Source: Emiliania huxleyi CCMP1516
Lineage: Eukaryota
Assembly (NCBI RefSeq): GCF_000372725.1
Contig: NW_005202113.1
Location: forward strand, 186,001 to 250,000
Length of the DNA: 64,000 nucleotides
Direction of reading: 5' to 3'
Every line of letters starts with the position of its first letter. Positions within the stretch are counted from its first letter, which is position 1. A program made the translations under genes and the position numbers. This document shows, piece by piece, positions 1 to 64,000 of this stretch. A model generated the notes under the pieces. The model did no database searches and was not told where the DNA came from. It worked only from the letters and a program-made list of their open reading frames with translations.

Positions 1-612
1 CGATCGACACACCACGCGTAGCGCCGCTGCCGAGCTGTTGCCGATTGGCATTGGCGTGTGTAGCCGGTCAGCAGTGTCGTCGGCTCGGCGCCGGTGCGGG
101 AGACGGGCCCCAGCTGTAATCGCAGCGAGGCGGCGCGAAATCCGCCCAACGCGAATGTGCTGGGTTCGGGCACCGCCCGGGTAGGGGGGTAGCTCAGGGG
201 CCAGCCACCACTGGGACGTCCGTTACACGCCCAAATCAGGGTTAGGGGGGTAGGAGGTAAGGAAACCCCTACCCTACCCCCCAAACACCTCGAACCCTGA
301 GCTCGCAGCGCCCCGCCTCGCGCGTTGTTTTCCTTTCTTATTTCTTCGCCACTTCTCGACGTTTTCCCTCTTTCCGCGTTCCCTTTGTTCCGAAATGTTT
401 CCCTGCCGCTCAATCCACAAAACAAAATCTCTCCTCAATCCATCCGCAAAAAGAAAGAAGAAATACGGCGCACGCTTCCCCCAAATTGCGAGAGAGAGAT
501 TCAACATTGTGGATTCGGCGACGATGTTTACTGCGAAGAATTTTACAACAAAGCTCGTTGGAGGACGTGCCAAAAGTGCAGCCTCGGCCGTCCCCAACCA
601 AACAAAGCCGCC

Positions 613-1835
613 ATGGCCCTGGCTATCGCACCCGCCATCCACCTCGGCGCCCAGTGCGGCCCCAAGATCGAGCTCGCCTCCGTCAAGTTCGGCCCCTACC
701 CGGGCTACGGGGGCCCCTTCTCGTCGGTCAATGGCAAAGTCTCCCTTTACTCGGACGGCGATGGCGTGCAGGCTGCCACCCACGCCGTCGCCCGCCCAGC
801 TGCCCGTTGCAACTGTCGCTAATCTCACAGCCCCACGCCGCCCTACCCACAGACCTTCGTCTACGACCTGTCGGGCCTCGACACGGGCTGCACCGGCACC
901 GACCCGCTCGAACTCTCCGGCAACGCGTGCGGCATCCACATCCACTCTGGCTTCACCTGCTCCAGCGCCTCCGAGGTCGGGGGGCACTATTACGTGTCCC
1001 CCGCGGCCGACCCGTGGTCCGACGGCGGCATGGGCGTGGACTACGTCGCGTTCTACAGCACGACAACCGGAACTGCCTCGGGCAACTTCGACGCCGACAC
1101 GGGCGCGACTACAAGCGACCTGCTGGGCCGGGCCTTTGTCGTCCACGACGCGAACGGCGGGCGCATCGCGTGCGCGCTGATGGAGCCCGTGGTGGACCCG
1201 CTGTGCGTGACCAACTTCGCAACCTACCCCGGCTACTACGGCGCCTTCCCCGACGCGACGGGTGTCATCACGATGGCTACTGTGGACAAGACCACGCAGT
1301 ACTTCGACTATACGCTCAAGGGCCTCGACCTCGGCACACCGCGCGCAGCCCGCGACCACGCCCGCGACCGCGCCCGCGACCGCGACTGCGACCGCGTCCA
1401 GCCCATTCTCCGTCCACGCCACGCACAGGCTGCGCTGGCGGGTACAACGCCTCGTACGGCAACTCGTGTGGCCTTCACATCCACTCGGGCTCCTCGTGCG
1501 AGGCCGCCAGCGAGGTTGGCGGTCACTACGCCACGAACGGCTTCGCCGACCCGTGGACGGAGAAGAGCCTCTCCTACGTCTCCTCCTCCAACGGCAACGC
1601 GGAGGGGAAGCTTTCCGCCGTCACTGGCGGCACCTCGCTCGATGTGCTCGGCAAGGCCTTTGTCGTGCACGGGTATGACGGCGGCCGCATCGCGTGCGGC
1701 ACGCTCGAGTACTGCGACCCCTGTGGGCCGCCTCCACCGCCGGCAAACGTGTGCAAGCCGTGGTGCAAGAACAACCCCGAAAAGCACTGCCCCAAAACCC
1801 AGCTTTGCGGCGGCTGCTACTTTTGCTACCACTAG
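613..1835 (+). CDS. Tandem two-domain Cu/Zn-SOD-fold protein (copper-only type) with a Cys-rich C-terminal tail; exons 613-771, 853-1333, 1429-1835
   Basis: Splicing two GC-AG introns (772-852, 1334-1428) gives two repeats of CG(I/L)HIHSG..C..ASEVGGHY...LLG(R/K)AFVVH..GGRIAC, the SOD1 Cu-ligand/disulfide/Arg pattern; ends CKPWC..HC....CGGCYFCYH. Confidence 0.85.
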
Positions 1836-2944
1836 CTGCCTGGGTGGGGGGCAACCAAGGAACGCCTCAGCGGAACAGCCTTTCCCGCAGCCTGCTCCTG
1901 AGCCTCTCCTTTCCCACCCGCTTGGCACCTTTTTCCGCATCGGGTTTTTTCCCTGACCCTGTGTGGTGGGGCGACGGCTTTTCCCTGAGTGTGCCGGGGG
2001 CCGCGCCTTGTCTGTCGTGTGAAAGCGCCATAGGACGTATTTTCTTCTCAACAACAGGTCTGTTAATCGTGCTATGCGACGGCCGGTTTGTAAAATTCTT
2101 CTTGCATGCTTTGCGTCTCGAGAATTCTTCTTTTGTGAGAGGGGCGTCTCGTAAAATACTAAGATTCTTCTTTTGGTAGCGAGGCCTGGATTCGGTACTT
2201 CAGCTTCATCGTACACCCTTCTCTAGAGTGACACCCAGCGAGGGGCAGACCTCTCGATGATGGACGAGCCATGGCCTCGAGGCCATGGCGCGAGTTCACA
2301 CCATCCCAATATCAAACGCGCCATTAGCGCGCCAGCACGACTTATACGTCAATTACGCCACCAACGATAACACTTTCGATGTTTGTGAGTGTTCCGACGG
2401 GCGTTGATCGAATCCCTCGTGCGACAAATCACGACTCCCACCGAGCCGCGCCGCGCTGCGCGCGCGCGCGGCTCACTCGCTACCACCGACACCCGCGTGC
2501 GTGTCTCACTATTCTCGAGGGGGTATCAAGGTATGCTCTAGGCCTCTGTGGGGACCCATCTCGGCTGGGTATCAAGGTATCATCGGCGGCCGCGCAGCGA
2601 AGCGACAATTCACACCTCGCACCGAGGACCCAGCCCTCCCGCATGGTGCGCCCCGGTATCATTCAAACTCTGTGCGCTTCCGCCGTACCCGCCTCCCTCC
2701 TGCGCGACGCTCATTCGAGCGCGTTGTCTGTCTCGGCGCGCGCGCAGCGCGCGAAGAGGTGTGAAGAGGGGGGTCGTGTCCGGTGTGAAGGGTAGCTCAC
2801 GAGGGTATCAGTGTTTCGTCCGGCGAGGATCACTTTTTTCAGCAGAGCCTTAGCGCGGATTTATCATTTAACCATGGTATTTCACCCCCCGCCTTCACCC
2901 TTTGGGGGACCCGCTGTGTGCGGGGCGGGCCCCTGCACGGAGCC

Positions 2945-3264
2945 ATGTCCCAGCGCCCACCACCGCCGCAGCGGCAGCCCGGAGACTGGACCTGCCCGGG
3001 CTGCGGCGCCAACGTCTTCAAGAGCAAGGCTGAATGCTTCAAGTGCAAGGCGCCGCGTCCGGAGAGGCCGGCTGACGGCGATGGCGGCGCCAGCCGTGCG
3101 CCGCCGCCGAAGCGGCGCGGCGATTGGACGTGCCCGCAGTGCGCTGCCAACGTCTTCGCCTCAAACAGCGAGTGCTTTCGCTGCCAGACGCCGCGCCCGG
3201 TCGGCGGCGGTGGCGGGACGGCGTTCCCTCCGCCAAACGAGGCTGGTGAGGCTGGATGCGGCGA

Positions 3265-3295
<31 letters not shown>

Positions 3296-5762
3296 GGGCC
3301 TCCGCAGCGGCGCCGCGGCGACTGGCAGTGTCCGAACTGCCAGGCGAACGTCTTTGCGTCGCGCAGCGAGTGCTACCGCTGCCACGCGCCCAAGCCGGAC
3401 GAGAGCGGCGCGGAGCTCGGCGAGTCGCAGCCCGCAGAGGAGCGGTCGGTGCTCAAGGCGAGGTGGCTGCTGGAGGAGGCGGCGCGGCTCGAGGAGCAGG
3501 CGCGGCGCGAGGAGGGCGGGTGGGAGGACGAGGCGGACGACGCGCCCGGCCGCGCCTTTGTGCCGCAAGAGGCTGCGTACCGCTGGCACAAGCGCGACGA
3601 CGCGTCAACGCGGCTCGAGCCGGCGGCGAAGCGGCGGATGATGGTGGAGGCGGCGGGGGAGCGGACGGCGGCGGGCGGGCTCGTCGCGCCGCGCATCAAC
3701 GAGGCGCACAGGCGGGAGTGGGGGGGCGCGAGCAAAGGGTGGAGGGTGTGGGGGAGGGTGGCTCTGCACGGCTCTGCTGCGGGCGTCCGAGGGGGCGGCG
3801 AGGAGGGGCGGAATGCCCGGGTGTGAAGTGTGTGGTGTGAAGGTTAGGTGTGAGAGTGAGGTGTGAGGTGCGAGGCGTGAGGCGTGAGGCGTGAGGTGTG
3901 AGCCCCCGCGACCCCCCCGCAGGTGCTCGAGGTGTCGACGGCGGCGGCGCGGCGTCCGCAGGCGCAGCTCCCGCCCGGCACTCGTCTCGTGGCCGGGACT
4001 GCGTCGGCGATGACGAACCCGCGCCCGTCTACGCAACTCGTCTGCCTGCACGACCTCTCGCAGCTCCTCGCCGCCGCCGGACCCTCCGCTGCGGCGGCGG
4101 CGCCCTCAGCCCCCTCCGGCGCCCAGGCCGCCTCTGCGCCCGCCCCAGAGCCCGACCCCGCCGCGGCGCGCCGCTCGCTCTTCGGCCTCGTCGAGGCGCG
4201 GCGGCGGCGGGGAGGGGAGAGACTCGCCGTCGGCTTCCCCTCGAGTCGCGCCGGAATGGCCCGAGACTAGGCGCATGCCGGCGGAGAGGAGTGCGCGGCG
4301 TGGGTGGCGTCCGAGCTACCACGTCGGCTGGCGGCGCGCCTCGCCGACTGCTCCGACTCGGCGGCGATCAAGGCGGCGGTCCGCGAGGCGTACGAGGCGT
4401 GCGACGCCGCCCTGATCGCAGAGGCAGAGGCGCGCGGATGGGGAGGCGGCTGCGGCGTCGGCACGCGCACCGCCCTCCTCCCGCCACCTCGCCCCGCCCC
4501 GGCCGCCCCTCATCCCGGCCGCCCCTTCACCCCGCCGCCGCCGCGCTGTCAGGCCTCCTCCTCGTCGACACGTGATATACACATATGCACTGTCAGGCCT
4601 CCTCCTCGTCGACACGTGCCCCACGCCGCCGCGCGCGTACCTCGCCAGCCTGGGCGCCGGGCGCGCCTTTGCCTGCTGCAAGCAGGACGGCCAGGCGGCG
4701 CGCGCGGTGCCGCTGGGCAGGCCGCACTCCGCCGCCGACGCGAAGGAGAAGGGGCGGCTCGCAAAGGCGGGCGCCACCGCGAGCGGCGGACTTGTCTGTG
4801 GGCTCCCCGTCTCGCGCTCGCTCGGCGACGGCGCGGCCAAGCGGGCCGCGCCGGGCGTGCTGCTCCCCATGCCGGACGTGTCCTCCTTCGACATCAGCGC
4901 CGCGCAGCGCTTTGTGCGCCCTCCGCAGCCCCCTGCCGAGATGCGCCGAGATGCGCCGAGATGCCGAGAGGCGCCGAGAGGCGCCGAGAGGCGCCGTTTG
5001 CGTGTGGCGGCGGCCCCGCCCCGCCGCTGACCGAGGGCGGCGCGCGCTCTCTCCACAGGTGCTGCTTGGCTCGAGCGGCGCGTGGAAGGGAGGCGCCGCC
5101 GCCGGCGAGACCGCCGTGCAGAAGCTCAGCGCGGAGCTCGCGCGGATGGACGCGCGGCGCAACGAGATTGCGGTGATGGCGCACGCTCGCGGGGGCTTTC
5201 CCGCCCCGCCGCCTCTCACGCTGGCCGCCCCTCGCCCCACTCGCCACCGCAGGCGATGCTCTCGGACGACTCCCGCCTCGCCCTGCTGGCTGCGGGGAGG
5301 GTGAATGCGCTGCAGCGTGAGCGAGACGAGCGCGCATGCGAGGGTGCCGTGCTCGCCGACCTCTCTCGCTCCCTGGCGGGAGGCAAGCAGCTGGCCGACC
5401 CGCCGTTTGCCCTCCTCCTCGTGCGGACCCTGCCGCCGGACGACCGCGCCGCGGTGGCGCTGCACGCGGCCTCCACCGCCGCCGCCGCCGCCGCCGCCGC
5501 GGCGCTCGCGAGTGCGCAGCCAGCCGGCGCATTGGGTTCTGGTGGCGCAGGGCCAGGGGAGGCGTCAGAGGTGGCGGGGGAGGCGGAGAAGGGGGCTGCG
5601 GCGGCGGGGGCGGAGGTGGAGGAGGAGGAGGAGGAGGAGGAGGAGGAGATGGACGAGGAGGAGCGGGCCGCCCTCGCGCAGCGTGAGGAGCAGCGCCGGC
5701 AGGAGGCGAAGGAGCGAGGTGCGGCGGCGGAGCAGGCCAATGTGGTGGTCGACTTTTTCTAG
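2945..5762 (+). CDS. Multi-exon protein with three RanBP2-type zinc fingers and a degenerate PP2C-like domain
   Basis: Three GDWxCPxCxANVFxSxxECxxC motifs (2980-3390); later exons read AYLASLGAGRAF, PLGRPHS, LPVSRSLGD, PDVSSFDI, VLLGSSGAW, ANVVVDFF, following PP2C motif order; exon limits only partly resolved. Confidence 0.7.
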
Positions 5763-6092
5763 CCCCCAGCGCCCGGGTTAATCGCCGCCACTCTCACTGG
5801 CAGCATGCTCAAACAATGCCCTTGGCCCAATGCTCGCGGCCTAGAACGCCCGGTCCGCGCCCCGGTCTGTGCGGTCTCCCGCTGTCTTTTTGCTTCTTAC
5901 ATTCTCCGTGTGTGTATAGAAGTCTACCTTACCTTACCTTACCGTAAGGCTTACCTTCGAGAGAACCTAATGTTTTTACACCTTGTGATTTTTGGGTCAA
6001 AATCGTCGTGATTTCCAGAAGCCGTTTGCGCCTAAGTCCCCAGCGCGTAGCGGCGGGTGTGCGCGTCCCGGAGCGTCCGAGGCGGGTAGTGC

Positions 6093-9000
6093 ATGTCGGG
6101 CTTCGCCGTGTACGACGACAGTGTCAGCAGCGGAGGTGCTGGTGGCACTGGTGGCAGCGGCGGCGACGGCGGCGTGCGCGTGGGTGCCGACAGCGACTTG
6201 TTCTTTGACGCCATGGAGGACGAGCCGTGCTGCCGCTGTGGCATGTGGGGCGGCAACGCGGATTCGATGCCATGCGACGACGTACACACGCTGCTGGGGG
6301 CTGAGATGCTCACCACGTGCGGCGTCTGTGGGGTGATGCGCCAAGAAGACGCGCCTGAGGCGCTGGCGGGAACGGCGGCAGGTAGCGAGGATGAAGAGGA
6401 GGAGGAGGAGGAGGAGGAAGAGGAGGGGGGGGAGAACGAGGACCCGGGCGGGAACATGTCGGACGACGGGTTCGGCGAGGGCGGCGGCGGGGGCGGCGGC
6501 GGCAGCGGCGGAAAACGCGACATGAAGCAGATCCGCGCTCACATCGGCGAGTTGTACGAGATGCGCAATCCTGACAAGCGCGAGACGCCGAAGTCGAGGC
6601 ACAAGGCGGCGCTCACGGTAGCTACGGTCATCTCGGAGCTGCTCGCCAAGCGCCCCCTGCTCGAGGCCGAGATTGTCAACCTCGTCATCCACCAGCGGTC
6701 GGCGCCGGTGCGCGCAAAGCTGCGGCTGCTCCACACGATGCAGCAGGAGCAGTACCTCGCTGCGCGCGACGTCGTCCGCTTCCTCGAGACGAAGTGCTTC
6801 AACGCGCTGCACTCGCTCGACATACGCGCGAACAAGACGCTCTCCATCTCCATCCTCAACGCGATACGCGCCTTTTCGACGGTCGACGGGAAGCGGATTC
6901 TCTTGCCGCACGGCATGCCTCCCGCCTTCGGTAAGGGGCAGGTCAACACACGCAAGTCGAACACCGAGCAGGGCATCGGGCGCAGCCCCCTCCTCGCCCC
7001 GTTCGCGGTCAAGTCGTCTGTCGAGATTCGCGAGCAGATGGACGTCACCCTCGGCGGGCGGGAGCTGCACCTCGCGACCGACCACGACGGCGCTGCGTGG
7101 GACGTCTGCGTGACTGGCACCGAGGTCTTCCAGCAGGCGTTGAAGGAGGGCAACCTGCTGCCGCGCCCCCCCAACATTCTGCGACGGCTGCAGCTGCTCT
7201 TTGACGGCCACGGCTGGACGAAGGCCATCGGCGCCGCCCGCTTCCTCCTCCGCACGCCGGAGCTCCGGCGCGACTTCAACGCGACCAGGTTCGCTCGCGA
7301 CTACAACTTCATCCTCGGCGCGGACAAGCTCGCCTACCTCGAGCTGGCGATCCGCACGGGCGGCGAGAAGTCCCTCTTCGCGCGGGCGATGGCTGGCTGC
7401 AAGGTGGAGGAGGTGCCCGTCGCCTCGCTGCCCGACAACGTGCGCAACTCGGAGGTCCCGCCGTGCTCCGAGGAGACGGGCTCGCTCCACGCCTTCCAGC
7501 GCTTGGCGGCCATCAGGTGCGCTCTCGCCCCGTAGATGCCTCAACCTAGTATATCCCGCCCACCCTAGTCCCAGTTCCTAGCACTAGCCGCAGCCGTAGC
7601 AGTAGCAGTAGCGTAGTAGTAGCACAGGGCGGCTGAGAGGCGATAGTAGAGGCGAGGAGAGCGAGAGGAGAGCGAGAGCGTGCCGCTGTGTGAACCGACT
7701 GTGAACTCACTTTTCTCTCAAGAAATGCAACGCGAGATTAATCTTGCCGACTGCAACCGGGCCGTTTTCTCATAAACAGGCGAGATAGCATAAAGAGAGC
7801 TTTAATAACGACTGTGAACTTACCCAGACGACTTCGCTACCCGTACCGCGACTACTCTGGGTACCCTCACCGACTCTGACCGCCCATCCCCCGCTTCGTA
7901 GTTGCACCGTGCGGCTCACGCTTCCAGCCGGCCAGGGGCCGGATCAGGACGTGTGCCAGGTCTGCCCCGACGAGCAGGAGGTCGAGCTGACCACCGCGGG
8001 CGACCGTGCGGCGGCGCACGCCGCAGGTGCGATCGACACGCCCGTCTGCCGCCACGGCTGTTGCTTCCGCTGCTGCCTGCCAAAGTCGAAGTGGTTCGAC
8101 GTTGCGGCAATCAACCGGGCGTGGCGGCGCAACTTCGCCTATCAGTGCACCGCCAATCACGTCAACCTGCGGCGCATTCTCGGCGACAAGCTCGAGCCGG
8201 GCGAGGACTTTCGGTGCCCGCATTGCAATGTGCTGGTCGACGAGGCCCTCGAAAAGAAGGAGGCGGAGGAGTGGGAGGCGGCGGACGAGGCGGGCCGCGA
8301 CAAAATTCGGCTGAAGCACAGCAAGTCGCATTCCGGCGCGCTGCGGGGGAAGACGCCGCTGCTGCCGATGGACAACTGCAAACGGGCTTCGAGCGCGCTG
8401 CATCGCCGCATGAATGCTTGCGGCAATAACATCGCCGCGACGTTCATGGCGGTGCCGTTCAAGCCGAAGATGCGCGACGCGGCCAACGAGCTGCTCAAGA
8501 AGCACAAGGTGGTGTGGCGCTTCCCGACAAAGAAGAAGAAGCGCGCATCTACACCCCTCGGCAATGACGCGCGCAAGTTTCACAGCTGCCCTGGCCTCAT
8601 CGTCGGGCTCGTCGAGATCTTCTACCCCGATGCAAAGGAGGGGGCGCAGAAGGAGCTGGTGGACTTGCGCCGCGCAGCGGCCGGCGCCACGGACGTGCGC
8701 AACGCGCCCGACGAGCAGCAGGCGCGCCCCCTCGACTTAGCGCAAAATCGAGGCTCACAAAAAAGAAAACACTCTAATACTATCTTATAACCGGCCATCA
8801 CCACACACCCTAGGCGTCCCGCCGCGCCTCGGCAGCCAACAAGCGCAAGGCGCCGACGCGGGGGCCGGTCGATGACGTCGCGATGATCGGCGGAGGGCAG
8901 GTGGAGGCGGAGGAGCTGTCGGAATACGCGGCCGGGCGGCGGGCCGAGGCAGCGCAGGCGCGCGCGCCGGCGCCGGCGCGGCGCGCCGCGGCGGATGACG

Positions 9001-9945
9001 ACGTCCTCGACGACGCCAGCGCGCCCGACGACTCCAGTGTCGACGACGCCCTCGACCTCTCTGGCGGCGGCCCCGACGACGAGAATGGCGAGATGCGCGA
9101 CTACCTCGAGCTGGAGGAGAACGAGGCCACCGGCACCGCGCTGACCGCCATCCGCGTGTGGTTGACGTCGATCAAGCACCAGGCCGACGTGCACGCGCCG
9201 ATCGGCAAGTACGTGGGAGGCGTCTGGGTCGACGGCCACTTCGACATGGAGCAGCGGCGCGAGTACGGTGAGAAGGGGCAGGCGTCGGGGCTCGCGTGGG
9301 CGCAGGCGCTGCAGAAGCACACCGCGAACAGGGCGGCGTGGCAGTACCCGCACGACTCGGCCGCCCACTTCCTCGAGGATGCGCTCGAGCACGGCGCCGC
9401 CTCCCGCAACGACGACTCGATCCTCGAGAAGGGGAACCGTCTCGTCAAGCGCATCGGCGACCGCTGCATCTTCCGGTGCTCCCTCCACAGCATCATCCCA
9501 TGCACCGCTCTGCGCTCACAGCCGATCCGACTGCCCCGTGCCTGCAGGGGCGGCAAGAACCCGACGGCCACGGTCGGCCCCGACGGCGAGAAGATCTACC
9601 AGCAGCCCTACTGGGACAAGATCATCTTTGTCGAGGAGTACGACTCGGACGGCAAGCCGACCGGGCAGCTCGTTGAGAAGACGATCCGCGTCCGGGCGAT
9701 GCTCGGGCACGCGGCGCAGAAGCAGCGGCTGCACGCGTGCGCGCAGCTGCTCGAGTACGAGCTGCGCGGCAACAAGCAGCAGCGCACCGACAAGGTGCAG
9801 GCGACGCTCGACCGGCGGGCGGAGGTGCGGGAGGAGGGCCGCGACGCGACGCTGAACGCCGCGGAGAATCTCGAGAGCAAGCTCGCCGTCGTCTCGGTGG
9901 AGCAGCCGAGCAGCAGCAGTGCCGCGGAGGCGGAGAGCGCCGGCT

Positions 9946-9981
<36 letters not shown>

Positions 9982-10157
9982 GGCCGTCGAGCGGATCCTC
10001 GCCGATCATCCTCTCGGAGCCCTACATCGCAAAGATGAAGGTGCCCGACTTGAAGGCCGCGCTATTGGCGCGCGGGGTGGCGTCATCGAAAAAACTTAAG
10101 GCCGACTTGGCGGCGGAGCTCAAGGCGCTCGAGCAGCGGCGCGCGGCGCGGACATAG
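6093..10157 (+). CDS. RAG1/Transib-like DDE transposase with C-terminal SAP domain (~1171 aa); exons 6093-7516, 7902-8721, 8814-9475, 9548-10157
   Basis: LLFDGHG (D, 7203); TAGDRAAAHAAG..CFRC (D, 8002, plus CxxC); SALH; GNDARKF; YPHDSAAH (HxxxxH); LEKGNRL (E, 9426). Same order as RAG1 core motifs SCDG, GYDEK..CTLC, DALH, GNFARKL, YFHKTLAH, NESGNKL. C-terminal KMKVPDLKAALLARGV..KKLKADLAAEL is SAP-like. Spliced frame is open. Confidence 0.82.
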
Positions 10158-10213
10158 GCGGCAGAAGAAAACGTGCCCGCCGACGCGCGTTGCAGATGGC
10201 GTATCGCAGTTTC

Positions 10214-10420
10214 CGACAGACTGCGTGCAGCGGGCTAGCAGTGCCCCGACAGACTGTAGTACGTTTCCATGTGCAATGGGCTAGCAGTGTCCCGACAGAC
10301 TGCGTGCAGCGGGCTAGCAGTGTCCCGATAGACTGTAGTACGTTCCATGACCATGTGCAATGGGCTAGCAGTGTCCCGACAGACTGTGTGCAGTGGGCTA
10401 GCAGTGTCCCGATAGACTGC
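10214..10420. repeat. Tandem repeat between the two transposon genes; 25-bp core GGGCTAGCAGTGTCCCGAYAGACTG x5 plus a partial copy
   Basis: Core visible repeatedly, with alternating short (~33 bp) and long (~46-51 bp) units. Confidence 0.9.
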
Positions 10421-10483
10421 GTACGCATGAACACTCTCATATTATTATTATTCCGACGCGCTCTCCTAGACGTAGGGGGCACA

Positions 10484-11822
10484 CTAGAGCGGCTGCAAAA
10501 ACTGGAGCATGTCCGCCGAGACCTGTCCAGCTGGGAGGTTGCGTGCGTGGTGCGCGAGCGCCTTCTTGTAGCCATGGATCACCTGGGGGGAGTAGAACTC
10601 GCCGTCTGCTGCGTTGCCCGGCCGTGCCCACCGAAAGATCCGGTCGGTCGCCAGCGAGAAGAAGTGGCCCGTCACGATGAGCTGCGTGGCCGCCGCCGGC
10701 TCGTCCGCGCCGACGCGCTGGGTACGGAAGCGGAACTCGAGCGGCGGCACCAGCAGCATGAGCGTGCCATTCTCCTGCTTCTTGACGACCGAGGAGAGGA
10801 AGGGGCGGATCATCTCGTCGACAATGTCCTGCGAGCTGATTTTGAAGCTGTCCTCGATGTGCTTGCCGCCGTGCCCGCCCCGGAGCGCCGTGATCTCGCT
10901 CACGTACTTCTTGAGGTGCTCTGCGGGGGTGGGAGGGGGGGGGGGGTGGGCTCGAGCGGGAGGGAGTGGCTTGGGTTGTCGGCTCGCCTGGCGCGTCGGC
11001 CTTGATGCGCTGGTGGAGGAAGAAGACGACCCACGGCGGACAAATGGCTAGTTTAAGGAGGAGTCGCGAGTGCGCGACCCCGCGCTGCTTGTCGAGCACG
11101 CGGAACATGTGCCGAGCGAGCTCGTTGCGGTAGGACCCAACCAGCTGCGCCGCGACGTCCTCCGTTACGTGAAGCTGATCCTGCATGACAAAGGGAGTGC
11201 CGCCGCCGCTCGCCCGACCCCGGCCGGACGGCACAAAGCTCTCGACGAGCGCCGGGTCGATATCGTCCTCGTCCACCCACTGGTAGCGCACGCACGCGAG
11301 GCCTTCCGCCATATCCGCCTCGCTCAGGTCCCACTCGGGTCCCCAGTCAACCCAGTACTGCAGAATGCCCTCGCGTATGCGGCTCTTGAGCACCGCGTGC
11401 ACCTGAAACTGGTCGTCGCCGAGGTGCCCAGCGGCCCCGCCCCAGACCGCCTCCGGGTCCACCTCCATGTTCTCCACCGCGGCGCCGACTCGAGCGACAC
11501 GGTCGGCAGGAACCGTCTCATCCCACCTCGCCGCCCAGCCGAGGAAGTGGACGCGGTACTCGCCGTCCTCGGTGACGTGCACAATCTTGGCGCCGTACCA
11601 CTTCCCGAACCTGTCGCGGGCTTGGACCTCATCGCCGGCAGAGAAGCTGCCGATGCCGCGCACACGCGCCGAGTCCACCCACTCGTCGCACCTTGCGTTC
11701 CAGCCGTGGTAGTGCACCTTGTAGCTCAGGCCGCTGCTCTCCTCGAGGCTCTGCTTTATTACCGCCTGATACCACACCCCGTTCTGCTCGGCATCCACCT
11801 TTGTGCCAGCGGCCAGTGGCAT
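10484..11822 (-). CDS. Transposon-borne chromatin-reader protein: two Tudor-knot/chromo-barrel domains, a chromodomain and an unknown C-terminal domain (~423 aa); exons 11822-10988, 10920-10484
   Basis: GTKVDA..WYQAVI..YKVHYHGWNARCDEWV; GDEVQARDRFGKWYGAKI..YRVHFLGWAARWDETV; FQVHAVLKSRIREGILQYWVDWG..QWVDEDDIDPALVESF; one GC-AG intron (10987-10921) restores the frame. Confidence 0.85.
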
Positions 11823-11917
11823 GCCCCCCCGCACGCTCTGGGGACTTAGACGAATCGAGCTACGCAAATCGCGACGATTTTGCTAGGGCACCGTCACAAG
11901 GTGTACTCGAATTTGCC

Positions 11918-11991
11918 ATGTGCATGCACATGCACATGTGCATGCGCGTTTGTGCATGTCACATGCACATGCACATGTGCATGTGCATGTG
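11918..11991. repeat. (ATGCAC/ATGTGC)n alternating purine-pyrimidine microsatellite
   Basis: Direct reading, just outside the right TIR. Confidence 0.85.
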
Positions 11992-12736
11992 CTCTGGATC
12001 CTCTGTGAACAGAGTACAGACATTCCGAACACTCTCTCGGCTGTCGGCTCTCAAGACTCAACAAACAACAATGTGTGAGTGTTGTTTATTATTGCTCTCT
12101 GTGCTTGTGCGCACTTCATCCTTCATGCGAACGGGTGGTGGTGGTGGTTGGGGGGGTGGGGTTATCCCAGCCGCCCGCCGAGCCAAGAATTTACTAAACG
12201 AGGGAGAATTCGTGCTTTGTGGTGACGACCACGAGTGGCCTGCCCAGCTTTGGACGCCTGGTTTCATGATGGCGGAGATGAGGCCGCCCAGGCGCAAGGC
12301 CGCGGGCAACGCAAGTCCCACTAGCAAGGCCGCGGGCGACGCAAGTCCCACTAGCGTGCTCTCCTACCGGCTGGCGCCGGACGTCTCAACAGCGCCGGAC
12401 AACGCAGGCACCGCTGACGACAACGAGAGCGGTGGTTCACCCTCGGTTCACATGCCGTCAGAGATGATGCACGGGGTGGTGCTCGCAACCCTGATGGTGG
12501 TAGGCGTGTACTGCTGGCCGTCTTGACACTGTAAGCCCTACCCCTCCTGTTGGATGCTCGGATGCTCACCGCGTTGCGAGTTTTGTGCGCGTGATATGTG
12601 CAGAGTGTTTTCCCCTGTGCGGGTGTCCCGTGTTCAGTGCGTTGAAGCCAAACCTGTGTGCATAGCTCTCTGCATACCCACTCTTCAAAACGAGCAAACA
12701 TCGACACCGCTGTGCGACTCGTCATATCGCGCCGTC

Positions 12737-13702
12737 CTATCCCTGGCAGAGGCACTGCTGGTGAAAGCTCACCGCCCGCCCCCTCCAGCAGCCGAGGTAG
12801 CACTCCCTCTGCCAGCGGAGGCAGGCCTGTGAGTGTTCGGCGACCTCCACCTCGGAGACGGCGTCGCTGCCGTCCGCCTGCGGCAGCACACGCCTCGAGC
12901 CGCCGCGCTCCTCCCCGCTGCTCCCCATACAGCGGTGGTTGCCGACGCAGGTGGGCCCGTCCCAGAGCTCCACCACCAGTGTGCGCCGCGTACCGCCCCG
13001 CCAGGCGCCCACCGCGTGCGGCTTATGCGAGAGGAAGACCAGCGCGTCGCCGCGCTCGAACGGCTGCTCGTCCTCGAAGCAGGTGTGCGGCGGGCTTCCC
13101 GCAAAGGTGGGCGCGAGCATCCGGCCGCCCTCAAAGTCGGAGGTGTCGCTGAGCAGGATGTCGCACGTGAAGAGCGACCCGAAGTCTGTGTGCGTCGCGC
13201 ACTCCTTTCTTCCCCGCTCAGAGTACTCGTGGAGCTCGACAGACCGCACCTGCCGCACGCGTGGGGCGGAGAGTGAGCTGCGGCGGCGGCGCAGCTTGCG
13301 GCGTGGGAAGGGAGCGACTCGCACGTTGACGCCGTGCACGCCGTCGCCGGGCAGCGGCAGCTGCAGCGCCGCGAGCACGCCCCAGTTGTCTGCGTCAACC
13401 CTTGCCACGTGGGCGCAGATCCGCTCGACTAGAGGCTTCAGCGCCACAGGCAAACTGCCGCGCTGCAGGTACATGGTCGACTCCGAGTCGGGCTCCTTGC
13501 CGCCGGCGTTCGCGGCCCGAAGCTCCTCGGCCGTCGAGAGGAGGAGGCCGATCTCGGCCGCGCTCGCAAAGCCCTCGGTCCGAATCATCGCCGTGCGCTG
13601 CGCCGCGGCGGGCTCGAGGAGCGCGGCGCCTAACAGCGGCTGCCGCGCGCCCGCCGCCACGCGGTCGCGCTTGCCGAGGATGCTGTCGTCGGAGCGGCAC
13701 AT
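12737..13702 (-). CDS. 2OG-Fe(II) oxygenase (prolyl-4-hydroxylase-like)
   Basis: HTD...CDILLSDTSDFEGG...GDALVFLSHKPHAV....GTRRTLVVELW (HxD...H...R); probable in-frame intron ~13251-13322; both ends uncertain. Confidence 0.8.
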   Translation of the reverse strand: MCRSDDSILGKRDRVAAGARQPLLGAALLEPAAAQRTAMIRTEGFASAAEIGLLLSTAEELRAANAGGKEPDSESTMYLQRGSLPVALKPLVERICAHVARVDADNWGVLAALQLPLPGDGVHGVNVRVAPFPRRKLRRRRSSLSAPRVRQVRSVELHEYSERGRKECATHTDFGSLFTCDILLSDTSDFEGGRMLAPTFAGSPPHTCFEDEQPFERGDALVFLSHKPHAVGAWRGGTRRTLVVELWDGPTCVGNHRCMGSSGEERGGSRRVLPQADGSDAVSEVEVAEHSQACLRWQRECYLGCWRGRAVSFHQQCLCQG

Positions 13703-13915
13703 ACACAACACAGTGCGGCGAGAGACAGTGATTCTGTCGATAATAAGCGCGGTTCGCGCGCGTTCGTGCTCACTCTGACCCTTCGCCAACTAAAAAACAC
13801 CGCACCGCTGCCGACTTAGTGTGGGGAGGGTCGGCGAGCACTCACTCACTAGGCGGCGCCGCAGGGCCGGGGCACTGGCCACGGCCTCGCCGACCACTAG
13901 AAAAGGCGGCCCACC

Positions 13916-14301
13916 CACTACGCGCACTATCTTAGTGCGCGGGGTGGCGGGAGGCACTCACCCCTACTGTCTGAATACGTTTTCCACGTATTCCAAATGA
14001 CCTCCCAGAGGCCTGTATTCCACCCGTATTCCACCCGTATTCCACGTATTCCATGGAATACGCCGTATTCCAAGCTCCAAAAATGGACGTATTCCGTATA
14101 AAATTTTCTTCGCTCCGCGAATTCAGACAGTAGGCACTCACCCACTAGCCTGCTCGCCCGCGGCCCACTCACTACGCGCACCAACTTAGTGCGCGGGGTA
14201 TGGCGGGAGGCACTCACCCACTGTCCGGACACCGCCGGACCACTCCCCTCGCGGCCGGCCGGAGGCACTCACTTCCGCGCACTAAGTTAGTGCGCATAGT
14301 G
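13916..14301. repeat. Composite repeat: three GCGCACYAW(N)TTAGTGCGC palindromes, GGCACTCAC motifs and a central CGTATTCCA array
   Basis: Palindromes near 13921, 14175 and 14277; ~8 degenerate CGTATTCC units at 13975-14100. Confidence 0.7.
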
Positions 14302-14712
14302 TCCCGGCCTCCGACCACGACTCCCGGGAGCACTTCACCACTTGACCCGCCTCGGCGCACCACTAGCCCTCGTCAAGCTCACAGACTAACTTGCGTCGAC
14401 TTAGTTCCCGCGCGGGCCTTCTAGGCCCGCGGGTAGTCTCACCCCATCCCCAGGGCCTCCAGGGCTCGCACCTCAACCTCTCACAGACCAGTGCACAGCG
14501 CCATAGGACGTATTTTCTTCTCAATAACAAGGCTGTGAATGTGTGTGTGTGCGGTGCTGCCCTTCGAGAGAGTGAGAGAAATCAGTGGCTTTTGTTATTT
14601 TTGTTTTGTTACTCTCTCATGTGGCAAGCGCTCCAACGAAGGGCAGGATGACAACGGCCAAAGAAAGAAAGAAAATACGCGGCCGACGCACCTGGAGCAC
14701 TAGTGCCATCAA

Positions 14713-14919
14713 CCTCACATCCAGGGCCGGGGAGCTGAGGAGCGCACCCAGCGGGCCGGATGATCGGGATCGGGTTACGGGCTAGAGAGCCCTAGCCCCG
14801 GGGGTGCGCGTTCGCAGGGAAGGGGCCGTAAAGTAAACACGGGTCCCCGAGGGTTGGCTCTGCGCTCCGGGTTTCCCCTAGCAGCGGAACGCCCCCTCTA
14901 CTCGGGGCTAGTAGACACC
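14713..14919 (+). repeat. ~210-bp dispersed repeat (inverted copy at 39364-39587)
   Basis: Long shared stretches, e.g. CGGGTTACGGGCTAGAGAGCCCTAGCC and GGGTGCGCGTTCGCAGGGAAGGGGCC. Confidence 0.85.
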
Positions 14920-16798
14920 AGACACTAGCACGACAACACACACATTCCTCACTGACGTCACCACTAGGAACCCCCCGCTCCGCGCACGGTCTCCTCATCC
15001 CCACTCCGAGGGGGGCCCTCCCTCCCCTCGGTCCTCCCTCCTGTTCGCCTTCCGATGGTCATGCGACGACTGTGGGGCCCGGCCTCCCCTCCTAGCCTTC
15101 TTTGGCCGCGGTCCCGTCGCCGTTTCGTCTTCTCTGCCCGATCCCGCTGACTCCACCTCCGGCGACCCCGCTCCTCCCGACCCCCTGGGCGAGGACGGTG
15201 GCGTTGGGTCACACCCGCTTCCACCCCCGGGAGGTCGAGCCCGCTCTCCCTGGTCGACGAGTCGCGCCCGCACCCGCGGCCTCTCTATCGTCCTTGGCTC
15301 GCCCCCCCCCCTCCGCCGGCTCCTCTTCAGGCTCGGGGAGGCGTGGCCCTCCCTGTCGAAGATCGCGGTGATCCGGCTGCCACTGCGACGGGCCTTCCCC
15401 CGGTGAGCTCGTACGTCCCGACTCCACTCGCAGAGGCCGCGTCAGCTCATCTCTCGCCTCCTCCGACAGTTGACCCCAAGCCCCCCCTGGGGCCCTCCGG
15501 CCTCAGCCTTCCGGCTCGCCGGCGGGCCCGTTATCGTATTGCGGCAACTCCCCTCCCCCAGCTCCTCCTCCCGGGTACTCCAGCCTCCGGCGGGGCGGTC
15601 CTGGATCCCCTAGGTTATTCCGATCGGGTCCATACGGTGGCGGCCCCGCCGGCGGCGGGGGTGGAGGCGGTGACGGATGGGAGCTTTTTTTCTCTCCTTT
15701 TCTTCCCCGCTGCCCAGGTGTAGTTTATTTTTGCTTGGGGCGGAACTCATGCTGAAATTCTGGAAAAACCTGGCCGGCCCCTGCCCTGCCCTGCCCCTAC
15801 CTACCTACCTACCTACCTACCTACCCTACTTATGGGAAACTCAAAAAGAAATCATGGGACGACGGGTGAAGGTGGGGTACTATTAGACCTACTATACCAA
15901 CTAAGATCTAAGTGATGGTTGGTGGTACTCTCCTGCAACCACAGAGAGATTTTTGTGTGTCAACCACAGTCCTTCCTTTGACATGGCAGGCAGGCCATTC
16001 TCAAGCCCTACAAGCACCAGATCACCCATTTGGGGAGGGTTGGCATCGTGATTTGCGCGAAAATTTTCTTTTTATGCTGTGAAAATTCCAGCGTGAAGAG
16101 AGGGGGAAACCCGACGGGAGGGCGAGACCTACCCTACCTGCCCCTAAACCTAGAGGGTAGGGGTGCGGAAGACGGCGAGGAGGGGGCGGCGGCGGCGGCG
16201 GCGGAAGCGCGCGCGCGGCGCGCGCGGCGGAGGGGCGGAGCAGCGACCGCTGGCGCGGCCGCTGCTCCGTCTGTGCCAGGGACGCGCGCTCTGCGCCGCT
16301 GCAGAGCGCGCGCGTCAGGCAAGGGTGGGCAAGCGTGGCGGCGCGGGACGCGCGGCGGCGGCGGCGAGCAGCCGAGTGCTCCGTGCGCGGTGAGGCGGCC
16401 GGGCGAGGCGCGGCGGGTGCCGGGGCAAGGGAGCAGCCCACACCCGGCGTCGCTTTTTGAGCGACGCCTGCAGCACGCCTGCGCAGGGGCCGCAGGACGG
16501 TCAGTTGTGGGGCGAGGTGGTGCCGGCCGCGGGCCGGGTGCAAGGCGCCGGCCTCGGCGCCGCCTCGGCGCGCCGCACGGGCGCGGCGAGCCTCTGAGCG
16601 GGAGCCGAAGGTTAGCCGTGGTGGGAGGTGGTAGGTGGTAGGTGGGGGTGAGTTGACTTTGCCGCAGAGGCCGTCCCTAGCTGTGAACGAAGGGAGAGTA
16701 TTCTTCTAGTGATCCCTTGAGGCACAAGTCGGTCATCACGCGCGGCCTTCCGCGGCGGCCTTCCGGCTCCCGCTAGCCTGCCAGCGGCCACCCACATC

Positions 16799-19700
16799 AT
16801 GCCCTACTTCGCCACCACCGAGCTCGGCACGCTCCTGCAGGACGCGGATGGCTCGGTCGAGTACACCGTCTCTGCGGACGGCACTCTGCTCTTTGCGCTC
16901 TCCGACCTTGCGCTCGTGGCGCAGCACGACGAGCACGTGCTCCTCGCGCGTGTCGCGCGCGCCATCGACTCGCAGATCGAGAGCATGCTCGGCGACGCCG
17001 TCGTGACCGAGCCGTGGATCCGTGCCGACCGTGAGGTGTGGGAGCTGCAGCGGTGGCAGCCGTTCGTCAAGTGGGGCTCGAGCTTCCCCGGCCACCTCTA
17101 CCCGGGCGAGCGGCGGTGGGTCCGCCGCGACCGCTCCCGAAGTACGCAGAGCGGCTTCTCCACCCGCGGCTGGAGGCTCGACCCGTCGGTCGTGACGGCC
17201 GACGGCTGGGCCTACGCGCTCGTCCCGGGCCGGCTGCGGGCGCGGCAGGAGGTGCTGCGCGCGCACAAGTGGGTGCGGTGGCGGCGGTGGGTCCCCGACG
17301 CGCCCTCGACCGCGGCCCGCACCATCACCTCGCCGAGGGGCGACAAGCTCTACTGCGAGGCGCCCGCCTTCGCCGCGGCGCTGCAGCTCTGCCGGCACTG
17401 GCGCAGCGAGAGGAGCGCAGAGGCGGGCAGGCTGGCGGCCGCGCCAGCGGCGGAGAGGCTGGAAGCGCGGGCGTCCCCGGTCTTCGCCAGCGAGAGCAGC
17501 CCCGGCGTTCCGCTCCTCGCCTCGCGCTCGAGCTCGCCGCCGCCCTCCTCCTCGCTGTGGACGCCCATCTCGTCGGTGCGCCTGCTCGAGCAGGCCGAGG
17601 CGGGGGGCGGGTCGGAGGGCGCATCGCCGCCGTGCCCCTCCTCCCCGGGGAGGTGGCGGCGGCTCGGCGAGGACGGCCTGCCGGACAGCCCCGCGCTCGA
17701 CGCGGCGCTCCTCTCCGCCTGCTGGGGGAGGGGCTCCTCGTACGCAGAGTGGGCGGCCCACTTCGGCCTGCCCGAGGACCTGCCGCCCGAGCTGCAGCGC
17801 ACGGGGACGCTCCGCTTCGCCGGCGGCGGCGGCGCGCGGCGCACACCCCGCCCGCCCGGCCGCACCGCCGCCCTCGCCCGCCGGCTGCACTCCGCCGTCG
17901 GCGAGCTGCAGGCGATGGCCCAGTCGCCGCGCCGGCTGATCCCGCGCCGCGCGTACGACGCGACGGTCGCGATGGCGGCGCCTGTGCCTGCGCTGCTCGT
18001 CCGGCACCTCGCCCGCCCCGCCGCCGCTTGCGCCGCCGCCGCGGTCGCCGTCGTCCTGCTGATGGCGCTGGCGGACGCGGCGGGCGACGGCGGCGGCGGC
18101 AGGGACAGGGACAGCCTCCCTGCCGGCTGCTCGGGCCTGTCGCTGCTGGCGCAGCGGCGGCTGCTGGCGCACCACCCGACGGCGCCCGTGCTGGGCGTGG
18201 ACTGCCCGGTCGACAGGCTGGTCGGCTTCTCGTCGCCGCTCCCGTGGCGCGAGCAGGTCGTGTGGGTGCGCGTGGCGCTGCTCCAGTCGGCGGAGGAGGT
18301 CGTGTGTCTCCTCGGCTGGTGCCTCGCGCCGGCGGCGAGCTCCGCCCGCACCGTGTCCTCGTTCGTCACGCTCTCCTCCGTCGTGGCCGCCTGCGCCCTG
18401 TGCGGAGCCCTCTGGGTGTGGCTCCGCCTCCCGACGCTCCTCGGCGCGCTCTTCTCGCGCGCGGTGACGCGCTTCGGCACCAAGGGCCACCCGATCTGGC
18501 TGCGCTCGCTGCACGTGCGGCCGTCGGTGACGCGAGACCCGCCCTCCTGCGCGCGCGGCCCCTCCGGCGCGCGCGGCCCCTCCGGCGCGCGCGGCCCCTC
18601 CGGCGCGGGCCGGCGCGAGTGGCGGCTCCACCTGCACGCCCACGCCGAGGGGTTCGGCTTCGCCAACCCGCCCGGCTACCCGCACCGCGCCTTCATCGAG
18701 GCCGAGGCGTGCTCGGTGCGCGCTTCGGCGCCGCTGCGCGCGCTCTGGCGCTGCCTCGTGGACGAGAAGGTTCCGCTCCCGACGAGGAAGGACCCGGCCT
18801 ACCAGGGGTACGGCGTCTTCTCCTTCGACTCGGTCGACGTCTCCGGCCTCACCATCAACTTTGAGATGCAGGGCGGCGAGTTCAACGTCAACGGCTTCAC
18901 GCGCCTGCTCGCGACGGCCGAGGTGCGCCGCAAGCTGGGCGAGCAGGCGCCGCTGCCAAACGTGCTGAGCGTGCACGTCGGCACGGCGACCGGGCTTCGC
19001 ACCACCCGCGCCAACCTCCTCACCGGCGAAAAGTCGTGCCGGCCGCAGGTCGTGCTGCGGGTGCGGGGCACGCGGCTGCAGACCAGCCGCACGGCGCAGC
19101 GGCGAGCCTCGGGCGGAGGCAGCGGAGGCGGCGGAGGCGGCGGAGGCGGCGGAGGGGGCGGAGGGGGCGGAGGCAGCGGCGGGCTCTGGTCCGAGTACTC
19201 GTCGCCCGAGTACCACTGGGGGGAGGACCTGCAGTTGCCGCTGACCGACCCGTCCGCGGTGCTGCACGTCTGCGTGTACGACGGCGGCACCCCGCCGGCC
19301 TTGCTAGGACAGTGGATGACGACGCTCAAGTGGCTGGTGCTCGACCCGTACAACAGCGAGCACTCGAGCCTGCACGTGGGGCGCGACGGCGTCGCGTCCG
19401 GCTGGTTCGTGCTCTCGGATCAATCTTGGCGCGGCCTCGGCAAGTGCGGCGAGATCCACCTGCGCCTCGCGTGGAGGCACGCGCATGGAGCGGAGCCGCC
19501 GCCCTCGCACCGGCAGACGGCGCTCGAGCAGCTGTCGATGAACTCGACCGAGTCGGCGCTGCGGCTTGGCAACCCCGCGGGCGTGCAGGCGATGCTCTCC
19601 TCGCTGCCGTACTTGCTGCACGTGCGGCGCATCACGCTGCGCGAGGTCGAGTTCTTCGTCAAGGACCTCTTCATGGGCCACAAGGGGCAGGCCGAGGCCG

Positions 19701-20338
19701 GCAAGCAGCAGGACCGGATCAACGTCGCGCTGCTCGAGATCAACCGCAAGTTCGAGCCAAAGGACCCGGCCGACCCGGGCCTCACCATCTGGGACTTCCT
19801 CGTCCGCTTCTTCGCCAAGCAGGCCTTCCCGCAGGTGCTCGACCTCCGCCGACCCGGCCCGCTCGCCGCCTTCATGCGGCAGGCCGTCGAGGGGATCCAC
19901 TCGCACCACATGGGCTTCTGGTTCGCGGTGCACACCTCGCACATGAACTTTTGGCAGAACGTCGCCGAGCAGTTCAAAGGAGGCGGCGCGAGCCCGACCT
20001 CCACGCCCGCCCCATCCACGCCAGCCGCCCCGGCCGGCGAGGACGGCGCCGCAGCAGAGGCGCCGCCCGCCGAGACGCCGCTCCTCCCGCCGCCCCGGAG
20101 CAACCCGTTCCGCAACGCGTGGCACGCCTTCGAGACGCCGCCCCGCACGCCGCTCCGTGCGCGACCCCCCTCCCCCTTTGGAAGCCCGCGCGGCAGCCCG
20201 CGCGGGGGCGCCGCGAAGCCGCCCCGGCCGAGCCAAGCCTCGTCGTGGACCGAGGCGATCCCGCTCGACCAGCCCGAGCGGCGCGAGCGGCTGGCCAGCC
20301 CCCCAAAGGCAGCAAGCTCTCGCGCCTCGCCATGGTGA
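16799..20338 (+). CDS. Single-exon 1179-aa membrane protein with dysferlin (DysF)-like domain, TM segments and a C2 domain
   Basis: EVWELQRW..GW..D...DGWAYA..WVRWRRWV (DysF); hydrophobic segments; VLSVHVGTATGL..PQVVLRV..PEYHWGEDLQLPL..LHVCVYD..LLGQW..SGWFVL..GEIHLRLAW (C2); strong codon bias. Confidence 0.75.
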   Translation: MPYFATTELGTLLQDADGSVEYTVSADGTLLFALSDLALVAQHDEHVLLARVARAIDSQIESMLGDAVVTEPWIRADREVWELQRWQPFVKWGSSFPGHLYPGERRWVRRDRSRSTQSGFSTRGWRLDPSVVTADGWAYALVPGRLRARQEVLRAHKWVRWRRWVPDAPSTAARTITSPRGDKLYCEAPAFAAALQLCRHWRSERSAEAGRLAAAPAAERLEARASPVFASESSPGVPLLASRSSSPPPSSSLWTPISSVRLLEQAEAGGGSEGASPPCPSSPGRWRRLGEDGLPDSPALDAALLSACWGRGSSYAEWAAHFGLPEDLPPELQRTGTLRFAGGGGARRTPRPPGRTAALARRLHSAVGELQAMAQSPRRLIPRRAYDATVAMAAPVPALLVRHLARPAAACAAAAVAVVLLMALADAAGDGGGGRDRDSLPAGCSGLSLLAQRRLLAHHPTAPVLGVDCPVDRLVGFSSPLPWREQVVWVRVALLQSAEEVVCLLGWCLAPAASSARTVSSFVTLSSVVAACALCGALWVWLRLPTLLGALFSRAVTRFGTKGHPIWLRSLHVRPSVTRDPPSCARGPSGARGPSGARGPSGAGRREWRLHLHAHAEGFGFANPPGYPHRAFIEAEACSVRASAPLRALWRCLVDEKVPLPTRKDPAYQGYGVFSFDSVDVSGLTINFEMQGGEFNVNGFTRLLATAEVRRKLGEQAPLPNVLSVHVGTATGLRTTRANLLTGEKSCRPQVVLRVRGTRLQTSRTAQRRASGGGSGGGGGGGGGGGGGGGGGSGGLWSEYSSPEYHWGEDLQLPLTDPSAVLHVCVYDGGTPPALLGQWMTTLKWLVLDPYNSEHSSLHVGRDGVASGWFVLSDQSWRGLGKCGEIHLRLAWRHAHGAEPPPSHRQTALEQLSMNSTESALRLGNPAGVQAMLSSLPYLLHVRRITLREVEFFVKDLFMGHKGQAEAGKQQDRINVALLEINRKFEPKDPADPGLTIWDFLVRFFAKQAFPQVLDLRRPGPLAAFMRQAVEGIHSHHMGFWFAVHTSHMNFWQNVAEQFKGGGASPTSTPAPSTPAAPAGEDGAAAEAPPAETPLLPPPRSNPFRNAWHAFETPPRTPLRARPPSPFGSPRGSPRGGAAKPPRPSQASSWTEAIPLDQPERRERLASPPKAASSRASPW

Positions 20339-20667
20339 GACCCCGTGCCGCGCCTTCGTCCCCACTTGTCTCCGCTTGACACTGTGCATCTCCCATGCCC
20401 CTCTTGCCTCTTCCCGTTCGCCCGTGCATCTCTCTTCATGCGTGCCCCTCCGCGCTCCGGGCGCTCCGGCGAGCGCCCGTTACGCCTTGTCAACGAAACG
20501 TGTACCGCGCTACCGTGTGCGTCTGTGGTCTGTAGAGACTGTACCGTGCTCCGTGGGTAGTGTTGTCAAGACGATCTGCCGCGAAGTTACCCGGGGGGAA
20601 ACACCCCCCCCATCCTATGTTTGACATAGGTCCGGCATATCTCAGATAATTGCTTCGTAGAGTCGTC

Positions 20668-21468
20668 TCAGGCTTCCTCTCGTGGCCTCTTGCGCTCCCC
20701 GCCCTCCACTTTTACCACCACTGCTGACTCATCCGGCGGAGGTCGCGTCGGCGGTGCGGGCGGCGTGGTCGAGACCGCGGGAGCCCCGCCAGCCGTCGTC
20801 GCCACGGCAGGGGGCTCGGCGGCCGACTCCTCTCCATCCTTCCTGCGAGCCGCTGCGACCGCCTCTCGCAGTAGCCGGTTGGGTATCGTGCGGACAGATG
20901 CAGCTGCGGTATTGCACTCGGGGCAGGCGCCGCGCATGCGCAGCGCGTCCTGTAGCGCGCCCTGCGAGAAGGAGGTGCCGCAGCATGTGGTGATGACGGC
21001 GTCTTCGAAGAGTCGGCCCGTGAGCGGGCAGATCAGCTTGGAGGCGTACCGGCCGGCGGTCCGCGCCACGGCGCGCGTCTCCTCCTCGAGCGGCGGTGCG
21101 GCGGGCGCCCCGGCAAGCGAGGGCCCGCCGGCGGACCCTGGCGGCGGCGAGCCTTCGTCACGCCCGTCGCCGTCGAGCGAAAGCTCGCGCTCCATGATCT
21201 TTGACGTGATCGGAGCGCGCCGCTGGGCCGGCACGCGCCTCACGAGCACCGCGACGTTGCGTCCCACGCTCGAGTCGGGCGCGAAGACCTCCGAGGTCTG
21301 CGCGTTGGATATCTCGAGGTCTGACTTGGCCCACATATCCTTGTTAATGCCCTGCGTGCGGATGATCTCAGCCTTGAGGTCGAGGACGCGGATCGAAGGG
21401 CCGTCGAACTGCACCGTATGCACCGCCGTCTGGCTCTTGAACTTGTACTGCACCGTGCTGCGGGCCAT
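20668..21468 (-). CDS. DWNN domain + RING/U-box protein (RBBP6/Mpe1-like, short)
   Basis: STVQYKFKSQ..VQFDGPSIRVLDLKAEII..DLEISNAQT..RNVAVLVRRVP; LICPLTGRLFEDAVITTCCGTSFS..CPEC. Confidence 0.85.
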   Translation of the reverse strand: MARSTVQYKFKSQTAVHTVQFDGPSIRVLDLKAEIIRTQGINKDMWAKSDLEISNAQTSEVFAPDSSVGRNVAVLVRRVPAQRRAPITSKIMERELSLDGDGRDEGSPPPGSAGGPSLAGAPAAPPLEEETRAVARTAGRYASKLICPLTGRLFEDAVITTCCGTSFSQGALQDALRMRGACPECNTAAASVRTIPNRLLREAVAAARRKDGEESAAEPPAVATTAGGAPAVSTTPPAPPTRPPPDESAVVVKVEGGERKRPREEA

Positions 21469-21827
21469 ATCGCGGGTGTCGCTATATATGAGGCTCGCAG
21501 GATCCGCTCAGGACCTGGCGCGCGAGCGAAACCGAGATCAGCCGGCTGCGGCGCTTTGCCTTTGGCCGCACCTCAAAAAAATGCGTTGCGCATCAACGGG
21601 TGTCCCAAGTGCTCGGGTTCGCGGGAGCCTCCGTGGTCAGCGCTGGCAGACTTTTTGCTCATGTGGAGATTTATCCGCGGCCCGCGTACTCGATACACGC
21701 TTAGCTGTAAGACTTAAATCGCACACCGCCCCAGTCGAGGAACACTCGCCTGGACACAAACACCAAAGAGCGGCAAAACAACAACCCAAAGAGAACTCAG
21801 CGCGCCCATCCCCAGGACCCATGCCGA

Positions 21828-23714
21828 TCATGCCGTCTCCGGCTCGACGGGCTTGATCTCCACGCCAGTGCCGAGCACGCCGTCGTCATGCCCACCGTAC
21901 TGCGTGAAGCCACCCGTCTTGAGGGCCTTCTTGTGCTGCAGCCGACGGCAGTAGAGCAGCGTCAGAATGGCGGCGAGGCCGAGGAGGAAGGCGCCGAAGA
22001 TCTCGATCTTGGCTGCGTTGCCCTCCACCGCGGGCGGTGGCGGCGGCGGCGGCGGGTGGAGGCAGGCCGTCGACGACACCTCGCCGACGTCGCAGTACTC
22101 CCAGCGAACCCCCGCGTCCGCGTCGGCGACGTAGCACCACGGGTGAGCCTCGCGGTCGGGGTTGCGGCAGTAGTTGTGGCCGCCCAGGCCGGAGACCGGG
22201 TAGTGCTGCGCGGTTCTCGTGTGCTGCTGTGGCGACTGGTCCGACCAGAACTGGCAAGCGAGGCCGCTGGTGGTGGTGGCGACGGTGCCACGGTAGTCCG
22301 CGCCGTCGGGCGACTCGTAGCACTCGGTGTGCTCGTGGAAGCAGTCGGCAGCATCGAAGCCGCACGCCTCGACATTGCACGCGGCATCGCACTCGCCGTC
22401 GCCGATCGACGTCGGAAGGCAGAAGTCGGCACACGGCGTCTCGTCTTTCTTGAGGCAGTCGTGCTTGTCCCACTGGCACGACTCGCGGAAGCAGGCCTCG
22501 TCGCAGTAGTGGTCGCCGATCCACTCGGGCTTGCAGTCCGCGGGACAGATATTTACGGGGGCGGCGCCTTCTTCAGACCATGCCTTGCAGTCGCCGCGAT
22601 CAAAGTAGCACGCCTCCACGTTGCACTCCTCGTCGCACGTCCCGTCGCCGAGGCTGGTCCACGCGCAGCCCTCTGCGCAAACCGTCGGTTGCAGCTCACC
22701 GTCCGCGCCCTCGCCGTAGACGATGATGGAGAAGGAGGAGTCCTCGTCGTAGGCGAGGACGGAGAGGTGGAGCGTGCACGCCGCCTCGGGGCCCGCCGCG
22801 CCGCAGAAGAGGTACGTGTCGCGCCCGAGCGTCCACTCCTCCACGCCGTACGAGTCGGAAAGGAAGGTGTAGTTTCCGCCGGTGGGGAAGGCGTTGTCGA
22901 AGGAGACGTACAGGTCGGGGTCGCCGCTGGTCGGAACGACGACCACGCGGAGCCGCTCCACATCCTTGGGAACCGACACCTCGTAGAACGTGTACGTGTG
23001 CTCCTTCACCTCGCCCGTGACGATGGTGTCGAGCTCGATCGCCGTCGAGGTGTCCTCAAACGAGACGGGGGGGAAATAGTCGTAGTAGTCCTCGTCGAAT
23101 CCGTTCCAATTTTCGCCGTACGAGGCAGTGTACTCGCCGTCGCCCTCGCCAGTGGCGTTGACAGTGCCCTCCGCCACGTGGGTGCGGTCGGCGGTGGAGT
23201 GGTTGGAGTGGTGGTGGGCCGAGCATGAGGGCTCGGGCGGCGGGACCGCGCAGTACGCCCAGCGGGTGTCTGGGTCGGTGGTGTAGCACCACGGCCGCGC
23301 CTCGCCGTCCGGGTTGCGGCACGAGTTGTGCCCACCGAGCCCCCCGTGCGGGTAGTTGAGGTGGATCCTGTCGTGCCTCTGCGGCATCTGGTCGGACCAC
23401 GCCTGGCAAGCGAGGCCGTCCTCGGTCTGGTTGATGGCGCCGCGGTAGTCGGAGCCGTCCGCCTGGGTGTAGCAGTCGCCGTACCCGTGGAAGCAGTCCG
23501 ATTTGTCCCACTCGCACGCGGGGTTGTTGCAGTCCGCGTCGCACTCACCGTCACCAAGGTACGAGGTTGGGCAGTGGAAGGCGCAGGTGTCCTCAGCGTA
23601 GTCGTAGTAGGCGTAGGAATACGTGTCCCAGTCGTTGGTGACGTCGCCGCTGGCCGCCTCCTCGCTGCCGCGCGCGGCGGAGATCGCGCAGAGGAGCAGC
23701 GCGCGGATAAGCAT
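21828..23714 (-). CDS. Type I membrane protein: signal peptide, LNR, Kringle, PPC-like domain, 3x LNR, Kringle, TM
   Basis: GDGxCDxxCNxxxCxxDxxDC repeats; YRG..T..GLACQxW..HN.CRNPD...PWCY..RWxYC twice; TSGDPDLYVS; C-terminal IFGAFLLGLAAILTLLY. Confidence 0.88.
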   Translation of the reverse strand: MLIRALLLCAISAARGSEEAASGDVTNDWDTYSYAYYDYAEDTCAFHCPTSYLGDGECDADCNNPACEWDKSDCFHGYGDCYTQADGSDYRGAINQTEDGLACQAWSDQMPQRHDRIHLNYPHGGLGGHNSCRNPDGEARPWCYTTDPDTRWAYCAVPPPEPSCSAHHHSNHSTADRTHVAEGTVNATGEGDGEYTASYGENWNGFDEDYYDYFPPVSFEDTSTAIELDTIVTGEVKEHTYTFYEVSVPKDVERLRVVVVPTSGDPDLYVSFDNAFPTGGNYTFLSDSYGVEEWTLGRDTYLFCGAAGPEAACTLHLSVLAYDEDSSFSIIVYGEGADGELQPTVCAEGCAWTSLGDGTCDEECNVEACYFDRGDCKAWSEEGAAPVNICPADCKPEWIGDHYCDEACFRESCQWDKHDCLKKDETPCADFCLPTSIGDGECDAACNVEACGFDAADCFHEHTECYESPDGADYRGTVATTTSGLACQFWSDQSPQQHTRTAQHYPVSGLGGHNYCRNPDREAHPWCYVADADAGVRWEYCDVGEVSSTACLHPPPPPPPPAVEGNAAKIEIFGAFLLGLAAILTLLYCRRLQHKKALKTGGFTQYGGHDDGVLGTGVEIKPVEPETA

Positions 23715-24078
23715 ATACGCGACGCGTGTGGTGTATGCGTGTCCTCGTCTCTTTGCCGCCACGTTCTGACCGTTGTCTTCCTTGCGCGTCGCCGCACGCA
23801 CGCGGCTTTTAGTTTTTACTGCTTTTCGTTTCAGGAAGCAGGCGTCGGCGGCCGCGCTCTTCACGTAAACGCACAACCCCGGGCCCCGAAATCGCACAGT
23901 GATGACAGTGACATGCAACACGGGGTCCGAGGGAAGGCGAGCAAAAACCTTATCGCGCGCGCTAGACGCCGACTCGGAGGCCGCACCGGTCAGGCGCGCA
24001 GCCGGAGAGCACACAAAAACACACCACGCGCCAAAAGCGCTCTTCACCGTTTGTCCGGCCCATCACAACCCGACGGAC

Positions 24079-26145
24079 ATGCCGTCGCCGCAACACCACC
24101 ACTCCCTCTTCGCCCTCGGCCTGGGCCTCGCCCTCGGCCTGGCGCTGCCGCACGTGCTTCGCCTTCGGAGGCGGCGCGGCCTCGGCGGCAGCACCGTCAA
24201 GGCCGGCCTGACCGACACTCGCGCGGTGCGGCTGCCAAGGCGCGTGCTGACTGACTTCCTCGCCGCGTGCTTCACCGCGGCGGGCGCTGCGCCGGCCCAC
24301 GCCGCGCAAGCGGCAGACGTGCTGGCCTACGCCGACTCGCGCGGCATCCCGTCGCACGGCGCCAACCGCGCCGACACGTACGCCAACGAGATTGAGGCGA
24401 AGCTCGTCGACGGCGTTGCGAGCCCGGTCGTGGAGCGGAGCTCGGGGTGCACAGCTGTGATCGATGGCCGGAATGCGCTCGGCGCTGTCGTGTGCAACCT
24501 CGCGATGGAGACGGCCCTGCGGCTGGCAAAGGAGCACGGCGTCGGCGTCGTCGCCGCCCGCAACTCGAACCACTTTGGGGCGGCGGGCTACTGGGCGAAC
24601 CAGGCGCCTCCCCAGGCCCGGCCTGAGGCCTCCACATCTCGGCTAGATCTCGGCCTCACCTCGGCCATGTCTCAGGCGCTCTCCGCCGGCATGATCGGGC
24701 TGTCCTTCACAAACACGGCGCCCTTTGCGGCGGCGACCGGCGGCTGCACCCGTGCCGTCGGCGCGAGCCCCTCCTGCTGCTCTGCTCATGCACGAGCGAA
24801 TAAACTAGGAATGGACGAGTGCGCATGAGGTAGGCACCAACCCTCTCTGCTGCTTCGCGCCCGCCGCAGGGGGCATCGTCGACACGCTCGGACTGAGGCA
24901 CGCCCTTCCCTCTGCCACCAGTCTGGTACTCAAGCTGCAGGCGACTCGTTCCAGCTCGACATGGCGACGACGGTGGTGCCGGTGGGCAAGGTGGAGGTGA
25001 TGCACCGGAGCGGGCACGTAGATGCAGGATGTGGGCGCTCGTGGCGTGTACATGTCGGCGCCAATCTCGCAGGATCGGGCAGCGGATCCCTACTCATGCT
25101 AGTGTTGCTGTTAATGGGTAGGATCGGGCAGCGGATCCCTACTCATGCTAGTGTTGCTGTTACTGGGTAGGATCGGGCAGCGGATCCCTACTCATGCTAG
25201 TGTTGCTGTTACTGGGTACGATCGGGCAGCGGATCCCTACTCATGCTAGTGTTGCTGTTACTGGGTAGGATCGGGCAGCGGATCCCTACTCATGCTAGTG
25301 TTGCTGTTACTGGGTAGGATCGGGCAGCGGATCCCTACTCATGCTAGTGTTGCTGTTACTGGGTAGGATCGGGCAGCGGATCCCGGCCGGCTGGGCCGTC
25401 GACCGGAGCGGGAGAGACACCACCGACCCGGCGGAGGAGCGAGATCACGCGAGATCACGCGAGATTGCGCGAGGTCAGACGACACGCGGTGTGCTTCCCG
25501 CTTCACCGTCCTGCCCCCCTCCCCTCCGACCAACGACTAGCCCTTCCGACTCCTCCGTCCTGACTCCTCCCTCTGGCTCCCCCCCCTCGCCCCCTCATCC
25601 CTCACCCCTCCAGGTGGTGCAGCACGGCGCGCTCCACCCGCTCGGAGGCGGAGAGGAGACGGCGGGCTACAAGGGGTACGGCCTCGGCATGCTCGTCGAG
25701 CTGCTCAGCGCGGTGCTGCCGGGCTGCGCCGACGTCGCAGCCTGCCGTGCGGCCGAGGACATTTCCAGGACACGTCCGCGGCACGCGTCCCCGGCGTGTC
25801 CTGTAGGTCGGCCCCGCAGTACAGCCGTGGACACTCTCCCGCGAGCGGCCGAACGGGTACGGCCACTGCTTCGTCGTCCTCGACCCGAAGCGCTTCACAC
25901 CTGGCTTTGGGGGACAGCTGCGCGAGTACCTGGCGGCGATGCGCTGCCTGCCCGGCGCCGTGCGCTGCCCTGGCGACCCCGAGAAGGCGTGCGAGGAGGA
26001 GGCGCGAGCGCGAGGCGTGGTGCTGCACGAAGGCACCGCCACGGCACTCAAGGCGCTGGCCGGACGCTACGGCGTCGAGACGCCGCCCGAGTTCGCCGCG
26101 CTCGACGCGTCGCGGAGCAAGCCGTCGCTGTACGCCCAGGCTTGA
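24079..26145 (+). CDS. Ldh_2-family (malate/L-lactate/ureidoglycolate-type) dehydrogenase, multi-exon
   Basis: ADSRGIPSHG, IDGRNALG, RNSNHFGAAGYWA, GLSFTNT, GTNPLCCFAP, FQLDMATT, IPAGWAVD, PLGG..GYKGYGLGMLVELLS, GHCFVVLDP, PGDPE. Confidence 0.9.
25072..25384. repeat. Intronic 49-bp minisatellite (6 units plus a partial) containing a splice acceptor and exon start
   Basis: GGATCGGGCAGCGGATCCCTACTCATGCTAGTGTTGCTGTTACTGGGTA starting at 25072, 25121, 25170, 25219, 25268 and 25317; partial at 25366. Confidence 0.95.
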
Positions 26146-26984
26146 GGAAGTTGACTTCTCTCGCCTGCATGTAGGAATCCTAGTCGTTTACCCAAACAGT
26201 GTGTGGAGAAGTTTACCTTGCCTATAGGTTGCCTTGCGGGTTACCTTCTTTTTGAGACCGATTGAGAGAGAGAGGAACAGAGAATCCCAAAAATATTTTC
26301 TGACGGTCATATTTGGCAAATTTTCTGTGCATTCTCGTGGAGAGAGAAGATCGTGAAGAGATCCCTCAGCGCCTCACTCACTCTCACACCGCGCACACAC
26401 GAAGCGACACAAGATCGTGCCACTATGTCAAAACTACAGGGGTAGGCAATGAAACGGAGCTTTGCGCCCTTTCCCACCCGCCGGGGGGGCACCCAGGCCG
26501 GCCACCTGATCGGTAGTGGTGGACGGGAGGCGCGAACAGCGCCATCTTGGGGTCTACACGCCGACCAGTGCTCCCGTCAGTGACCAGGAAGAGGGGCTGC
26601 GTGGCCTTCTCAGCCGCCGGCCGCGCGTCCGTGTGGTCTACAGTTAACGAACCACGAGCCCTGCTTCCGTTTTAACACAAATTGGGTGGCGAACTCGGCG
26701 CCCATAGCTCTGGCTCGAGTTTTAGCGATTATGTCGCGAAACGCATTAGCCGCTACATCGAAATTGCCGAGGTAGCCGAAATCACAGCTTCCGCTGTAGC
26801 GGCTAATGCGTTCCCCGAGGTCATGATCGTGGGCGGAAAACGAACCGGCACCCCGGCGGGGCACCTTACGGGCTGTGTTAAAACGAGAGCTAAGGTCCCG
26901 ATTTCACAGTGGGCCGCAGGAAAAGACACGCGATGAACCCGCACCCATCGAGCTAGCTTCGAGGCGCCTTCAAAGCAGGTCGCA

Positions 26985-29900
26985 ATGGCGCCGAAGAAGA
27001 AGCCTGCACACGGCCGCAAGGCCAAGGGCGTCATGCAAGGCGCTCATCGTCCTCCAAAGGAGGTCTCTGGTGCAGCCGGCTCGCGCGGTCCGTCTGAGCC
27101 CTCGTCACGATCGGAAGCACCACAATACGAGGCTGTCGGCGGCGAGTGGGTGGTGTGCCAAAAGCAGACGCGCAGTCAGCGAGCTGAAGCCGCTCAAAAG
27201 GCCTCTCGCGCGTCTACCGTCCAAAAGGCGCGGCTGCCCGCCGCAGCCGCCGCCTCCAAGGCTGGGCAGACCGCCTCCGCTTGCGTTCGCCAACCCGGCT
27301 ACGGCAAAGGTCGGTCACCCGCGACCGCCACAGGCGCCAGGACGGCGCAGCGGCCTCGCCTTGAGGACTCGCAGCTGACTAGCGCCGCTGGCGTCGCGAC
27401 GGGTAGCCTCAGCGTGCAGCTGGCGGAGGCTGCGGCCGCAGACGCACTCGAGGCCCTCGAGACCGGTGTGCAGACTAGGCAATCTGCGTTGGCGAGGTCG
27501 CAGCTGCTGCGAGCGCAGCGGGCGGAGATTGAGACTGCGCTCGCCAATCTGCGCGAGCTCTGGCAGGAGAAGGAGCGCGACATGCTGCGCCTGCTCTCCA
27601 ACCCGCAGGCTGCGTGGGGCACAGATGCCGTCTGGCAGCTGTCCATGGCCGAGTTTGCCTTGGAGACCATGGACGAGAACGCCGTCGCACTCAAGCCTCG
27701 CCGGCTAGGAATGTGCTTTCGCGCGCTTGCCGAGCAGGCGCGGCACCCCGACGAGATCCCGCGCCTCCGCGGGCTGTACGAGCTGCACGCCCTCCACGCG
27801 GTGCTGCAGCGCAGCCCCAGCCTCCAGCGCGAGCTGCGGGTCCAGCTCGAGCGCTTTAAGCGACAATACTGCTCGTTGCTGCGCGGCGCCGGACGCTTTC
27901 GCACGCTCGAGGTCCTGCCCGGCGAGACGATCCTCGAGCTTATGCGGCGCACTCACGTGGCCATGCTCTCGTGGCGGCCTCCCGGCAGACCCGGCGCGGC
28001 GGCGTCGACCCTGGCGCTGCCCGCGAGCCGAGCGGGGGGTATCTACCTCCCAGAATGGCGAGAGGAGACGAACGTGCTCTACCATTCGGCGGCGGGTAAG
28101 ACCCTCTCGCTGCGTGGCGCGCAGGGCGTCGCCACGGCCTGCTCGAAGCGGTACCTGAAGTCGCTCCCGGAGGCGGAGCGGCCGCAGCACGAGAGCCACG
28201 AGACGGTCCGCTTGCACGACATGCAGTTCTGGTTCGTGCAGCGCCAGAGAGCTGTGGAGAACTCCTTCTCGAAGCGGCGAAACGTGCTGCAGTGGGACGA
28301 GGTGACGATCAACAAGGTGGCCTGGGTCGTCGTCACGCTGTCGTGCGAGAGGCTGCCGGCGCTGCGTGAGCGCGAGGTGATCGCCACCTTTAAGCTCCGG
28401 CCAGACGCCGATGGCCACAAGAAGACGGGCGTGAACGTCGGCGCGAGCAACGTGCGCGCGGTCAACGAGCTCGGCCTGCCGATCGATCGGATCGACTTCT
28501 GCGTCTCCGACGGCACCGCCTCCAATGCCAGCTTGACCATTGCGTCGGAGCGGCACAAGGGCGGCGCCTTTGCGCACATCTGGACCTCGATGCGTGCGAC
28601 AAAGCACGTGCTGTGCTTTTTTATCCTCTGCTTGTCCCACGTGATCAACAACGAGGTGAAGAATGTCTGCGAGGCGGCTGGTGCCTGCCGCCGCGAGCAC
28701 CTGCTCGCGCACTCGGGCTCCACCAAAAGCGGACGGCATCGCATCCCGGAGGCGCGCCACGCCCGACGTAAGAGGCGCTCACACACCCCTCCACCGCTTC
28801 CCCACGCTCCCTCTGACGCAGCTGCTGGCCGACGTCGTGCTCGCCGTCAAGGAGTCGAAGGGCTGCAAAAACTATGTCCGCGTCTCGGAGGGGCTGGCGC
28901 GTCTCGGCGACATGCCGGGAGGCGTGGACACCCGGTGGCTCTACTGGGTGTACACGTGCATGTGGCTGGCGCCCACGACGCGGCGCCTCGAGCTGATCGT
29001 GTGCTGTCTCTTGCACGAGTGGCTCTGCGCGCAGGGCGACGAGGGGCTCTTTGCCGACGCCGAGCAGACCGACGAGTTCGGTGAGAAGCTGGCGCTGTCT
29101 GGCGCCACGCTGCTCGAGAAGGTGAGCTCGATCAAGGACGCCGCGCGGCGCGAGCTGCTGCTTGAGCTCCTCGACCCGGAGATACGCGTGTGGCTCTCGT
29201 TCCTGGCCATCTACGGCGAGCGGTCGGCCGACCGCTTCCTCAAGTTTACCGAGAACGACGGGCCGGGCGTGGCGTTCAAGGCACCCCGCGTGCTTCGCCT
29301 GCGGCTCGCCTACCTCGACGCGCTCGCCAGCGACAACGACGAGACGCGCGACCTCGAAGGCGGCCGTCCATGGAAGGGCGACTTTGCGCCGCTGCGAGCA
29401 ATGGTCGCCAAGAACACGGCGGCGTTCTCGCGCCTGGATGTGCGGGCCATCGTGCGCAAGGCCGCACGCGCTGCTTCTACCTACTTCCGACAGCACACGG
29501 CAGCGTGGCGGACGAACCCCGCGCTCGTGGCGCTGGGAACTATGGACGAGGAGGGAGAGCATGCTGTTCTCTCGGCGCAGGAGCTGCTGGCGCTCGCGAA
29601 GCAGGGCCGGGGAGGCTTAATCCAGAGCATGCTGCCGCACCTCCCCGACTCGGCCGATGCCACCGAGCTCAGCGCTGCAATCACCAACGCCACCGAGGGG
29701 GTCGGCCTCTGGTTTCAGGACGACGCCCTCGGCGTCTTTAAGCTGCTGGCAAGCTGTAAGCGGCCGACGCAGCTGCGCGACGTGGCGGGCGGTAGCGACG
29801 TCTACGATTCCATCTGGAGCGTCGGCGTCTTTGTGCCGATCAGCAACTTCTTCTCGGAGACGGTCGTCAAGACGCTCTCTCGCGATTTGCACGGGACGCA

Positions 29901-31572
29901 GCGCCGGTCGGAGATGTGCGCGACAAGGCTCACGGCACCGCGGCACCGCGGGCACGTTTACCCGACAACGGCAGCCGATTGGAGCGCCGCGTCGGCCGCT
30001 CTCGGACACAACGTGTCCAAGCGAGTCACCGAGAAGGAGGGCCTCGCCGCGCAGCTGCAGGATCTCCGGCTCGATAGCATGGAGCTCTCGGCGTTCGTGG
30101 ACGAGCCGCAGGAGGAGGAGGAGGAGGGCGGGGCGGAGGAGGAGGGGGAGGAGGGCTCGGGCGAGGCCGGAGGCTCGACCGACGCGGCCGACGGCGGGAC
30201 GGCGAGCTCGGCGGAGGGCGAGGGTCGCCAGCCGGGCTGGCCGTTGGAGAAGGGCGTGAGCACAGCGGCGATCCGGAGGTCGCTGCAGGTGGGGAACGTC
30301 GTGGAGGTCCTCTGGGCCGTCCGGCAGGATGGAGACCCAGAGGTGTACCTCGCTCGCGTCGAGGAGGTCATGAGAATCAAGATAAAGATTCGCTGGCTGC
30401 ACGAGGATACCGAGGAGGAGAACGTGTACGTGGAGTGCCCGTTCTTCACCAAGGTGGAGACATGGTCGATGAAACAGCTGTGGAACCCTGTCTCTGATGT
30501 GAGCCAGATTGGCTCGGCAGAGGCGCCTCGCTGGCGCCGCAGCGCGATAGCTGAGGACGCCGAGGCGGCTAGAGCCGCTGCCAACCGCGCCGAGGGTGGG
30601 GGGGTGTCGTGGGACACGATCATATCAGACATGGAAGCCCGCAGGAAGGGAGAAGAGACGGGAGGGGAGGACGAGGTCGAGGACGAGGCGCTGTTTGCCG
30701 GCAGACCCGGCTCCGACGACGAGGAGGTGGAGGTCGAGCTGGTGGAGCCAGAGCTACAGGGACCGCCCCACTTGCGCGTCGGCGAGGCTGGCTACATCTC
30801 ATCTTACCACCGGCAGTGGTTCAGCGACTCGAACCTCGCCAACGCACACTACGTAGACGAGCGTCCAGACGGCGAGAGTGGCGCCGACTCGCCGCTGCGG
30901 TACAACTACCCCCGCGACGTAGCCTCGGCATGCAGCATCTTCCGTCAAAGAGGAGGGCAGCGGGTGCTGCAACTCTGCGACTGCGTGATGTTGCAGCAGG
31001 TCTGCGACGGCGCCCATTGGCACAACGTCGCGCTCATCGGGCCTCAGCGGCTCGCCGTGCACTGGGAGCCGTTCGGCACCAGCATTTTCAGCCGCACGCA
31101 TCCTCTAGCGCGCGTTCGGGACGCCTTCGACGCGGCGCCAAAGGACACGGGCTGGCAGCTAGTCAGCGTGACGCTCAACTTGCAGAGCGACGGCTACCAG
31201 TGCGGGCCGTGGGCGCATTGGTTCCGCCGCCGCCTCTTCGCCTACTGCGCGGACGACGAGCTGATGAGCAAGCAGTCCTTTGCCGAGTACCTCTCGACCA
31301 GCCCGGGCATCAGCCCGCTCGGAGCGCTCAGGACCAGGAGGGAGCGAGAGGCCGCCGGCGCAGCAAACACGGCCTTCATGCACGAGGAGCGCGTGCGGCT
31401 GCGCTGGCTCCTCCGGGCAGCGGCGCGAGAGGACGCGCTTCCCTACGAGCATCCGCTGCAGGACGCCTTCCGCCGAGCAGGGGCTGCGGCGGCAGCGCGC
31501 GCGGACGCGGTCGTGCTCGACGAGGGCTTGGAAGGCGATGAAAAGTACTTCGACCTCTGTGACGACTCGTGA
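26985..31572 (+). CDS. hAT-like DDE transposase fused to a Tudor-like domain and a Ulp1/C48-like cysteine protease (~1505 aa); exons 26985-28751, 28822-31572
   Basis: LQWDEVT (D), CVSDGTASN (D), CLSHVIN (CxxH), DTRWL, VPISNFFSET (E); LQVGNVVEVLW..YLARV..IKIRW; GAHW..HWEPFG..LQSDGYQCGPW; one GC-AG intron (28752-28821). Confidence 0.8.
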
Positions 31573-31802
31573 CGGCCTGCACAGGTCGCCCTGGTCGCCG
31601 TCGCCGTCTCGCCGCCTCATCCGCCAACACGGCCGTCGCCGCCAGGGCCGCCACTGCCATCGCCATCGCCGTCGCTGCTTCGCCCACCACTACCAGGGCC
31701 GTTGCTCTACCGCTCCCCAAGCGTATTGCCGGTGCTGTCACGGGCTGCCACTCCTAGTACCTTGCTGCTCGGTCGCGTTCAGTCTAGGTCGACACGCTAC
31801 CC

Positions 31803-32476
31803 TGCCGTTCGGGCGCCGCTCACCGCTTCGCAGCGAGCCCGGGCTCTGTAAACATCTCCGTCGCGAGCTGCGCACGCCCCGCGGGTCCGTGTGACTGTAG
31901 CTGTATCTCCCAAACATCTCTCACAGCTCAAAGCGATCTCCCCTAATCTCCACGGCTCGAGATTGCACGAGATAAAAACGGCGCTTTCGAGGTGGTTCGC
32001 CGGAATCTGGATAGGGGAGCGCGTAGAACGCGCGCTGCTGGTGTGCACAGAGCCCGGGATGGCCAGCATCCGCCCTCGTGGTCGCGAACAGCGCCGGTCG
32101 GCGCGTGCGGCTCTGGCAGCCGCCCGGCCGCGTCGGAGCTGCAGAGAGCGGCACGCGGCCCGGTGCCGTTCGGGCGCCGCTCACCGCTTCGCAGCGAGCC
32201 CGGGCTCTGTAAACATCTCCGTCGCGAGCTGCGCACGCCCCGCGGGTCCGTGTGACTGTAGCTGTATCTCCCAAACATCTCCCGCAGCTCAAAGCGATCT
32301 CGGCCTAATCTCCACGGCTCGAGATTGCACGAGATAAAAACGGCGCTCTCGAGGTGGGGCGCCAAGATCTGGATAGCGGAGCGCGTAGAACGCGCGCTGC
32401 CGATGTGCACAGAGCCCGGGATGGCCAGCATCCGCCCTCGTGGTCGCGAACGGCGCCGGTCGACGCGTGCGGCTCT
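31803..32476. repeat. Tandem ~310-bp duplication (period 361 bp) in the 3' arm of the hAT-like element
   Basis: Near-identical copies start TGCCGTTCGGGCGCCGCTCACC at 31803 and 32164. Confidence 0.9.
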
Positions 32477-32947
32477 GCGTCAACCAGTACGGAGCCCGAA
32501 ATGCGTCCAAAAGTAAAAAAATCAGCTTTCCGCGCCTCTTCACTGCTCGCCGCCGCGCAGGCGCGTTCCGGGGGCCCAGTGGAGCATTTCATCTAGTGGC
32601 GGCACCAGCTCTAGAGAAATTTATAATTTCTCAGTGGGGTTTTGACATAGTGTCGTGCAGGTGCGGGGACAGGTCCCCGGATTTCCGTTAACTCACACAG
32701 CATGTGTCAGCATCCGCACAGAGACCACAGTTCCACACCCTTTACGAGCAGCCGCGCTCCGCCCCTACGCCCTAGCTCCGCCCCCTCGACCCGTCGACCC
32801 TTCGCGCGTCCCAGAGTGAGAGAGCTTCGCCTGCCAGCATCCAGCATTTTTTTTTCGTATGCCGCGGCGGTCGCGGATGTGGGATGAGTGAGGTCGCGAC
32901 ACGCACCCGACACGTTCTCTGACACACTACGTCAAGGGTATGTTTAG

Positions 32948-34561
32948 TTAGAAGAGGGGCCCCCGCGGCATCTGGCGCTCGTGCGCGAGATTCTTGCGCT
33001 TGGCTGGCAAGTACTGCAGGAGGTAGAACTGCGCCGCGTTGAAGGCGATCCCCACGAGCTGCACGTAGACCTGCCGGTACCACGGCGCGGGCTTGTCGTC
33101 GGCCGGCAGTGGGCAGTGCGCCTCGAGCTCGGCGCCCTCCTCGCTGCGCAGCTGCACCTCCGCCGCCATTTGCGCGTCAAACGCAGCTTGCGCGCGCGCC
33201 GCCAGCCGCTCCGCCGCCCGCCGCGCCTCGCCGCAGCTCGGCAGAGCCGAACGCACCGCGGCGCGGAAGCGGCGGGCGTGGGCCTTGCGGAGCCGGCGTG
33301 CTGCCGGCATGTACCGGCGAGCGGCGTGCATTCGCTCGACGAGGTCGCCGCAGAACTCGTCGAAAGCGGCGGCGCGCAACGCGGCGAGGTGCGACTTTGC
33401 CAGCCGCAGCGACGCCGCGGCCAGGAGGCGCCGCAGCGAGCGCTCCGTCCCGGCGAGGGTGTCGGTACGCGCGCCCGCCGGCGCCGCCGCGTCCTCAAAG
33501 CGGGCGAGGCAAGCGGCGAACATGCCGTCGAGCTCGCGGCCAAAGTGGCGGCTCGGGTTGAGCGACTCGTCGCTCTGCCGCTCCCGCAGCGCCGCGCAAG
33601 TCGCCTCGGCCTCGGCGCGCGCCGCCTCGGCCCCCGCCTCGCAGCGCAGCAACCCCTCCCACTCTGCCGGCGTCGCGGGCAGTGGTCGCTGCAGCGCTTC
33701 CTCCTGCCGATCCGCGAGCGGCGCCGCGGCGCCGCTGCGCGCGGAGCGGTCGCCCCGCAATAGCGTGCGCAGCAGCCGCGGCACCGCGGCCACCGGGAGC
33801 GCGGCGGTGCCGAACGCGCCGCGAGACCGCAGCAGGTACTCTTGGGACGAAGGCTGCAGCAACATCGAGAGGAGCCGGCGTGCCGCGGCGTCGGCGCCGG
33901 CGCCGCAAGGCACGGCGACGTGCGAGGCCTCGAACAGAGGGGCGCCGGCGCCGGCGCCGGCACGCGCCTCAAGCTGCCCTCTCAGCCGCTCGACGCACCT
34001 CGCCGCCGCCGCCGATGCCGCCGCCGCCGCCGCCTTGTCCGAGAGTGGCCTGGCAGACTCGGGGAAGGACACGAGGAGCGCCAGCTGCCGCGGCGGCGCG
34101 CCGGTCGCGCCGAGCGAAGCGAGCGCCTCCACGAGCGCGTCGCAGACGGCCACTGCGCGCGGGCAGGTGCCGCCACCCTCGGACGGGAGCGGCACCAGCC
34201 AGACATCGGACATCGCTAGCGCCGGCAGCGGCATCCTCCGCAGCTGGCCGCCCAGCTCCGAGGCAGCGTCGGAGGTGGACGCGGGCGCGAGGAGCAAAAG
34301 AGCCGGCGCGGGAGCGGGGCCCAGTGGGCAGCACAGGTCGGCGAGCAAATCCGGCGAGTCGAAGAAGCTCGTGCCAAAGATGCCGTTGAGCAGCTCGCCG
34401 CCGCCCGCGAGCAGCGAGGCGACCGCATACGGCTGGTCGTCCGGAGCGATCGAGCGGCGCAGCGCAGGCAGCTCGACGAGGCGGGTGGCGGTGGCGCCCG
34501 CCAGCGAGAGGAGGAGCGCCACCCGCACCGCGAGCACCACCCGCACCGACGTGGCTGGCAT
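32948..34561 (-). CDS. Signal-peptide protein resembling a degenerate Sey1/RHD3 (atlastin-like) protein
   Basis: N-terminal hydrophobic leader; YAVASLLAGGGELLNGIFGTSF resembles the Sey1 G1 region but lacks GKS; long helical region; C-terminal hydrophobic segment. Confidence 0.5.
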   Translation of the reverse strand: MPATSVRVVLAVRVALLLSLAGATATRLVELPALRRSIAPDDQPYAVASLLAGGGELLNGIFGTSFFDSPDLLADLCCPLGPAPAPALLLLAPASTSDAASELGGQLRRMPLPALAMSDVWLVPLPSEGGGTCPRAVAVCDALVEALASLGATGAPPRQLALLVSFPESARPLSDKAAAAAASAAAARCVERLRGQLEARAGAGAGAPLFEASHVAVPCGAGADAAARRLLSMLLQPSSQEYLLRSRGAFGTAALPVAAVPRLLRTLLRGDRSARSGAAAPLADRQEEALQRPLPATPAEWEGLLRCEAGAEAARAEAEATCAALRERQSDESLNPSRHFGRELDGMFAACLARFEDAAAPAGARTDTLAGTERSLRRLLAAASLRLAKSHLAALRAAAFDEFCGDLVERMHAARRYMPAARRLRKAHARRFRAAVRSALPSCGEARRAAERLAARAQAAFDAQMAAEVQLRSEEGAELEAHCPLPADDKPAPWYRQVYVQLVGIAFNAAQFYLLQYLPAKRKNLAHERQMPRGPLF

Positions 34562-35788
34562 ATAACACGCACACATACTTCGGCGACCGCCGCGCTGGCT
34601 CTCTTTCCTCAGCAGACGCCACGTCGCGTCTCGGCGGCGGCAGCTGCTTCGGCCGCGACCGAGCAAGCGAGCACGACGCGCCTCCGCGGCGAAAGAATTC
34701 CGACCCGGTTGCGGCGTGCCGCCCCGCATGCCGCATGCTCTCCTGGAGATGTCTGCTCTATTTATTCCCGCATGCCGCGGCTCAGCTTCAGGTGAGTTCA
34801 TCTTGCCGGCGGTACCCGACGCTGCTCGAACGGCAGTTGTCGACCGCCGGCAGTTGACCGGTGTCGGCAAGATGAAGTCCACTGCGCTCGAAAAAACTAC
34901 CACCGGAAGCGCCTCGCCGAGGCGCACAATAGTCCCCGTCAGCGCCACGCGCGAGAGCATGTGTCCACTGTGCAACGCGGCGGCGCGATGAGTCACGGGA
35001 CGACCGACGGAAGCCGGATTAAGCCACAAAACTCGCTCATTCAGAGCTCAGGTTTTCACCGATTTGCAACAAATCTCTCCGATTTGCTGTGGGCGTTCCG
35101 TTGGCTGAAATAGTGATCAAACCGACCAAGTTAAGCGAATATTGGTCCAACGAAAACGGCACTAGTTAAGGGCAAAAACCGATTGGCTGTGGGGGGCGTT
35201 AGAGAGAGAGAGACTTCTTCTTGATCTTGTGTTAGAGTACAGTTGTTTGGTATTGCTAAAAATCTCTCTCTCTAAACTCGAGGGGCCAAAATACGCCGCG
35301 AGGAGGACGGAGTTGCGCCGAGAAGAAGCCGCGAGAGCAAGGGATCGGCGGGCAGCGGCGGCGCAGCAGAACGAGGCAGACAGAGGAGAGCGACGCGACA
35401 AGGAGGATGAAGCGACAGGAGGGAGAACGACGAGAGTGGGACGACCGCGAGGTGGCATGAAGGTTGCAGCGAGAATCGGCGTTGCAGCGAGAATCGGCGA
35501 GGGACTGCGAAGAGAGATAGGAAGAGGCAGACGCCCAAGGGTGGGCGACGGCTAATAAATAAATAAATAAAACGGACACCTCTACTGTGAGATGGGTAAA
35601 AAGGAACAGGTCCCCGCCCTTTGCGATCTTTTTGTGCAGGGTTCTTTTGTGGGTGTGGTCGGCGACTAGCCGGGGTCGTCCTCCCGATGGGGGACTAGCA
35701 CTAGCCGTCTTCCACATGGTCTCTCGGGTCCCCCTGCTGCTCCTAATCTCTTCGACGGCTAGCACCACACTCCTCTCCTTAAATCCCT

Positions 35789-35850
35789 TGTGTGGTGGCG
35801 GCGTGCCGTCCTCCCATCCCTCCCTTGGGTTGTCTGTTTTCTTTCTCTTT
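35789..35850. repeat. Short dispersed motif (TG)nGTGGCGGCGTGCCGTCCTCCCATCCCTCCC with a T-rich tail; further copies near 35968, 39290 and 39655
   Basis: Four same-orientation copies seen directly; the 35968 copy is interrupted. Confidence 0.8.
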
Positions 35851-36313
35851 CTTAAGAGTTCCCTGGCGGTCCGTTTTCTTTCTTTCACAGCAGACTGGCA
35901 CTCACACAAATGGCACACAGCCGAGGGGAAGAATTTCACGACGCGAAAGCCGTAACCCGTATATGTCTGTGTGTGGTGGCGGCGTGCCAGGCGTGCCGGG
36001 TCCCACCGGCACCGTCCTCCCATCCGCATCCTTCCTTGGCGTGGCTGTTTTATTTCTTTCTTAGGAGGCTGCCAACCACATTAAAATCATGATTAAAATA
36101 GTCATAGTCATCACGCCCCTCGGCCTCTCTATCTGCACTCTGGTGCCTAGCCATGCCACATGCCCACGAACAGACACACACGGCAGGCCCACTGACACTA
36201 CAGATCCCTCGCGCCGCGCTCCGCCGCCCCACGGTCCACAGCCCCACGGGGTCCTCTCTCACGTCTCAGCGCCGCCCCACGCCCCACGCCAGCCCCAGCG
36301 TCCACGCGCCCCC

Positions 36314-39197
36314 TTACTGGATCTTGCTCGCCAGCGTGGAGACCCCCGACTGCAGCGAGGAGGACATGGTCGAGGTGAGCGCTTTGATGCGCTTCGAGTC
36401 GATGCTCGGCGCGGCGATGCCGAGCCCCGACAGCCCCCCGGTGAGCGAGTCCAGCCCCGGCTGCTGCATCGGCTGCGGCGTCGGCGCGCCGCCCGCCGAG
36501 GGCAGCCGCTTCACCTCCTCGAGGAAGGAGGCGGAGTTGTGGATCGTGGTCCCTCCGAGCAGCACGCGCACGCCGGGGTTGGCTGTGTTCATCTCGGAGA
36601 CGTAGCGCGACTCCTCGTACGTGACGCCGCCCACCATGAAGACGATCACCTCGACGGGCGCTCTCCGCTTCGCGCCGGCCGTCGGCGGCTCGCTGCCGAG
36701 GTGCGGGTACCTACAGCCGGCGCGACTTCCGCGGCTGAGCCGGCGCGGGCGTGGGCAGGCGGCGACCGTGTGCGGGTGGCGGTTGCTGAGTCTCGGTGAG
36801 GGTGCCCTTGAGCAGCGCGTCGAGGGTCTGCGCGAGGTAGGGCGAGTGCTGCGTGTAGACGTTTTGCACGCCCTTGATGTTCCGCTGCAGGCTCTTCTTG
36901 GTCGCCGCGAGCCTGCAGCCGGGGGAGGGGCCGCGGGGCACGGGTGGGGGCGGGGGTGGGGTGGCGGGAGGCGGGGGTGGGGTGGCGGGAGGCGGAGGCG
37001 GGAGGCGGAGGCGGAGGCGGGAGGCGGGAGGCGGGAGGCGGGAGGCGGGAGGCGGGAGGCGGAGTCGAGCGGCATCGGTCGTCAACGAGAGGGAGGGAGG
37101 GAGGGGCGGGGGCGGGAGCAAGATGGGAGGGTCGCGCGCGCCATGTCTTGTTGGAGAAGAGGTCGCCGCTGCGCACGGCCGCGCCGCAGTGGGCCAGCAT
37201 CTGCGAGACGGCCTGCCGCGCGTCCGCGCCGAGCATGTCGCAAAAGGTGTCGATGCGGTTCGAGGGCTCCTTCTCGTACCGCAGCGCGTAGAGCAGCACG
37301 AGGCGCAGCTTGTTCTGGTCGGCGATCGACGGCTTGCGCAGGAGCGCGAGCACCTCTGTGACGGCGGAGGAGTGGTCCTCGGTGCAGGCGAGCTCCTGCT
37401 CGACTTGCGAGACCTGCGAGGCACGCGCCGCGGCCGGGTCGGTGCGCGGTGCCCAGCCGCGCGCGAGCCTCTCTCCCCGCCCGAGAGGCGCGTCGCCTCC
37501 ATCAGCTGCTGCGACTCGACGAGCCGGTTGATCTCGCCGAGCAGGGTGACGTGCTTGGAGACGTCGCCCGACAGCTTCTTGAACTGCGGGTACGCCTGGC
37601 GGTGGAGGAGGAGGGGGGGGGGTGTGAGCCCTCCCGGTGAAGAGGTGTGTGCTGGCCGCTGAAGCAGCAGCAGACGCGCCTCGACAAACTGCTGCATGTC
37701 GGCGATGGAGCCGATGTTCTTTGTCGACTTTGTCTTTGCCTGGAAGGCGTCGAGCAGGCCCTTGACGTTCTCGGCGAGGTCGCCGTAGTTGAGGAGCATA
37801 TTGTCCGCGAAGAAGGCGTCCTGCACGCGCGCGGGGAGGAGGGTCCGAGAGGGGTCCGAGGAGGGTCCGAGGAGGGCTCCGGAGGGGTCCGAGAGGGCTC
37901 CGAGAGGGGTCCGAGGAGGGGTCCGAGGAGGGGTCCGAGAGGGGTCCGAGGAGGCAAGAGGTGGCTACTCCTCGGGCCGAGGCGATGGCAGTGGAGACGG
38001 CTCGGGCGTAGCAGGCGATGGAGGGTGTGCTGCGACGGCTCGGGCGAGGGCGGGTGTGGCGGTGGCGACGGGCGGGGCGGGCGGCGCCTGGTCGGCAGAG
38101 AGCACCAGCTGCTGCAGCTCCTTGTCCACGCCTGTTCACAGCAGGAGGTGTGAAGAGACGCTGTTCACAGCTCCTTGTCGACGCCTGCAGCCACACGACA
38201 ACAGCCCCGCGACACACGCGACACACACGCCCGCGCAGACGCGCGCCCGATCCCCGCGTGGCCAGCCGCTCTCTGCTCTCCGCCAGCCGCTCGCGCGAAC
38301 AACCGCTCGCCGCCAAACCCTCTCCCTCTCCCCTCTGCGCGTGTGGGCGCGGCCGCCCCCGCCCCGCCCCCGCCCCCGCCCCCGCCCCCGCTCGCGCAGG
38401 GTCTGCTCGCCTGGCGCGCCGCGCAAGTCGACGCGGTTGTTGGAGATGCCGACCAGCTCGTGCACCATCGCCTGGTACGTCCACTGGCTCAGCAGCGGCG
38501 TCACCGGGTCGTCCCTCCGGTCGACAATCAGCAGCAGCGGCGGCACATCCGGCCGCCGGAACGCAAACAGGTCCGGGTCCGCGTCCATTGTGCCGAGGAC
38601 GGTCTCGGCGACCCGCTGGGCGACCTCGGAGCTGCGCTGGTAGCGGATCTGCGGCCGCTTCTTGAGCGAGAGCAGCAGCGAGCACACGCCCTGGTGCAGC
38701 CGGTCGAAGACGGCCTGCTCCCACACGCTGCCAGACAGGCCGGCGATCGAGCCGACGTTGAGGTGGAAGAGGTCGGGGGTGACGGGGAGGTAGTCGGCGA
38801 AGTACTCGTGCACCTGCTGCACCACCTCGTGCTCGTCCGCCTCCGCCAGCTGCTGGATCATCCCGTCGCGCGTCGTGTTTGAGAAGAAGAGGTGGTACTC
38901 GCCAAACCGAGGCTCGCGCAGCTCCGACTGGATGCGGCGCAGGTTCTCGGCGGTCGGCCGCACAAAGTAGCACGCCTTGAGATGGGGCATCTTCTCTCCC
39001 GCCTGCCGCTCGATCGTGTCGGTCATGAAGACCTCGTGCTGCAGGACCTGCGTCTGCGTAAACACCATCGATACGACGCCGGTCGTCTCTGCGTCCATCA
39101 CGAGTACCTTCATGCCGGGCACGTCGGTGCACATCCGCGTGACGTAGTCCCGCACCGTCTGGATGGTGTTGGACCGAGCCACGCTGGAGGATGCCAT
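36314..39197 (-). CDS. VPS45: Sec1/Munc18 family vacuolar sorting protein Vps45, multi-exon
   Basis: GMKVLVMDAET, HLKACYFVRPT, YHLFFSN, LAEADEHEVV, LLIVDRRDDPVTPLLSQWTYQAMVHEL, NYGDL, VSKHVTL, VQNVYTQHSP, FMVGGVTYEE, LLGGTTIHNS. Confidence 0.95.
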
Positions 39198-39363
39198 GGG
39201 GATTGGTGCGGGTGGTGCGGCGCGCGCTGCCTCACACGGCGCTCACAAAACAAAGAAAAGTAGGTGCGTCGTACGAAAATCCCTGGGTGGGCGGCGTGCC
39301 GTCCTCCCATCCCTCCCTTGTGTTCTGTTTTGTTTCTTTCTTTATCGTCGCGAGCCCATGTCG

Positions 39364-39587
39364 GGTGTTTACTAGCTCCGAGTAGAGGGGGCGTTCTGCT
39401 GCTAGGGGAAACCCAGCGCGCGGTACTATAAACCCTCGGAGACGCGTGTTTACTTTATGGCCCCTTCCCTGCGAACGCGCACCCCCCCAGGGAGGCTAGG
39501 GCTCTCTAGCCCGTAACCCGCTCCAAGATCCCGTTCGTCCGGCCCGCTGGGTGCGCTTCTTAGCTCCCCGGCCCTCTGGGTGTGAGG
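39364..39587 (-). repeat. Inverted copy of the 14713-14919 dispersed repeat
   Basis: Reverse-complement match by inspection. Confidence 0.85.
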
Positions 39588-39905
39588 CTGCCGACTGCGG
39601 CATTCCTCAAGTTGCTCCAACGTCCAAGCCTACTCCTCTCTTTCTAATCCCTGTGTGTGTGGTGGCGGCGTGCCGTCCTCCCATCCCTCCCGGCGCGCCG
39701 TTTTTGTTTCTTTCTTTTAGAGCGTCACGCCACTGGTTCGCGCGACGCACCGTGTCCGTGAGGGTCTGAACACTGCTCCCTTCGAATAGTGAGGTGGCAG
39801 GCCCCGCTCACCGCGAGGCCGACGGTCTGCTGGCACGACCACCCGCTCGGCGCTCTGCCGATGCTCATCTCGGCTGCACCGCCCACGGAGAGCTCGCGCT
39901 CCTGT

Positions 39906-40880
39906 TCACAACCAAACGCGTGAAGTGGCGCACTGCACAAGCTCGCGGCCGAAGAAGAGCCTTCGCTCCCAGAGCGCCGACGGCAGGCCGTGCGACGGGT
40001 CCACCACTGCGTGGGCGTCGTATGGGACGCCGGGGGAGCCCGCCTGCAGCACGAACCCGCCCCGCGCCAGTGTCGAGGGCAGCTCTGCGGCGCAGTACGC
40101 CGTGTCCTACGCAAGGTAACACCGGAGGGGACATCGGATGATCGAGTGGGGAGTAGTGGGTGAGACGTCAGCGAAGCTATCTGCTCGATACGATGGCACC
40201 TCGGCTGACCAGCCGCCATGGACCATATCGGCATACCGCCGGTAAAAGGAGGAGTCGTTGTTGTACCAGACGGCGAGGAGCGGAGAGGCGTCTGATGCGG
40301 CCGCGTCGACCTCCACGCGGTAGCGCACCGGCACGTCGTCGACTTGGTGCGGGAACTGGACGTGGAGGCTGCCAACGAGGTGCGTTGGTATGCCACCGTC
40401 GAGGCGGTAGAATCGCTGCGAGTCGGCAAAGCTGCCCGGTTGGAGGACCTGTGCACAGTACGCGTCCCCCTCCTTCGACTCGTGCGTACCGTAGGGAAAG
40501 CGCCCGCGGAGAGAATGAGCACACGTCGGATAAATGTAGAGGGTGGCACTCCCAGCACATGCTTTGCTGCTCGCCGTCATGAGTGGGCATGAGCCAGCAC
40601 TGGCCGAGGCACACGAGCCCCAGGCAAAGAGATCAAACAGCCACCACGTATCTGCGACCCCGAACGGCTGCATCTTGCACGAGAGCCGCCAAGGCAAGTG
40701 CATCGCTTCGCCGAGCTGGTTGACAGCAGGCGATGCTACCGCGAGAGCGTTGAAGTCGCCGGCGCCACCGGCAGCATGGAGCGTCAAAGCGGCGACGCCG
40801 GCCGCGGCGAGCAGGCTTACGGTCACACAGCTGTCCAGCCTGCAGCTTACGATCCCATTGCGTTTGTGGGCGGAGATCAT
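39906..40880 (-). CDS. Hypothetical protein with an N-terminal hydrophobic segment, probably two exons
   Basis: 257-aa ORF of protein-like composition; continues after a probable intron (~40165-40107) as DTAYCAAELP...SRVWL*. Confidence 0.45.
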
Positions 40881-43800
40881 CGTGGCACGCGCCGCGCTAT
40901 ACGCGCGCGCGTCCCGACGGCTGGGATGCCGATCGACTCGACGCCTCGCACGCCGCTATCAATCCTAACCGGCAGGGATGATGGTCTCGTGACCACGGCG
41001 CCGCCCCCCCGGGGGCCGGGGCAGGTTGATGGGTCCAGGTGATAGCCCTGGATGGGCAATGCATACGCCTAGTTGGACCTCAGCCTCGCCCAACCGCGTC
41101 CCGGCAAAACCTTTATGTGATGTTACAGGTGGGTTAAGAGGGAGATGTGCGAGAGCTGCGGGACCGCCGGGACGGCGGGCGGGTGATCAATACCAAACAA
41201 CTCTAACACTCACACGTCATTTGGCAACACTAGTGGGGGACCTGCGGCGGACCCGCCTCTGTTGTTCGCGGGCAGTGAGAGACGCAGGATCTGCACGCCA
41301 AAGTGGGGCCACTCCGCATTTTCATTTTGGTTTTGGGTTGTCGGAGATCATCCATCAGCACTCATAAGTCAGTCAAAGCTCAGTCGTGGCAGCTGGCACG
41401 TGAGCAGAGTCGCTGCATGCAACGGCGCCGCCACACGCTCCGGACGACCGACACACCGACACACCACGCACAATAGGAGGCTATCGCGCACGATCGGCCA
41501 TCGCACCCACCGCAAACACCTCGCCGCACAGATGGGGGGAGGCATAATCCCACACACACCGGAGCAGCGCAGACACCTTACACGTCAGCGCTCGCTCGAT
41601 GTGGCCGGCGCTCTCCCCTCTCCTATCGCCTTTTCGACGGCGGCGTGCGGCCACGCGCCGCGCCGAGCCGGTCTCGGCGGGAGACCTCGGAGCCGCACGC
41701 GATGCGGGCATGCGCGATGGCTCCGTTGGCTCCGTGCCTAAGGCAGATAGATTAGGGTGGGGCGGCGGCATCCATGTGTGTAATATATATTTATATATCG
41801 CTGCGGGTCGCTGCGGGCCGACGATTGTGGACTGATCGATCGATTGTCGGCGGGCGGTGTTCTCGAGTGTTCAGCTTTTACGTTCTACGTTAAAAGAGCG
41901 TCGGCGCGGACACGAGAGACTTATAAGGGTATAGACTCACACGTCATTTGGGGCCTGGAGCCCTATTCACGCGTGCGCGAGACGTGCACCCTGCTTGATT
42001 TCTTCTTTCGGTTTGGGTTAACGACACTCGCACTCACCACCAACACGAAGTCTGCAGCCGCTGCCTGCCTCCCCAATGTCGACGATGCGGCCACGCTCCC
42101 ACAGCACCGACTTTACAATCCCCAGCCTCTCCCGCACGAATGAGCTGATCGTCTCGAACAACTCTCACGAGGAACAGTTCATTCTTGTGGACGAACCGCA
42201 TTCGCCGACGACGCCTACGCCGTCCACGAGCGCGTTTGTGATTCTCGGCCGCGGCGGCCAGATCGAATCGTCAGAGGGTGAGCCGTTGGCCTCAGCCGAT
42301 TGGTGCCGAGCGCGCCTTAACGCCCGTCCCCAACGCAGGCTGCCTCTCTCCATCGGAGCGCAAGCACTTCTTCAAGCAGGCAGGACTGGCGAGCCCTCTG
42401 CGCCGGGCGTCGACGGATCGCGAGGTCCCCGGCTTCTTCCTCTGACCCACGCGGCGCCTGCACGTAGAGGCGATTCGTGTGTGGTACGAGGCCGGCGCAG
42501 GGGTCTGGTTTGTGGGACTCGATCGTATTGGTCCTGGTACTGGGGGGTGATTGTCACAGTGAGAGATTGTCCGTGCTGAGAGATAGAGAGAGAGAGAGAC
42601 TCTGATGGAGGGACGTGCATGCAGCTAGACATGCAGCATGGGTTGGACGAGATGAACTAGTGTCTAGTCGCCCCGCACACAAAAAGGGCGTGTGTGTTAG
42701 TGTATGTCTGATGTGGGGGGGAGATGGGGTGGACGGAGGTGGTCGAGGTTAGCATGATAACTGATTAGAGTAGTACCACACGCAATCCACAATGACAATC
42801 ACACAAAGAAGGGGGCGAGATCCGAGAAAACTTCAAGAGAGACGTGTATATACAGGTCATGCAAAACGGGCCCTGAGGGGCCTGAGTGTGCGACCCCGCG
42901 AAACGCGTACACCGGCACATTGTCGGCCGATGCGCGGCTCGCCGCCCACCCCACGCGGTCCCTAGGTGTTATATAGCATAAAGACCGTCCGTGCAGGGCT
43001 CCTAGGCCATCACTGGGTCCACAGTGGACGGACACACAGCCTCAGCCGGCCCGGCGGGCTCCCGACCAGAGCCGCAGAGCCCGTCCGGGGAGGCCACAAA
43101 CGGACACTCTACCGACCTTTACACCCCTAGACAACCCACCCTGACTAGCACACGGTGTCGGCCCGACCGCCCTGCGGCCCCAGCTACCAGCTGGCGCCGC
43201 TCGGCCCGGCTGGAGGCGACTGGGGCGCCCAAAATCGCGGAACCGGCGACGTCCTCCGGCCAGCAGCCGGATCGGGCGTCCGACCCGCCCACTCGGCGAC
43301 CCGAGATGGTCTCCCCGACCCCCGAGGCTTGGCACACCGCGCGAGGGGGGCAGCCCAGCCACCCTGCACCGCCCAGGCCGCCCTCTGCGAGCCCAGGCGC
43401 GCCGTAGAGAGTGCCGACGCGATGTCGACGATTTTGGCCTGCGAGACGGGGGCGAGGAGCGGTGTGAGGGCGCCATGTGCCCGGGCGACGGGCTGAGGGG
43501 CCGCTACACGGGCCGCAGAGCTCACCAGCGCCGGCACGGTGGCGCTGGTAGCGATGGTGCTGCTTGTGGCCGCCTTTGGCAGTACCTGACCGAGGGCTGA
43601 CTCGCGACGGCAACGGGGCGGCGAGCCGGGTGGCGGGGTGCGGGGAGGAAGGAGGGGACGCGCCGCGAGAGGGGGGGAGGGGCGCTCTCACGTCTGGCTG
43701 GCCCGCCCCGACCCCCACGGGGTCGGGATGGTCGATGATGCTGCTCTAGGCGGTCGTCCCGGGTCGCCAGACCGGTCCTGCGGCGGAGTCGGAGGGTGAG

Positions 43801-44247
43801 GGGCAGGGGCACGGCCGTGCGGCGGAGGGGACGCGCATCGCGGAGCTCGCAGCAGCCCGAGAGGGCCCGAGCCCGGCCAGAGAGTTGCCCACCGCTCGGG
43901 CCAAAGAGACAGCGTCGCTGGAGCTGCGCCCCGCGGCCATTTTGTACAGGTCCTGGCTTTGGTTTCACAACACGTTTGGTCCTCGCTATGGTACGGCTCA
44001 CCAGATGCGACAGGAGGGCTAAAATCCGGAATATAGACTGCCAAGAGGGTGCTCTAGGCCGCGAAGACACCACACACGGTCTCCCTACTCATGCGCGGCT
44101 AGCAGGAGGGTGCCAAAAATGAGGTGGCGTCGCCCTGAATAGACGCTGCTCTGGGACGCCGGGACGGCGATGCCACCTGACGCCGACGGCGGATCCACGA
44201 TCGCTCGTGGCGCGCGGCGCGGCGTGGCGAGCCCCGCCCCTGGGGTT

Positions 44248-44687
44248 GAGCAGCGTGTGGGTGGGTCGTCACCACACTGCTCCGAGTAGTCAGAGCGGCG
44301 TCGCGTTTAGTGATACGCCGCTCACGCCATTTAGAGCGGTGTCAGCTTAAAGCAATCGCTGCTCTTACTAGCTAGAGCAGTGTTCACTTAGCAAAGTCCC
44401 GCTCTGAAGAGGAGGAGCGAAGGAGAGCGCGGCTGAGGGAGGCGAAAGCAGCCTCTCCGCGGAAATTGACCGCTCCCGCTATGTTGAGCGGTGTTGCACT
44501 GACTTGACTCCGCTCGAACGTGTTCGGTCGGTGTTTTTCTGAGCAAGAGTCCGCTCTGAAGGTTGCAGAGCGGAGTCTTGTTAGGCAAACGCTGCTCTGT
44601 GTTGTGTAGAGTGGGATTTAAGCTTGAAGACGCTGCTCTAGCAGTACTAGCACCATCGAGCGGGGTTGCTGAGATAGAACACGGCTC
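44248..44687. repeat. Array of ~9-10 inverted half-site units GAGCRG-N18/19-CYGCTC with ~41-bp period
   Basis: Units start at 44293, 44334, 44375, 44446, 44486, 44526, 44568, 44609 and 44658, plus a 23-nt-spacer unit at 44248; interiors vary. Confidence 0.75.
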
Positions 44688-46531
44688 TGAGATGCGAGAG
44701 TGGCGTTGCGCGTTTTGCTTTTGGCCCTCAGCCGGGAGGGGGAGGGGTGGTCAGAGAGACGCGGCGGGCCGGGGAGAGAGGGGACGCGCGCGCCTTCGAA
44801 TACTCACTCGTGGCGCCGGCCGGCTCGCAGGGGCCGCCAGCGCCGCTACGGAGGCGCTGCCCGCCGGGAAGGTGCTCGGGAGGGGCGCTGGTCACTCCCC
44901 GCGGCGGCGCCTGCGGCTGGAGGGACGTGGGCTTGGGCCGTGTGAGCAGCGCGGGCGAGAGAGGGACGGCGCGCGGCTCCCAAACGAGCCGCACGGGCTT
45001 CGTCTGGGCCGCCGAGGCCACCTCCTTGGTCGCGGCGGCGGGCGTGATGGCGAGGTGGGCCGAGGCAAGCGTTGAACGTGCCGCCATGCGCCCCTGAGGA
45101 GGGACGAGTGCGTGGGGTGCCACGGGGCGGGGGGAGCGGTGAGAGGAGAGCGGTGGGCACCCCCACGAGGGCTGCGCGGACGCCGCCTGACCCCCCCGAG
45201 CCCGCCGCTGGCGGTGTGGGGGCGGCACGGTCGAGCGCGCTGGTCGGGCGGGCCGTCCGAGTCGCCTGAGCGGTGCTCTGCCGGCCGGCGGACGCGCGCG
45301 AGGGTGGCCCGACAGGGCTCAAATTACGGAGCCGCTCCCCGGCCGTCCCGGGCGCCTGTCACGCAGGCCGATGGCCCAGCCGTCCTGTGAGTGGCTGGAG
45401 CGAAGGGGGGAGAGCTCAGGAGGGCGACGGGTCAGGGAAGGGGGCGGTGATGCGGTGCGGCGGGGTCTACTCGGCGGCGTGTAGAGAGGAGGTGCTAAAA
45501 GGCGACTATAAAGAGGCGTCTACGGGTGATATGGTGCGCCACGACGGCGGGAGAGCTCTCTCCCGCCGCCCCCGCGGGCCGCCCCGAGGGGCCGTGCAGC
45601 CCATGCCCTCAGGCGCCGCTGTCGCGGGCAGAAGCGCAGCCGGGAAGGTGTCTCGGGCGCCATCTAGAAGGAGCCGACCCGGTCGCGTATGGGAGGCAAG
45701 CGCGAGCGGGTGGAGGGCAGCCTCGACCCACCTACGGCGTTGTCGTGTTGGAGGGTGTGTGGGCGACCTTCCTTTGAATCAGGAGCGTCGCCGCGCGCCG
45801 CCATCGCCCGCCGTGTGCTTCTTTGCCGGTGAGCGCGCGACGCAGGCACCTATCGTCAGAGGGGGGGAGGGTGAAGCGCGAGCGTTTCGTCGACCTAGGA
45901 GCCGCGGCAAGCGGCATGTAGCCCACTGATAGCCCCGACCCAGGCCCCGTAGCTTCAGATCCCGAGCGCCGGGTCGAGATAGCCGTCGCGAGACCAGGAT
46001 TCAGGGTCGCGGGCGGTCAGCAGTCCAAGAGTCCAGTCGAGCGCCTAAAACAAACCATGCTGAAGGGTCGCAAAAGCGCGGCCCAGCCACCTCTCGGCGG
46101 TGGTCGACGGCTGTCGCGGAGCCCGACAGCCGCGACAGCGGCGGCCGAGCCAAGGCGGCGGCCGAGCGGATGCTGCTCGTCGAGCCAGCGGCTGCCGCTG
46201 GCGACGAGGGGGGTCCGGGACCGCGTGTTTGGGGGCGGGTGGTGCACCGGCTCGACGCCGGGCGAGCGCAGCGCCCTCCAGTCGGAGCGGCTCGGGCGAG
46301 CGAGGCGGTGGCTCTATGGGCGTTTAGAGGGGCGCCCATCGCTTCTCGCAGCTCTGCAACGCTGACTTTGGGGTTTCGACGATACGCCCGCAATATTTCT
46401 CAGATTTATTTTGCATGACCTGTAGGTTATTAGGCCCGCATGGCGCATGGCCCATGGCGCATGGGGGGCTGGCCCGGCTGGCGGGGGCGAGAGCGCTGTG
46501 GTCGGCCGCGCCGCGCCCCCGCGCCACGACT

Positions 46532-47562
46532 TCACCGGTCGGTCGCATCGGTCGATCCGGCCGAGTAGGCTCCAGCGCTGGAGGCGTAGCCAGAGAAGGT
46601 GACCGTGGAGCGCCGGATCTCGTGGGCGAGCAGCTCGTAGTCGTACCTGCTCACACCCGAGGCGGTGTCAAGAGGCGCTCTGCGCGGCCGGGCGAGTGCT
46701 CAGGCAGTGTCGCACTGGGCGCGCTGCTTCTCGCGCTCGAGCCGCTCTATGACGACGTCCGCACGCCGCCGCTCGACGTGGCGCGCGAAGAAGGCGCGGC
46801 GCAGGATGACCTCTGCGCAGTGGCCGATGGCCGCCCCCACGACGTTTGCAACCACCACGTACAGCGTGTCGAAGGGCTGGCCGAGCTGCGTCCAGCCGCG
46901 TGAGTCGCCTCCCCAGCCGGAGGTGGCGAGGGAGAGGGTGACGCAGGCGTGCAGCACGAGGCGGTACGCGAGGCCGACGTGCGACAGGTGCAGCATGATG
47001 AAGAGCAGCGCGAACTCGCCCGACCTGGCCAGTGCGGTGTCCTTTGCGACCTGCGGGTGCAGGCCCGGCACGGCGAGGGCGAGCCGCTGCAGCGAGGTGC
47101 CAACCACGATGAGCAGCGTCAGGATGCGCGATCCGAGCCATGCGCGCGCGCCTGGTCGGCGAGGTGGACGTGGATGGTGTGGCGGCTCAGGAGCTGAAAG
47201 ACGCACAGCGGCGCCCAGATCAGCGAGATGGGCGTCAGCGACGAGTCGTGTGCGACCGCCGCTATGTGGTGTGCGCCCATCAGCACAATGGCAAGTTGGT
47301 GAAGCAGGTAGGCGTCGCTCCAGCTGCGCCGCCGGAGCTCGGTCTCCAACGACTTGTCGCGGAAGCTCATTGAGAGCCAGTGAATCGTGCCGTCTGGTGT
47401 GCCGTCGTCAAGAACGGACGAACAATTTTCGTCAGGCTCGTTGTTGCCGGCACCCTCGGCGGCGGCGGCGGCGGTGCTGGTTGAAGCGTTGCTGAGCTCT
47501 TTCTTCACCTTACGATCACACCCACCGACGGTGTCGCCACTGAAGCGCACGCGCCGTGACAT
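46532..47562 (-). pseudogene. Multi-TM protein with a coiled-coil tail; apparent frameshift near 47140 (pseudogene or sequence error)
   Basis: MSRRVRFSG..WLSMSFRDKSLE..TM helices; frame switches at a GCGCGC run to LGSRILTLL..IERLEREKQRAQ, then an intron and YDYELL..*. Confidence 0.5.
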
Positions 47563-47714
47563 GGCCGCCAGGGGTGGCGAGGGAGCGGGCAAGCGGGCCG
47601 GAGTGGGAGGTGGTCCGGCAGGGGTGTTGGTCCGGGTCACGTCGTTTTCTTTTATGTGAGAGCCGAAGAATGAAATTGAAAGTAAAACACCAAGAAGCCA
47701 AAACGCGGGCGTCG

Positions 47715-49458
47715 TCAGTCGAAGTCGCGCTCGGCATGGCCGGTGGCCTCGTCGAGAGCGATCATGTGCGCCATGACGCGCTCCCGCTGCGCGTGCGCCG
47801 CCCGCGTCCTCTCCCCGGCGGCGACGGCGGCGCGCGCCGCCAGCTCCTCCTCCGACGGGCCGAGCGGGCGTCCGCCTACAGAAGAGGGAGCGAGAGCGTT
47901 CCGGGCTCTGCCTCCCCCACGCCTCTCGACTGCCGCCGCCGCTCTGCGCGCGCGGGGCGGGCGGGCGCGCCGTGAGAGAGCGGCGCGATCGACACCTGCG
48001 CGGCGCGGAGGGCAGTGGGGCGGCGTGGCGAGTGGGGCCGGTGGCGGCGGCGGCGAGGCAGGGCGCGGGCAGCAAGGAGGTGGAGGGTGGCAGGGGATGG
48101 GGGGGTGGCGGGGTGGAACGGCTCTCGCGTCGCGTCGGAGGAGGGAAGAGCAAGAGGGTGGTGAGATGTCAAATCTCGGCTAGATGTCGGCGCTCTCTCG
48201 CCTCTGTCGCGAGGTCGGAGAGGAGCGTGCCGTCGGTGTAGGACCCGTGCATGGACCCGTGCTGAGAACCGACCTGCGACCTTGTGGTAGATCCGCTGCA
48301 CCTGGGCGGCGGGAGTCAGAGGGGCTCGGGGGGTCGGCTTCTGCAGCGGGGCCCTCTAGGCGCCCGTGCCAGACACACCGCTGCTCGGCGCGGCGACGGC
48401 CTCCCCCCTCGCCGCCGTCCGCAGCGCCATCGCCCGCGTGGCTTCCTCCGCCGTCGGCGTCGTCGCCGCCGCCCCGGCTCCGCCTCCGCTGGCTCTGCCT
48501 CTGGTGCCTCTGGCGCGCCTGCGGGGGAGCCACGCGAGAAGAGCGGTGTGGCAGCCTTGCCTGTGGTGAAGCCCCACGTCGCGGCCTAACTCGGCGGGAG
48601 CTGGCGGGCGGTGACCTGCTTTTTGCGAGTCGCGAGGGCCGCCGCCGCATCTCCCGGCTCTGCCACGAGGGGGGGGCAAGGGGCGGGGGAGGTGAGGAGG
48701 CTCGGGCCCTGGCAGTCGCCCGCGGTGTGGCGACAGGGTCGGGGCACAGCGGGCTCCAGCGGCGGGGGGGGTCGGCCGGGCGCGAACCTTCCGACCCGTC
48801 GACTGAGCTGGCCGCCTCTGCCGCGCCGGGCGTGTTGCCGACTCCCCACAGCTTGGACGAGCAGCGGGGGCGGGCAATGTCGCTGGCGATCTCGCTGCCC
48901 CGCTCCTCCTCATCTGGCCCTGCGGGGCGGGAGGCGGCGGGAGCGGAGGGGTGGGATCACGGGGCGGGACTAGGCTCTAGGGGCGGGAGGTCTCGGGGTC
49001 GGATCCGTAATGGGGAGGGTGGCGGGGGGCGCTCGTGGGGGCGGCGGCGGGCGCAGCTCGCCGTGCGGGTCGGAAAAGACAGCCGCCGTCGCAGCGGCCG
49101 CGAGCGCGCGGTGCCCACCGTCCCCGCCGTCCTGCCGTGAACGCTGTGGACCCGCCGCGGACGGCCGATCGTCGTGCAGACTCCCTCCGCACACCGGGTT
49201 CTCCTCGTCCTCGTCCTCCAGCCGGACCGGTACCATGTGGCGAGGCAGCTGGACCGGTGACTTGCGAGCCGAGGCCCTGGCCCCGCCTGCTGCGAGGCCT
49301 GCGCCCCGGAGCAGGCTGACCGCGCCTCGAAGCCGCTCGGCAATCACGAAGCAAGCCGTGACCGGGCTGGCCACATCGGGCGGGACGACGGCCCGGAACA
49401 GTAAGAGATTGAGCGTCAGCGAGGAGACAAGCAGGACGGGTAGCAGGAGATCCCACAT
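47715..49458 (-). CDS. Hypothetical low-complexity multi-exon protein with an N-terminal hydrophobic segment
   Basis: MWDLLLPVLLVSSLTLNLLLF start; downstream exons and the 3' end are poorly resolved. Confidence 0.3.
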
Positions 49459-49535
49459 ACACCTGTCTGTGTGTATGTATATGTTTGACCGCGCTTAGCT
49501 AGTCGCCGTTCACATAAACGCACAACTCCGTCGCC

Positions 49536-49904
49536 GTTCACACAAAAATACAACCACGGACCCAAGACGCACAGCTCAGACAGTCGAGAAAGGGATAGAC
49601 CGCAACGACAGTCAGAAGTCAGCGCTGGGTCCCAGGGCGAATGCGATGACGGCCTCTAGTGTGAGCTCTAGCTAGTGAGCTCATCGCTACTAACTATATG
49701 CAGCGAGTTAGTTAGGAGCCGACCGACCGACCCAGCGACCCTCGCGTGCGTCCGGTGCTCACCGACGGCCGGGCGGGCCACCCGCCCACGCGCCGCCTAC
49801 GCGCAGCGCGTGCGCCGCAAACTCGCCCGCCGACAGCGCCGGCCAGTCGCCATCGGCCGTCGCGAGAGGCCTGCCCGGCTGTCGCCGCGGGGCCCCCACG
49901 AACA
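49536..49904 (-). mobile_element. 5'-truncated non-LTR retroelement copy flanked by an 18-bp direct repeat
   Basis: Near-identical to 63018-63371; AGTCGCCGTTCACATAAA at 49501-49518 and 49909-49926. Confidence 0.75.
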
Positions 49905-50035
49905 GTTCAGTCGCCGTTCACATAAAGGCGCCGCCAACGCAAATGGCAATGTTTTTCCGCTACCAGCACGCACCGTGACAGAATTGTGCACGCTTGGAAA
50001 ACGCTGTGCTGCGAAGAGCCAGCGGCCCCTTGGCC

Positions 50036-52474
50036 ATGCTCGTCGCTTCCGTGACTGGAGCCACTATCGCGGCCGGCGCGCTGTACCTGTACACGACGAG
50101 AGAGAGCTCTCCCGCGAAACTCATCGCGGAGAGCAAGCGGCTCTTCCGCAAAAAGGCATACGAGGCCAGCCTCGCTGCGGCGACCGAGGCGTGCCAGCTG
50201 GCGGCCGACGGCTCGCAGCATCGGACCGCGCTGCTGCACCTCGCCGCGCTTCACCACGCGATGAACAGATTCGACGACTCTCTCGCCACGCTTGACAAAG
50301 TCGAGGCTGTCGTGACGGACGACCTCGACCTGGTGCCGCTGCTCCACGCGAGGGCTGAGGTGCTCGAGGCGGCAGACAGGCCTCTCGAACTCGCGGCGGA
50401 GCAGCTCGCCCGTGCGCGCGACGTCCGACGGCGGGCTGCCGGACCCGAGTCGATGGAAGCGGCGTACGCTGCGTTCAATCTCGCCCGAGTGCTCACGCTG
50501 CAGTCGCAAAAGGCAGAGGACGCCGCGGCGCTGCTCCAGCAGGCAGAGTCGCTCGTGCTTGAGGCTCACGGCATCGCGCTCGCTGCCGGCGACGCGACTC
50601 AAGCTGCCACGTTCGTGGATGAGATCCTCGAGCTCCTCACCGCCGACTCCGCCGCATGCGCCACGGCCTCCCAGCTCCGCGCAGCCTACCTCGAGGCGAG
50701 CGGCGAGGAGTGGTCGCCCAAGCCACTGGACGTCCTCATCGTCGGCGCCGGCGCCTCGGGCGTCGGGATGGGGATCCTGCTGACCAAGGTCTTCCGGCTC
50801 CGGCCGCAGCGCGTGCTGCTCGTCGAGCGCGGGGGCGGGGTGGGCGAGTCCTTCCTCCGCTGGCCAAGAGAAATGCGCTTCATCTCGCCCTCCTTCAACC
50901 AGCAGGGCTGGACAAAGTCCTTCGACCTCAACAGCGTTGTGTACGGCACGTCGCCCGCATTCACGCTGCACGCCGAGCACCCCACCGGCGAGCAGTACGC
51001 CCGGTACCTCCGCGCACTCGCCGAGCGGGCGAAGCTCGCCGTCCGGACCGGCACCGAGGTGGAGGCGGTGAGGCGGCGGCCAGACGGCAGCTTCGAGGCC
51101 GCCTCGCCCCTCCGATCCGCCCGCCACCCGCTCCGCCCGCTCCGCCCGCTCCGCCCGCCCTGCGCCCCCCGGCTGACAGTCTGCCGCCGCGCGCTGGCGG
51201 CAGGTGGAGGTCGGCCCAAGTAATTAAGAGTTGACCCTGCTTTGCGCTGGCGCCAGGTGGAGGTCGGCCCGGCCGGAGACGACGGTGGCGGGGAGCGCAC
51301 GGTCCTGCGGAGCCGGTACGTGGTCTGGGCGGCGGGCGAGCTCCAATCCCCGCGCGAGAGGCGGACACATGTCCAGGACAAGTGACGACATGCCCGCGAC
51401 ACCCGTGCGTGCATAGGCGAGTTCCAGTACCCGCGCGCGAGCGGCCCTCTCTTCCCAGGCTGCGAGCTCTGCCTGCACAACTCCGAGGTCCGCAGCTGGA
51501 AGGAGCTGCCCGGCGACGACTTTGTCGTCATCGGCGGCTACGAGAGCGGGATGGACGCCGCGTCCAACCTCGCGGCGAGCGGGAGGCGCTTTCGCCGACT
51601 GAGCAGGGGCGTGCACGTTGATCAGGAAGAGAGGACGGCCGCCGCGAGGTAGGCGGTGCTCCGTCGTCTCCTCGACGGCCTACTGGCGCGTGGCCACCGA
51701 GGACCCCTCGACCGAGCTCGCTCCCTACACGGCGGAGCGGGTCCGCGCGGCGTGCGCCTCGCCCACCCCGCCGCGCCTGCTCGCGCCGCTGCGGGTCTTT
51801 GCGGTCGAGCGGGCCGGGCGAGGCGACGCGGGCGGATACGTCGTGCGGGCGCGGTGGGGTCCGCCGGCAGAGCACGCTGGCGGCGAATACCGGGCGCCGC
51901 TGCAGCCCGCCTCCGCTGCCGAGGAGGCGCCCGCCGAGGGGAGCGAGGTGTCGCTGTGCACGCCGCAGCCGCCGGTGCTATGCGCTGGCTTCGAGGGGAG
52001 TGTTCTCTCGGGGGTGGCGAAGGGCTTGTTCGAGTGGGGCGCGAAGAAGGAGAAGGGCAACCAAGACGAGGGCCCCGGCGAGGGCGGTGAGGGCGGCGAG
52101 GGCAAGGAGACGGGGGGCGAGGAGAAGGATGGCGCAGCTGCAGGGTGCGCCGAGGGCGCCCCGCTTCTCACAGAGCAGGACGAGAGCACAAAGACGCCGG
52201 GCCTCTTCCTCGTCGGGCCGGCCGTGAGGCACGGCGAGCTCTCCTTCTGCTTCGTGTACAAGTTCCGGCAGCGCTTCGGGATCGTGGCCGACGCCATCGC
52301 GCGGGGGCTTGGGCGCGACACGAAGGAAGCCGTCGAAGAGTGCCGAGAGGTGCGAAACGCCGCCGCCCTCCACCTCGCCCGCCTTGCGCCTACACTCGCC
52401 GTCGCCCCGCGCAGATGAATATGTTCCTCGACGACTTCGAGTGCTGCAAGGCGGCGTGCGGGGAGTCGTGCTAG
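50036..52474 (+). CDS. TPR-like helical N-terminus fused to an FAD/NAD(P)-dependent oxidoreductase (Pyr_redox_3-like), multi-exon
   Basis: DVLIVGAGASGVG, LLVERG, RWPREMRFISPSF, EHPTGEQYARYL, WAAGEFQYP, VVIGGYESGMD, PGLFLVGP, FCFVYKFRQRF; ends MFLDDFECC..C. Confidence 0.85.
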
Positions 52475-52703
52475 ACAGAGCGCCGTGTGGGGAGATATGA
52501 ACGCTGGTTTGGATTTTATCGAGCGTCCTCAAACGAATCCGTTTTTCTCCTGAGCCTTAGGGAGATTTGCAATCATAGAGCAAACAGCAAAGAGCAAGCC
52601 CCGCCCCTCGTACGTCCCTCGCACAGACATCTGAAAGGTGAAGGACCAGAGCTTCGAGCTCAACCTTCAAGCTTCATCGCCAATTTGCGCGCCACCTAGC
52701 AAC

Positions 52704-55414
52704 ATGTCCATGTTCAGCAACAACAGCCCCAACTCGCCGCTCTGCCCACCGCCTTCAAGGGACTACATCGCAAAGGCGCGCGCGTCGCCCAAGAAGCTCG
52801 CTCCACTCGTTCTGCCGTCCGCCGACCGCGACACCGGCGACGACGCGACCAATGTGCCTCGCGGCAAGATCGAGATGCAGCCTGCACTGCTCGCGGAGTT
52901 TGCCGGTCTGATCGATGCTATCGGTCCCGCCATCTGCCAGCTCCTGCCGGGCGAGGCCGGCCTCGCCAAGGGTCTCCAGCACATCTTCAAGGCCGTTGTG
53001 GACGCCGCGGGTGGCTCGCTGGAGGCCGTCACCTGCCTGCTCAAGGAGCTGTCCACGGGGCACCTCTTTGACGGCATCAAGCATTTCCTGAGCAACATCG
53101 CGACGACGGTTGGCTGCACGCTCGATCAAGTCTACCAGGCCGTGCAGGCGCTGCTCGGCGGTGTGGAGGACCTGACCGGCTCGATCGGCGAGATTGTTGA
53201 GTGCATCCTCAAGAATGTCGGCGAGCTGCTCTCCGAGATCAAGAATGGAGTTGTCGCGCTCCTCAAGTCCATCCTTCCGACCAAGCTCTTCGCCAGCATC
53301 GAGGCGCTCGTGGGCGGCATTCTCCGCGAGGTGTCCAACCTCGTCGACCTGCGCTGCCTCTTTGAGAACATCGAGCACCTCCTGTGCACGGTCTTCTCGG
53401 CGGTGCGCTTTCTGCTTCACAACGTCGCGTCGATCGTCTTCACCATCCTCTGCGACACAAAGAAGGTCGTGGATGGCGTCCTCGTTGCGACGGGCAAGGT
53501 TGTCAGCGACGCCATGGGCCTCGTCAAGGAGATCCTGGGCGACGTCTTCCGCCTGGTCAGGCACGCCCTGTGCGAGGTCGCCGTCTTCCTGCGGGGCCTC
53601 TTTGGCGGCGTCTCGGGCTTCCTCTGCCACCTTCTGCTCGACATCGAGCAGCTGCTCTGCTCGATCCTCGGCGGCCCGCACCACTGCCTCGGCGCCGTCG
53701 ACAAGATTGGCTGCGCCATCGGCAAGGTGTTTCCGGCCATCGAGCAGAGCGCGTTGTGCCTCTTCGGCCACATCCAGCGCAAGGGCGTGGACAGCAAGGG
53801 CGCGCTCAAGCTTTGCCTGCACGAGGTCTCTGGCAACTTCCTCTGCAATCTCTTCACCGAGCTCAAGGGCTTCCTTGAGATGGTTGCCAAGGCCGTCGGC
53901 TGCACACTGTCCGACGTCTTCGCGGCGGTCCGGATGATCCTGAATGGCGTCGCGTGCGAGACAAGCAAGATTGTGAGCTACATCCTCGCCAACGTGGGCT
54001 GCCTGTTGGATGGGATCAAGAAAGCCATCGGCTGCCTCCTCAAGAAGGTGCTGCCGGCGGGGCTCTTCTGCGGCATCGAGAAGCTCCTCTCCACCATCCT
54101 TTGCAGCGTCGCCAACCTGGTCGACCTGCGCAAGCTCTTCCGCGGGATCTGGGGCCTCGTCAGCGAGGTGCTCTGCTTCACCAAGTTCCTGCTCGCGGGC
54201 GTCGGCTGCCTCGTCCGGGAGATTCTCACCGAGAGCGGCGAGCTCGTCAACGGCGTCCTCTGCAAGACGGGCAAGGTTGTGCACAACACGCTCGAGCTCG
54301 TCAAGGAGGTGGTGGGCGACGCGCTGTGCTACGTGCACGGCCTGCTGCAAAAGGTCGGCTGTTTCGTGGAGGAGCTGCTGGGCAGCATCGACACCTTCCT
54401 CTGCTGGCTCTTCACCGAGGTGTCCAAGCTGGTGGGCGCCATCCTGCACGGCGTTTCGTGGATCCTCGGGCAGGTCAACAAGATCTTCCCTGCGATCTGT
54501 GCGCTGCTGCCGGGCATCGACTGCATCGTCAGCGACATCCTCTCGGGCGTCGCCTGCGTCGTCCAGGACGAGCTCGATCAGGTCAAGCTGCTTCTGGAGT
54601 CGATCGGCTGCGCCGTGGCGAAGATTCTGAAGCCGATCCGGTGCTTCCTCGAGATGATCGCCAAGGAGGTGGGCTGCACGGTGAAGGAGGTCTTCTGCGC
54701 CGTCAAGGCGCTGCTGTGCGGCGTCGGCGGTCTGGTCGGCAAGACGCTCAGGATTGTGCAGTGCATCCTCGCCAACGTCGGCCGGCTCGTTCAGGACGTG
54801 CTCGCGGGCGTCGTCTGCTTCCTGCAGAAACTCAACCTGCCGTCGATCGGCGAGAAGATCGCGGCGCTCGTCGGCACCATCGTCTGCGAGGTGAGGGACC
54901 TGGTGGACCTGCGCGGACTCTTCTGCAAGATCGCGGCGCTGCTGCACGGCATCTTCGACTTCACCTGCTGCCTGCTCAAGAATGTCGAGTGGCTAGTCTG
55001 CACCATCCTCGGCGACGTCACGGCTCTCGTCCGCGACGTGCTCGGATCGGTGCTGCACGAGCTGTGCGTGATCCTGGAGGACGTGGCCGTGTTTGTGTAC
55101 TGCACGCTCGGCGGCGTCAACTGCCTCGTGTCGGCCATCTTCCACGACGTCATCTGCCTGCTCAAGGGGATCCTTTGCCCGAAGCACGACTGCTGCCCCG
55201 GGACGGCCAAGAGAATGGGCTTCTGCTTCGTGTTGACCTGCTCAACGGGCTCAACATGGCCTTCGAGCCCTGGCTGGGATACATCAAGTGCGGTCCGGGC
55301 TACGGCCTGCTCGCGGTCCAGGTCAAGCCCTTTGGCGTGCCGCTGATCTACGGCAACGTCTGCGGCCCGGTGCCCTCCTGCCCGGCGCCGCCGCAGCCGC
55401 CGGCGTGCAAGTAA
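52704..55414 (+). CDS. Intronless Leu/Val/Cys-rich amphipathic helical protein with three ~260-aa repeats; probable frameshift near 55200
   Basis: Repeats anchored by A..VGCT(L/V) at ~53100, 53886 and 54660, and by NVG and LVDLR motifs; strong codon bias; the codon-biased tail continues in another frame to 55414. Confidence 0.7.
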
Positions 55415-55752
55415 AAAAAAAGGGCCACGGCCCGCTCACTGGGATCTCGACTAGCCCCCATGCATAGCCATAGCAGCATGTGCGGCGGAGACAGAGCACA
55501 GTTAGTCATGTGTGGCACATTGAGAGGTCGTGTGTGTCGTGCATGTGTGTGTCTGTCCTCATTGAGAGGTTTGTGTTGTCGCTGCATTGTTCATTCTAGA
55601 CCCCATTAGCACTCGACCTGGCAGCACCCGGAGATTGCGGTCTTACCAGGGTGCTACGTAGGGATGTTGGGGGGGGGGGGTGAAACTCGGTCGTCCCGCG
55701 CCTCCCATTGGCCAGCCGAAGCACAAGCGCGAGCTCCAGGCTCCACAAACGA

Positions 55753-56136
55753 ATGCCGCTCACGGCGCTGCTCATCTTACTGACAGTGCTCGAGCAGCCT
55801 GCTGATCGCACCGATCTCGAGTTCCGCCTCAGCCGTCTTGAGCAGCAAATGGCCGGGCTCCGGTCGCAGCTTCACAGTGAGAGAGAAGCCGCACAAAGGC
55901 AGCGCCGCCTATCAGAGGCATTCCCACAGACGGACGAGGAAGTGGCCACCTTCGAGATGATGGGCGAGCGCTCGCGGATGTCCTTTGGCGCGCTGGGGCA
56001 CGCGTCCTCGGTGCTGTTAGAGCACGTGGCTCCACGCCTCCTCGCAGTTAACGGCACAATCGACCTTGCAGACGATGTCCTCCTGGGCGGTGTCTCGTTG
56101 ATCCAGCTGCTTGCCGGCTGTCAGTGTGTGCCGTGA
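55753..56136 (+). CDS. Small hypothetical protein (hydrophobic leader + coiled coil)
   Basis: MPLTALLILLTVLE..LEFRLSRLEQQMAGLRSQL..RRLSE. Confidence 0.35.
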   Translation: MPLTALLILLTVLEQPADRTDLEFRLSRLEQQMAGLRSQLHSEREAAQRQRRLSEAFPQTDEEVATFEMMGERSRMSFGALGHASSVLLEHVAPRLLAVNGTIDLADDVLLGGVSLIQLLAGCQCVP

Positions 56137-56505
56137 CATACCTGCCACTGTCGGCATGAAAGAAACATGTCGAAAACAAGCATTGAACCGCTTAGACCCT
56201 ACCCAAGCGTCTGAGAGAGTTCCGTCGCTCGTCCTCTCTCGCAGAGAGGACTCAGTTTGCACGCAACATGGCCAAGCGAACACACACACCACGCGCCGCG
56301 CTGTACCGTCCTCCATGCCGATCATCAGAACTCTCGCCCTGCTGCTCCCATTGCCTGTGCTCACGATGACGGCAGAGCGCTCGTGAGGCAAAGGATCTGC
56401 TCGGCAGTCATGTCTGGCGGCCAGCCGGGGGGCACGGATCTCGTCTCGGTCGGCTTGGCCACCCGCACCTGAGAGGGCCACGCCACGGTTAGAGTAGTGC
56501 GGTAT

Positions 56506-59500
56506 CTAGAGCAGAGCTATCACCTCTACGGCACGCACCATCGGCGGCGCGTCGTAGCGAAAGAACGTCTTCGCCAGCTGCGAGTGCGCCAAAGGCGGCG
56601 GCAATCCCTTGGGCAGCGGGTGCGTCTGCGCCATCGCTGACTTTGGCTCGCTCTGCGGCGAGCCATTCGTCATGGAGCACCGCTGACTACTCTCTTTGTC
56701 CACCGAGCCCAACGCTCCGGTGCGCGTGGGCCGCAAGTTGTGCGCCTGCGCCTTCTCCGCCTCCTTGCGCGCCAGCTGCAGTGCGCGCTTTGCAGAAGCC
56801 TGCGCCGCTGCCACACGTCTCTTCTCCGACGCTTCCCTCGCCAGCCACTCCTCCGCCAGTCGGCGAGCGCTCGCAATGAAGCGCTTGCGCGCCAGCACAC
56901 GCCGCATGCTGCGCTGGATCTCAACCGTTGCGCGCTTGACGCGGACAAACTGCCGCCGCGCTACGTGCGAGCGCCAGCGAGCGGAGAGAGTGCTGCCAGC
57001 GCGCCAGCGGCGCGCGGCTTCCGTCGCAACAACGAGGCACGGTGCCGCAACTGCGCCGCGCGCCCCGCCAGCGACAGCGCGAGAAATGGACTCCTCGAGT
57101 TCCCGGGCACCCTCCGGCTTGAGGAAGACACGCGTGCGGCCGAGCGCGATTGCGCCGCGTGGAATTCCGAGGAGCGGTATCATGTTGCGGCCAAAGTAGG
57201 CACGGTCGATGGTGCGTTGGTCAAAACCCGCAGGCAGAACCGCGCTGATCATGCCGAAGAGGCTCTCGTACCGGACGCGCGACGTGTAGGCAAGCTTCAT
57301 CACTTGCACAGCCTCGTGAGTCCCTGCACAGCGCAACTGGCGCAGCACGGTCGAGGGTGAGAATGCGTCCGGCTGGAGCTGGCAGTTCGGCTTGACGCAG
57401 CGGACAAAGTGCAGGCGCGAGGCACGCAGCACCCCCATCAGCTCGTCTAAGTTACAGACAAAGTCCCGGGCGACGGATCGCACCTCGAGACGGCGGGCGC
57501 CGGAGGACAGCGTCGCGTCCTTCACGCGTTGCGTCGCAGACGCCGGCGGGCGCTTCAGCGCTGGGGAGGGATCGCGCGACGAGTCGGGTGTGACGTGCGC
57601 CAATGAATCGCGGCGGCGGTCGGCAGCCTCGCCAAAAATGTCGACGACGAGCGGCGAGGTGGAGGTTAGCATGATTTGGTGCAGCTCCGACACGAGCGAG
57701 GAGTTGTTCTTGTCGAGCCACGTCGGCGAGGTGCTACCGACAGCACCCCCAGCCTTGTACGTGACGTCGCCCGCAAAGTGCCGGATGACGAAAGCCTCCT
57801 CCGCGCGCAGCCTTCGCGGGACGGGCAGAACGCGCGCCGACGCGGCACCTTTGGTGCGTGCCGCCTCCTTGTTGGCGCTGAGGAAGAAGGACTCCTCGCG
57901 AGCACCGAATAGGCGAGTCGACGAGTCGAGAAGCCACAGGATGCCGTTTGGCCGCTCAGCGATAGCGGCGATGCAGCTGCTCGCGTCGGGGAGATCCAGC
58001 CGCGGAAAGGGCACGCCCTCCGCGATGTGGATGGCTCGTTCGTCGGTGAAGACAGTGTGCACAAACAGCTGATGCAGCTGTTCGTTGGCGTAGTTGATGC
58101 AGAGCTGCTCAAAGGAGTTGGTGTCGAACGACTCAAACCCAAAGATGTCGAGGAGGCCGATGCAGTCCTCGTTCGCCCTGCGGCTGCTCGCCGGCGCAGA
58201 CTCTTTGCAAGGAGCGGTCCACGCATCCTTCTTGCTGCCGAGGTGAGTTGGGCGGACGGCCGCGAGCGCACGGTTCATGCGGCGCACGAGCCAATGGAAG
58301 AGGTTGCCGTAGATGGCCTTTGCCAGCGAGTCGCGGCAGCGCGCTGCCTCGGTGGGCGAGAGGAGCTTGGCGAGCGGCGACTCAACGGTTTGGGTGGCGG
58401 CGGCGAGGGTGGCGTGGCCATTCACTGGTCGCGTGGTCAGGTAGCGCTTAAGCGGCGCGGCTGGCACGCCCAGCGCGGCTGCTGCCGCCTCGAGCATGGC
58501 TGAGTCCTTGATGCACGCACCTTCTCTCCCCGAGTCGTCCTCGACGAAGGAGACGTTCCCGAGGCAGAGCACGGCGCCAAGGAGCGTGAAGACGCCTCTC
58601 TGGGCATCACCCTTGACACCGATCGCGTCGAGCGAGGCGCGTAGGTCCGCGAGCCGCGACTCTGCCTCCAGACGGCTCGTACCGGTTGGCGGCGCGGAGC
58701 GGCGGCCACCAAGGTAGGCATACTCAGAGACCGTGGCATGCGGCAGAGCTGCCTCGCGCCTCTCCTGGTCGCTCATGCCGAGTAGCATAGACTCGAAGAC
58801 GTGAAAGTTTCGCTCGACGGCCGGGTCGTGGTGCACGACGCGTGAGCGCTCGAGCAAGTACGTCGAGATAGAGACCGAATCGAAGCTTCCGCCGCACATC
58901 CCGATGGAGACAAACTTGCAGAACCGGGACGAGTTGCGGTTCCGCGCCGTGCGAGCGTTTCCGAGGGCCTCGAGTGCCGGTCGGCAGGCGAGAAGCACGC
59001 GCCCGATCTCCTCCACCCATTCAGAGGGCTTCTCGGCTGCGGGGTGGAGCGTGCAGGCGGCACGCCAGGCAAGGTACTCAGAGAGGAGCTTGACGGCCAC
59101 CGACTTGCCCGCGCCCGACTCGCCCGACACGATGATGGCCTGCTGAGTGCGCGGGTAGAGAACTGAATCTGCCGTGGCACCGCGGTAGGCAGCCTCACCC
59201 ACCGCGTAGAGGTGCGGCGGCGCCTTGCCAATCTCGCCCGTGGCAAACGGCTGCATGATCGACTGCCCGTAAAGGTCCTCCCTCGGGCGGCACGGGTTAG
59301 TGGAGATGAGCAGGTTGGCCACCCACGTATACACCTCCCCGCGGCGGTTCCGATGCTGCAACGCCGCAAGCACAGTCGCCTCATTGAGAGCCGGCAGCGA
59401 ACAGAGATCGGGCGACTCCTCGGAGGGGGTCCAGTTGCCCGCTGGCATCACCTCCGCCACAGGTACCGACCGCTTCTCATTGTTCGCCATCTGCAGGGTC

Positions 59501-59868
59501 ACTTGCAGAGGAGTCACCTTAACAACACGGCCGAGCACAAAGGCGTCATCAACCGACTCCGACGGAACGACCGCGACATACGCCTCATCGCCCGGCCGGA
59601 GAGACGCGACGCTCTGTTTGTGCGCTTCCTCCACCGTCAGTGCCTCTGTCGTGCTCTTCGAGGGGCCAAGATTGAGGTGTGAAGGCTGCAGTGGTGCAGA
59701 CCCTGCCGGTGAGGTTCGAGCCGGCGGTGCTTTGCTGGCCGTGCCCCGACCGGGTGAGCTCATCGGCGACGGGTTGAGGCTCTCACTTGGGCTTGTGGTG
59801 GGCGACGTTGCCGCCGTACGTGTCTCTAGCTTGGCGGTGCCAGCCTTCTTTCGCCCGAAAAGCCCCAT
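56506..59868 (-). CDS. Unconventional myosin (SH3-like N-terminus, motor, IQ-like motifs, short tail), intronless
   Basis: PPHLYAV, IIVSGESGAGKS, LEALGNART.RNRNSSRFCK, YLLERSRV, IGLLDIFGFE, NSFEQLCINYANEQL, HFAGDVTY, HFVRCVKPN, GRTRVFLK. Confidence 0.95.
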   Translation of the reverse strand: MGLFGRKKAGTAKLETRTAATSPTTSPSESLNPSPMSSPGRGTASKAPPARTSPAGSAPLQPSHLNLGPSKSTTEALTVEEAHKQSVASLRPGDEAYVAVVPSESVDDAFVLGRVVKVTPLQVTLQMANNEKRSVPVAEVMPAGNWTPSEESPDLCSLPALNEATVLAALQHRNRRGEVYTWVANLLISTNPCRPREDLYGQSIMQPFATGEIGKAPPHLYAVGEAAYRGATADSVLYPRTQQAIIVSGESGAGKSVAVKLLSEYLAWRAACTLHPAAEKPSEWVEEIGRVLLACRPALEALGNARTARNRNSSRFCKFVSIGMCGGSFDSVSISTYLLERSRVVHHDPAVERNFHVFESMLLGMSDQERREAALPHATVSEYAYLGGRRSAPPTGTSRLEAESRLADLRASLDAIGVKGDAQRGVFTLLGAVLCLGNVSFVEDDSGREGACIKDSAMLEAAAAALGVPAAPLKRYLTTRPVNGHATLAAATQTVESPLAKLLSPTEAARCRDSLAKAIYGNLFHWLVRRMNRALAAVRPTHLGSKKDAWTAPCKESAPASSRRANEDCIGLLDIFGFESFDTNSFEQLCINYANEQLHQLFVHTVFTDERAIHIAEGVPFPRLDLPDASSCIAAIAERPNGILWLLDSSTRLFGAREESFFLSANKEAARTKGAASARVLPVPRRLRAEEAFVIRHFAGDVTYKAGGAVGSTSPTWLDKNNSSLVSELHQIMLTSTSPLVVDIFGEAADRRRDSLAHVTPDSSRDPSPALKRPPASATQRVKDATLSSGARRLEVRSVARDFVCNLDELMGVLRASRLHFVRCVKPNCQLQPDAFSPSTVLRQLRCAGTHEAVQVMKLAYTSRVRYESLFGMISAVLPAGFDQRTIDRAYFGRNMIPLLGIPRGAIALGRTRVFLKPEGARELEESISRAVAGGARGAVAAPCLVVATEAARRWRAGSTLSARWRSHVARRQFVRVKRATVEIQRSMRRVLARKRFIASARRLAEEWLAREASEKRRVAAAQASAKRALQLARKEAEKAQAHNLRPTRTGALGSVDKESSQRCSMTNGSPQSEPKSAMAQTHPLPKGLPPPLAHSQLAKTFFRYDAPPMVRAVEVIALL

Positions 59869-60353
59869 ATGTTTTGGCCGATCTGCCCGCTGCAAGGGGT
59901 TCGCGGCCAGAAGTGAAACGTCCGGCTTGATTGAAATCACGTCGTTCATCTCACTCAACGTGATCTGTGATAAGGGGGCCGCCCACAGGCGCATTTTGTA
60001 TACCGAGGCGGTGCCCGGTGCCGAACCTGTCGGACCTTAAGACAGCGTTGTAGATCCCTGGGCGAGGGTGGTGGAGGTCAACGTGCTCATCACTGGCTCA
60101 TCACACCTCATCAGTGACATATCATATTCATATCACGCCAGCACCACGCCCGGGTGTGCGGTGAGCTTGCTGGCTTAACTCCAATAGTGCTCAAAGTGCC
60201 GTAAAAAGCAATGTGAAGTTTGAAACCTCCTCTTTCCAGTTTCGCCTGCCTGGAAGACGCTCCGGCGCCTAACTCTATTAGCAACTAGCCCAAAGCGCTG
60301 CGACTTGCAGAAGAGGGTGGGGGTGGGGAGCGGAGCCCCTTGACCCGGCGAGT

Positions 60354-62828
60354 CTACCGGAGCGTCGCGGCGAGGACGTCCGTCGCCTTGTGCACTATGT
60401 ACACGCCGCGGCCCATCGTCGCGGCCACGAGCGTGTCATCGAGGGGCTCGTGCGACAGGCCTGCCACGAGCACCAGCGGCAGATCCGAGCAAGCGCCGAG
60501 GCGTTGCCACGAGGCCGCGGCCGAGCCCTTCTCCGCGGACGTCACGAAGACACCCGTTGCGGTGCCGACGAGCAGCGCCGTCTTGGTGCCCGCCTTGTCG
60601 AGGGGCAGCAGGAGCAGCGCCGACGGCCGGATGGCGCCCACCACTTTGGTGGCCTGCCGCAGGTTTGCGGTGACGTCGGTCCAGGTCGCGCCCGCGTCGT
60701 GGCTCAGCCAGACAGCCTCGGGACCCTCGTTGTTGATGACGGACGTCCAGCCGGTCACCGCCACGAGACTCGAGTCGGCCGGGGAGACGGCGAGCGAGAC
60801 GGTGCGGTCGTGCGAGGTCGGGCCGAGCACGTAGTTGTAGTCTCCCTCGGCGTCCCGCCGGTACTCGAAGATGATTGGCGCGGCGAAGCGCGTCGGAAGC
60901 GGCCGCGCCACGAGGACGCCGTCGCTCGCGGCCGAGCGGTGCATCAGGCTGGTGTCGTTCATCGCGACCAGCACCGACTGGTCGGCCTTCCCTGCGGTCA
61001 CGCCGCCAGCGACGAGGCAGTAGACGTGGTCCGTGGCAACCTCGAGCGTCGGCGGCTGCACATCGGCCGGCTTGGCGACCGAGTACGGGACGGCGAGCCG
61101 GTAGATGCCGCTCGTCTGGAGCTTCGCCTTCGAGCCGGCGCCGCTCGCCGCGTAGAGCAGGACGTCGGTCGGCCGGCCCTGCACGAGTGCAAACGGCTGC
61201 ACGAAGAAGGGGAACTGCAGAGTCGAGAACCAGCTCAGGAGCGGGACGCCGACAAAGCCGACCGGGTCGGACCAGAAGCCGAACCCGTACGAGGGAGCGT
61301 CGTCGCGCCGTGGCGCGTCCACGTCGACGAAGTTGCCCAGGTTCTGCGTCGCGCCCCACAGGCGAGGCGCCGGCGCCGCGGCGTCGACGGCGGTGACCGT
61401 GCCGTCCCCATGGATGAACCCCGCGGCCATCGTCGACGCGTTTTGAAACTTGAGCGAGAGCTGGACGTCGTTGTCCTGCGCGCCGGCGACGAAGCGCTTG
61501 CCCACCGGGTCCCAGTGCGCGCTCACGTACTCCATCGCGCCGGTGTCGCCCGCGAGAGACACCCACTTCCCGCCCTTCTTCTCGGGCGAGGTGCGCAGGA
61601 AGGCGCCGCCGTCGTTGAGCAGCAGCAGCGACTCGGTCGTCGGCTCCCAGTAGTATTGCCTGCAGTCGGCGTGCGGCTCCGAGCCGTCGCTCGTGTCGTC
61701 GGCGCCGGAGGGCACCCACTTGCCCTCGGCCCACCTGACGCGCCACACCAGCGCGTCCGCGTTTCCCGCGACGAAGAGCAGCGAGTCGTCCGCAGGGTGG
61801 ACGAGCAGCGCCATCCGGTCCTTGGGCATGCCGTCGCGGTCGAGGCGGGCGGGGCCGCCGGGGACGCGCGACCACGCGGCCGTGCGAGATCTAGCTAGAG
61901 ACGTACCGCGAAGACGTTCGTGGGTGCGGCGCGGCGACGACACGTCGCTCAGCGGCCGGCTGTAGATGGCGCTGGCTGTGTCGGACAGCTTAGCGGGGTT
62001 GACCGTCAGCGCTCCGACAAACACCGTGTTCTTGCCGACGGCGAAGGTCGGGTAGAAGGGCGTGCGCGCGTCCCAAGTCAGCCCCTCCGCGAAGGGCTCC
62101 CAGCCCTCCGCGTCGCTCCCTCCGGAGCGCGAGAGGAGCACCGACGAGACAGCGCTCACCCACGGCAGCGCCGCGAGGACCAGCTTCTTGCCCGCGTCGA
62201 GGGCGACCAGGTCGTAGACGGGGCGGGTGAGCGACCGCGTCCAGCTTGCGCCGCCGTCGTGCGTCGCCCACACGCCTCCGTCGTCTCGCGAGTGGAAGTG
62301 GGCGCGCGCGCCGACGAGGAAACTGGTCGGGCTCTGGATGACGATGGCGGATATGTAGTAGTTGGCGGGGAAGGCACCGAGCATCGCCCACGTCTTGCCG
62401 GAGTCGCGCGACAACATCAGCCCGCCCCAGTCTCCGCTGTTGGCGGCCATCCAGTCCCAGCCCATCTCGCTCGACGTCGCGCCTCCGCAGCCGGCAACGA
62501 CGGTGGCGCCGGCGGCCGCCATCGCAGAGATTGAGGTGCAGGCGACCGGCTGCCCGTCCAGCACCTGCTGCCAGTGCGGGCGCGGCGTCGCGAGGATGTC
62601 AGGCGAACGCCAGATGCCGCCGTTCGCGGTGGCGACGAGCCATGCGGTGCCGTTGAGGTGTGCCATCGCCTGAGCGGCGCCTGCAGAAGCAATGCCCGTG
62701 AAGGCGCCGGGCGTGGAGCCGGCGGTCGAGTACGAGCCAGGGCCAGCGTGGCCCCAGGGCGCGGGCGAAGAGGGCGTGTCGCACGGGAGGGCGGCGAACA
62801 CGAAGGCGGGGAATGGCAACATACACAC
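60354..62828 (-). CDS. Secreted BNR/VPS10-like (sialidase-fold) beta-propeller protein, intronless
   Basis: Asp-box-like repeats SRDSGKTW, THDGGASW, SHDAGATW; NDGGAF; GAQDN; VGTATGVF; AATMGRGVY; hydrophobic leader. Confidence 0.8.
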   Translation of the reverse strand: MCMLPFPAFVFAALPCDTPSSPAPWGHAGPGSYSTAGSTPGAFTGIASAGAAQAMAHLNGTAWLVATANGGIWRSPDILATPRPHWQQVLDGQPVACTSISAMAAAGATVVAGCGGATSSEMGWDWMAANSGDWGGLMLSRDSGKTWAMLGAFPANYYISAIVIQSPTSFLVGARAHFHSRDDGGVWATHDGGASWTRSLTRPVYDLVALDAGKKLVLAALPWVSAVSSVLLSRSGGSDAEGWEPFAEGLTWDARTPFYPTFAVGKNTVFVGALTVNPAKLSDTASAIYSRPLSDVSSPRRTHERLRGTSLARSRTAAWSRVPGGPARLDRDGMPKDRMALLVHPADDSLLFVAGNADALVWRVRWAEGKWVPSGADDTSDGSEPHADCRQYYWEPTTESLLLLNDGGAFLRTSPEKKGGKWVSLAGDTGAMEYVSAHWDPVGKRFVAGAQDNDVQLSLKFQNASTMAAGFIHGDGTVTAVDAAAPAPRLWGATQNLGNFVDVDAPRRDDAPSYGFGFWSDPVGFVGVPLLSWFSTLQFPFFVQPFALVQGRPTDVLLYAASGAGSKAKLQTSGIYRLAVPYSVAKPADVQPPTLEVATDHVYCLVAGGVTAGKADQSVLVAMNDTSLMHRSAASDGVLVARPLPTRFAAPIIFEYRRDAEGDYNYVLGPTSHDRTVSLAVSPADSSLVAVTGWTSVINNEGPEAVWLSHDAGATWTDVTANLRQATKVVGAIRPSALLLLPLDKAGTKTALLVGTATGVFVTSAEKGSAAASWQRLGACSDLPLVLVAGLSHEPLDDTLVAATMGRGVYIVHKATDVLAATLR

Positions 62829-63017
62829 AGATATACCTGGGTAGCGGCGGCCCGGGAGTGCTTGTGTCTGTCGGTTGTCCTTGTGTTCACAGCGCCGATG
62901 TGAGCGTTGTCAGAGCGGTGTTTCGACACCGATATCGTTCAAGGAGAACGCTGATTCAAAATCCGCTGTTCACACTTCACAGGTAAGTGTAATCCTTGTT
63001 ATTGAAGAAGAAAATAC

Positions 63018-63681
63018 GTTCACACAAAAACACAACCACGGACCCAAGACGCACAAGCTCAGGCAGTCGAGAAAGGGATAGACCGCAACGACAGTCAGAA
63101 GTCAGCGCTGGGTCCCAGGGCGAATGCGATGACGGCCTCTAGTGTGAGCTCTAGCTAGTGAGCTCATCGCTACTATATGCATGCAGCGAGTTAGGAGCCG
63201 ACCGACCGACCCTCGCGTCCGGTGCTCACCGACGGCCGGGCGGGCCACCCGCCCACGCGCCGCCTACGCGCAGCGCGTGCGCCGCAAACTCGCCCGCCGA
63301 CAGCGCCGGCCAGTCGCCATCGGCCGTCGCGAGAGGCCTGCCCGGCTGTCGCCGCGGGGCCCCCACGAACACCACGCGTCGGATGCGGTGCCGCGCGAAC
63401 TCGCGCGCAAAGTGCACGCCCCACGCCCGCCGCAGCGTCGTAGCGAAGTAGGACCGCGCCTCCTTCGCGCTACGCGCGCCGATCCGCCTCCAGTGCTGCT
63501 TGGATGCCGAATCCACCACACAGTCGAACAGCTGGTGCAGGTCGTCCGACGCCTCCGCGTAGGCCCCGACAACGAGGCTGCGCACGGTGCCAAACGAGCG
63601 CAGCACGGAGGAAACGGCGTCCCTCGAGCCGTTGTTCCATGCCTGCACGTGCGTGTTCACACAAAAACACAACCACGGACC
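63018..63681 (-). mobile_element. 5'-truncated non-LTR retroelement (RLE-type C-terminus + 3' UTR), with a second 3'-end stub at 63655-63681
   Basis: ORF VRSLVVGAYAEASDDLHQL..WRRIGARS..LRRAWGVHFAREFAR resembles the post-endonuclease C-terminus of CRE-like elements; the 3' part is shared with 49536-49904. Confidence 0.65.
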
Positions 63682-64000
63682 ACGCTCGCAAAAGAATTTC
63701 CCACCTTGTGCGTACTGGCACAACTAAAAAGAATGGAACCCACCAAAAGAAACATTGATTTGCCAACAACATACCTGTAAAAACCAAAAGAAACACTCGG
63801 GTTGCAAACGTGCCCGCTAGAGGCTGCCCCCCGAGGTATGTGTGTATGTCCAGCGTCGACTTCGTGTGCTCCGAAGAGCAGGCCGCGCTGGTGGAGCAGG
63901 TCCGCGAGCAGACAGGGAGTGCAGAGCCTCGACATGTGCTCATGCGCTTTCTCGTCGCCCGCGACTGGGACACCGGTGCGGCAGTAAAGCAGCTGGCGGC

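What the first reader, a model, noticed from the sequence alone, without database searches (positions are those of the whole stretch)
5979..6048. RSS-like asymmetric tripartite TIRs and a TA flank
Seen: three conserved blocks (10, 17 and 17 bp) separated by non-conserved spacers of 9 and 17 bp on the left and 11 and 16 bp on the right (11833-11903). Ends are CAC...GTG with TA outside each end and no 5-bp duplication. Known: RSS and ProtoRAG ends are CAC-initiated blocks with unequal spacers; Transib/RAG make 5-bp TSDs, while CMC members make 2-4 bp. Inference: a distinct lineage with a 2-bp TA TSD and possibly an end-pairing rule.
Basis: partly seen in the sequence, partly recalled or inferred. 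Interest (0 to 1): 0.7.

Follow-up and report, generated by a model that had tools for sequence, protein, structure and literature searches.

The report
Algal RAG1-fold transposon with unequal ends
These are the ends of a multi-copy jumping gene, likely from a marine alga, whose cutting enzyme is predicted to fold like the antibody-gene recombinase RAG1; its two ends differ by two bases in all seven ends read in full, but the flanking TA is peculiar to this one copy, and an end-pairing rule remains untested.

Summary
The blocks, spacers and TA flanks are exactly as described and beyond chance. They bound a young, multi-copy 5,925-bp element: an intact four-exon DDE transposase (relative's model matches RAG1, Foldseek E 7e-8) facing a convergent tandem-Tudor/chromo gene. 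TA stands at 2 of 9 single-sequence junctions, both this copy's, so it is neither part of the TIR nor a fixed target. The duplication is likely 2 bp of free sequence; no empty site was recovered. The working end is probably bipartite: a 570-bp MITE keeps blocks 1+2 with 9/11-bp spacers but lacks block 3 at one end, and spacer 2 varies (15-17). Spacer 1 is fixed in 7 of 7 ends and conserved in sequence (19/20), although the MITE's transposase remnant is 69% identical and inverted. CAC ends with TA duplications (ESTA, CNEST) and unequal bipartite ends (Transib, ProtoRAG, AanRAGL) are already published. New is the lineage: 97 protein clusters without a Pfam transposase match, one relative's cluster containing a haptophyte protein, and a chromatin-reader second gene. 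Verdict: new variant within the CMCT clade; pairing rule untested.

The parts
5977..5978 (.). TA, left copy of a 2-bp direct repeat (likely this insertion's target duplication; not fixed in the family)
   Evidence: other junctions
5979..5988 (+). Left block 1, CACCTTGTGA (terminal, presumed cleavage site)
   Evidence: contig matches start here in 4 of 4 runs
5989..5997 (+). Left spacer 1, 9 bp, identical in window, L011 and MITE L014
5998..6014 (+). Left block 2, imperfect palindrome AAATCG-N3-(C/T)GATTT
6015..6031 (+). Left spacer 2, 17 bp (16 bp in the X7 copy)
   Evidence: table 4
6032..6048 (+). Left block 3, 44 bp upstream of the transposase ATG; absent from the MITE's left end; likely promoter or accessory site
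6093..10157 (+). RAG1-fold DDE transposase gene, predicted exons 6093-7516, 7902-8721, 8814-9475, 9548-10157 (one GC-AG intron), 1,171 aa open; D371, D509, C529/C532, H642, H928/H933, E953; weak SAP/HeH-like tail
   Evidence: splicing inferred, not shown by RNA
10206..10419 (.). 33/84-bp tandem repeat between the two 3' ends
10484..11822 (-). Second gene, convergent: two Tudor-knot/chromo-barrel domains, a chromo-like third domain (motif recalled) and a C-terminal part without relatives; one predicted intron near 10918-11001 (junction not fixed), about 400-430 aa
11833..11849 (-). Right block 3, 10 bp upstream of the second gene's ATG
11850..11865 (-). Right spacer 2, 16 bp (15 bp and a different sequence in the MITE)
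11866..11882 (-). Right block 2, perfect palindromic half-sites AAATCG-TCG-CGATTT
11883..11893 (-). Right spacer 1, 11 bp (11 bp in window, L013, L014, L017)
11894..11903 (-). Right block 1
11904..11905 (.). TA, right copy of the 2-bp direct repeat

Best explanation
The blocks are the ends of a young, multi-copy 5.9-kb element that is likely a cut-and-paste transposon of the CMCT clade, with fixed unequal first spacers (9 and 11 bp), no fixed TA target and likely a 2-bp duplication of free sequence. Shown: the boundaries, several insertion sites, fixed spacer 1, variable flanks, an open transposase frame with the D-D-E, C(2)C and H motifs, a MITE family with the same ends, and a convergent Tudor/chromo gene. 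Inferred: a transposase dimer cuts at the terminal CAC block by RAG/Transib-type chemistry (established knowledge of the fold); an N-terminal helical region resembling RAG1's nonamer-binding domain would grip the palindromic block 2, so the working end is block 1 + end-specific spacer + block 2 (36-38 bp); block 3 likely serves as the promoter or an accessory site of the two inward-reading genes; the second protein likely reads methylated histones to steer insertion or ease silencing. The 2-bp spacer difference (about 70 degrees of helix) probably marks left from right, but I put a measurable preference for left-right pairs at about 0.3 and a strict 12/23-like rule at about 0.1.
For: Boundaries and multiple sites. 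Youth: L011 99.8% over 3,001 bp, L017 99.5% over 979 bp. Flanks: 0 of 7 non-window junctions with TA (L011 GT|, L014 CA|, L017 |GA, L013 |CA, L014 |GT, X1 |TC, X8 |CT); the L014 left end sits in a retroelement RNase H region whose empty form has no TA at the site. Only a 2-bp repeat flanks the window copy. Block 3 absent at the MITE's left end; ATGs follow block 3 by 44, 10 and (MITE) 6 bp. Catalytic and zinc residues conserved where aligned: D1 23/23, D2 13/13, C 14/15 and 15/15, H 12/12, H 10/10 and 10/11, E 6/7. Model of relative P0077 (pLDDT 73): Foldseek top hits RAG1 (E 7e-8), BbRAG1L 4e-4, HzTransib 0.02; VIA Z 13.7 (rmsd 7.7, 401 aligned) BbRAG1L, 13.4 RAG1, 8.9 HzTransib; two RAG1 rows align from model residue 46-50 to RAG1 395-400, at rmsd 11.6-13.5.
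Against: The 2-bp duplication rests on one copy and arises by chance about 7-8% of the time; no empty site of a paired insertion was recovered. The one contig holding both MITE ends (L014) shows no duplication, though its two flanks come from different target sites (empty left site continues differently), so it is uninformative. A minority of MITE contigs have a 10-bp right spacer 1 (X2: 3 contigs, depth 107 of 4,352; X8: 1 contig). The MITE may have taken its ends recently from the current element, which would explain their identity without selection. The fold was predicted for a relative (P0077), not for the window's spliced protein, and the only CMCT-type chains listed in the fold searches were RAG1/Transib ones, so the match cannot place the lineage inside the clade. 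Splicing and expression were not shown. TIRs of distant family members could not be fetched.
Confidence: 0.68

Rival explanations
1. The family inserts specifically at TA and duplicates it, like ESTA or CNEST.
For: The window copy has TA on both sides, and TA makes up only 1.7% of the window's dinucleotides. CAC-ended CMC/CMCT elements with TA duplications exist (PMC12730594 section 3.1.6; 10.1101/2025.05.19.654958 passages).
Against: 0 of 7 junctions from other copies have TA, two of them on contigs of the autonomous element (L011, L017); contig matches stop at CAC/GTG instead of running on through TA.
Confidence: 0.04
2. The element makes no duplication (or a variable one), and the window's TA/TA is coincidence.
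For: One informative copy only; chance about 7-8%; no duplication at L014.
Against: L014's flanks are from two different target sites. CMCT lineages make 2-5-bp duplications. Each of the three left-flank dinucleotides (TA, GT, CA) also occurs among the six right-flank ones, as 2-bp duplications would give, but these pairs are from different samples and this is weak (about 0.07 by chance, my estimate).
Confidence: 0.25
3. The 9/11 difference enforces an obligate left-right pairing like the RSS 12/23 rule, with the Tudor/chromo protein as a RAG2-like partner.
For: Spacer 1 fixed in 7 of 7 ends and kept in a MITE whose transposase remnant reads from the 11-bp end, the opposite of the window element; ProtoRAG prefers heterologous ends differing by only 4 bp, and 1-2-bp spacer deletions lower its activity (PMC8289069 abstract and section 8); convergent two-gene layout as in RAGL.
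Against: Offsets differ by 2 bp only; block 2 is a 17-bp palindrome, not an A-rich nonamer; the second gene has no kelch or PHD domain; only two related families were seen.
Confidence: 0.12
4. The spacer asymmetry is neutral: spacers are not contacted, drifted apart in an ancestor and are fixed only by recent descent of all copies.
For: All ends seen belong to one young family and its MITE; spacer 2 changes length freely (15-17); a minority of copies carry a 10-bp spacer 1.
Against: Spacer 1 is as conserved as the blocks between element and MITE (19/20) while spacer 2 and the interior diverged.
Confidence: 0.3

Closest known systems
ESTA, EnSpm-like transposons with TA TSDs (Kojima 2025, PMC12730594) and CNEST (10.1101/2025.05.19.654958)
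   Same: CAC...GTG termini, 2-bp duplication length, RAG1-like transposase (ESTA by HHpred), C(2)C and H motifs of the CMCT clade.
   Different: Their duplication is TA; here the target is not fixed. The ESTA entries seen (28 of 88 supplement hits) carry rust-fungus name codes; CNEST has 33-bp TIRs starting CACGG. Sequence kinship to either was not testable.
RAGL transposons: ProtoRAG and AanRAGL of the alga Aureococcus (PMC8289069, PMC9435367, PMC7204232)
   Same: RAG1 fold as best structural match; CAC-initiated bipartite ends with unequal spacers (27/31 and 4/13 there, 9/11 here); two-gene element, convergent as in ProtoRAG.
   Different: They make 5-bp duplications and carry kelch-PHD RAG2L; here no 5-bp duplication, a Tudor/chromo gene instead, 10-15% identity to RAG1/RAGL chains and no RAG1 hit by sequence.
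Transib (PMC1131882; HzTransib 6pqn)
   Same: CAC termini, DDE fold, some families with unequal RSS-like ends; MITE derivatives.
   Different: Heptamer CACAATG plus A-rich nonamer and usually 5-bp duplication versus CACCTTG plus a palindrome here; HzTransib scores below RAG1 (Z 8.9). A 2026 preprint reports Transib-lineage members with 3-bp and TA duplications, so TSD alone does not exclude kinship.
Chapaev / Chapaev3 (PMC4079192, PMC4411706)
   Same: Invariant CAC...GTG ends; CMC motifs.
   Different: 3-4-bp (TWA) duplications and N-terminal Chapa/RING zinc fingers; neither seen here.

Membership tests
CMCT clade | 5'-CA...TG-3' termini | tested here: met
   CAC...GTG in all ends read
CMCT clade | DDE triad with C(2)C and H(3-4)H motifs between second D and E | tested here: met
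   D371, D509, CxxC 529/532, H642, H928-x4-H933, E953, conserved in aligned relatives; assignment of D2 by spacing to CxxC is inferred from RAG1 numbering recalled from memory
CMCT clade | RAG1/Transib-type fold | tested here: met
   model of relative P0077:
CMCT clade | 2-5-bp target duplication | tested here: inconclusive
   2-bp repeat in one copy, chance 7-8%; no empty site
ESTA / CNEST | TA-specific duplication | tested here: not met
   0 of 7 other junctions have TA
ESTA / CNEST | Transposase clade membership | not testable with these tools
   ESTA sequences are shown cut in the supplement and are not loadable into the tools
RAGL / ProtoRAG | 5-bp duplication | tested here: not met
   no 3-10-bp repeat at the young window copy
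RAGL / ProtoRAG | RAG2L gene (kelch repeats + PHD) | tested here: not met
   second gene is Tudor-knot/chromo-barrel; its C-terminal 142 aa has no match
RAGL / ProtoRAG | Bipartite asymmetric TIRs | tested here: met
   10-bp block, 9/11 spacer, 17-bp block
RAGL / ProtoRAG | Preference for heterologous end pairs | not testable with these tools
   needs a cleavage or excision assay
Transib | CACAATG heptamer, 23-bp spacer, AAAAAAATC nonamer | tested here: not met
   CACCTTG, 9/11-bp spacer, palindromic block (against PMC1131882)
Transib | Phylogenetic placement with Transib transposases | not tested
Chapaev / Chapaev3 | 3-4-bp (TWA) duplication | tested here: not met
   flanks
Chapaev / Chapaev3 | N-terminal Chapa/RING zinc finger | tested here: inconclusive
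   no Pfam zinc-finger hit on exon 1; no Chapa profile was available to test directly
EnSpm / CACTA | CACTA/CACTG termini | tested here: not met
   termini CACCT
EnSpm / CACTA | Pfam EnSpm-type transposase domain | tested here: inconclusive
   no transposase family among hits for 31 and 12 aligned members at E <= 10 (25 of 47 families shown); remote homology not excluded

The most novel reading that the evidence does not exclude
A plankton lineage of RAG1-fold transposases has independently arrived at the two hallmarks of the RAG system: a left/right end-pairing rule, here written as a 9/11-bp spacer in front of a palindromic site, and a convergently transcribed partner that reads histone methyl marks (Tudor/chromo instead of RAG2's PHD), while other members carry a GNAT acetyltransferase inside the transposase.
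Probability: 0.12. Interest if true: 0.8.

Novelty: new variant of a known kind. Interest (0 to 1): 0.45.

Why it matters
RAG1's relatives outside animals are thinly sampled. An intact, recently mobile algal element with RAG1 as best structural match, a fixed 2-bp end asymmetry and an abundant MITE gives a small, testable system for asking how little spacer difference can impose end pairing, and how duplication length (5 versus likely 2 bp) changes on the same fold. Its chromatin-reader second gene, and the GNAT domains in 3 of 17 relatives scanned, point to repeated recruitment of chromatin functions by these enzymes.

Tried and rejected
No own genome was held, so no genome-wide junction list. 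TIR pattern in viral contigs: 6 of 6 hits judged chance from their printed context. Metagenome pattern scan: 4 of 11 loci were true ends; 7 were dropped as chance, having no BLAST match to the element. Relatives with flanking DNA: none in viral or prokaryote genome collections. No empty-site joint for the window locus among the 15 joints shown (57 not shown), and no joint on L014. Pfam gave no transposase family; DUF1280 at E 0.12 and 0.27 in 2 of 12 members is a lead only. PDB sequence search found nothing relevant; ESM Atlas gave only scores under 0.9; viral fold library no hit at E <= 0.001. The second gene's C-terminal part has no homologue (lengths 78-249 aa only). L013's right flank shares 8 letters with what a 2-bp duplication of L014's left site would give but then diverges and is not RNase H: rejected as a pair. 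An X7 loose-end consensus suggesting a MITE without right block 3 rests on short, mixed contigs and was not used. No complex prediction for transposase and second protein was obtained; binding is open. Literature searches returned no description of this haptophyte-type lineage or of a Transib-like element with a Tudor/chromo gene; Repbase Reports and subscription journals are outside the library.

Full report
Observation. The ends align with a score of 76, reached by 0 of 4,974 random window pairs and 0 of 5,000 shuffles. Of direct repeats 1-10 bp long at the flanks only the 2-bp TA matches. Measured from the end, block 2 starts after 19 bp on the left and 21 on the right, block 3 after 53 and 54.

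The element. The ends enclose 5,925 bp. On the + strand, four predicted exons (6093-7516, 7902-8721, 8814-9475, 9548-10157; GT-AG, GC-AG, GT-AG introns) give an open frame of 1,171 aa (splicing inferred). A search of 1.84 billion representatives with exon 1 found 97 clusters at E <= 0.001; exon 2 found 5 proteins at 45-53% identity. No Pfam transposase family appeared for the window exons or the aligned relatives. Where the alignment covers them, the residues D, D, CxxC, H, H-x4-H and E are kept in 23/23, 13/13, 14/15 and 15/15, 12/12, 10/10 and 10/11, and 6/7 rows. An AlphaFold2 model of the single-ORF relative P0077 (mean pLDDT 73) has RAG1 as its best Foldseek match (E 7e-8), then BbRAG1L (4e-4) and HzTransib (0.02); VIA gives Z 13.7, 13.4 and 8.9 with unrelated chains at 6.2 and below. 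The only CMCT-type chains listed were RAG1/Transib ones, so this shows the fold class, not the branch; an earlier scan note (e1-1911866, unchecked here) makes a similar caution. On the - strand, convergent, lies a gene starting at 11822 with two Tudor-knot/chromo-barrel domains (Pfam E 3e-16; best structural matches MRG2/MRG15 chromo-barrel and TDRD3 Tudor, Z 9.2-9.7 on a pLDDT-52 model) and a C-terminal part without relatives. High GC, a GC-AG intron and a Prymnesium member in a relative's cluster make a haptophyte host likely (inference).

Other copies. Fifteen of 16 listed runs hold part of the stretch. In 4 of 4 runs laid, contig matches begin at 5979 and end at 11903 or 11904. A metagenome scan that allowed 5-30 bp between blocks 1 and 2 returned 11 loci, 4 of them true: L011 (left 3,001 bp, 99.8%), L017 (right 979 bp, 99.5%), L013 (a MITE right end) and L014 (a whole 570-bp MITE).

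TA. Junctions read from single sequences: left TA (window), GT (L011), CA (L014); right TA (window), GA (L017), CA (L013), GT (L014), TC (X1), CT (X8). TA is at 2 of 9, both the window's. Three consensus rows of 3-4 contigs each (AT, AC, CC; agreement 0.53-0.58) were left out of this count; none reads TA. L014's left end sits in a high-copy RNase H region whose empty form reads GGAAACA then CACCAATAAC, without TA. So TA is neither part of the TIR nor a required target. Because the window copy is young and has no 3-10-bp repeat, its duplication is 2 bp or absent; 2 bp fits the clade's 2-5-bp range but would occur by chance 7-8% of the time. L014 shows no duplication, but its right flank is not the continuation of the empty left site, so it joins two insertions and cannot test the point.

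Spacers and blocks. Spacer 1 is 9 bp in 3 of 3 left ends and 11 bp in 4 of 4 right ends; a minority of MITE contigs lack one base of the right spacer (table 4). Between element and MITE, block 1 is 10/10 at both ends, spacer 1 is 9/9 and 10/11, block 2 is 15/17 and 17/17, while the MITE's interior holds a transposase remnant only 69% identical and reading from the 11-bp end, opposite to the window element (marginal by score, but it falls on the catalytic-E exon and keeps both splice sites of intron 3). Spacer 2 is 17 (16 in X7's copy) on the left and 16 or 15 with a different sequence on the right; block 3 is missing from the MITE's left end. The working end is therefore probably bipartite and end-specific. 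Block 2 is a palindrome, AAATCG-N3-CGATTT, suited to a dimeric binder. Block 3 lies 44, 10 and 6 bp before an ATG and more likely serves the genes.

Mechanism. Shown: boundaries, multiple sites, variable flanks, fixed spacer 1, intact frame. Inferred from the fold and from established RAG/Transib chemistry: a dimer cuts at CAC and joins the ends to a target with a short stagger; the N-terminal helices, which two VIA rows align to the start of the RAG1 core (RAG1 395-400 onward, rmsd 11.6-13.5), would bind block 2. A 2-bp offset is small, yet ProtoRAG prefers unlike ends that differ by 4 bp and loses activity with 1-2-bp spacer deletions (PMC8289069, abstract and section 8 read), so a preference is possible (about 0.3); a strict rule is unlikely (about 0.1). 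The second protein likely reads methylated histones; binding to the transposase is untested.

Comparison with print. CAC ends with TA duplications: ESTA (PMC12730594; abstract, passages, section 3.1.6 and supplement hits 1-28 of 88 with cut sequences seen) and CNEST (10.1101/2025.05.19.654958, passages); PlavakaA makes 2-bp duplications; a Transib-lineage element with an apparent TA duplication is in 10.64898/2026.08.26.747230 (passages; its supplementary table was not seen). Unequal bipartite ends: Transib (PMC1131882, passages), AanRAGL with 4/13 spacers and 5-bp duplications (PMC9435367, whole text), protostome RAGL (PMC7204232, passages). Chapaev: 3-4 bp, TWA, Chapa/RING domains (PMC4079192 and PMC4411706, passages). 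Haptophytes are called minor hosts of DDE elements (10.1101/2021.09.26.461848, passages). Eight searches found no account of this lineage; Repbase Reports are not covered, and the rest of the ESTA supplement could name further hosts. Two earlier scan notes (e1-7275536, e1-9881377; unchecked) report RAG1-like transposases paired with chromodomain genes in other genomes, so that pairing may be recurrent; none matched this protein by sequence.

Verdict. The element works like a RAGL/Transib transposon but fails the RAGL (5 bp, RAG2L), ESTA (TA), Chapaev (3-4 bp) and CACTA (terminus) tests, and meets the CMCT-clade tests except duplication length, which is inconclusive. It is a new variant of a known kind; interest 0.45.

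Noticed in passing
window 26421-32652: A second, unrelated TIR element: 14-bp TIR CACTATGTCAAAAC flanked by a 6-bp direct repeat TCGTGC, with long + strand ORFs (26985-29084, 28663-31572) that have no Pfam match and are not hit by this family's profile. CACTA ends with a 6-bp duplication would be unusual.
   Followed up: partly
L014 5431-6000: 570-bp MITE with the same ends; contig depth 8-40 times that of the autonomous element in four runs (depth is not copy number). It holds a 69%-identical remnant of the catalytic-E exon and the third intron, in the opposite orientation relative to the end types (43.7 bits against maxima of 39.2 and 42.8 in two controls of 100).
   Followed up: yes
proteins P0033, P0078, P0097: A GNAT acetyltransferase domain inserted inside the transposase between the zinc-binding parts (Pfam E 5e-5 to 9e-4).
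   Followed up: no
cluster of P0002: One member comes from the haptophyte Prymnesium polylepis (EukProt name), the only named host among the 10 clusters looked up.
   Followed up: no
L014 4900-5430: High-copy retroelement RNase H region (motifs recalled) that received a MITE insertion; its empty form continues with CACC, the same four letters as the element's end.
   Followed up: partly
window 5731-5961 and 11917-11992: The left flank is a very high-depth repeat (CCTTA-type runs) and the right flank a CATGCA-type microsatellite, which hampers recovery of the empty site.
   Followed up: no
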